Source: Eledone cirrhosa (lineage: Eukaryota). Taken from it: a stretch of 64,000 nt of DNA. Location of the stretch: assembly GCA_964016885.1 (NCBI GenBank), contig OZ024742.1, positions 362,390,001-362,454,000 of the forward strand, read 5' to 3'. Both the position numbers and the translations under genes were made by a program. This document shows positions 1-64,000 of this stretch, one piece after another (the first letter of the stretch is position 1; each line of letters opens with the position of its first letter). The notes beneath the pieces were generated by a model that did no database searches, was not told the origin of the DNA, and saw nothing but the letters and a program-made list of their open reading frames with translations.

Positions 1-44
1 GGCTGGTACCTTTAACTTCTTTTTCATCCTATCCCGCTGAGAAT

Positions 45-140
45 TTGTATATTGCTCAAGGAACACTGCGCCGCCGTTTGTTGAACTCATCACCTTTCGA
101 TCATCAGCCGAACATCCTAACCACTAAAGCAGAAGCCTTT
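45..140 (-). mobile_element. tRNA-derived SINE 5' portion (degenerate)
   Basis: Minus strand reads ...TTTAGTGGTTAGG (box A-like)...GAGTTCAAC (box B-like)...GTGTTCCTTGAGCAA, resembling the SINE at 25344-25450. Confidence 0.45.
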
Positions 141-454
141 ACATATTGTACATACAATATTGTTGTATGTTACTAAACCTTAGATTACTAGAAGCGCTAC
201 ATTCTTACCAGTGTAAAACCACTCAACTACAAATAGTTTCTGTACTTACTGCTAAACAATTATTAACCAAATAGATGAATACTTAAACTATAGCATATTT
301 GCATATATTTACATAACAATGTAAATTATATATTCATACTTGATATCATTGAAATTTAATTGCTTTACATATTGTTCCCTGGGCGAGTTGAACAAGTTTT
401 CAAATATTCCTAACAAGCAGCAACTACCAGCCACAATCACGGCCAGTATTACCA

Positions 455-832
455 CCACCAACACCATATCTACCTCCCCCAACATCGCCACATCACTAGC
501 AATCTTCCACCACTCCCATCTCTACCTCCCCCAACGTCGCCACATCACTAGCAATCTTCCATCACTCCCATCCCTACCTTCCCCAACATCGCCACATCAC
601 TAGCAATCTTCCACCAACACCATATCTACCTCCCCCAACATCGCCACATCACTAGCAATCTTCCACCACTCCCATCCCTACCTTCCCCAACATCGCCACA
701 TCACTAGCAATCTTCCACCACTCCCATCCCTACCTTCCCCAACATCTCCACATCACTAGCAATCTTCCACCAACACCATCCCTACCTTCCCCAACATCGC
801 CACATCACTAGCAATCTTCCACCAACACCATC
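455..832. repeat. 52-bp minisatellite, ~7 copies
   Basis: CATCACTAGCAATCTTCC recurs at 491, 543, 595, 647, 699, 751 and 803 (period 52). Confidence 0.95.
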
Positions 833-997
833 ATTAGTTTACGCCGTTACCAATGTCGTGTTATCAACAGTTTCTGGTTGAGTTGGACACCCAGTCGTGG
901 GCAAATGAACTCTCCCACACAAACTGAAGATTGTCAGCAGCTTTTGAAAGGAATTCATCCAAAGTAGGATGAATTAAAACAATTCTATATACTTTAA

Positions 998-1042
<45 letters not shown>

Positions 1043-1140
1043 AATATATGTATATGTATGTCCATATATGCATGTAAGTTATTATATTATAGTGTTGGGA
1101 TCAAAGGGCTGTGCTCTTGCCGTTTCAGCAGCCAATTCCA

Positions 1141-1142
<2 letters not shown>

Positions 1143-1227
<85 letters not shown>

Positions 1228-1232
1228 AATAT
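1143..1232. repeat. (TA)n microsatellite
   Basis: Directly visible. Confidence 0.97.
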
Positions 1233-1327
1233 ATGCAGAGGTTATATTTAATTTGTTGGGATTCAACAAGCTTAAACATTTTTATAACTGATATAAAGCA
1301 CTCAACAATTTAGTGGAGTAAATACAC

Positions 1328-3587
1328 AATATATTAATAAATGGAAACTATATTTATAAAATCATATTTATTTTATTATACATATTTCAAGGGCAACCAA
1401 GGCAACCCCTTTCTCATTAAGTATTAAAACTCCTATAGCTAAATTATTCTATAAATCTCTAGATAAGTGCTTTCCTAAGACACACAGGTATTACTCTATC
1501 TTTAATAGACATACTATTAAACTCTCATATTCCACCACTATGAGTTTAGCGCAGAATAGTAATAGAATTAATAATAGAAACTTAAAACCTAACCAGAATA
1601 GCATTAATACCCCTATCAATATCCAATAATATACGGCTCCCAATAATATAAATTCAGATAAATGTAATTGTAGAAATAAATCTATCTGTCCTCTAAATAA
1701 TAATTGTTTAGTTAAAAATATAGTATACAATTGTAATGTCAAAACAAATGAAAACTCCTTTAACTATGTCAGCTTTACTTCCACAGACTTCAAATCTCGT
1801 TTTAATAACCATAAATGTTATTTTACGAATATTGGTAAAAAAATCTTCAACTTCTCTATCTAACTTATTATGGGACTTAAAATCCAAGAATATTAACTAT
1901 TCTTTACTTTGGAAAATTATCTCCAAAGCTCCTTCATACACTGCTTTATCCCAAAATTGCTCACTTTGCGTTGAAGAAATATTCTTTATACTAAAAAGTA
2001 AGAACTCTATTAATTTGCGAAATAATTTATTTAGTTCCTGTAAACATCGTTTAAACTCAACTTTTAAATATATTTATAAAATGTAATATATGATTTATCT
2101 CCTTTACAATGATTTCTATATCTATATATGATTCATATATATTTAATTTACTTTTATTATCTCTACCTCATATATATACTATACACTTTATATTATTACA
2201 CCTATCGATAGATTATGACATTTTTTTATATGACTGCTTGAAACTCCCTTAAGAAAAATTTTTCTTGAAAAACTTACGGAAGGTTTTAGGAAAAAATCTT
2301 TTGAAAATTCCTTTGAAAGATATAGAAAAACCATTATTTTCATACCTTCCAATATTTTTATATTTTTATATCTTCAAACGTTTTTAATATATATATCCAA
2401 ATGTTTATATATATGTGGAAAAATATATATATGTGGAAAAATATATATATGTGGAAAAACATATGATTTTTATATATAGGTTTTTTAAAATATATATGTG
2501 GAATAACCTATGGTTTATGCTTTAAATATGTTCTTAAGATACATTTAAAACATTTTTTTAATTTTTTAACTTTATGACTTCTTATAAAATAACATATGGT
2601 TCATGTTTTAATTATATTCTTAAGATAAAAAAATGTTTAACCTTTTAACTTTATAACATTTAATCTTTGGAGTCATCTGAGATCTTAAAAAATCACTTCT
2701 AACTTCCTTTACACTTCTTTACTGTTTTTATAATATAATTAAATGGTTATTCCTTTGTAAGCTCTCGTAAATTTTTCATAAATTTAGAATTATTTGGATG
2801 TTTAAATTTTGACTTACAACTTTTAATAAAATAAACTATACTAGATTTTCTCTAATGTAAAATACTATATATTTATTTAAATAATTTATAATCCTTAACA
2901 TGCACATTTAAACCAATATATTATTACTAATACATCTTAATATAATATAATTATTAATATTAAATTATTAAATTAAATTTTTAATATTAAGGCAAATTCT
3001 AATCTTTAATTTTGATTTCTAATTTTTTATTTTAATCTAATTTTTCAACCTATCATTATAAGTATTGTAATCAAAACGTAATGAACCCTGCATTATAAAT
3101 ATTATTCTTCCGCGTTAATCTTATTTCTTCTTTCACTTAGATATACTTACGCTGTGTATATTTCTCCTTTGAAACTTATTTCTTCTTTCACTATATCTTC
3201 ACTATCAATATGTATAATCGTTCTTTCTTTCCTCTTCTATCTTTCTCCTTTCTTTTTTGTTCTTTTCTTTTTTTCTTTTTTTCTTTTTTTCTCTCTCCCT
3301 TACATATCATCTTCTTCCAACAGTTTAATTTAAATAAACCGTTACCTTTTCAACCTTTCGGACACTCATTTGCATACTCACTCATAACTTTGTATTACCC
3401 TCAATAAATGTACTATCTCCACTATCCAGGAAGCTACAACCGTTAAGGTTGTCTTTTTTCCGGGTATGTCAATATTTATTTATAAAACAAATCTGTAAAG
3501 CAGCATAATTTGCCTTGGTTTTCCTTGAAATATGTATAATAAAATAAATATGGTTTTATAAATATAGTTTCCATTTATTAATATATT
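1328..3587 (+). mobile_element. 5'-truncated, decayed Penelope-like retroelement with an inverted copy of its 3' end at the 5' junction
   Basis: PLE-type peptide from ~1406 followed by a long AT-rich 3' region. 1328-1405 is the reverse complement of 3510-3587 (~78 bp, few mismatches). Confidence 0.8.
1406..2086 (+). pseudogene. PLE linker + GIY-YIG endonuclease remnant
   Basis: Translates as PFSLSIKTPIAKLFYKSLDKCFPKTHRYYSIFNRHTIKLSYS...CNCRNKSICPLNNNCLVKNIVY...YVSFTSTDFKSRFNNH, then a frameshift in an A-run to TSLSNLLWDLK...CSLCVEE...CKHR. In-frame TAA at ~1627. Confidence 0.85.
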
Positions 3588-3605
3588 ATATATAAATATA
3601 TATAT

Positions 3606-3620
3606 GAGAGAGAGGGAGAA

Positions 3621-3687
<67 letters not shown>

Positions 3688-3698
3688 GGGAGAGAGAG
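3606..3698. repeat. (GA)n microsatellite
   Basis: Directly visible. Confidence 0.95.
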
Positions 3699-3727
3699 TC
3701 AGTGGGGCTGAACCTGGGAAGACTACA

Positions 3728-3917
3728 AATAATTGTTTCTACTTTTGGCACAAGACCAGCAATTATCCCAGTGCATTACAGGTACTTTATTTTATCGACC
3801 CCGTAAGGATGAAAGGCAAAGTTAACCTAGGCGGGATTTGAACTCAGAATGGCAAGGGCCGTAACTCTATGCATCAAAGCATGGCGTCCAACCCTCTACC
3901 GATACTGCCAATTCACC
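3728..3917 (-). mobile_element. tRNA-derived SINE, copy 1 of tandem pair
   Basis: Minus strand has GGCAGTATCGGTAGAG (box A-like), GAGTTCAAATCC (box B) and 3' end AGAAACAATTATT. Several related copies occur in the window. Confidence 0.85.
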
Positions 3918-3929
3918 GGGGAGACTACA

Positions 3930-4115
3930 AATAATTGTTTCTACTTTAGGCACAAGGCCAGCAACTACCCAGTGCCTCACTGGTACTTTATTTTATCGAC
4001 CCCGTAAGGATGAAAGGCAAAGTCAACCTCGGCGGGATTTGAACTCAGATCGTAAAGGGACGTAACTATGCTAGAAAGCATGGCGTCCGACCCTCTACCG
4101 ATACTACCAACCCAC
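3930..4115 (-). mobile_element. tRNA-derived SINE, copy 2 of tandem pair
   Basis: Highly similar to 3728-3917. Confidence 0.85.
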
Positions 4116-5524
4116 CTACAAATAATGGGAGTACTTAATATATGCGAAGATGCAGAGTAGATTCAAAAGTATAAAGCCGCGACGTCAAACTTGTTCAGCA
4201 AGTAGTTGGGTTTATATATTTCTCGCTCTCCCTCTCCCTCACCCCTCCCCTCCCCCTATATTTCCCCTCCCCCTCTATCCCTCCCTCTCTTCCACTCCCC
4301 CCTCTCTATCTCCTTGGTTTTCGGTTGCTTTAAATAAATCTTCTAAATAACCCAAACGTTTATGAGAATATTTAAAGAGACTTTTCAGAGAAAAGCCGAG
4401 AATGCCATTGGAATTACTGTCCATTAGATTCAATAAATAAAAGTCTAATTAAATTTATTACAATGAGCTGATGTAGTTTGACATGTATATAGTTGCATTC
4501 ATGAGCTGAACTGACACAGACCTTAACAGAATACAATTGCATGTGCTCGATAACACAGTGGTAATACCTGAATGTTGTGAGTATAAAATATGTCGACTAT
4601 AGATTTCTATAGTATGCCTGGAGTCTAGTATATTATCAGATTGGTCGGAGAAAATCTCCAACTTCGATTTGCGGCTACAAACTGAATAGAACTAATCCAT
4701 TGCTTAAGGAATTCTTATATAAGAATCTTCTGACGTAATCTTCACCAGATTTAGAGCTTCCTTATCGCATTTTAAACATTAATAAATAGGATTGATAAAA
4801 TGATTTCTACTACAAGATGAAGAAGAACAATAAAAAAGAAGAACTGGGGTGGAGTGACCAGGGAACGAACTCTACACCTTTGGCTAGTCACTATACTTCA
4901 GCTGCATACCACTATAAAGATGGCGAAATCATAGCCACGGAGAAGAGCCAACAACACCAATTGTATTAGCCATTCCATCACAGAACTACTGTATCTGATA
5001 AGATGCCTTCATCCTGATACAATGTCCTAAAACGGAAGTCCAAGAACTAAAGATACTAAGTGTCTTGATGGTTACCGACACAAATATAAAACGGTCAATA
5101 AAGCCGTTTTATTTAGCAATCATCTACTCTTCTGCGTTGATGGTAGGGGCGCAATGAGTTTTCCCTTAAACGATAAGCACGACACAAAAGAAAGTATTGC
5201 AAACATATGCCCCCCCCCAAAAAAAAAAAAATTTGGGGCAGCATATCTTTAACTCAAGTTTAAATACATACATACACAGCTACAAACTTGCATACATACC
5301 TACGTACCTACATGCACACATACATGCATAACTACATACATATATACATACATACTTACATAAATACATACATACATGCATATCAACATAAATACATGCA
5401 TACATTCTTACATATATATGTATACAAGCATAAATGCATACATACATATATACACTTATTAATAAGCAGACGACAGACTGTTAGAAAAATGGAGACACAA
5501 TCGAACACATACATACCCTACCCA

Positions 5525-5559
<35 letters not shown>

Positions 5560-5663
5560 TAGGTATTGTAACGTTAAGTTACTGTAGGGTCACCAAAGTG
5601 AGCTCTAGATGTGTAGTCTCTAGTATGTATTTTGGGGTTGTACTAAGCAGAGTGTAGTAATAA

Positions 5664-5950
5664 TATATCAAATAATAATGATAATATGGACAAGGTGTCA
5701 AAATTTCATTATAATCATTGGGGTGCGACGCGCGTTTCGCGATTGATCATCTCAAAATTCGATCCCTGTAGATCGGGCCTGACTCTGTTTCGTCATTCCT
5801 ATGACAGAAGTCTGACGAGCTTTTCATTCCAGAGACGGAACCGATCGGCACAGATTGAACCCTGAGGTAATCAATCACGAAACCCGCGTCACACCTCAAT
5901 AAATGTAATGAAACAACTCGTCCATATTATTATTATTATTATTTGATATA
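5664..5950. repeat. Imperfect inverted repeat of PLE pseudo-LTR-like 3' ends with HHR 3' half motifs
   Basis: Arms ~5664-5777 and ~5841-5950 are reverse-complement similar. Each reads outward as GAAAC(G/C)CGCGTC; the right arm is followed by AATAAA. Confidence 0.65.
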
Positions 5951-6164
5951 TATAACAAGGTATATATATAGATACATAAATACCTGTACACACCTACGGA
6001 AATCCTCGGATTTGCCAAATAATTCTCGTTGAGGAATAAATCCATTAATCACAGTGAGGTGCTGAATCTTCAAAATTCAATAATAACCATTATTCTACAA
6101 ATATTACAATCATTCTTCGATACAGTAGAAAAAATTACACACTCAGAAATTCATATACAAATAT

Positions 6165-6314
<150 letters not shown>

Positions 6315-6951
6315 GTATATAAATTCTTGCTGTTAGTATTTATATATATACATTTATTAATAGTGTATAACATATGCACACAGATATAAACATACATACA
6401 TTCCGAACTTACTCCGCCCCATCAACATTCTAACATTCTTCCTAAAAACGAACGGAAGATATCCACAAGTTGGAATCGGTAATTACAATATTACATTAGA
6501 AATCAGTAATTACAATATTACATTAGAAATTAACTTACTGAAATGTCACCAATTTAATGTCACCAACAGTGTCATTCAATCATCTCAGTCAAAATGGACG
6601 CCCGTTTGTGGGGGACATCTCTTATAGAAAGAATAGGGAGTTTTATAATTGATTAATGTTGAAACATGAGACGTCATCCATCGTTAGTCTGATCGGTTAA
6701 GGCTGACACGGTATGGAAGGCCACCATAAGCAAACCCGGCTAAGCAAAGTAATTAGTAATTATATCATTAAACTCTACATGTGAATATGGAGACATATAT
6801 TACCACATGCATACATCAAACGACACACAATTACAAAAATGTATATATATCGTTAAAGATAGCGGTCATGTTAAAATAACATCACATCAAACATCCCAAA
6901 GAAAGAATTAGAAGATATCACTCCAACAGAGGACTCCTCTTTACGAAGCAG

Positions 6952-6953
<2 letters not shown>

Positions 6954-7035
<82 letters not shown>
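6954..7035. repeat. (TA)n flanked by ~35-bp imperfect inverted repeats
   Basis: ACTCCAACAGAGGACTCCTCTTTACGAAGCAGTAA on the left resembles the reverse complement of TTGCTGCTTCATAAAGTCAGTCCTTTTCGGAGT on the right. Confidence 0.8.
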
Positions 7036-7037
<2 letters not shown>

Positions 7038-7333
7038 CTGCTTCATAAAGTCAGTCCTTTTTCGGAGTAGTACTTTCTAGTATACATACGATCTTGTGAT
7101 CACGTGACAAACACTCTAGCCACGAGGTCACGTGCCTTTACCAATGGAGAATATAATCAAGAGTATATTGCAGGTATTGGATAATAATAATAATAATAAT
7201 ATGATCAATGTGCTGTATTAACTGGTTTACCAATGCACACTGTGAATTTATTTGCACTAGGTATCAGGAATCGGCATATATCTCAGAAACAATAATGAAA
7301 CAAAATAAAAACAACAACAACAACAACAACAAC

Positions 7334-7370
<37 letters not shown>

Positions 7371-7372
<2 letters not shown>

Positions 7373-7700
7373 TCGACACGAAAGTGCAAGAGAAGGAGAG
7401 GGAGAAAATTAACCGATACCAGGACTTAAAGTGGGAGGTAAAAAGGATTTGGACCTGCCATGAATTCAAAGTGGTCCCCATTGTCATAGGCGCACTAGGT
7501 ACTATCTCAAAAAGTTTCCAGGGATGGTTAAAGAAAATTGGCCCCTTCACGCTTTTTGGAACGCTTCAAAAGGCATGCTTGCTGGGAACAGCAAGAACCC
7601 TACGATACGTCCTGAATATCTGAGGCTGCAGGTAGTGGCTTGATATTCATTTCAACAAACTTTCCAGTTAACTAACATCAATGACTGAGACTCAAAGAAC
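7371..7700 (+). mobile_element. R4/Dong-like RLE non-LTR retrotransposon, family B, 5'-truncated copy B1
   Basis: Encodes KINRYQDLKWEV...PIVIGALGT...LQKACLLGTARTLRYVLNI (RLE C-terminus). Its 3' UTR is nearly identical to 11688-11763. Flanked by (TAA)n. Confidence 0.9.
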
Positions 7701-7730
<30 letters not shown>

Positions 7731-7731
<1 letters not shown>

Positions 7732-10700
7732 GATGAAAATGAAAGAATCTGACATGGGGCAACGAGACACCCTCCCTAAGATCCAGAACTCCAAACAGAA
7801 CCAAAAGATAATACACAAGACTAACATAATTCTCAAAAACATTATCATCACAAACAAACTAAACATTACTGATTTAAATCATCTCTATTATGCATCGGCT
7901 AAAGTCACCACTCACTTATGTGGAGTGAAGATGAAAAAACAAAGGAATTCCCACAAGAAATCTACTTGGCAAGAGAACATCAACCGCCAAATAAACCTTC
8001 TCCGATCTGACATAGAAATTTTGACAAACTATAAAGTAGGTGAACATGTTAAACAAACTAAACTTAGAAAATTGAAAAAAAACTACAGTATAAAATCAAC
8101 AAGTGACATAGACATGCTGATAGAAATAATCAAACAAAAAGTGTCAGCCAAAGCTGCTCGTATAAGGCGCTTTGAAAAACGATCTAGATTCTATAAGGAC
8201 AATAATATGTTCAAAAACAACCAAGAAACTTCTACAGAAAAATTGGTAAGTCAACAATAACTTCTAAATCAATACCACCCAAGGAGGAAGTGCAAGAATT
8301 CTGGGAAAAGATCTGGGCCGAAGAAAAAGTTCATAACATACATGCCCCATGGATAGACAGACAAATGAAAGATACAGCTCACCTTGAGGAACAAATATGG
8401 GAAAATATAACAGTTGAACAGTTGCGCTTGGCTCTAAGAAAAACCAGCAAATGGAAATCCCCAGGAAAAGACAAAATAAAAACTTTTGGATAAATGCCTT
8501 CACAGTGTCTCATGAGCTTTTAGCCCAACTTTACAATGAAATAGTTAAGGAGCCAGAAAAGATACCATCATGGCTAGTTAACGGCATTACATTCCTGCTT
8601 CCGAAGAATGATGAGACAAACAATCCCAAAAATTACAGACCGATAACTTGCTTGACCACAATGTATAAAATTTTAACATCAGTCCTAACTGAATACACAT
8701 ATGACCACCTGATAACAAATGACCTATTTCCCATTGAGCAGAAAGGGTGTAAACGAGGCTCATATGGCTGTAAGGATCAGCTTCTGGTTAACAAAATGAT
8801 ACTGGAAGATTGTCATAATAGACACAAAAATCTATCGATTGCTTGGATAGATTATAAAAAAGCATTCGATAGTTTGCCACACAGTTGGATTGAAAAATGT
8901 TTAGAGATTTTCAAAATATCCCCCGTTGTCAGGAGGTTTTTGTCATTCAGTATGAAGACATGGAAAACGACACTCCTTTTGAATAGTGAAACAAAATCAC
9001 TGGAAGCTGGAGAAGTTAATATTAATTGTGGAATTTTTCAGGGTGACTCTTTATCACCGCTTTTATTCTGCATCGCACTTATACCATTAAGTAAAATGCT
9101 CAATGAAACAAAACATGGATATAAAGTCTATGACAAAACCATTAATCACTTGTTCTACATGGATGACCTGAAACTATTTGCAAAAAATGATGAACAATTG
9201 CAAGGGCTATTATCCACTGTGAAGCAGTTCAGTGATGACATTAAAATGGAGTTTGGACTAGACAAATGCGCCAAAGCAACGTTCACCAGAGGAAAGCTGC
9301 TGAAGAGTTCAGACATTAATCTTGATCGGGGGAACGTGATAAGAGAACTTGATCAAGAAAAAACTTACAAATATCTAGGTGTTTATAAAGGAGACGGAAT
9401 CAAGCACTCGACAATGAGGGAAAGGATAAGGAAGGAATGTTACCGCAGAGTAAGAGCAATCTTAAGAACGGAATTGAATGCAAGGAATAGGATCGATGCC
9501 ATAAACACGCTTGCCATACCAGTAGTAACCTACAGTTACAATGTCATCAACTGGTCAAGCACAGAGATCCGTAGGCTCGATACAAAAATTCGAAAACTCT
9601 TAACCATGCACAGAATGCATCACCCTAAGGCAGATATAGATATAATATATCTCCCTAGGAAAGAAGGAGGACGTGGGTTAATCCAGTTAGACATTGTGTT
9701 GAAAACTGCAACAATTGGATTATCTACACATCTAAGGAAATCACATGATTGGATGATCAAACTCGTTTTGAAACACAAAAACATCAAAAGAACATACTCC
9801 ATTACAAAAGATGCACAAAGATACAGTAATGAACTACAAATTTCAGAAGTCCCATTTACTGCTGAAATGGAAAACACAGCAAAAGCAAAGCAGGTAAAAG
9901 TAACTGCAAAGAAAGAACTGCTACAGAAACTGGCTAAGAAATGGCAAGAAAAGCCTCTGTATGGAAAATACCCAGAGCGAGTTAACAATCCTGATGTTGA
10001 CAAAACTTTAACCCGTCAGTGGTTGGCATCCTCTGGACTGAAATCGGAGACTGAAGGACTGATTATATCAGCACAAGATCAGTGTCTGCCAACAAAAAAT
10101 TACCAAGCCAACATAATAAAAAATGGATGCAGCCCATTATGCCGTGTATGCAAAAAACAACCAGAGATCATTGACCATATAATTTCAATGTGCAGTCCTA
10201 TAGCTCCAACCGAATACCTAAACAGGCATGACAGAGCTGCACAATACATACATTGGATAATGTGTAAGCATTTTGACCTGCCCCATAAAAAGAATTGGTG
10301 GGAGCATCAACCACCTCCCATACTTGAAAAATATCACATCTCAATCTTGTGGAACTTTAGCATCCAAACAGACCGAAAAATAGATGCAAATAGACCTGAT
10401 ATAATATTGAAGGACTTCAAAAAAAGGTATGCCTGCTAATTGATATGTCTGTTCCAATAGACAAGAATGTATCTATAAAAACATTTGAAAAATTGAGCAA
10501 GTATAAGGACCTGGAGATAGAAATTTGAAAAATGTGGAAATTGAGAACTAAAACAATACCAGTGGTTGTAGGCGCTCTGGGAATGATACCTAAGGGGTCT
10601 AATGATTACTTATCGCAAATCCCAGGAAACCCGCGTATAGGAGAAATACAAAAGATAGTACTAATGGGAACTGCCCATATACTAAGGAAAATTCTGTCAA

Positions 10701-10849
10701 TATAAGTACATCACAAGTCTAAACACTAAAGATACATGTGTGAGTATGTATGTACTTTCTTGAACATGGCGGACCTTGTTGTCTCTTGAGGTCACTGGTT
10801 GTGACTTGGTGATAACTCGTGTGAACATAAAGCAAGATAAATGCAACTG
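7731..10849 (+). mobile_element. R4/Dong-like RLE non-LTR retrotransposon, family A, long disrupted copy A1
   Basis: RT motifs YRPITCL, DYKKAFDS, GIFQGDSLSP, YMDDLK; CCHC knuckle CRVC..HIISMC; RHD; RPDI endonuclease motif. Frameshifts near 8225, 8480 and 10425. Ends in (TAA)n. Confidence 0.92.
8451..10705 (+). pseudogene. Reverse transcriptase + zinc knuckle + restriction-like endonuclease ORF (frameshifted)
   Basis: ORF 8451-10439 has an intact YMDD. Its C-terminus continues in another frame with a premature TGA at ~10526 (GGA in copy A2). Confidence 0.88.
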
Positions 10850-10883
10850 TAATAATAATAATAATAATAATAAAAATAATAAT

Positions 10884-11763
10884 GGGATGTCCAAGGAGGA
10901 AATAACATCAAGGAGAAAGAGCAGCCTTCATGAAAAATCCCTTCATAGTACCTTCTTTAAGAAAACTAAATTTAGAGATCCACAGACATGGAACTGGTTG
11001 AAAAGAGGAGACCTTAAAAAGGCTACAGAAGGGATGTTAATGGCTGCGCAGGAGCAGGCCCTCAAAACGAAGTGGTTGAAACACCATATTTACAAGGAGG
11101 AGGCTAACCCACTGTGCAGGATCTGTGGAGAGAGAGAGGAGACGGTGGCTCACATTGTATCCGAGTGTAAACACCTAGCCCAGACTCACTATAAGGGCTG
11201 GAGACATGATGTGATGGGCAGGGTGATCCACTGGCACCTATGCAAAGTAAACAATTTACCACATTCTGAGAAATGGTATGAGCATAAGCCAGAGGCGGTG
11301 ATAGAAAAAGATCAGGTGAAGGTGCTGTGGGATTTTAGGATACAGACGGACAAGAAACTGGAACACAATAGACCTGACCTGGTGGTTGTGGACAAAGAAA
11401 AAAGATCGTGCCTGATTGTGGATGTGGCCTGCCCATTCGACACGAGAGCGCAAGAGAAGGAGAGGTATAAAATTAACCGATACCAGGACTTAAAGTGGGA
11501 GGTAAAAAAGATTTGGAACTGCCATGAAGTCAAAGTGATCCCGATTGTCATTGGCGCACTAGGTACTATCTCAAAATGTTTCCAGGGATGGTTAAAGAAA
11601 ATTGGCCCCGCCTCGCTTTTTGGAACGCTTCAAAAGGCATGCTTGCTGGGAACAGCAAGAACCCTCCGATACGTCCTGAATATCTGAGGCTGCAGGTAGT
11701 GGCTTGATATTCATTTCAACAAACTTTCCAGTTAACTAACATCAATGACTGAGACTCAAAGAG
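10884..11763 (+). mobile_element. R4/Dong-like RLE element, family B, 5'-truncated copy B2
   Basis: Open frame with TEG..MAAQEQAL, CRIC..HIVSEC, RHD, RPDL..D..CP and stop at 11687. (TAA)n on both sides. Confidence 0.92.
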
Positions 11764-11770
11764 TAATAAC

Positions 11771-11814
<44 letters not shown>

Positions 11815-11816
<2 letters not shown>

Positions 11817-12341
11817 GCACCTATGCAAAGTAAACAATTTACCACATTCTGAAAAGTGGTATGAGCATAAGCCAGAGTCGGTGATAGAAAACGATCAGGT
11901 TGAAGGTGCCATGGGATTTTAGGATATAGACGGACAAGAAACTATAACACAATAGGCATGACCTGGTTGTTTTTGACAAGGAAAAAAGATCGTGCCTGAT
12001 TGTAAATGTAGCCTGTCAATTTGACACGACAGTGCAAGAAAAGGAGAGGGAGAAAATTAAACAAAACCAGGATTTAAAGTGGGAGTTAAAAAGGATTTGG
12101 GACTGTCATGAGATCAAGGTCGTCCCGATTGTCATAGAGCACTAGGTACTATCTCAAAGCGCTTTCAAGGATGGTTAAAAAACATTAGTTCAGCCCCCTT
12201 TTTTGGAACACTTCAAAAGGCATGCTTGCTGGGAACAGCAACAAGCCTCCGATACGTCCTGAATATCTGAGGCTGCAGGTAGCGGTTTGATGTTCATTTG
12301 AACAAACTTTCCAGTTAAATAATATCAATGACTGAGACTCC
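11815..12341 (+). mobile_element. R4/Dong-like family B copy B3 (more diverged)
   Basis: Aligns by eye to 11232-11757 with many substitutions and an indel. Confidence 0.9.
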
Positions 12342-12426
<85 letters not shown>

Positions 12427-12550
12427 GCTTGCTGGGAACAGCAAGAACCCTCCGATACGTCCTGAATATCTGAGGCTGCAGGTAGTGGCTTGATATTCAT
12501 TTCAACAAACTTTCCAGTTAAATAACATCAATGACTGAGACTCAAAGAAC
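12427..12550 (+). mobile_element. R4/Dong-like family B copy B4 (3' tip only)
   Basis: GCTTGCTGGGAACAGCAAGAACCC...GAGACTCAAAGAAC matches the family B 3' end. Confidence 0.9.
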
Positions 12551-12610
12551 AATAATAATAATAATAATAATAATAATAGGCTCCGAAGTGATGGGAAGGT
12601 TTGAACCATT

Positions 12611-14322
12611 ACTTATACCATTAAGTAAAATGCTCAATGAAATAAAACATGGATATAAAGTCTATGACAAAACCATTAATCACTTGTTCTACATGGGTGA
12701 CCTGAAACTATTTGCAAAAAATGATGAACAATTGCAAGGGCTATTATCCACTGTGGAGCAGTTCAGTGATGACATTAAAATGGAGTTTGGACTAGATAAA
12801 TGCGCCAAAGCAACGTTCACCAGAGGAAAGCTGCTGAAGAGTTCAGACATTAATCTTGATCGGGGGAATGTGATAAGAGAACTTGATCAAGAGGAAACTT
12901 ACAAATATCTAGGTGTTTGTGAAGGAGACGGAATCAAGCACTCGACAATGAGGGAAAGGATAAGGAAGGAATGTTACCGCAGAGTAAGAGCAATCTTAAG
13001 AACGGAATTGAATGCAAGGAATGGGATCGATGCCATAAACACGCTTGCCATACCAGTAGTAACCTACAGTTACAATGTCATCAACTGGTCAAGCACAGAG
13101 ATCCGTAGGCTCGATACAAAAATTCGAAAATTCTTAACCATGCACAGAATGCATCACCCTAAGGCAGATACAGATAGAATATATCTCCCTAGGAAAGAAG
13201 GAGGACGTGGGTTAATCCAGTTAGACATTGCGTTGAAAACTGCAACAATTGGATTATCTACATATCTAAGGGAATCACATGATTGGATGATCAAACTCGT
13301 TTTGAAACACGAAAGCATCAAAAGATCATACTCCATTACAAAAGATGCACAAAGATACAGTAATGGACTACAAATTTCCGAAGTCCCATTTACTGCTGAA
13401 ATGGAAAACACAGGAAAAGCAAAGCAGGTAAAAGTAACTGCAAAGAAAGAACTGCTACAGAAACTGGCTAAGAAATGGCAAGAAAAGCCTCTGTATTGGA
13501 AAATACCCAGAACGAGTTAACAATCCTGATGTTGACAAAACTTTAACCCATCAGTGGTTGGCATCCTCTGGACTGAAATCGGAGACTGAAGGACTGATTA
13601 TATCAGCACAAGATCAGTGTCTGCCAACAAAAAATTACCAAGCCAACATAATAAAAAATGGATGCAGCCCATTATGCTGTGTATGTAAAAAACAACCAGA
13701 GACCATTGACCATATAATTTCAATGTGCAGTCCTATAGCTCCAACCGAATACCTAAACAGGCATGACAGAGCTGCACAATACATACATTGGATAATGTGT
13801 AAGCATTTTGACCTGCCCCATAAAAAGAATTGGTGGGAGCATCAACCACCTCCCATACTTGAAAAAGATCACATCTCAATCTTGTGGAACTTTAGCATCC
13901 AAACAGACCGAAAAATAGATGCAAATAGACCTGATATAATATTGAAGGACTTTCAAAAGAGGGTATGCCTGCTAATTGATATGTCTGTTCCAATAGATAA
14001 GAATGTATCTATAAAAACATTTGAAAAATTGAGCAAGTATAAGGACCTGGCGATAGAAATTGGAAAAATGTGGAAATTGAGAACTAAAACAATACCAGGA
14101 AACCCGCGTATAGGAGAAATACAAAAGATAGTACTAATGGGAACTGCCCATATACTAAGGAAGATTCTGTCAATATAAGTACATCACAAGTCTAAACACC
14201 TAAAGATGCATGTGTGAGTATGTATGTGCTTTCTTGAACATGGCGGACCTTGTTGTCTCTTGAGGTCACTGGTTGTGACTTGGTGATAACTCGTATGAAC
14301 ATAAAGCAAGATAAATGCAGCT

Positions 14323-14323
<1 letters not shown>
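12611..14323 (+). mobile_element. R4/Dong-like family A copy A2, 5'-truncated
   Basis: Near-identical to ~9077-10849. YMDD is mutated to YMGD, with a frameshift at ~13497 and a 63-bp deletion at ~14097. Confidence 0.92.
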
Positions 14324-14392
<69 letters not shown>

Positions 14393-14399
<7 letters not shown>

Positions 14400-14560
14400 T
14401 GTTTCCACTTTAAGCACAAGGCCGGTAATTTGAAGGGAGGGTAAAGTATCAAATTGATCCCAGCGCATTACTGGTACTTTATTTTGTGACCCCGTAAGGA
14501 GGAAAGGCAAAGCTAACCTCGGCAGGATTTGAACTCAGAACCTAAAGGGCCATAACTATA
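14393..14560 (-). mobile_element. SINE (same family as 3728-4115), 3' end running into (TTA)n
   Basis: Shares GGATTTGAACTCAGAA, GACCCCGTAAGGA and AATTGTTTC with the other copies. Confidence 0.85.
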
Positions 14561-15343
14561 GCGTGTTGTAGTCCACTTCAAGCATTGCATAATGTCTAGA
14601 CAACAGTTTTCTGTTTGAAAGCTACTATATGCTGAATTGGATTGTAAACGTTAAAATTATAATGAGGTTAGTATGTTACCTTGCCATTGCCTATAGGTCT
14701 ATATATTTCGAGCTAAAATCCACCCAGCAAAAGTAATATAAACATTTTTCTGAGTAGAATACATTTTGTTCCTTATAATCTGCCAACTTTGAATTTCTAA
14801 GTTTTCGAGTGACAAAATATATATACCTCCGAACTACTTTCTTCTTCTACTCTTTTATGAAGGATTTTATCTCCAAATATAAGGACCTTCAACGAACTGT
14901 AGCAGATGTAACATCACATTACTGTTATATTCTTATCCTTTACCATCTAACTCAGCTTGTGGTAGATTTCTAACAATACATTACTTTATTATAATTATAG
15001 ACTGAAGAATCAACAAATAGTTTTTTTGTTATAATCAGCTCAATAGTCAGTCAGGAACAAGAAACATACAAAAAACAAATTGTACCTCAAAATAATTGAT
15101 TTTTAAAGGATGTATTCTTACTTTGAGTTTAAAAAAATAAATGTAAGCCCACGGAAACAAATACAACAACAACAACAAAGAAATCAAATAGAAATTATGA
15201 CGATGGTAAGAGGAAAGAAGGAGAAATCAACAAAAAATATAATAGAAATTTGTTAAAAATAAGCAGCTGGGCAAACCTGAATGATTAGAAAATCAGTTGG
15301 TATGTATGTACATATATATTCAGATATTCACATGTATGTTTGA

Positions 15344-17230
<1,887 letters not shown>

Positions 17231-17570
17231 ATAATAATTTGATTGTAAATTCACAATCCATTTGAATGCAAAATAGTTTTCCTCGAGATACAGCGCACCT
17301 TGAAAATCTTTAGCAGAATTATTGTCATCATCCTTATGATGATGGTCATCATTATTGTCATCATCATCATCATCATCATCTTCATCAACAGTATATTTTT
17401 CATCATCATTACCGTCCTCACCAACATCAATATCATCTTCTTCACCCTCTTCGTTTCTCTTTATTTATATGTTTGTTCTTTTGGACATATTTTCTTTCCT
17501 TGTTTTTTTTTTCCAGAATATTGAATGATTGTATTACTTCTGTTTTTTGTGTAACCTACACACACACACA

Positions 17571-17693
<123 letters not shown>

Positions 17694-17735
17694 GGTTTTT
17701 GATATCCTTGTCTTTCTAATCTTCGTAATAATACC

Positions 17736-17773
<38 letters not shown>

Positions 17774-18193
17774 TAATAATAATAATAATAATAATAATTC
17801 TTGTAATGATCGCCATTCTAATTATTGTCCTCATCATGAGTAGTATCGACAATATCATCATCATCATTAGAGTCCTCGTATTTTATAATCACCATTATCA
17901 CGATCACCATGACCACCTCCATTAATATCATTATTATAATCATCTTCCTTAAAAACTTCCTCATTTAGTTTTATAATAATTAATAATACCAATTATTCTC
18001 ATAAAATCATATACTAGACGATTGTCTTTTAATTATTTTGAAATTTAAAACTTCACCAGTCTCTCTATCTATATATACACACACTCGCATACATACAAGC
18101 ACACAGATACACACACACACATCTATATATATGTATACATGTGTGTATATATATACACACACACACACACATACATATATATATGAAGATATA

Positions 18194-18254
<61 letters not shown>

Positions 18255-18740
18255 ATTTATACTTGTATATATATAAATATACACATATACATATATATAC
18301 TTATATATATAGATATGCGCACGCACGCACACTTACACAACTATATATATATGTATAGCTGCTTGAACAACTACCATATGGTGCATATATTTCTTGTTTC
18401 TTGTTAATAATGTATTTCTTTATCAATAAGTTTTCTTCAAATCGATCGATAAGTCCAAATGACATTCCTTTTTGATTTTACTTATTACACTTTTCCTCTT
18501 TTACAGATAATTTCAGTTGTTTTCTTGTTTTGTTTTTATACAAATTTCACAACCATTTTTATGTGTCAATAACTAACACGTCAATGAGCATAGAAAGCGA
18601 CGTTGTTGTATTCAATACAAGAGATCTTGTAAGAAAGCTTTGATACTAAGAAGCAACAGTGGTAGCAACATTGAGCGGTGGCATCATATAACCAAAATAC
18701 ACTGACACACACTTATATATGTTACAAAGACTCGGGGCCC

Positions 18741-18874
18741 GATGGCTGAGCTCTTGCCGTTTCGACAACTAATTCCAGTCTGATAACAGACAGACATATA
18801 TTAGACTGGCCATTTAATCATATATTTGTTAACAGTACAGAAGTATCTGTCGAAACGGCAAGAGCTCAGCCGTC
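18741..18874. repeat. 27-bp inverted repeat with degenerate hammerhead-like motif
   Basis: 18741-18767 matches the reverse complement of 18848-18874 with one mismatch. Related sequence at ~1107-1141. Confidence 0.75.
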
Positions 18875-19234
18875 TTACCCCTACTCTTTCTAATTCAGTT
18901 ACAATCTATTATCCCAAGTATTGAATACTCTGTTGAATAATGGTCTAACTTGTTTATAACTGGTTTAGTTATATATATATATAATTCGTTTTATATTTTG
19001 TTTGTGTGTGAATATAAATGACAGGCAAGAATAAAAAGAGGAATATTTAACGGAATGTATGAAAGAAAAAAGACAGAATATGGGAACATTTGCACATCTA
19101 TTCATATCATTGAAACTTTCAACTAGGGGATTTGATCTGAAGCTATACATTATAGCAGATATATTTCTAAATTTTCATTGTAGTCTTGTTATCTACGTCG
19201 TGTGCGTACATTTACACATGCATACATACAAATA

Positions 19235-19286
<52 letters not shown>

Positions 19287-19616
19287 TATATACATATATA
19301 TTATTGTGTCGTCTGTTTTTTTTTATTCAATTCATATTTTGGATATCCGTAAATTCAATGAGAAATTTCGGATGTAGTGAGTGACAAAAGAGTTTTCCTA
19401 CATTGATGTACGTAACATATATAGAGAACAATATATTCTCAAGTACACACACAGTCATATCTGTGTGTTTGTGTGTATATGTGTGTACCTGTGCGCGTGT
19501 CGTTGATGTGTATTTGTATATACTTAAAAAAAGCATTACTATTTCAGTGTTATATATATATTTGAACATGCATATATATATATATATATATATATACATA
19601 CGTACACACACACACG

Positions 19617-19661
<45 letters not shown>

Positions 19662-20149
19662 CAAGAAATGATTATCTCAGCAATTTCCAAAGAAGACTGC
19701 CACACTAATATTATATAAGGTGAGCCAAATAATGTCGCTTATATATTTAATATTCTACATAAAAATTTGGAGAGTTTCGTTAGGCGGTAAATAGAATGTC
19801 TTAATTATGTGTATTTAAACCTGATATTGTTTAGAGGAAACTCAAGCAAAACAATTATAATTAATTGTAGACTTTTGTGTACAGTTTTGTTTACACCGTG
19901 CTCTTCTATATATTTTTCAGTGTGTATACTCTGAAAAATAAATAGAAGACCGTTACATATATATATATATATATAGATATAGATAGGTAAATATACACGG
20001 GTGTGTATGATTGTGTATAGAAGATTATATTAATAAGAGGAATTCCAACTTTGTCTGATTTACTCGTTTTATTTACAATCCTTTAAAATATATATAATAT
20101 GGTATTATAATGAAATAGTATGATAGAATATTAAATTCTAAGTGTTAAT

Positions 20150-20188
20150 TGAACAAGTACTTTCATGCTTTCGCAATCTTCAGGTTCA
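20150..20188 (-). ncRNA. Minimal type I hammerhead ribozyme motif (mirror copy)
   Basis: Reverse complement of 20262-20300. Confidence 0.7.
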
Positions 20189-20261
20189 TGATATGTGGTG
20201 ACAGTCGAGTTTGCAATTTTCAACTGTTGAAAATTGCAAACTCGACTGTCACCACATATCA

Positions 20262-20300
20262 TGAACCTGAAGATTGCGAAAGCATGAAAGTACTTGTTCA
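20262..20300 (+). ncRNA. Minimal type I hammerhead ribozyme motif
   Basis: TGAAC CTGAAGA T-TGC-GAAA-GCA-T GAAA GTAC TT GTTCA: helix I TGAAC/GTTCA, CUGANGA core, GNRA-capped helix II, palindromic GTAC loop in helix III. Confidence 0.7.
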
Positions 20301-20419
20301 ATTAACACTTAGAATTTAATATTCTATCATACTATTTCATTATAATACCATATTATATATATTTTAAAGGATTGTAAATAAAACGAGTAAATCAGACAAA
20401 GTTGGAATTCCTCTTATTA

Positions 20420-20455
<36 letters not shown>

Positions 20456-20491
20456 CTTCTACTTATTTATACACACACACAGAGATATAAA

Positions 20492-20579
<88 letters not shown>

Positions 20580-20727
20580 TGTTTATATAGAATAATGAGG
20601 AAAAATATAATGATTATTCATTGCAAATTATTAAACATATTGTAACAAAAATTTTACTCCTCTGAAATTGTATTTTAACTTTAGTGACTTTTTTTCATCC
20701 ACATTACAAATATGCCGCAGAATATAT

Positions 20728-20777
<50 letters not shown>

Positions 20778-21017
20778 TACTACTTACATTTAAATAATTG
20801 TAATGACATAAGTTTATTTAAGGTTGGGTAATCATTTCTCTAAGAACTTAAAATATTTTCTAGACGAAATATTTCATTTTCTTATTTAAATATTTGTCTT
20901 TTAATTTCCTTAGTCTTTGTATTTTTATTTTAGTTCTTCACTTTCCTACTAACTTTATCGCTTTAATTACTTTTCCTTATTTATTGTTGTGGCGTGGATA
21001 AAGTTTATTGTACAGAC

Positions 21018-21150
21018 TCCAGTACATTGCTGGAAGTTACTTTTATGGAAACGAGAATGATGGGACGCAAAGTTGTCCTCGGTCAGATTTTAAATCAAAA
21101 CTAAAACGACCGTAACTAGATGCCACAAACAATTTTGTCCAATGTTCAAC
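21018..21150 (-). mobile_element. Old degenerate SINE copy
   Basis: Loose similarity (CCAGTACATT..., AAAGTTGTCCTCGG..GATTTTAAATC, CCGTAACTA) to 3728-3917. Confidence 0.5.
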
Positions 21151-21861
21151 TGGTTTTCTGAATTGTGGTGATAGTTCTATCAGAATTTAATGGATATTGA
21201 CACTCAACCCGAACAGCCATGTAATCTCTTAATGCTTGGAACAATAACAACTTTAAGGTAATATAATTTTAAAATGTTAAATATAATTTGAAATTTATTT
21301 GCTATTATTATGAAAAAGGCTGTCCTGATTCATATATTGAATATTAAACAATCACAGCCCTCCGGCATGTGGCTGATATGGAGTTTGATTCCCTCAAGCG
21401 TTTCTTTTCACTTATTGACGCCTCCAATTTCAATTTACCGGACTCATTTAACTACTTTATAATTAATATATAAATTGTGGTAGCGTTTCATAATAAAACA
21501 AATAAATCTAAAATGTTCATTTCATTAAATATATTATTTATTCAAATTAAAACATAATCTGTTTACTTAAGTCTTCCTCTAGCCTAGAAATACTTTTCCG
21601 TAGTCTTTAATACAGAATGCATATGCAATTCCAAATAAAACGAAGCGCCAGTATATATAAACCCTCGATTTCGTAATATTGTGTGAATTAGAACACTGGC
21701 AAATATCATATTTGTAAATCGTTGAAGTTGTTTTTGTTTGTTGTTATTTTACCTTTCATGTAAGGGAACTATAGTAAGTAGAGAGTTCATCAAATATTTA
21801 CGAGAAAACAAAAATAACACCCGGATACGAAGCTAAATAACCAGAACTCCACATACGAAAC

Positions 21862-21974
21862 TTCTTACTTCACTATTTACGTTCTTACTTCTTACTTCTT
21901 ACTTCTTACTTCACTATTTACGTTCTTACTTCTTACTTCACTATTTACGTTCTTACTTCTTACTTCACTATTTA
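21862..21974. repeat. Compound minisatellite (TTCTTAC)n / TTCACTATTTACG
   Basis: Directly visible. Confidence 0.85.
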
Positions 21975-22150
21975 GTTCTAACAATATTCCATCTTATCCT
22001 GAGAACTCTTTCTATGGACATGAAGGATATGATCCTCATTTCCAAAATACTGAGATTTCGTTGAGGCGTAATGTGGTTGATGCATTAAATATAAAGACTG
22101 ATTACGTAAAACCTGATTATATAATGGATTTCCCAGTAAGAAGATAAATT

Positions 22151-22691
22151 CAAACATACTTTAGTCTCTATGACACCAAACATACTTTAGTCTCTATGAC
22201 ACCAAACATATTTTAGTCTCTATGACACCAAACATACTTTAGTCTCTATGACACCAAACATACATTAGTCTTTATGACACCAAACATAGTTTAGTCTTTA
22301 TGACACCAAACATACTTTAGTCTCTATGACACCAAACATACTTTAGTCTTTATGACACCAAGCATACTTTAGTCTCTATGACACCAAACATACTTTAGTC
22401 TTTATGACACCAAGCATACTTTAGTCTTTATGACACCAATCATACTTTAGTCTTTATGACACCAAAGATAGTTTAGTCTTTATGACACAAAACATACTTT
22501 AGTCTCTATGACACCAAACATAGTTTAATCTTTATGAGACCAAACATAGTTTAGTCTCTATGACACCAAACATAGTTTAATCTTTATGACACCAAAGATA
22601 GTCTAGTCTTTATGAGACCAAACATAGTTTTGTCTTTATGACACCAAAGATAGTTTAGTCTTTATACATAGTTTAATCTATGACACCAAAC
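22151..22691. repeat. 26-bp minisatellite, ~20 copies
   Basis: Unit CAAACATACTTTAGTCTCTATGACAC at 22151, 22177, and onward. Confidence 0.95.
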
Positions 22692-23334
22692 CACCTGGAA
22701 CTGCATCTGGTTCTATGATATAAAATTGTTTTAAAGCTTCCATCCTAATTTTATGTAATAAACTTAGTTTATGTTCCAGACACTAACTTTATAATGAGGA
22801 AGTTAGTTGTATTCTTAAAACAATTCAAATTTTTAATTATTTTCACACTTAATTGAAAACCATGTGGAGTGTTATTCATTAGAAATATAGGAAATAATTA
22901 ACGCCGAGGGAAATATAGATAGTTAAGAGATAGTCACGTGGGCAGTATACTGCTCACAGAAACATGTTAAGTATGGTTAGAAAACTAAATGTTTCACTGT
23001 ATATCAAAGTTTAAGCTAGAAAACCAATTTGCAAAGTATATAACGCTTTAGTTTAGCATCGTTATGAAAGTGAGAATAAATATGTATTTAGTTTTAAGAA
23101 ATTCCAACAGCTCACATAAATACTCGTTGATAAACGAATATATTTTGTCATTACACGGAGTTTATATTCCCCTATTTTGCTAATGAATGTGCTAAAATAA
23201 ACTGCTTCTATTTAGGAATTCAAAGTCTATCACACTTATAAAAATAAATCGCATTCTATGAAAGCCTGTGGAAATGTATATACTTATACACTCATATATT
23301 CATGTACAAAACATATTCGCTCAGACATTGCACT

Positions 23335-23400
23335 AAAATAAAGTACCAGTAATGCACTGGGTAATTGCTGGCCTTGTGCCTAAAGTAGAAACAATTATTT
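23335..23400 (+). mobile_element. SINE 3' fragment
   Basis: AAAATAAAGTACCAGT...GGCCTTGTGCCTAAAGTAGAAACAATTATTT is the reverse complement of ~3929-3995. Confidence 0.8.
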
Positions 23401-24417
23401 CAATACAGAGACTACAGCAGAGCTATGTATTAAAACATTCATCGGCATTTTGCTTTGCCCCCCTCCCTCCCTCTACATTTACTAGGGATGAAATAGAAAG
23501 CCCATCATTTGTTTATACATCTTATATAAAAACATATGTTGCATGTAAAGATCTAGGAATTGAATGAGAACGATTTACTGGTTGGGTATTCATGAACCTT
23601 CCAACATAATTTTAGTTTCAAGATGGCTGATTATCCACATTATTTTAACAACCCACAAATGTTGTTATGTAAAATAAGAAATCTTAATGTTTATTTTTTT
23701 CGATTTTCAAAATTTAGAATTATATTGGTTATATCAATAATTTAAAGTGAATGGCATATCACTTTCAAAACTTTAATTTTGACAGTATTTTAAATATAAT
23801 TTGTTTGTGTTTTTTTTACAAAAATTCCACTTATGATGTGAAGTAAAAATTTTGTCTTTGTTCTTTTTAATTTGGTTTAAATTTGCTGAAGTATTTTTAC
23901 TTCTTTTGTTTTCAAGGTTGTAGTTTCAGTGAAAGGATGTTTAGAAATATTACTACTAGAATATTAACTTAAAGAAAGGGCTTACATACTGGAAGTAATA
24001 ACATGTTTTGTTACAAACTAAATTTAAATTAAGAGATTTATTAGTATTTTCAAAATATATTTTATGTTTAAATATGTTTTCCTCATCATTGATTTCTATT
24101 CTCTGCCGTCATTTATTTATACACAACGCACAGAGGAACATGTAAATATTTTATATCCTTCTTTAAGGTAATTTATTGTAAATTTGGGTGTGAGGTTAAA
24201 AACAGGATAAACAACCAAAATAAATTACACAAACAAATCGAAACAAATAGAAAGTAAGTTATAAATAAAATACTTTGGGAAAATAAATTATTTTGGATAT
24301 TTTTACCTGCTACCACATATTTCTTCTGAAATCAATATGTCTGACAACAACTCGTGGTGTTTTGTGTCTATCACTTAGGCCTACTCTTTTCTGTTGCTTC
24401 CTTCCTAACTCTCTATC

Positions 24418-25040
24418 TCAGAAATGCGTTAGTTTGAACCGTGTTAATGGTGATATTACAAGGACTGCTAACGTAGAGACAGACGTTCCAATTAGAAATA
24501 TCCAAAAGAGTATTCTGTCGACAACTTGAGCTACACGCCTCCATTCCTGCATCATTTCATAATCTCTGTCTTCTCTCTCGTGTTTGTCAATGATTCGTCG
24601 CAGGGCTTTCAATATTTCTTCGTTGGTGCGCGCGTGAGACCAGGAGGTCCGCTCTGAATGTTTTAAATTGTTTTCGTTCTGGTGAACATTATGCAAGCAC
24701 TCGGATCTTTCGGCAATCCGCGTGCCATGACATTCCACTACTGTAACTGTGTCGGTGATCTTGCTGTCTAACTGGATTTCACTTTGAAGTTCTTGAGCAA
24801 TATTTTCAAGAGTGAGTTTCAGTGAGACATTCCGAATGAAGTGTCCATCATCGGAATAGCAGTGGCTGTAGGACGGTTCACTGCTGACACAGAAAAAGTG
24901 TGAGAGCTTTTCGAGGAAAACCTTTCGTATCCAGATGGGGACACCATGCTTACTTGGTCCTCGATGATGTAGGTTTAAAACTAGAACTGTCATAATGACA
25001 GAAACTGAAGTCAAGGACATAACAATAGTCAGATATATAC
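24418..25040 (-). CDS. Nicotinic acetylcholine receptor alpha subunit (alpha9/10-like), terminal coding exon: TM3, cytoplasmic loop, TM4
   Basis: Acceptor ttttcAG at 25042-25041 is phase-compatible with the upstream exon (VPLI-S-IYLTIVMSLTSVSVIMTVLVLNLHHR). EWRRVAQVVDRILFWIF TM4 motif; TGA at 24420-24418. Confidence 0.95.
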
Positions 25041-25343
25041 CTGAAAATATAGAGAAAAGATAGAAAAAGTTTCATTCAAAATATTTTCCACAAACATATA
25101 TTCTGTCGGAACTGAAAGGTAAAAACATTGTAAATGCTTTAATATCTGTTTACATGGTTTTAAAAATTTATTGCTGAATAAAATGTTGGCATATTTATTA
25201 TTGGTAATGTTTAGATGGTGCAAAATGTTTGCATTATATGGACTTAATTTTGGATTTAAATTCATGTTTCTTATTAAATATTCATGTTTCAAACATTGTA
25301 GTAAATATATTCAATATGAGCTTTTTTTAAAATTTCATTTTGT

Positions 25344-25450
25344 GCAGGCGTGTGTCTTAGTGGGTAGCGTGTTTCACTCGTGATCGTAATCTTGTAAGTT
25401 TAATTCCCAGCAGGACATTGTGTCCGGGAGCAAGACACTTTAATCCACTA
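25344..25450 (+). mobile_element. Second tRNA-derived SINE family, degenerate
   Basis: TAGTGGGTAGCG box A-like, GTTTAATTCCC box B-like, then GTGTCCGGGAGCAAGACACTTTAATCCAC. Confidence 0.5.
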
Positions 25451-25708
25451 GGCTGGACATATTAAGTTGTAAATATTATTCAAATAGCCAACATTATCAC
25501 TCGCTATAGCGCCTTACATAAAGGTTGCGGGTGTTTCATGAATGCTCAGCAACTTGTTAACATTACTATTGTACGTTTCTTTAGCCATCTAGTACATGTT
25601 TCGACAGATCATTTAGTACAAAATTGTTCCAAGTTTATATTTTAATGGACGGCTACACTCATGATAACGCCTAATCGTGTATACATACATACATACATAT
25701 ATATATAT

Positions 25709-25761
25709 ATGGAAACTATATTTATAAAACCATATTTATTCTATTATATATATTTCAAGGG
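25709..25761 (-). mobile_element. PLE 3'-terminal fragment related to 1341-1393 / 3522-3574
   Basis: ATGGAAACTATATTTATAAAACCATATTTATT..TATTTCAAGG abutting (TA)n. Confidence 0.75.
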
Positions 25762-26003
25762 TACCAACAATTTTGATACGCTATCATCAGATAAAATAAA
25801 AAATGTTTTATAAATATTTGGATAATATACCTTAAAAAAACGCAATAGATATTTTTCATATGTAAACGAAACTTCCTATGAATATAAATATACATATATA
25901 TATATATATATAATGAAAAATTGAACGGGAACAAAACAGAGAGGCAGTACAAACAAATGTTTATTAATTTCACGCTCTTGAGAGTGCGGTGGTGGTGGGG
26001 AAC

Positions 26004-26032
26004 GACGTTTCGGGCATAAGCCCTTCTTCAGG
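26004..26032 (-). ncRNA. Minimal HHR-like core in PLE pseudo-LTR fragment (~25912-26232)
   Basis: Minus strand reads CCTGAAGAA-GGGC-TTAT-GCCC-GAAACGTC with AATAAA ~40 nt downstream. Helix I is not evident. Confidence 0.55.
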
Positions 26033-26231
26033 TGAAAAGTGTGTGGGAAGAGAGTTCAAAGGGTGTGTAGGGGAGTGGTGGAGAGACATATAGCAAAAAG
26101 GAGGTGAGAGGAAACGGTGCAAATGAAATTAAAATTAAAGGCATGATCAAAATAAAATTAAAATGGGGTAAAACAGGTGGTGGAAGAGTGTGGGGCGTGT
26201 AGGGGTGGTGGCGGGTGGAGTGGGGAGAGGG

Positions 26232-26273
<42 letters not shown>

Positions 26274-26316
26274 ACGTGCGCGCGCGTGTGTATCTATCTG
26301 TCTAGCTATCTGTCTC

Positions 26317-26396
<80 letters not shown>

Positions 26397-26514
26397 TATA
26401 CATATATGTGTTCAACTCATAAGAGACCAGATTCGCTATACCATGAGCGTTATTATATATACGCACACTATTCAGTTTTCTGATATACTTAGAAGTGACC
26501 AGGATACTAATTCT

Positions 26515-26594
26515 TCACCCACTGACGAGCAAGAATCGGTAGTCCACTTCACAATTAATTTGCGAAACAGCATAGCCGAACGCTGTCTGGGTGA
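26515..26594 (+). ncRNA. Full type I hammerhead ribozyme
   Basis: Helix I TCACCCA/TGGGTGA; CTGACGA; helix II GCAA/TTGC; GAAA; helix III ACAGC/GCTGT; GUC cleavage triplet ending at 26587. Confidence 0.85.
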
Positions 26595-26940
26595 TTGGTA
26601 GTTACCACAATTCTGGTTTGTATTTATTTTCTTGATTTATTCTTAAATTGAGTCTGGCAAACCTTATTGTCCATAGTTAGTATTTTTTTCACCTTAGCGA
26701 ATCTGGTCCTTTACGATTTGAACAAATGTATGTAAATATCTGTGTTTATCTTTCTTTTATATTCAATTATGATATACGGCTCGGAAAAATCTCTTTCCTA
26801 GAGCTATTTTATTGTAAGAGACTATTTTGAGTTTCTAACTCAATATATACCTTTGATATATATATATATACAGGTAGAACACTGGAAGGTAATATCCGTA
26901 GTGGTAGAGCACTCAGTCCATGGGACAAGTTAGGTAGAAT

Positions 26941-27053
26941 TGGTAACACAACAGTTAGTTCACCATACCGAGAACAATTGTTTCACCTTAGCTGAGGATC
27001 CGCTAAGGTGAAACAATTGTTCTCGGTATGGTGAACTAACTGTTGTGTTACCA
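26941..27053. repeat. Perfect 52-bp inverted repeat, 9-nt spacer, centred on an HHR core
   Basis: 26941-26992 is the reverse complement of 27002-27053. The centre reads CTGAGGA-TCC-GCTAA-GGT-GAAA-CAATTG-TT. Confidence 0.9.
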
Positions 27054-27054
27054 C

Positions 27055-27147
<93 letters not shown>

Positions 27148-27487
27148 AGAAAAACCACAAACCCTCCATCTCAATTCGACTTTTCAAAAGCATACGAACC
27201 TTGAAACGAGTAAAGGAAATAAATAAAAATTTCTTAAAAGACTTAGTGTTTCAATACTTAATTTAAAATTGTAAAGTTTTAATTCTTTTTAATTCGCTTT
27301 AATTGTAATATTCAACATTTGATAAGATGGATTACACTGATACATTGAAACCGGGTATATCTTATATATTTTATTTACATTATAAAACTCTTATTTAAAA
27401 AAAATAAAAATTGTTCCTCTCATTTTTTCAATAATGTCATTTAGACGAATCAAAGATCCATAAATATATTTTTCGTGCTATTTCCAA

Positions 27488-27722
<235 letters not shown>

Positions 27723-27739
27723 CAATGATGTATACTTAC

Positions 27740-28275
27740 TTATAAGGGGGACAAATTCTGAGGTTTCTGGAAGATTCTCTGCAACTGCAAGCATGAAGAC
27801 AGAGAAAGCAAGGAGAACTGTGATTCCAAGAGCAATCTTCTCACCAGAATCTGGGGGTAGACAGAAGACTAACAGCGTTAATGCAGACATCATGATACAA
27901 GGAAAAACTACATTGTACATGTAGTATAAGATACGACGTCGTATATGGACAAAGAAAGTGACATCGGGAAAGGGTTCCGGACAGCAGCTATAGGTGACTA
28001 CATTGCGGACGATTTTGATGGAGAGCAACTCCCATTCACCATTGACTACATAGTTGGAAAGATCCACTTCGCTGGTCTGATTCGTGACGTCCACTTGAAA
28101 GCCATCGTATGTCCAAGAACCAAACTTCAGCTTACACATCTGCTCGTCAAATGGAAAATAGGTTACATCGACTTTGCAGGAACTTTGAAGCTTGGTCGGA
28201 ATGGGCCAAAACACTTCTCCCGTATGTTTAACCATGGCATTGGCTGGCATCAATCCTTCCGTGTACTCAGCAGCA
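27740..28275 (-). CDS. Nicotinic acetylcholine receptor alpha subunit (alpha9/10-like), internal exon: Cys-loop, loops B and C, TM1, TM2
   Basis: Acceptor tctttgcAG (28277-28276) and donor GTAAGT (28739-type consensus, GT at 27739-27738). Cys-loop CKVDVTYFPFDEQMC, FGSWTYDG, vicinal cysteines YSCCPEPFPD, PPDSGEKIALGITVLLAFSVF. Confidence 0.96.
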
Positions 28276-28349
28276 CTGCAAAGATAAAAATACAATACAA
28301 CAAAATAAGATGTGTATATCATTTATTGACACGTATCATTATATAAACT

Positions 28350-28431
28350 TGGCAGTATCGGTAGAGGGTCGGACGCCATGCTTTGCAGCAAAGAGTTACA
28401 GCCCTTTTATGCTCTGAGTTCAAATCCCGAC
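28350..28431 (+). mobile_element. SINE 5' fragment
   Basis: GGCAGTATCGGTAGAGGGTCGGACGCCATGCTTT...GAGTTCAAATCCCG is the reverse complement of ~4033-4108. Confidence 0.8.
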
Positions 28432-28584
28432 GCAGACACAGTGACATATATATGTATATACTTTTATCAATTGGTGACACAGAACTTACATAAGCTAACA
28501 GAAACGCCAATATTTAATGTCAGTGAAACAAGGTGAAATTTTTATTTACACCAATTTATCTTTGTGTGTATATATATGTATATA

Positions 28585-28665
<81 letters not shown>

Positions 28666-28862
28666 CGTTTCAGAATTTGTTTAGCAAAATTTTTTATCTG
28701 AAAACGTGTGTTGAAACCGAGATTGTTATGCTTTGGGAGGGTCATGTTGCCAATAAGAAACACACGCACCAGTTGCTTTCACTTCAATTTATTATAAATT
28801 TAGGAATTTATAAATTTACGGTTGGTTGGTTGGTTCCACAACCAGACGATTGTTCATACATT

Positions 28863-28905
28863 GTCAAAGTTCTTTCGTCACATATTCTGTGACCTCTTCG
28901 GTGAC
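28863..28905 (-). ncRNA. Degenerate minimal HHR in PLE 3' region
   Basis: Minus strand reads GTCA CCGAAGA G-GTCACA-GAATA-TGTGAC GAAA GAAC TT TGAC; the core has CCGA instead of CUGA. Confidence 0.6.
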
Positions 28906-29098
28906 TGGGGATTCTTTTCTTTGTTTTTGTGCCTCTCCTTTGTTCTGTCCTACGCCATCTTGTTTTTGTGTGTGTTGCGTGCTTAGTTTGCGCATATGTT
29001 ACATCCGGGTGTCTGTGTGTGTTTATATTTGTTTATTTATTTGTTTATTTACATGTTACTGGTTGGTTGTTTGTTCTATGTGTGTGTGTGTTTTGTCC

Positions 29099-29989
29099 TT
29101 AATTGTAAGTTGTGATGTTGCTATTCCATTCATGCTTTCTATTTAATTTTGGTTGGAGTTCATTTATCTTTATTGCCTCTGTGATTTGTCTAAACATTGC
29201 GTCTTTTCTGTGTGTAGATTCTATTTTTATTTCTATGTTCTCTAATTTGCCCTTATGTTCTATTTTAGCATGTTGGTAGAGTACAGATGATTCTTTACTA
29301 TCTTGAAGCTCTCGCCAGTGTTCATTTATCCGTTCCCCTATACTACGAGCTGTCTCACCTATGTACACTATATTCTTATCTCTACATTGTCCTTCAGTAC
29401 ACCTTATGCTATATACTACATTTCTAGTTTTACAGTTAATATGGGGGCTTAATTTACAGATTATACATTTCTTATCTATACAGGGAGGTCTTTGAAAAGG
29501 GCATGTATTGCTAATAAGTGTTTTTATGGAGGTACCTGGTCTTTCTACTATCTTAATATTGAGTTTATGTTTATCTAGGGCCCTTCTGAATTTGTAAGCT
29601 AATTCACCTCTAGGGGTTGTATTGATGAACATTACACTCTCGTATTTATTGCTATCATACCATGAGTTTATTCTATTAACCTGATTGCTAGTTCTTTCTA
29701 TTCTATTCCAAAATTTGCTCCTATACAAGGGGCAGGTCCGATTTGTGTCATTATTTACCATTTTTTCCCATTTGGTTCTGGCTCCTCTATATACTATGCT
29801 CTTATCTCTCTGATTGTAGCCAGAGAACTGGATACGGTGGATGAAGTATTGTATGTGTCTCTCTAGTTCTTTGGGGTTGCACATGCGGGACATGTTTCTC
29901 ATCACTCGTACCAAATCCGCAATCAGTATGTTGATTTTGGTGTGGTCCGAAACAGCTGAGTTTCGGTGGATCAGATATTTGGAAGTCAT
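29099..29989 (-). pseudogene. PLE C-terminal ORF: RT thumb/linker + GIY-YIG endonuclease
   Basis: CIDKKCIIC, CKTRNVVYSIRC, YIGETARSIGERINEH, RQITEAIKI..PKLNRKHE. N-terminal RT absent. Confidence 0.88.
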
Positions 29990-30083
29990 GGGTTTGGCAT
30001 AAGAGGAATGAGGATCTGTTTTTTGTTATTGATAGTATCTAACCAGAGCTTTTCTGATAAAATGTCTTTTAAAATATCAAATA

Positions 30084-30097
30084 TCATCATCATCGTT

Positions 30098-30142
<45 letters not shown>

Positions 30143-30170
30143 GGTTTCATCATCATCTCCATCATCATCG

Positions 30171-30205
<35 letters not shown>

Positions 30206-30246
30206 GTCATCATCATCATTATCATCATAATCGACATCAGCATCAT
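30084..30246. repeat. (CAT)n microsatellite
   Basis: Directly visible. Confidence 0.95.
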
Positions 30247-30258
30247 TTTGATAATTAA

Positions 30259-33200
30259 ACCACTGACATCACAATCACTGTCATCACAAACACTGACATC
30301 ACAACCACTTACATCACAATAACTGACATCACAACCACTGACATCACAACCACTGACATCACAAACACTGACCTCACAACCACTGACATCAGAACCACTG
30401 ACATCACAACCACTGACATCACAACCACTGACATCCCAACCACTGACATCACAATCACTGACATCGCAATCACTGACATCACAACCACTGACATCACAAC
30501 CACTGACATCACAACCACTGACATCACAACCACTGACATCATAACCACTGACATCATAATCAATGACATCATAACTACTGACATAATAACCACTGATATC
30601 ATAAACACTGACATCACAACCACTGACATCACAACCACTGACATCACAACCACTGATATCATAACCACTGACAGCACAACCACTGACATCATAACCACTG
30701 ATATCAATACCACTGACATCACAACCACTGACATCACAACCACTGACATCACAAGCACTGATATCATAACCACTGACATCATAACCACTGACATCATAAC
30801 CACTGACATCACAATCACTGACATCACAATCACTGACATCACAACCATTGACATCATAACCACTGACATCACAACCACTGACATCAGAACCACTGACATC
30901 ACAACCACTGACATCACGACCACTGACACCACAACCACTGACATCACAACCACTGAGATCATAATCACTGACATCACAATCACTAACATCACAACCACTG
31001 ACATCATAATCACTGACATCATAATCACTGACATCACAATCACTGACATCATAACCACTGACATCACAATCACTGACATCACAATCACTGACATCACAAC
31101 CACTGACATCACAACCACTGACATCACAACCACTGACATCACAACCACTGACATCACAACCACTGACATCACAACCACTGAGATCATAACCACTGACATC
31201 ACAATCACTGACATCACAACCACTGACATCATAATCACTGACATCACAATCACTGACATCATAACCACTGATATCACAATCACTGACATCAGAACCACTG
31301 ACATCACAACCACTGACATCACAACCACTGACATCATAACCACTGACATCACAATCACTGACATCATAACCACTGACATCACAACCACTGACATCATAAC
31401 CATTGACATCAGAACCACTGACATCACAACCACTGACATCATAACCACTGACATCATAACCATTGACATCACAACCACTGACTTCACACAACCACTGACA
31501 TCATAACCACTGACATCACAACCACTGACATCACAATCACTGACACCACAACTACTGACATCTCAACCACTCATATCACAACCACTGACATCACAACCAC
31601 TGACATCACAACCACTGACATCATAACCACTGACATAACAATCACTGACGTCACAACCACTGACGTCACAATCACTGACACTACAACCACTGAGATCATA
31701 ATCACTGACATCACAATCACTGACATCACAACCACTGACATCATAACCACTGACATCACAATCACTGACATGACAATCACTGACATCACAACCACTGACA
31801 TCACAACCACTGACATCACAACCACTGACATCACAACCAATGACATCACAACCACTGACATCACAACCACTGACATCATAACCACTGACATCACAATCAC
31901 TGACATCACAACCTCTGACATCAGAACCACTGACATCACAACCACTGACACCACAACCACTGACATCACAACCACTGAGATCATAACCACTGACATCACA
32001 ACCACTGACATCATAACCACTGACATCACAATCACTGACATCACAACCACTGACATCAGAACCACTGACATCACAACCACTGACATCACGACCACTGACA
32101 CCACAACCACTGACATCACAACCACTGACATCACAACCAATGACATCACAACCACTGACATCACAATCACTGACATCACAACCACTGACACCACAACCAC
32201 TGACATCACAACCACTGACATCACAACCACTGACATCACAACCACTGACACCACAACCACTGACATCACAACCACTGAGATCATAACCACTGACATCACA
32301 ACCACTGACATCACAACCACTGACATCATAATCACTGACATCACAATCACTGACATCACAACCTCTGACATCAGAACCACTGACATCACGACCACTGACA
32401 CCACAACCACTGACATCACAACCACTGAGATCATAACCACTGACATCACAATCACTGACATCACAACCACTGACATCATAATCACTGACATCACAATCAC
32501 TGACATCATAACCACTGATATCACAATCACTGACATCACAATCACTGACATCACACCCACTGACATCACAACCACTGACATCACAACCACTGACATCACA
32601 ACCACTGACATCATAACCACTGACTTCACACAACCACTGACATCATAACCACTGACATCACAACCACTGACATCACAATCACTGACACCACAACTACTGA
32701 CATCTCAACCACTCATATCACAACTACTGACATAACAATCACTGACGTCACAACCACTGACGTCACAATCACTGACACCACAACCACTGAGATCATAATC
32801 ACTGACATCACAATCACTGACATCACAACCACTGACATCATAATCACTGACATCACAATCACTGACATCATAACCACTGACATCACAATCACTGACATCA
32901 CAATCACTGACATCACAACCACTGACATCACAACCACTGACATCACAACCACTGACATCACAACCAATGACATCACAACCACTGACATCACAACCACTGA
33001 CATCATAACCACTGACATTACAATCACTGACATCACAACCTCTGACATCAGAACCACTGACATCACAACCACTGACACCACAACCACTGACATCACAACC
33101 ACTGAGATCATAACCACTGACATCACAATCACTGACATCACAACCTCTGACATCAGAACCACTGACATCACGACCTCTGACACCACAACCACTGACATCA

Positions 33201-36200
33201 CAACCACTGAGATCATAACCACTGACATCACAATCACTGACATCACAACCACTGACATCATAATCACTGACATCACAATCATTGACATCATAACCACTGA
33301 TATCACAATCACTGACATCACAATCACTGACATCACACCCACTGACATCACAACCACTGACATCACAACCACAGATATCACAATCACTGACATCATAACC
33401 ACTGACATCACAACCACTGATATCACAATCAATGAAATCACAACCAGTGACATCATAACCACTGACATAACAACCACTGACATCACAACTACTGATATCA
33501 CAATCACTGAAGTCACAACCACAGACATCATAACCACTGACATCATAACCACTGACATCATAACCACTGACGTCACAATCACTGACATCACGACCACTGA
33601 CCTCCCAAAAACTGATATCACAATCACTGACCTCACAACCACTGACATCATAACCACTGACATCATAACCACTGACATCATAACCACTGACATCACAACC
33701 ACAGACATCACAACCACTGACATCCCAACCACTGATATCACAATCAATGACATCACAACCACTGACATCATAACCACTGACATCATAACCACTGACATCA
33801 TAACAACTGACATCACAACCACTGACATAACAATCACTGACATCACAACCACTGACATCACAACCACTGACATCACAATCACTGACATGATAACCACTGA
33901 TATCATAACCACTGACATCACAATCAATGACATCACGACCACTGACCTCACAAACACTTATATCACAATCACTGATATCACAACCACTGACATCATAACC
34001 ACTGACATCATAACCACTGACATCACAACCACTGACGTCACAACCACTGAAATCACAAACACTGACCTCACAACCACTGACATCACAACCACTGACAACA
34101 TAACCACTGACATCACAACCACTGACATCATAACCATTGACATCAGAACCACTGACATCACAACCACTGACATCATAACCACTGACATCATAACCATTGA
34201 CATCACAACCACTGACATCACACAACCACTGACATCATAACCACTGACATCACAACCACTGACATCACAATCACTGACACCACAAGCACTGACATCTCAA
34301 CCACTCACATCAAAACCACTGACATCACAACCACTGACATCATAACCACTGACATAATAATCACTGACACCACAACCACTGACAACACAACCACTGACAT
34401 CACAACCACTGACATCACAATCACAGACGTCATAACCACTGACATCATAACCACTGATATCACAACCACTGACATTACAACCACTGACATCACAACCACT
34501 GACATCACAACCACTGACATCAAAATCACTGACATAACAATCACTGACATCCAAATCACTGACATCACAATCACTGATATCAAAACCACTGACATCATAA
34601 CCACTGACATCACAATCACTGACATCATAACCAATGACATCATAACCACTGATATCACAATCACTGACATCACAACCACTGACATCGCAACCACTGACAT
34701 CACAACCACTGACATCACAATCACTGACATTATAACCACTGACATCATAACCATTGACATCACAATCACTGACATTATAACCACTGACATCAGAACCACT
34801 GACATCACGACCACTGACACCACAACCACTGACATCAGAACCACTGACATCATAACCATTGACATCACAACCACTGACATCACAACAACTGACATCACAA
34901 TCACAGACGTCATAACCACTGACATCACAACCACTGACATCACAATCACTGACATCACAACCTCTGACATCAGAACCACTGACATCACGACCACTGACAC
35001 CACAACCACTGACATCACAACCACTGAGATCATAACCACTGACATCACAATCACTGACATCACAACCACTGACATCATAATCACTGACATCACAATCACT
35101 GACATCATAACCACTGATATCACAATCACTGACATCACAATCACTGACATCACACCCACTGACATCACAACCACTGACATCACAACCACTGACATCACAA
35201 CCACTGACATCATAACCACTGACATCACAATCACTGACATCATAACCACTGACATCATAACCATTGATAACACAATCACTGACATCACAGCCACTGACAT
35301 CACAACCACTGACATCATAACCACTGACATCACAACCACTGACATCACAACCACTTTTATCACAATCACTGACATCATAACCACTGACATCATAACCACT
35401 GACATCACAACCACTTTTATCACAATCACTGACATCATAACCACTGACATCACAACCACAGATATCACAATCACTGACATCATAACCAGTGACATCATAA
35501 CCACTGACATAACAACCACTGACATCACAACTACTGATATCACAATCACTGACGTCACAACCACAGACATCATAACCACTGACATCATAACCACTGACAT
35601 CATAACCACTGACATCACAATCACTGACATCACGACCACTGACCTCCCAAAAACTGATATCACAATCACTGACCTCACAACCACTGACATCATAACCACT
35701 GACATCATAACCACTGACATCATAACCACTGACATCACAACCACAGACATCACAACCACTGACATCCCAACCACTGATATCACAATCAATGACATCACAA
35801 CCACTGACATCATAACCACTGACATCATAACCACTGACATCATAACCACTGACATCACAACCACTGACATAACAATCACTGACATCACAACCACTGACAT
35901 CACAACCACTGACCCTCACAACCACTGACATCACAATCACTGACATGATAACCACTGATATCATAACCACTGACATCACAATCACTGACATCACGACCAC
36001 TGACCTCATAAACACTTATATCACAATCACTGATATCACAACCACATGACATCATAACCACTGACATCATAACCACTGACATCACAACCACTGACATCAC
36101 AACCACTGACATCACAAACACTGACCTCACAACCACTGACATCAGAACCACTGACATCACAACCACTGACATCATAACCGCTGACATCATAACCATTGAC

Positions 36201-39200
36201 ATCACAACCACTGACATCACACAACCACTGACATCATAACCACTGACATCACAACCACTGACATCACAATCACTGACACCACAAGCACTGACATCTCAAC
36301 CACTCACATCACAACCACTGACATCACAACCACTGACATCATAACCACTGACATAATAATCACTGACACCACAACCACTGACAACACAACCACTGACATC
36401 ACAACCACTGACATCACAATCACAGACGTCATAACCACTGACATCATAACCACTGATATCACAACCACTGACATTACAACCACTGACATCACAACCACTG
36501 ACATCACAACCACTGACATCACAATCACTGACATAACAATCACTGACATCACAATCACTGACATAACAATCACTGACATCAAAACCACTGACATCACAAC
36601 CACTGACATCATAACCACTGACATCACAATCACTGACATCATAACCAATGACATAATAACCACTGACATCACAACCACTGACACCACAACCACTGACATC
36701 ACAACCACTGACATCACAACCACTGACATCACAACCACTGACATCACAATCACTGAAATCCCAACCACTGATATCACAACCACTGACATCACAATCACTG
36801 ACATCACAATCACTGACATCACAACCACTGACATCATAACCACTGACATCACAACCACTGACATCACAACCACTGACATCACAACCACTCACATCACAAC
36901 CACTCACATCATAACCACTCACATCATAACCACTGACATCACAACCACTGACATCACAATCACTGACACCACAACCGCTGACATCTCAACCACTGACATC
37001 ACAACCACTGACATCACAACCACTGACATCACAACCACTGACATCATAACCACTGACATAACAATCACTGACGTCACAACCACTGAGTTCACAATCACTG
37101 ACACCACAACCACTGACATCACGACCACTGACATCACAATCACTGACATCACAATCACTGACATCATAACCACTGACATCATAACCACTTATATCACAAT
37201 CAATGACATCACAACCACTGACATCACAACCACTGACATCACATCCACTGACATCACATCCACTGACATCACAACCACTGACATCACAACCACTGACATA
37301 ACAATCACTGACATCACAACCACTGACATCACAACCACTGAAATTACAACCACTGACATCACGACCACTGACATCACAACCACTGACATCACAACCACTG
37401 ACATAACAATCATTGACATCACAACCACTGACATCATAACCACTGACATCACAACCACCGACATCATAACCACTGACGTAACAATCAATGACATCAAAAC
37501 CACTGACATCACAACCACTGACATCACAACCACTGACATCACACCCACTAAAGTCACAACCACTGACATCACAACCACTGACATCACAATCACTGACACG
37601 ACAACCACTGACATCACAAACACTGACATCACAACCACTGACATCATAACCACTGACATCACAACCACATATATCACAATCACTGACATCACAATCACTG
37701 GCATCACAGCCACTGACATCACAACAACTGACATCACAACCACTGACATCACAATCACTGACATCACAATCACTGACATCACAATCACTGACATCATAAC
37801 CACTGACATCACAATCACTGACATCACAATCACTGACATCACAACCACTGACATCACAATCACTGACGTCACAACCACTGACATCACAATCACTGACATC
37901 ACAACCACTGACATCACAATCACTGACACGACAACCACTGACATCACAAACACTGACATCACAACCACTGACATCATAACCACTGACATCATAACCACTG
38001 ACATCACAACCACTGACATCACAACCACTGACATCACAACCACTGATATCACAATCACTGACATCACAACCAGTGACATCATAACCACTGACATAACAAC
38101 CACTGACATCACAACTACTGATATTACAATCACTGACGTCACAACCACAGACATCATAACCACTGACATCATAACCACTGACATCATAACCACTGACATC
38201 ACAATCACTGACATCACGACCACTGATCTCCCAAACACTGATATCCCAATCACTGACCTCACAACCACTGACATCATAACCACTGACATCATAACCACTG
38301 ACATCATAACCACTGACATCACAACCACAGACATCACAACCACTGACATCCCAACCACTGATATCACAATCAATGACATCACAACCACTGACATCATAAC
38401 CACTGACATCATAACCACTGACATCATAACCACTGACATCACAACCACTGACATAACAATCACTGACATCACAATCAGTGACATCACAATCACTCACATC
38501 ACAACCACTGACATCACAACCACTGACATCATAACCACTGACACCACAATCACTGACATCATAACCACTGACATCATAACCACTGACATCACAATCACTG
38601 ACATCACGACCACTGACCTCAAAAACACTGATATCACAATCACTGACCTCACAACCACTGACATCATAATCACTGACATCACAACCACTGACATCATAAC
38701 CACTGACATCATAACCACCGACATCACAATCACTGACATCACGACCACTGACCTCCCAAACACTGATATCACAATCACTGACATCACAACCACTGACATC
38801 ATAATCACTGACATCACAACCACTGACATAACAATCACTGACATCACAATCACTCACATCACAATCACTCACATCACAACCACTGACATCACAACCACTG
38901 ACATCATAACCACTGACACCACAATCACTGACATCATAACCACTGACATCACAATCACTGACATCACGACCACTGACCTCACAAACACTGATATCACAAT
39001 CACTGACATCACAACCACTGACATCATAACCACTGACATCATAACCACTGACATCACAACCACTGACATCACAACCACTGACATCACAACCACTGACATC
39101 CCAACCACTGATATCACAATCACTGACATCACAACCACTAACATCACACTCACTGATATCACAACCACTGACATCACAACCACTGACATCACAATCTCTG

Positions 39201-42200
39201 ACATCACAGTCACTGACATCATAACCATTGACATCACAATCACTGACGTCACAATCACTGACATCACAACCACTGAAATCACAATCACTGACATCACAAC
39301 CACTGACATCACAATCACTGACATCATAACCACTGACATCATAACCACTGACATCACAACCACTGACATCATAACCACTGACATCATAACCACTGACATC
39401 ACAATCACTGACATCACAACCACTGACATCACAACCACTGACATCACAACCACTGACATAACAATCACTGACATCACAAACCAATGACATCACAACCACT
39501 GACATTACAAACACTGACATCACAACCACTGACATCACAACCACTGACATCACAACCACTGACATAACAATCATTGAGATCACAACCACTGACATCATAA
39601 CCACTGACATCACAACCACCGACATCATAACCACTGACATAACAATCATTGACATCACGACCACTGATATCACAACCACTGACATAACACCCACTGACAT
39701 CACAACCACTGACATCACAACCACTGACATGACAACCACTGATACCACAACCATTGACATCACAACCACTGACATCACAACCACTGACATCACAATCAAT
39801 GACACGACAACCACTGACATCACAACCACTGACATCACAACCACAGACATCATAACCACTGACATCACAACCACTTATATCACAATAACTGACATCACAA
39901 TCACAGACATCGCAACCACTGACATCACAACCACTGACATCACAACCACTGACATCACAACCACTGACATCACAACCACTGACATCACAATCACTGACAT
40001 CGCAATCACTGACATCACAATCACTGACATCATAACCACTGACATCACAATCACTGACATCACAACCACTGACATCACAATCACTGACATCATAACCACT
40101 GACATCATAACCACTGACATCACAACCACTGACATCACAACCACTGATATCACTATCACTGACCTCACAACCAGTGACATCATAATCACTGACATCACAA
40201 CCACTGACATCACAACTACTGATATCACAATCACTGACATTACAACCACTGACATCATAACCACTGACATTAAAACCACTGACATCATAACCACTGACAT
40301 TAAAACCACTGACCTCCCAAACACTGATATCACAATCACTGACCTCACAACCACTGACATCATAACCACTGACATCATAACCACTGACATCATAACCACT
40401 GACATCACAACCACTGACATCTCAACCACTGACATCACAACCACGGATATCACAATCACTGACATCACAAGCACTGACATCACAACCACTGACATCACAA
40501 CCACTGCCATCACAACCACTGATATCACAATCACTGACATCACAACCACTGACATCACAACCACTGACATCACAACCACTGAGATCATAACCACTGACAT
40601 CACAACCACTGACATAACAATCATTGACATCACAATCACTGACATCACAATCACTCACATCACAACCACTGACACCACAATCATTGACATCATAACCACT
40701 GACATCATCACCACTGACATCATAACCACTGACATCACAACCACTGACATCACAACTACTGACATCATAACCACTGACATCATAACCACTGACATCACAA
40801 CCACCGACATCATAACCACTGACATCACACTCACTGCCATCACGACAACTGACCTCACAAACACTGATATCACAATCACTGACATCACAACCACTGACAT
40901 CATAACCACTAACATCATAACCACTGACATCACAACCACTGACATCACAACCACTGACATCACAACCACTGACATCACAACCACTGATATCACAATCACT
41001 GACATCACAACCACTGACATCACAACCACTGACATCACAATCACTGACATCATAACCACTGACATCATAACCACTGATATCACAATCACTGACATCACAA
41101 TCACTGACATAACAATCACTGACATCACAACCACTGATATCACAACCACTGATATTACAACCACTGACATCACAATCACTGACATCATAACCACTGACAA
41201 CATAACCACTGATATCCCAACCACTGACATCACAACCACTGACATAACAATCACTGACATCACAACCACTGACATCACAACCACTGACATCACAACCACT
41301 GACATAACAATCATTGACATCACAACCATTGACATCATAACCACTGACATCACAACCACCGACATCATAACCACTGACATAACAATCATTGACATCACGA
41401 CCACTGACATCACAACCACTGACATAACACCCACTAATGTCACAACCACTGACATCACACCCACTGACATCACAACCACTGACACCACAACCACTGACAT
41501 CACAACCACTGACATCACAACCACTGACATCACTATCACTGACACGACAACCACTGACATCACAACCACTGACATCACAACCACTGACATCATAACCACT
41601 GACATCACAATCACTTATATCACAATCACTGACATCACAGTCACTGACATCGCAACCACTGACATCACAACCACTGACATCACAACCACTGACATCACAA
41701 CCACTGACATCACAACCACTGACATCACAATCACTGACATCGCAATCACTGACATCACAATCACTGACCTCACAACCAGTAACATCATAATCACTGACAT
41801 CACAACCACTGACATCACAACCACTGATATCACAATCACTGACATCACGGCCACTGACCTCCCAAACACTGATATCACAATCACTGACCTCACAACCACT
41901 GACATCATAACCACTGACATCATAACCACTGACATCATAACCACTCACATCACAACCACTGACATCACAACCACTGACATCACAACCACTGATATCACAA
42001 TCACTGACATCACAATCACTGACCTCACAACCACTGACATCATAATCACTGACATCACAACCACTGACATAACAATCACTGACATCACAATCACTGACAT
42101 CACAATCACTCACATCACAACCACTGACATCACAACCACTGACATCATAACCACTGACAACACAATCACTGACATCATAACCACTGACATCATAACCACT

Positions 42201-45200
42201 GACATCACAACCACTGACATCACAACCACTGACATCACATCCACTGACATCACAACCACTGACATCACAACCACTGACATCACAACTACTGTCATCACAA
42301 CCACTGATATCACAATCACTGACATCACAACCACTGACATCACAACCACTGACATCACAATCACTGACATCATAACCACTGACATCATAACCACTGATAT
42401 CACAATCACTGACATCACAATCACTGACATAACAATCACTGACATCACAACCACTGACATTACAACCACTGACATTACAACCACTGACATCACAATCACT
42501 GACATCATAACCACTGACATCATAACCACTGACATCACAACCACTGACATAACAATCACTGATATCACAACCACTGACGTCACAACCACTGACATCACAA
42601 CCACTGACATCACAATCAATGACATCACAACCACTGACATCATAACCACTGACATCACAACCACTTATATCACAATAACTGACATCACAATCACAGACAT
42701 CGCAACCACTGACATCACAACCACTGACATCACAACCACTGACATCACAACCACTGACATCACAACCACTGACATCACAATCACTGACATCGCAATCACT
42801 GACATCACAATCACTGACATCATAACCACTGACATCACAATCACTGACATCACAACCACTGACATCACAATCACTGACATCATAACCACTGACATCATAA
42901 CCACTGACATCACAACCACTGACATCACAACCACTGATATCACTATCACTGACCTCACAACCAGTGACATCATAATCACTGACATCACAACCACTGACAT
43001 CACAACTACTGATATCACAATCACTGACATTACAACCACTGACATCATAACCACTGACATTAAAACCACTGACATCATAACCACTGACATTAAAACCACT
43101 GACCTCCCAAACACTGATATCACAATCACTGACCTCACAACCACTGACATCATAACCACTGACATCATAACCACTGACATCATAACCACTGACATCACAA
43201 CCACTGACATCTCAACCACTGACATCACAACCACGGATATCACAATCACTGACATCACAAGCACTGACATCACAACCACTGACATCACAACCACTGCCAT
43301 CACAACCACTGATATCACAATCACTGACATCACAACCACTGACATAACACCCACTAATGTCACAACCACTGACATCACACCCACTGACATCACAACCACT
43401 GACACCACAACCACTGACATCACAACCACTGACATCACAACCACTGACATCACTATCACTGACACGACAACCACTGACATCACAACCACTGACATCACAA
43501 CCACTGACATCATAACCACTGACATCACAATCACTTATATCACAATCACTGACATCACAGTCACTGACATCGCAACCACTGACATCACAACCACTGACAT
43601 CACAACCACTGACATCACAACCACTGACATCACAACCACTGACATCACAATCACTGACATCGCAATCACTGACATCACAATCACTGACCTCACAACCAGT
43701 AACATCATAATCACTGACATCACAACCACTGACATCACAACCACTGATATCACAATCACTGACATCACGGCCACTGACCTCCCAAACACTGATATCACAA
43801 TCACTGACCTCACAACCACTGACATCATAACCACTGACATCATAACCACTGACATCATAACCACTCACATCACAACCACTGACATCACAACCACTGACAT
43901 CACAACCACTGATATCACAATCACTGACATCACAATCACTGACCTCACAACCACTGACATCATAATCACTGACATCACAACCACTGACATAACAATCACT
44001 GACATCACAATCACTGACATCACAATCACTCACATCACAACCACTGACATCACAACCACTGACATCATAACCACTGACAACACAATCACTGACATCATAA
44101 CCACTGACATCATAACCACTGACATCACAACCACTGACATCACAACCACTGACATCACATCCACTGACATCACAACCACTGACATCACAACCACTGACAT
44201 CACAACTACTGACATCACAACCACTGATATCACAATCACTGACATCACAACCACTGACATCACAACCACTGACATCACAATCACTGACATCATAACCACT
44301 GACATCATAACCACTGATATCACAATCACTGACATCACAATCACTGACATAACAATCACTGACATCACAACCACTGACATTACAACCACTGACATTACAA
44401 CCACTGACATCACAATCACTGACATCATAACCACTGACATCATAACCACTGACATCACAACCACTGACATAACAATCACTGATATCACAACCACTGACGT
44501 CACAACCACTGACATCACAACCACTGACATCACAATCAATGACATCACAACCACTGACATCATAACCACTGACATCACAACCACTTATATCACAATAACT
44601 GACATCACAATCACAGACATCGCAACCACTGACATCACAACCACTGACATCACAACCACTGACATCACAACCACTGACATCACAACCACTGACATCACAA
44701 TCACTGACATCGCAATCACTGACATCACAATCACTGACATCATAACCACTGACATCACAATCACTGACATCACAACCACTGACATCACAATCACTGACAT
44801 CATAACCACTGACATCATAACCACTGACATCACAACCACTGACATCACAACCACTGATATCACTATCACTGACCTCACAACCAGTGACATCATAATCACT
44901 GACATCACAACCACTGACATCACAACTACTGATATCACAATCACTGACATTACAACCACTGACATCATAACCACTGACATTAAAACCACTGACATCATAA
45001 CCACTGACATTAAAACCACTGACCTCCCAAACGCTGATATCACAATCACTGACCTCACAACCACTGACATCATAACCACTGACATCATAACCACTGACAT
45101 CATAACCACTGACATCACAACCACTGACATCTCAACCACTGACATCACAACCACGGATATCACAATCACTGACATCACAAGCACTGACATCACAACCACT

Positions 45201-48200
45201 GACATCACAACCACTGCCATCACAACCACTGATATCACATTCACTGACATCACAACCACTGACATCACAACCACTGACATCACAACCACTGAGATCATAA
45301 CCACTGACATCACAACCACTGACATAACAATCATTGACATCACAATCACTGACATCACAATCACTCACATCACAACCACTGACACCACAATCATTGACAT
45401 CATAACCACTGACATCATCACCACTGACATCATAACCACTGACATCACAACCACCGACATCATAACCACTGACATCACACTCACTGCCATCACGACAACT
45501 GACCTCACAAACACTGATATCACAATCACTGACATCACAACCACTGACATCATAACCACTAACATCATAACCACTGACATCACAACCACTGACATCACAA
45601 CCACTGACATCACAACCACTGACATCACAACCACTGATATCACAATCACTGACATCACAACCACTGACATCACAACCACTGACATCACAATCACTGACAT
45701 CATAACCACTGACATCGTAACCACTGATATCACAATCACTGACATCACAATCACTGACATAACAATCACTGACATCACAACCACTGATATCACAACCACT
45801 GATATTACAACCACTGACATCACAATCACTGACATCATAACCACTGACAACATAACCACTGATATCCCAACCACTGACATCACAACCACTGACATAACAA
45901 TCACTGACATCACAACCACTGACATCACAACCACTGACATCACAACCACTGACATAACAATCATTGACATCACAACCATTGACATCATAACCACTGACAT
46001 CACAACCACCGACATCATAACCACTGACATAACAATCATTGACATCACGACCACTGACATCACAACCACTGACATAACACCCACTAATGTCACAACCACT
46101 GACATCACACCCACTGACATCACAACCACTGACACCACAACCACTGACATCACAACCACTGACATCACAACCACTGACATCACTATCACTGACACGACAA
46201 CCACTGACATCACAACCACTGACATCACAACCACTGACATTATAACCACTGACATCACAATCACTTATATCACAATCACTGACATCACAGTCACTGACAT
46301 CGCAACCACTGACATCACAACCACTGACATCACAACCACTGACATCACAACCACTGACATCACAACCACTGACATCACAATCACTGACATCGCAATCACT
46401 GACATCACAATCACTGACCTCACAACCAGTAACATCATAATCACTGACATCACAACCACTGACATCACAACCACTGATATCACAATCACTGACATCACGG
46501 CCACTGACCTCCCAAACACTGATATCACAATCACTGACCTCACAACCACTGACATCATAACCACTGACATCATAACCACTGACATCATAACCACTCACAT
46601 CACAACCACTGACATCACAACCACTGACATCACAACCACTGATATCACAATCACTGACATCACAATCACTGACCTCACAACCACTGACATCATAATCACT
46701 GACATCACAACCACTGACATAACAATCACTGACATCACAATCACTGACATCACAATCACTCACATCACAACCACTGACATCACAACCACTGACATCATAA
46801 CCACTGACAACACAATCACTGACATCATAACCACTGACATCATAACCACTGACATCACAACCACTGACATCACAACCACTGACATCACATCCACTGACAT
46901 CACAACCACTGACATCACAACCACTGACATCACAACTACTGACATCACAACCACTGATATCACAATCACTGACATCACAACCACTGACATCACAACCACT
47001 GACATCACAATCACTGACATCATAACCACTGACATCATAACCACTGATATCACAATCACTGACATCACAATCACTGACATAACAATCACTGACATCACAA
47101 CCACTGACATTACAACCACTGACATTACAACCACTGACATCACAATCACTGACATCATAACCACTGACATCATAACCACTGACATCACAACCACTGACAT
47201 AACAATCACTGATATCACAACCACTGACGTCACAACCACTGACATCACAACCACTGACATCACAATCAATGACATCACAACCACTGACATCATAACCACT
47301 GACATCACAACCACCGACATCATAACCACTGACATAATAATCATTGACATCACGACCACTGACATCACAACCACTGACATAACACCCACTAATGTCACAA
47401 CCACTGACATCACAACCACTGACATCACAACCACTGACACCACAACCACTGACATCACAACCACTGACATCACAACCACTGACATCACAATCACTGACAT
47501 CGCAATCACTGACATCACAATCACTGACATCATAACCACTGACATCACAATCACTGACATCACAATCACTGACATCACAACCACTGACATCACAACCACT
47601 GACATCATAACCACTGACATCACAACCACTTATATCACAATCACTGACATCACAGTCACTGACATCGCAACCACTGACATCACAACAACTGACATCACAA
47701 CCACTGACATCACAACCACTGACATCACAACCACTGACATCACAATCACTGACATCCCAATCACTGACATCACAATCACTGACATCATAATCACTGACAT
47801 CACAATCACTGACATCACAATCACTGACATCACAACCACTGACATCACAATCACTGACATCAAAACCACTGACATCACAATCACTGACATCATAACCACT
47901 GACATCATAACTACTGACATCACAACCACTGACATCACAACCACTGATATCACAAGCACTGACCTCACAACCAGTGACATCATAATCACTGACATCACAA
48001 CCACTGACATCACAACTACTGATATCACAATCACTGACATCACAACCACTGACATCATAACCACTGACATTAAAACCACTGACATCATAACCACTGACAT
48101 CACAATCACTGACATCACGGCCACTGACCTCCCAAACACTGATATCACTATCACTGACCTCACAACCACTGACATCATAACCACTGACATCATAACCACT

Positions 48201-51200
48201 GACATCATAACCACTGACAGCACAACAACTGACATCACAACCACTTACATCACAACCACTGACATCACAACCACTGCCATCACAACCACTGACATCATAA
48301 CCACTGACATCATAACCACTGACACCACAACCACTGACATCACAATCACTGACATCACAACCACTGACATCACAACCACTGACATCATAACCACTGATAT
48401 CACAATCACTGACATCACAACCACTGACATCACAACCACTGAGATCATAACCACTGACATCACAACCACTGACATAAAAATCACTAACTCCACAATCACT
48501 GACATCATAACCACTGATATCATAACCACTGACATCATAACCACTGACATTACAACCACTGACATCATAACCACTGACATCATAAACACTGACATCACAA
48601 CCACCGACATCATAACCACTGACATAACAATCATTGACATCAGGACCACTGACATCACAACCACTGACATCACAACCACTGACATCACAACCACTGACAT
48701 CACAACCACTGACATCATAACCACTGACATCATAACCACTGACATCACAACCACCGACATCATAACCACTGACATAACAATCATTGACATCAGGACCACT
48801 GACATCACAACCACTGACATCACGACCACTGACATCATAACCACTGACACCACAATCACTGACATCATAACCACTGACATCATAACCACTGACATCAAAA
48901 CCACTGACATAACAACCACTGACATCACAACCACTGACATCACAACCACTGACATCACAACACTGATATCACAACCACTGACATCACAACCACTGACATC
49001 ACAACCACTGACATCACAACCACTGCCATCACAACCACTGACATCATAACCACTGACATCATAACCACTGACATCACAACCACTGACATCACAATCACTG
49101 ACACCACAACCACTGACACCACAACCAATGACATCACAACCACTGACATCACAACCACTGACATCACAACCACTGCCATCACAACCACTGACATCATAAC
49201 CACTGACATCATAACCACTGACATCACAACCACTGACATCACAATCACTGACACCACAACCACTGACACCACAACCAATGACATAACAATCACTGACATC
49301 ACAACCACTGACATCACAACCACTGACATCACAACCACTGACATCACAACCACTGACATCACAACCACTGACATCATAACCACTGACATCACAATCACTG
49401 ACATAACAATCACTGACATCACAATCACTGACATCACAACCACTGACATCACAACCACTGACATCATAACCACTGACGACACAACCACTGACATCATAAC
49501 CACTGACATCTCAATCACTGACATTATAACCACTGAAATATTAACCACTGACATCACAATCACTGACATCACAACCACTGACATCACAACCACTGACATC
49601 ACAACCACTGACATCACAATCACTGCCATTATAACCACTGACATCATAACCACTGACATCACAATCACTGACATTATAACCACTGACATAATAACCACTG
49701 ACATCACAATCACTGACATCACAACAACTGACACCACAACCACTGACATCACAACCACTGACATCACAACCACTGACATCACAACCACTGACATCACAAT
49801 CACTGAAATCCCAACCACTGATATCACAACCACAGACATCACAACCTCTGACATCACAAACACTGACATCACAACCACTGACATCACAACCACTGACATC
49901 ACAACCACTGACATCAAATCCACTGACATCACATCCACTGACATCACAATCACTGACATCACAACCACTGACATAACAATCACTGACATCACAACCACTG
50001 ACATTACAACCACTGACATCACAACCACTGACATCACAACCACTGACATCACAACCACTGACATAACAATCATTGACATCACAACCACTGACATCATAAC
50101 CACTGACATCACAACCACCGACATCATAACCACTGACGTAACAATCAATGATATCACAACCACTGACATCACAACCACTGACATCACACCCACTAATGTC
50201 ACAACCACTGACATCACAACCACTGACATCACAATCACTGACACGACAACCACTGACATCACAATCACTGACATCACAACCACTGACATCATAACCACTG
50301 ACATCACAACCACTGACATCATAACCACTGACATCACAACCACAGACATCACAACCACTGAGATCCCAACCACTGATATCACAATCAATGACATAACAAC
50401 CCCTGACATCATAACCACTGACATCATAACCACTGACATCATAACCACTGACATCACAACCACTGACATAACAATCACTGACATCACAATCACTGACATC
50501 ACAATCACTCACATCACAACCACTGACATCACAACCACTGACATCATAACCACTGACACCACAATCACTGACATCATAACCACTGACATCATAACCACTG
50601 ACATCACAATCACTGACATCACGACCACTGACCTCACAAACACTGATATCACAATCACTGACATCACAACCACTGACATCATAACCACTGACATCACAAC
50701 CACTGACATCACAACCACTGATATCACAACCACTGACATCACAACCACTGATATCACAATCACTGACATCACAACCACTGACATCACAATCACTGATATC
50801 ACAACCACTGACATCACAACCACTGACATCACAACCACTGACATCACAACCACTGACATCACAACCACTGACATCACAACCACTGACATTACAACCACTG
50901 ACATCACAATCACTGACATCACAATCACTGACATCATAACCATTGACATCACAATCACTGACATCACAACCACTGACATCACAACCACTGACATCACAAT
51001 CACTGACATCACAACCACTGACATCACAACCACTGACATAACAATCATTGACATCACAACCATTGACATCATAACCACTGACATCACAACCACCGACATC
51101 ATAACCACTGACATAACAATCATTGACATCACGACCACTGACATCACAACCACTGACATAACACCCACTAATGTCACAACCACTGACATCACAACCACTG

Positions 51201-54200
51201 ACATCACAACCACTGACACCACAACCACTGACATCACAACCACTGACATCACAACCACTGACATCACAATCACTGACACGACAACCACTGACATCACAAC
51301 CACTGACATCACAACCACTGACATCATAACCACTGACATCACAACCACTTATATCACAATCACTGACATCACAGTCACTGACATCGCAACCACTGACATC
51401 ACAACCACTGACATCACAACCACTGACATCACAACCACTGACATCACAACCACTGACATCACAATCACTGACATCGCAATCACTGACATCACAATCACTG
51501 ACCTCACAACCAGTAACATCATAATCACTGACATCACAACCACTGACATCACAACTACTAATATCACAATCAGTGACATCACAACCACTGACATCTTAAC
51601 CACTGACATCATAACCACTGACATCATAACCACTCACATCACAACCACTGACATCACAACCACTGACATCACAACCACTGATATCACAATCACTGACATC
51701 ACAATCACTGACCTCACAACCACTGACATCATAATCACTGACATCACAACCACTGACATAACAATCACTGACATCACAATCACTGACATCACAATCACTC
51801 ACATCACAACCACTGACATCACAACCACTGACATCATAACCACTGAAAACACAATCACTGACATCATAACCACTGACATCACAATCACTGACATCACGAC
51901 CACTGACCTCACAAACACTGATATCACAATGACTGACATCACAACCACTGACATCATAACCACTGACATCATAACCACTGACATCACAACCACTGACATC
52001 ACAACCACTGACATCACAACCACTGACATCACATCCACTGACATCACAACCACTGACATCACAACCACTGACATCACAACTACTGACATCACAACCACTG
52101 ATATCACAATCACTGACATCACAACCACTGACATCACAACCACTGACATCACAATCACTGACATCATAACCACTGACATCATAACCACTGATATCACAAT
52201 CACTGACATCACAATCACTGACATAACAATCACTGACATCACAACCACTGACATTACAACCACTGACATTACAACCACCGACATCACAATCACTAACATC
52301 ATAACCACTGACATCACAATCACTGACATAACAATCACTGATATCACAACCACTGACATCACAACCACTGACATCACAACCACTGACATAACAATCATTG
52401 ACATCACAACCATTGACATCATAACCACTGACATCACAACCACCGACATCATAACCACTGACATAACAATCATTGACATCACGACCACTGACATCACAAC
52501 CACTGACATAACACCCACTAATGTCACAACCACTGACATCACAACCACAGACATCACAACCACTGACACCACAACCACTGACATCACAACCACTGACATC
52601 ACAACCACTGACATAACAATCACTGACACGACAACCACTGACATCACAACCACTGACATCACAACCACTGACATCATAACCACTGACATCACAACCACTT
52701 ATATCACAATCACTGACATCACAGTCACTGACATCGCAACCACTGACATCACAACCACTGACATCACAACCACTGACATCACAACCACTGACATCACAAC
52801 CACTGACATCACAATCACTGACATCGCAATCACTGACATCACAATCACTGACCTCACAACCAGTAACATCATAATCACTGACATCACAACCACTGACATC
52901 ACAACTACTGATATCACAATCACTGACATCACAACCACTGACATCATAACCACTGACATTAAAACCACTGACATCACAATCACTGACATCACGGCCACTG
53001 ACCTCCCAAACACTGATATCACAATCACTGACCTCACAACCACTGACAGCATAACCACTGACATCATAACCACTGACATCATGACCACTCACATCACAAC
53101 CACTGACATCACAATCACTGACATCACGGCCACTGACCTCCCAATCACTGACATCACAATCACTGACATCACAATCACTCACATCACAACCACTGACATC
53201 ACAACCACTGACATCATAACCACTGAAAACACAATCACTGACATCATAAGCACTGACATCACGATCACTGACATCACGACCACTGACCTCACAAACACTG
53301 ATATCACAATGACTGACATCACAACCACTGACATCACAACCACTGACATCACAACCACTGACATCACAACCACTGACATCACAACCACTGACATCACAAC
53401 CACTGACATCACATCCACTGACATCACAACCACTGACATCACAACCTCTGACATCACAACTACTGACATCACAACCACTGATATCACAATCACTGACATC
53501 ACAACCACTGACATCACAACCACTGACATCACAATCACTGACATCATAACCACTGACATCATAACCACTGATATCACAATCACTGACATCACAATCACTG
53601 ACATAACAATCACTGACATCACAACCACTGACATTACAACCACTGACATTACAACCACTGACATCACAATCACTGACATCATAACCACTGACATCACAAC
53701 CACTGACATAACAATCACTGATTTCACAACCACTGACATCACAACCACTGACATCACAACCACTGACATCACAATCAATGACATCACAACCATTGACATC
53801 ATAACCACTGACATCACAACCACCGACATCATAACCACTGACATAATAATCATTGACATCACGACCACTGACATCACAACCACTGACATAACACCCACTA
53901 ATGTCACAACCACTGACATCACAACCACTGACATCACAACCACTGACACCACAACCACTGACATCACAACCACTGACATCACAACCACTGACATCACAAT
54001 CACTGACACGACAACCACTGACATCACAACCACTGACATCACAACCACTGACATCATAACCACTGACATCACAACCACTTATATCACAATCACTGACATC
54101 ACAGTCACTGACATCGCAATCACTGACATCACAATCACTGACATCATAACCACTGACATCACAATCACTGACATCACAATCACTGACATCACAACCACTG

Positions 54201-57200
54201 ACATCACAATCACTGACATCAAAACCACTGACATCACAATCACTGACATCATAACCACTGACATCACAACCACTGACATTACAACCACTGATATCACAAG
54301 CACTGATCTCACAACCAGTGACATCATAATCACTGACATCACAACCACTGACATCACAACTACTGATATCACAATCACTGACATCACAACCACTGACATC
54401 ATAACCACTGACATTAAAACCACTGACATCATAACCACTGACATCACAATCACTGACATCACGGCCACTGACCTCACAACCACTGACATCACAACCACTG
54501 ACATCATAACCACTGACATCACAACCACTGACATCACAAACACTGATATCACTATCACTGACCTCACAACCACTGACATCATAACCACTGACATCATAAC
54601 CACTGACATCAAAACCACTGACAGCACAACCACTGACATCACAACCACTTACATCACAACCACTGATATCACAATCACTGACATCACAACCACTGACATC
54701 ACAACCACTGACATCACAACCACTGCCATCACAACCACTGACATCATAACCACTGACATCATAACCACTGACATCATAACCACTGACACCACAACCACTG
54801 ACACCACAACCACTGACATCACAATCACTGACATCACAACCACTGACATCACAACCACTGACATCACAACCACTGATATCACAATCACTGACATCACAAC
54901 CACTGACATCACAACCACTGAGATCATAACCAATGACATCACAACCACTGACATAAAAATTACTGACATCACAATCACTGACATCACAATCACTCACATC
55001 ACAACCACTGACTCCACAATCACTGACATCATAACCACTGATATCATAACCACTGACATCATAACCACTGACATTACAACCACTGACGTCATAACCACTG
55101 ACATCATAACCACTGCCATCACAACCACGGACATCATAACCACTGACATAACAATCATTGACATCACGACCACTGACATCACAACCACTGACATTATAAC
55201 CACTGACATCATAACCACTGACATCACAACCACTGACATCATAACCACTGACATCATAACCACTGACATCACAACCACCGACATCATAACCACTGACATA
55301 ACAATCATTGACATCACGACCACTGACATCACAACCACTGACATTATAACCACTGACATCATAACCACTGACATCACAACCACTGACATCATAACCACTG
55401 ACATCATAACCACTGACATCACAACCACTGACATCACAACCACTGACATCACAACCACTGACATCATAACCACTGACATCATAACCACTGACATCACAAC
55501 CACAGACATCACAACCACTGACATCATAACCACTGACACCACACTCACTGACATCATAACCACTGACATCATAACCACTGACATCACACTCACTGCCATC
55601 ACGACCACTGACCTCACAAACACTGATATCACAATCATTGACATCACAACCACTGACATCATAACCACTGACATCATAACCACTGACATCAAAACCACTG
55701 ACATCACAACCACTGACATCACAAACACTGACATCACAACCACTGACATCACAACACTGATATCACAACCACTGACATCACAACCACTGACATCACAACT
55801 ACTGACATCACAACCACTGCCATCACAACCACTGACATCATAACCACTGACATCATAACCACTGACATCACAACCACTGACATCACAATCACTGACACCA
55901 CAACCACTGACACCACAACCAATGACATAACAATCACTGACATCACAACCACTGACATCACAACCACTGACATCACAACCACTGACATCACAACCACTGA
56001 CATCACAACCACTGACATCATAACGACTGACATCACAATCACTGACATAACAATCACTGACATCACAATCACTGACATCACAACCACTGACATCACAACC
56101 ACTGACATCATAACCACTGACGACACAACCACTGACATCATAACCACTGACATCTCAATCACTGACATTATAAACACTGAAATATTAACCACTGACATCA
56201 CAATCACTGACATCACAACAACTGACACCACAACCACTGACATCACAACCACTGACATCACAACCACTGACATCACAACCACTGACATCACAACCTCTGA
56301 CATCATAACCACTGACATCACAAACACTGACATCACAACCACTGACATCAAAACCACTGACATCACAACCACTCACATCATAACCACTGACATCATAACC
56401 ACTGACATCACAACCACTGACATCACAATCACTGACACCACAACCGCTGACATCTCAACCACTGACATCACGACCACTGACATCACAATCACAGACATCA
56501 CAATCACTGACATCATAACCACTTATATCACAATCAATGACATCACAACCACTGACATCACAACCACTGACATCACATCCACTGACATCACATCCACTGA
56601 CATCACAACCACTGACATCACAACCACTGACATAACAATCACTGACATCACAACCACTGACATTACAACCACTGACATCACAACCACTGACATCACAACC
56701 ACTGACATCACAACCACTGACATAACAATCATTGACATCACAACCACTGACATCATAACCACTGACATCACAACCACCGACATCATAACCACTGACGTAA
56801 CAATCAATGACATCACAACCACTGACATCACAACCACTGACATCACACCCACTAATGTCACAACCACTGACATCACAACCACTGACATTACAATCACTGA
56901 CACGACAACCACTGACATCACAATCACTGGCATCACAACCACTGACATCATAACCACTGACATCACAACCACTTATATCACAATCACTGACATCACAATC
57001 ACTGACATCACAACCACTGACATCACAACCACTGACATCACAACCACTGACATCACAATCACTGACATCACAATCACTGACATCACAATCACTGACATCA
57101 CAACCACTGACATCACAACTACTGATATCACAATCACTGACATCACAACCACTGACATCATAACCACTGACATTATAACCACTGACATCATAACCACTGA

Positions 57201-60200
57201 CATCACAATCACTGACATCACGACCACTGACCTCCCAAACACTGATATCACAATCACTGACCTCACAACCACTGACATCATAACCACTGACATCATAACC
57301 ACTGACATCATAACCACTGACATCACAACCACAGACATCACAACCACTGACATCCCAACCACTGATATCACAATCAATGACATCACAACCACTGACATCA
57401 TAACCACTGACATCATAACCACTGACATCATAACCACTGACATCACAACCACTGACATAACAATCACTGACATCACAATCACTGACATCACAATCACTCA
57501 CATCACAACCACTGACATCACAACCACTGACATCACAACCACTGACATCACAACCACTGACATTACAACCACTGACATCACAATCACTGACATCACAACC
57601 ACTGACATCACAATCACTGATATCACAACCACTGACATCACAACCACTGACATCACAACCACTGACATCACAACCACTGACATCACAACCACTGACATCA
57701 CAACCACTGACATTACAACCACTGACATCACAATCACTGACATCACAATCACTGACATCATAACCATTGACATCACAATCACTGACATCACAATCACTGA
57801 CATCACAACCACTGACATCACAATCACTGACATCACAACCACTGACATCACAACCACTGACATCACAACCTCTGACATCACAATCACTGACATCATAACC
57901 ACTGACATCATAACCACTGACATCACAACCACTGACATCATAACCACTGACATCACAACCACTGACATCATAACCACTGACATCATAACCACTGACATCA
58001 CAATCACTGACATCACAACCATTGACATCACAATCACTGACATCACAATCACTGACATCACAACCACTGACATCACAATCACTGACATCATAGCCACTGA
58101 CATCACAATCACTGACATTATAACCACTGACATAATAACCACTGACATCACAATCACTGACATCACAACAACTGACACCACAACCACTGACATCACAACC
58201 ACTGACATCACAACCACTGACATCACAACCACTGACATCACAATCACTAACATCCCAACCACTGATATCACAACCACAGACATCACAACCTCTGACATCA
58301 TAACCACTGACATCACAAACACTGACATCACAACCACTGACATCACAACCACTCACATCATAACCACTGACATCATAACCACTGACATCACAACCACTGA
58401 CATCACAATCACTGACACCACAACCGCTGACATCTCAACCACTGACATCACAACCACTGACATCACAACCACTGACATCACAACCACTGACATCATAACC
58501 ACTGACATAACAATCAGTGACGTCACAACCACTGAGTTCACAATCACTGACACCACAACCACTGACATCACGACCACTGACATCACAATCACAGACATCA
58601 CAATCACTGACATCATAACCACTGACATCATAACCACTTATATCAGAATCAATGACATCACAACCACTGACATCACAACCACTGACATCACATCCACTGA
58701 CATCACATCCACTGACATGACAACCACTGACATCACAACCACTGACATAACAATCACTGACATCACAACCACTGACATTACAACCACTGACATCACAACC
58801 ACTGACATCACAACCACTGACATCACAACCACTGACATAACAATCATTGACATCACAACCACTGACATCATAACCACTGACATCACAACCACTGACGTAA
58901 CAATCAATGACATCACAACCACTGACATCACAACCACTGACATCACACCCACTAATGTCACAACCACTGACATCACAATCACTGACACGACAACCACTGA
59001 CATCACAATCACTGACATCACAACCACTGACATCATAACCACTGACATCACAACCACTTATATCACAATCACTGACATCACAATCACTGACATCACAACC
59101 ACTGACATCACAACCACTGACATCACAACTACTGATATCACAATCACTGACGTCACAACCACTGACATCATAACCACTGACATTATAACCACTGACATCA
59201 TAACCACTGACATCACAATCACTGATATCACGACCACTGACCTCCCAAACACTGATATCACAATCACTGACCTCACAACCACTGACATCATAACCACTGA
59301 CATCATAACCACTGACATCATAACCACTGACATCACAACCACAGACATCACAACCACTGACATCCCAACCACTGATATCACAATCAATGACATCACAACC
59401 ACTGACATCATAACCACTGACATCATAACCACTGACATCATAACCACTGACATCACAACCACTGACATAACAATCACTGACATCACAATCACTGACATCA
59501 CAATCACTCGCACCACAACCACTGACATCACAACCACTGACATCATAACCACTGACACCACAATCACTGACATCATAACCACTGACATCATAAACACTGA
59601 CATCACAACCACTGACATCACAACTACTGATATCACAATCACTGACGTCACAACCACTGACATCATAACCACTGACATCATAACCACTGACATCATAACC
59701 ACTGACATCACAATCACTGACATCACGACCACTGACCTCACAAACACTGATATCACAATCACTGACATCACAACCACTGACATCATAACCACTGACATCA
59801 CAACCACTGACATCACAACCACTGACATCACAACCACTGACATCACAACCACTGATATCACAATCACTGACATCACAACCACTGACATCACAATCACTGA
59901 TATCACAACCACTGACATCACAACCACTGACATCACAACCACTGACATCACAACCACTGACATCACAACCACTGACATCACAACCACTGACATTACAATC
60001 ACTGACATCACAATCACTGACATCATAACCATTGACATCACAATCACTGACATCACAATCACTGACATCACAACCACTGACATCACAATCACTGACATCA
60101 TAACCACTGACATCATAACCACTGACATCACAACCACTGACATCATAACCACTGACATCATAACCACTGACATCACAATCACTGACATCACAACCATTGA

Positions 60201-63200
60201 CATCACAATCACTGACATCATAACCACTGACATCACAACCACTGACATCATAACCACTGACATCATAACCACTGACATCACAATCACTGACATCACAACC
60301 ACTGACATCACAATCACTGACATCATAACCACTGACATCACAACCACTGACATCATAACCACTGACATCACAACCACTTATATCACAATCACTGACATCA
60401 CAATCACTGACATCACAACCACTGACATCACAACCACTGACATCACAACCACTGACATCACAATCACTGACATCACAATCACTGACATCACAATCACTGA
60501 CATCATAACCACTGACATCATAAACACTGACATCACAACCACTGACATCACAACTACTGATATCACAATCACTGACGTCACAACCACTGACATCATAACC
60601 ACTGACATCATAACCACTGACATCATAACCACTGACATCACAATCACTGACATCACGACCACTGACCTCCCAAACACTGATATCACAATCACTGACCTCA
60701 CAACCACTGACATCACAACCACAGCCATCACAACCACTGACATCCCAGCCACTGATATCACAATCAATGACATCACAACCACTGACATCATAATCACTGA
60801 CATCATAACCACAGCCATCACAACCACTGACATCCCAGCCACTGATATCACAATCACTGACATCACAATCACTGACATCACAATCACTGACATCACAACC
60901 ACTGACATCACAACCACTGACATAACAATCACTGACGTCACAACCACTGACATCACAATCACTGACACCACAACCACTGACATCACAACCACTGACATCA
61001 CAATTACTGACATCACAATCACTCACATCACAATTACTGACATCACAACCACTGACACCACAACCACTGACACCACAATCACTGACATCATAACCACTGA
61101 CATCATAACCACTGACATCACAATCACTGACATCACGACCACTGACCTCACAAACACTGATATCACAATCACTGACATCACAACCACTGACATCATAACC
61201 ACTGACATCACAAACACTGACATCATAACCACTGACATCACAACCACTTATATCACAATCACTGACATCACAATCACTGACATCACAACCACTGACATCA
61301 CAACCACTGACATCACAACCACTGACATCACAATCACTGACATCACAATCACTGACATCACAATCACTGACATCATAACCACTGACATCATAAACACTGA
61401 CATCACAACCACTGACATCACAACTACTGATATCACAATCACTCACGTCACAACCACTGACATCATAACCACTGACATCATAACCACTGACATCATAACC
61501 ACTGACATCACAATCACTGACATCACGACCACTGACCTCCCAAACACTGATATCACAATCACTGACCTCACAACCACTGACATCATAACCACTGACATCA
61601 TAACCACTGACATCACAACCAATGACATCACAACCACTGACATCATAACCACTGACATCACAATCACTGACATCACGACCACTGACCTCCCAAACACTGA
61701 TATCACAATCACTGACCTCACAACCACTGACATCACAACCACAGACATCACAACCACTGACATCCCAACCACTGATATCACAATCAATGACATCACAACC
61801 ACTGACATCATAACCACTGTCATCATAACCACTGACATCATAACCACTGACATCACAACCACTGACATAACAATCACTGACATCACAATCACTGACATCA
61901 CAATCACTCACATTTACAACCACTGACATCACAACCACTGACATCATAACCACGGACACCACAATACCTGACATCATAACCAATGACATCATAACCACTG
62001 ACATCACAATCACTGACATCACGACCACTGACGTCACAAACACTGATATCACAATCACTGACATCACAACCACTGACATCACAACCACTGACATCACAAC
62101 CGCTGAGATCACAACCACTGACATCACAACCACTGACATCACAACCACTGATATCACAATCACTGACATCACAATCATGACATCATAACCATTGACATCA
62201 CAATCACTGACATCACAATCACTGACATCACAACCACTGACATCACAACCACTGACATCACAACCACTGACATCACAATAACTGACATCATAACCACTGA
62301 CATCATAACCACTGACATCACAACCACTGACATCATAACCACTGACATCATAACCACTGACATCACAATCACTGACATCACAACCACTGACATCATAACC
62401 ACTGACATCACAATCACTGACATCACAACCACTGACATCACAACCACTGTCATAACAATCACTGACATCACAATCACTGACATCACAACCACTGACATCA
62501 CAACCACTGACATCACAACCACTGACATCACAATCACTGACATCATAACCACTGACATCATAACCACTGACATCACAATCACTGACATCACGACCACGCA
62601 CCTCACAAACACTGATATCACAATCACTGACATCACAACCACTGACATCATAACCACTGACATCACAACCGCTGACGTCACAACCACTGACATCACAACC
62701 ACTGACATCACAACCACTGATATCACAATCACTGACATCACAACCGCTGACATCACAATCACTGACATCATAACCACTGTCATCATAACCACTGACATCA
62801 CAATCACTGACTTCACAATCACTGACGTCACAACCACTGACATAACAATCACTGACACCACAACCACTGACATCACAACCACTGACGTCACAATTACTGA
62901 CATCACAGTCACTGACATCACAACCACTGACATCACAACCACTGACATTACAACCACTGACATCACAATCACTGACATCACGACCACTGACCTCACAAAC
63001 ACTGATATCACAATCACTGACATCACAACCACTGACATCATAACCACTGACATCACAACCACTGACATCACAACCACTGACATCACAACCACTGACATCA
63101 CAACCACTGATATCACAATCACTGACATCACAACCACTGACATCACAATCACTGATATCACAACCACTGACATCACAACCACTGACATCACAACCACTGA

Positions 63201-64000
63201 CATCACAACCACTGACATCACAACCACTGACATTACAACCACTGACATCACAATCACTGACATCACAATCACTGACATCATAACCATTGACATCACAATC
63301 ACTGACATCACAATCACTGACATCACAACCACTGACATCACAACCACTGACATCACAACCACTGACATCACAATCACTGACATCATAACCACTGACATCA
63401 TAACCACTGACATCACAATCACTGACATCACGACCACGCACCTCACAAACACTGATATCACAATCACTGACATCACAACCACTGACATCATAACCACTGA
63501 CATCACAACCGCTGACGTCACAACCACTGACATCACAACCACTGACATCACAACCACTGATATCACAATCACTGACATCACAACCGCTGACATCACAATC
63601 ACTGACATCACAATCACTGACATCACAACCACTGACATCACAACCACTGACATCACAACCACTGACATCACAATCACTGACATCATAACCACTGACATCA
63701 TAACCACTGACATCACAACCACTGACATCATAACCACTGACATCACAATCACTGACATCACAACCACTGACATCACAACCACTGACATAACAATCACTGA
63801 CGTCACAACCACTGACATCACAATCACTGACACCACAACCACTGACATCACAACCACTGACATCACAATTACTGACATCACAATCACTCACATCACAATT
63901 ACTGACATCACAACCACTGACACCACAACCACTGACACCACAATCACTGACATCATAACCACTGACATCATAACCACTGACATCACAATCACTGACATCA
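30259..64000. repeat. 15-bp satellite array, consensus ACCACTGACATCACA, ~2,250 units, open at the window end
   Basis: Continuous 15-bp periodicity with recurrent variants (AATC, CATA, GAT) and rare indels. Confidence 0.98.

What the first reader, a model, noticed from the sequence alone, without database searches (positions are those of the whole stretch)
26495..26620. Canonical-looking full type I hammerhead, antisense in an nAChR intron
Seen: all core nucleotides are present (CUGACGA, GAAA, GUC). Helix I is 7 bp and extendable via TACTAA/TTGGTA and ACCAGGA/TTCTGGT; helix II is 4 bp with a 27-nt loop; helix III is 5 bp. Unlike minimal PLE HHRs it should fold as a monomer. Predicted cleavage is after C26587. 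It sits in a ~470-bp island between TA tracts with no ORF, so it could be a solo pseudo-LTR or a retrozyme-like element.
Basis: partly seen in the sequence, partly recalled or inferred. Interest (0 to 1): 0.75.

Follow-up and report, generated by a model that had tools for sequence, protein, structure and literature searches.

The report
Pseudoknot hammerhead in Penelope-type parasite repeat
This hammerhead-ribozyme motif sits in one worn copy of a roughly 500-base, protein-free repeat with at least several hundred copies in the genome, likely pasted into TA microsatellites by Penelope-type jumping-gene enzymes; it is predicted to cut the repeat's own RNA, and it faces the wrong way to cut the receptor gene's RNA.

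Summary
The type I hammerhead is real: core, helices I/II/III (7/4/5 bp) and predicted cut after C26587 are as described, with 0 chance hits in 1000 simulations. It is not a lone intronic ribozyme. It lies in a truncated, 5'-inverted copy of a dispersed, ORF-less repeat with a 495-519 bp head-to-tail unit (376 exact-core copies; about 3,200 candidates). Insertions end in (TA)n at two fixed sites 80 nt apart, the Penelope 'tail' signature; I found no coding element bearing this repeat. Best reading: a non-LTR retrozyme (non-autonomous Penelope-like element). Helix I, helix III and the pseudoknot each show one compensatory swap. A weak excess of 5' ends at the cut site (6 of 23, p=0.02) hints at cleavage in vivo. 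This copy is 3.5% decayed, predicted to misfold, has one ribozyme only, and is antisense to the gene. No RNA data. The scan has noted sister families before on other DNA.

The parts
26438..26857 (+). Main arm of the repeat copy: unit positions 98-516 of the ~516-bp unit, 5'-truncated
   Evidence: L001 1547-1966 = u98-516, 93%
26396..26438 (-). Inverted arm (u354-396), joined head-to-head to the main arm
26515..26594 (+). Type I hammerhead: helix I 26515-21/26588-94, CUGACGA 26522-28, helix II 26529-32/26560-63, GAA 26564-66, helix III 26567-71/26582-86
26587..26588 (+). Predicted cleavage site (after C17; unit 247/248)
   Evidence: weak excess of genomic 5' ends at u248; cleavage itself not shown
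26504..26512 (+). 5' strand of the predicted 9-bp pseudoknot
26534..26542 (+). Loop II strand of the predicted pseudoknot; two mismatches in this copy (C26537, shared with its subfamily; G26542, private)
26770..26776 (+). Fixed end site A (u430-436), inferred first reverse-transcription start; read through in this copy
26850..26857 (+). Fixed end site B (u516), inferred second start; the 3' end of this copy; 26777-26857 is the 80-nt 'tail'
26353..26395 (.). (TA)n target, left part
26858..26870 (.). (TA)n target, right part
25041..27739 (-). Host intron of a Cys-loop ligand-gated channel gene (context, not part of the element)

Best explanation
This is one decayed copy of an abundant, protein-free ~500-520 bp repeat whose hammerhead is predicted to cut the repeat's own RNA and which is likely copied into (TA)n tracts by Penelope-like element (PLE) enzymes, i.e. 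a non-LTR retrozyme. Shown: the fold's conservation, the head-to-tail unit, no ORF, two fixed ends, inverted arms, TA flanks. Inferred steps: (1) a copy holding two ribozymes is transcribed; (2) each type I hammerhead, braced by a loop II pseudoknot, cuts as a monomer and releases a unit-length RNA, which would be ligated to a circle; (3) a PLE RT/GIY-YIG protein nicks both strands of a TA tract and starts cDNA at two internal sites (u436, u516), usually one per strand, giving an inverted pair of arms; (4) copying runs through the cut-site junction, which would regenerate more-than-unit copies. This window's copy has one ribozyme, is predicted to misfold and is antisense to the host gene, so it is most likely a passenger with no effect on the receptor RNA.
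For: Copy number: 3,269 first-look candidates (40 scored); 376 exact matches to a core pattern vs 0 for the reversed control. Unit 516 bp, 519 bp, 495 bp, joined head-to-tail in subfamilies 73-88% alike. 182 of 246 segments end at one of two sites. (TA)n follows 117 of 145 site-B ends and 110 of 135 site-A ends, but 25 of 96 other ends. 119 of 200 loci have a head-to-head inversion; where both arms end at fixed sites, 63 of 66 pairs use one site each. These match the PLE layout in PMC8557442 and the two adjacent internal RT starts and both-strand extension in PMC11167929. Compensatory swaps: helix I outer pair UA 52 / AU 22 and pseudoknot outer pair UA 41 / AU 30 of 81, on different branches; helix III GC 91 / AU 14 of 117. 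Position 17 is C, A or U in 110 of 112 copies, G in 1. Loop III carries 1.22 shared variants per site vs 0.12 in helices II and III. The pseudoknot duplex is stronger than the helix I extension in 97 of 107 copies. 6 of 23 inversion or flank junctions between u248 and u257 fall on u248 (p=0.023). 14 of 200 loci cross the cut site two or three times.
Against: No cleavage, expression or circle was observed. Each compensatory swap is a single evolutionary event, so the counts overstate support; one clade breaks the outer pseudoknot pair (A-A), and the window's subfamily has an A-C mismatch inside it (43 of 122). Many copies were picked by a pattern covering the core and helix II, which inflates their conservation. 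Helix I and the pseudoknot (0.29, 0.28 shared variants per site) are no more conserved than the 3' half of the unit (0.29). The cut-site excess is small, one of the six cases was seen before the test, and there is no control upstream of the site. Arrays are short (longest found 1,257 bp, about 2.4 units), unlike long satellite-type retrozyme arrays. No partner PLE was identified by homology. Only a few hundred of some thousands of copies were read.
Confidence: 0.8

Rival explanations
1. The repeat is the pseudo-LTR of an autonomous Penelope-like element whose coding copies I did not sample; the window holds a solo, truncated pLTR.
For: Every insertion hallmark is PLE-like. At L142 a copy abuts a decayed PLE ORF head-to-head with no TA spacer. 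Searches score only the 40 best candidates.
Against: Where a copy extends upstream of u1 it runs into the previous unit's end, not an ORF, in young and old subfamilies. ORF scans of 100 locus records (some are the same place) and tblastn found no in-line PLE ORF. In 45 PLE/GIY-YIG locus records, three hold unit copies, two of which I read and found separated by TA tracts. The L142 ORF ends in an unrelated terminus.
Confidence: 0.1
2. Non-autonomous PLE derivative that travels as linear, uncut multimeric RNA; the hammerhead is inherited baggage or cuts rarely, and tandems arise by template jumps or insertion into an existing copy rather than from a circle.
For: In vitro, the anole PLE inserts uncut RNA and ribozyme mutants do not affect insertion (PMC11167929). 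Most copies run straight through the cut site (150 of 166 keep the whole upstream ribozyme, a selected set). Arrays are short.
Against: Compensatory changes in three helices and variation confined to permissive positions over about 20% divergence suggest selection on the fold; weak 5'-end excess at u248. This rival overlaps the best explanation except for the circle and the role of cleavage.
Confidence: 0.3
3. The ribozyme has been co-opted to regulate the receptor gene, by cutting an antisense RNA.
For: It lies in an intron of a Cys-loop channel gene and keeps an intact core.
Against: Antisense orientation; an ordinary copy with 14 private changes in 405 sites, including ones in the pseudoknot and loop III; predicted misfolding.
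Confidence: 0.03

Closest known systems
Metazoan non-LTR retrozymes (Cervera & de la Pena 2020, PMC7229834: passages plus sections 14 and 17 read; Li, Clavereau & Pollet 2026, bioRxiv 10.64898/2026.07.22.740005: parts 1-3 of 5 read)
   Same: ORF-less head-to-tail unit, one type I hammerhead per unit, low GC (33%), coexists with PLEs, monomers dispersed through the genome.
   Different: Unit 495-519 bp (170-400 nt in the 2020 invertebrate cases; within the 51-972 bp range of 2026). Helix III is 5 bp, not 1-2. Predicted Watson-Crick loop II pseudoknot. Mostly 1-1.5-unit, inverted, TA-targeted insertions. RNA and circles not shown here.
Penelope-like element pLTR hammerheads and insertion structure (Cervera & de la Pena 2014, PMC4209133: parts 1-2 of 4; Craig et al. 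2021, PMC8557442: passages; Frangieh et al. 2024, PMC11167929: parts 1-2 of 4)
   Same: Partial tandems, 5' inverted copy, optional tail between two end sites, (TA)n/AT-rich targets, type I hammerhead.
   Different: No ORF; tail about 80 nt vs 30-40; a full three-helix ribozyme instead of the minimal dimer-type one. A large helix III was reported for fungal and protist PLEs.
Pseudoknot-braced hammerheads (Perreault et al. 2011, PMC3088659: passages; Zhan et al. 2024, PMC11300833: abstract only)
   Same: Watson-Crick pairing between stem I flank and loop II replaces the loop-loop contact; about 40% of hammerheads use one; stem II can be short (a subfamily here keeps only 2 firm pairs, 11 of 117).
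   Different: Here the pairing is longer (about 9 bp) and sits in an animal mobile repeat; whether its geometry matches the solved PK hammerhead was not tested.

Membership tests
Type I hammerhead ribozyme | Core C3 U4 G5 A6 N7 G8 A9, G12 A13 A14, A15.1-U16.1, H17 | tested here: met
Type I hammerhead ribozyme | Three helices, helix I open, II and III closed by loops | tested here: met
   compensatory swaps in I and III
Type I hammerhead ribozyme | Stem I - stem II tertiary contact | tested here: inconclusive
   9-bp pseudoknot 89-92% paired with one swap; two mismatches in this copy
Type I hammerhead ribozyme | Self-cleavage 3' of H17 | not testable with these tools
   only an indirect 5'-end excess, 6 of 23, p=0.023
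Type I hammerhead ribozyme | Match to an Rfam hammerhead model | tested here: not met
   not a defining feature of the class, long loop II is the likely cause (inference)
Non-LTR retrozyme | Short head-to-tail unit with one type I hammerhead per unit | tested here: met
   14 of 200 loci cross the cut site at least twice; three tandem pairs with both cores intact. The window's own copy is a truncated monomer
Non-LTR retrozyme | No protein-coding capacity | tested here: met
   longest stop-free frame 65 codons
Non-LTR retrozyme | Coexistence with autonomous PLEs | tested here: met
   41,181 candidates for a PLE-type protein (named from RT and GIY-YIG motifs by eye, no Pfam hit); 10,597 GIY-YIG candidates
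Non-LTR retrozyme | Expressed as unit-length linear and circular RNA | not testable with these tools
   no RNA holder listed
Autonomous PLE pLTR | Repeat flanks an RT + GIY-YIG ORF | tested here: not met
   sample only, not all copies
PLE-mobilised element | Partial tandems, 5' inversion, optional tail, microsatellite target | tested here: met

The most novel reading that the evidence does not exclude
An animal retrozyme whose pseudoknot-braced, monomer-active hammerhead makes a ~516-nt RNA circle that a Penelope enzyme copies from two fixed internal starts, one onto each strand of a TA tract. Its thousands of insertions would then be a genomic record of both in vivo self-cleavage (5' ends at u248) and two-strand PLE priming (63 of 66 inverted pairs use one site each), directly tying retrozymes to Penelope machinery.
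Probability: 0.3. Interest if true: 0.65.

Novelty: new member of a known kind. Interest (0 to 1): 0.42.

Why it matters
It removes the idea of a ribozyme controlling a neurotransmitter receptor gene. It adds an octopus-like family (organism inferred, not tested) to the retrozymes, for which three literature searches showed no cephalopod report. That PLEs mobilise animal retrozymes has been argued from co-occurrence and pLTR homology; here the insertion ends themselves carry the PLE footprint, and the two start sites, the pseudoknot and the cut site give precise positions to test.

Tried and rejected
1) Rfam: no hammerhead hit. 2) Distal helix I extension: rejected, 55% paired. 3) A 10-20-fold step in summed contig depth across the cut site in runs X1-X3 looked like mass truncation there; rejected, because nearly all of the 100 listed genomic matches (of 549) continue into helix III (read by eye) and subfamilies with a diverged upstream part can explain the step. 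4) RNA: no RNA holder listed; not evidence either way. 5) A pair of ribozymes 2.7 kb apart (L126) is a local duplication, not pLTR-ORF-pLTR. 6) The neighbouring PLE at 28660-30025 shares no homology with the unit. 7) 5' ends over 246 segments are spread over the whole unit, with 7 in u241-250 against about 5 per bin: not significant. 8) Test of whether both arms of an insertion come from one template: inconclusive, since duplicate loci spoiled the nearest-neighbour control. 9) search of earlier findings by sequence: nothing. 10) One of the 49 matches was not fetched for (it reads as a small deletion). Supplements of the papers were not read; those of PMC8557442 and of the bioRxiv preprint (closed) may list octopus PLE or retrozyme families.

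Full report
Observation. Helix I is 7 bp (26515-21/26588-94), helix II 4 bp with a 27-nt loop, helix III 5 bp with a 10-nt loop, all core nucleotides are present and C17 is 26587. It is the only descriptor hit in the window, and 1000 simulated 30-kb sequences gave 6 lenient and 0 strict hits. Rfam misses it. The host is a Cys-loop channel gene on the minus strand with the intron at 25041-27739, so the ribozyme is antisense and cannot cut that pre-mRNA in cis.

What it belongs to. The island is one copy of a dispersed repeat: 3,269 first-look candidates, 40 scored, best copies 91-95% alike; 376 exact matches to a strict core pattern with 0 in the control; 549 matches to a 19-mer just 3' of the cut. 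The full unit is 516-519 bp, 495 bp in another subfamily, 33% GC, without an ORF. Copies that extend upstream run into the end of the previous unit, in subfamilies down to 73% identity. The window's copy is u98-516 plus an inverted u354-396 between TA tracts. The longest direct array found was 1,257 bp.

Insertion footprint. Of 246 segments, 96 end at u511-516/u1-10 and 86 at u421-440, while 5' ends are spread over the unit. TA repeats follow 227 of 280 fixed ends but 25 of 96 other ends. 119 of 200 loci have head-to-head inversions; among 66 pairs with both ends at fixed sites, 63 use one of each (this count was prompted by earlier scan notes). PLE insertions are described with partial tandems, an inverted 5' copy, an optional tail and microsatellite bias (PMC8557442, passages), and a purified PLE protein extends both DNA strands from two adjacent internal RNA sites that define the tail (PMC11167929, parts 1-2). 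PLE-type coding sequence is abundant here. I infer PLE-driven mobility; the partner is unidentified.

Autonomous or not. ORF scans of 100 locus records, tblastn, and the reverse search in 45 PLE or GIY-YIG loci found no coding element in line with the unit. One copy (L142) abuts a decayed PLE ORF without a spacer, but that ORF ends in an unrelated terminus. This is a sample, so a rare autonomous parent is not excluded.

The fold. Across 81 aligned copies the core helices are 93-99% paired (many copies were chosen by a pattern that covers the core, helix II and the 5' strand of helix III, but not the 3' strands or the pseudoknot). The outer pair of helix I swaps UA/AU (52/22) and a helix III pair swaps GC/AU (91/14 of 117). 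TACTAA can pair either with the 3' flank (82%) or with loop II (89-92%, 9 bp, UA/AU swap 41/30). The loop II duplex is the stronger in 15 of 16 older and 82 of 91 younger copies, and in the subfamily helix II shrinks to two firm pairs while the loop II pairing is kept. On the tree each swap happened once, on separate branches, and one clade breaks the outer pseudoknot pair, so support is real but rests on few events. Such pseudoknots are common in hammerheads and needed for speed (PMC3088659, passages). Position 17 varies almost only among C, A and U, and position 7 freely.

Does it cut? Not shown. A pattern built to list copies that break between u247 and u257 gave 49 matches. Of 23 inversion or flank junctions at u248-257, 6 fall on u248, the first base after the cut (p=0.023 against an even spread; 7 of 27 with internal deletions, p=0.015). 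By hand I count 6 of 22. One case was seen beforehand. This suggests some templates were cleaved linear RNAs, while most copies read through the site, as expected from a circle or from uncut multimers; the data do not separate these. No RNA run was available.

This copy. It differs from its 20 nearest relatives' majority at 14 of 405 sites, including G26542 in the pseudoknot and G26578 in loop III. Its lowest-energy fold pairs loop II with loop III and breaks the core; the hammerhead lies 8.2 kcal/mol above the ensemble against a median of 3.4 for 65 copies (pseudoknot not modelled, and it could offset part of this). With one ribozyme it cannot release a unit RNA. It is most likely a neutral passenger.

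Verdict. A real hammerhead in a new family of a known class (non-LTR retrozyme, PMC7229834; bioRxiv 10.64898/2026.07.22.740005), with a stable helix III, a probable pseudoknot and a clear Penelope footprint. Searches for retrozyme + cephalopod, Penelope-like + octopus + ribozyme, and hammerhead + octopus showed no report of such a family; the octopus-like identity of the genome is inferred. Earlier scan notes describe sister families with the same features; they are unchecked notes, not support. Interest 0.42.

Noticed in passing
window 28660-30025 (-): 5'-truncated Penelope-like element (RT end + GIY-YIG-like motif, named by eye) ending in a TA tract; 41,181 candidates genome-wide, some with open frames over 800 aa. 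Its 3' repeat holds a different hammerhead-like motif near 28835-28909 whose core is CUGAAGA in relatives but CCGAAGA here.
   Followed up: partly
window 30258-64000: 33.7-kb array of a 15-bp unit, about 2,250 copies, 88% matches; fills over half of the window.
   Followed up: no
window 26872-27054: A second, very abundant repeat directly 3' of the element, with a near-perfect 115-bp palindrome at 26940-27054; may be another fold-back insertion in the same TA tract.
   Followed up: no
window 7257-14180: Cluster of nested non-LTR retrotransposon fragments ending in (TAA)n, including a 673-aa RT frame (PF00078).
   Followed up: no
window 1630-2086 (+): Decayed GIY-YIG-like frames resembling another Penelope-type family (by eye; no Pfam hit).
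   Followed up: no
L142:1400-3807: A copy of the repeat joined head-to-head, without TA spacer, to a decayed PLE ORF; either insertion into an old PLE or a template switch between the two RNAs.
   Followed up: partly
L186-L204: Subfamily with helix III G-C changed to A-U, loop III shrinking by (ACA)n contraction down to none, and helix II reduced to two firm pairs; some copies approach a minimal, possibly dimer-type, hammerhead.
   Followed up: partly
L257, L267, L277, L278: Internal deletions with one end at u247/248, the predicted cut site; could reflect ligation of trimmed cleavage products.
   Followed up: no
window 22151-22665 and 470-824: Minisatellites of 26 bp x 20 and 52 bp x 7.
   Followed up: no
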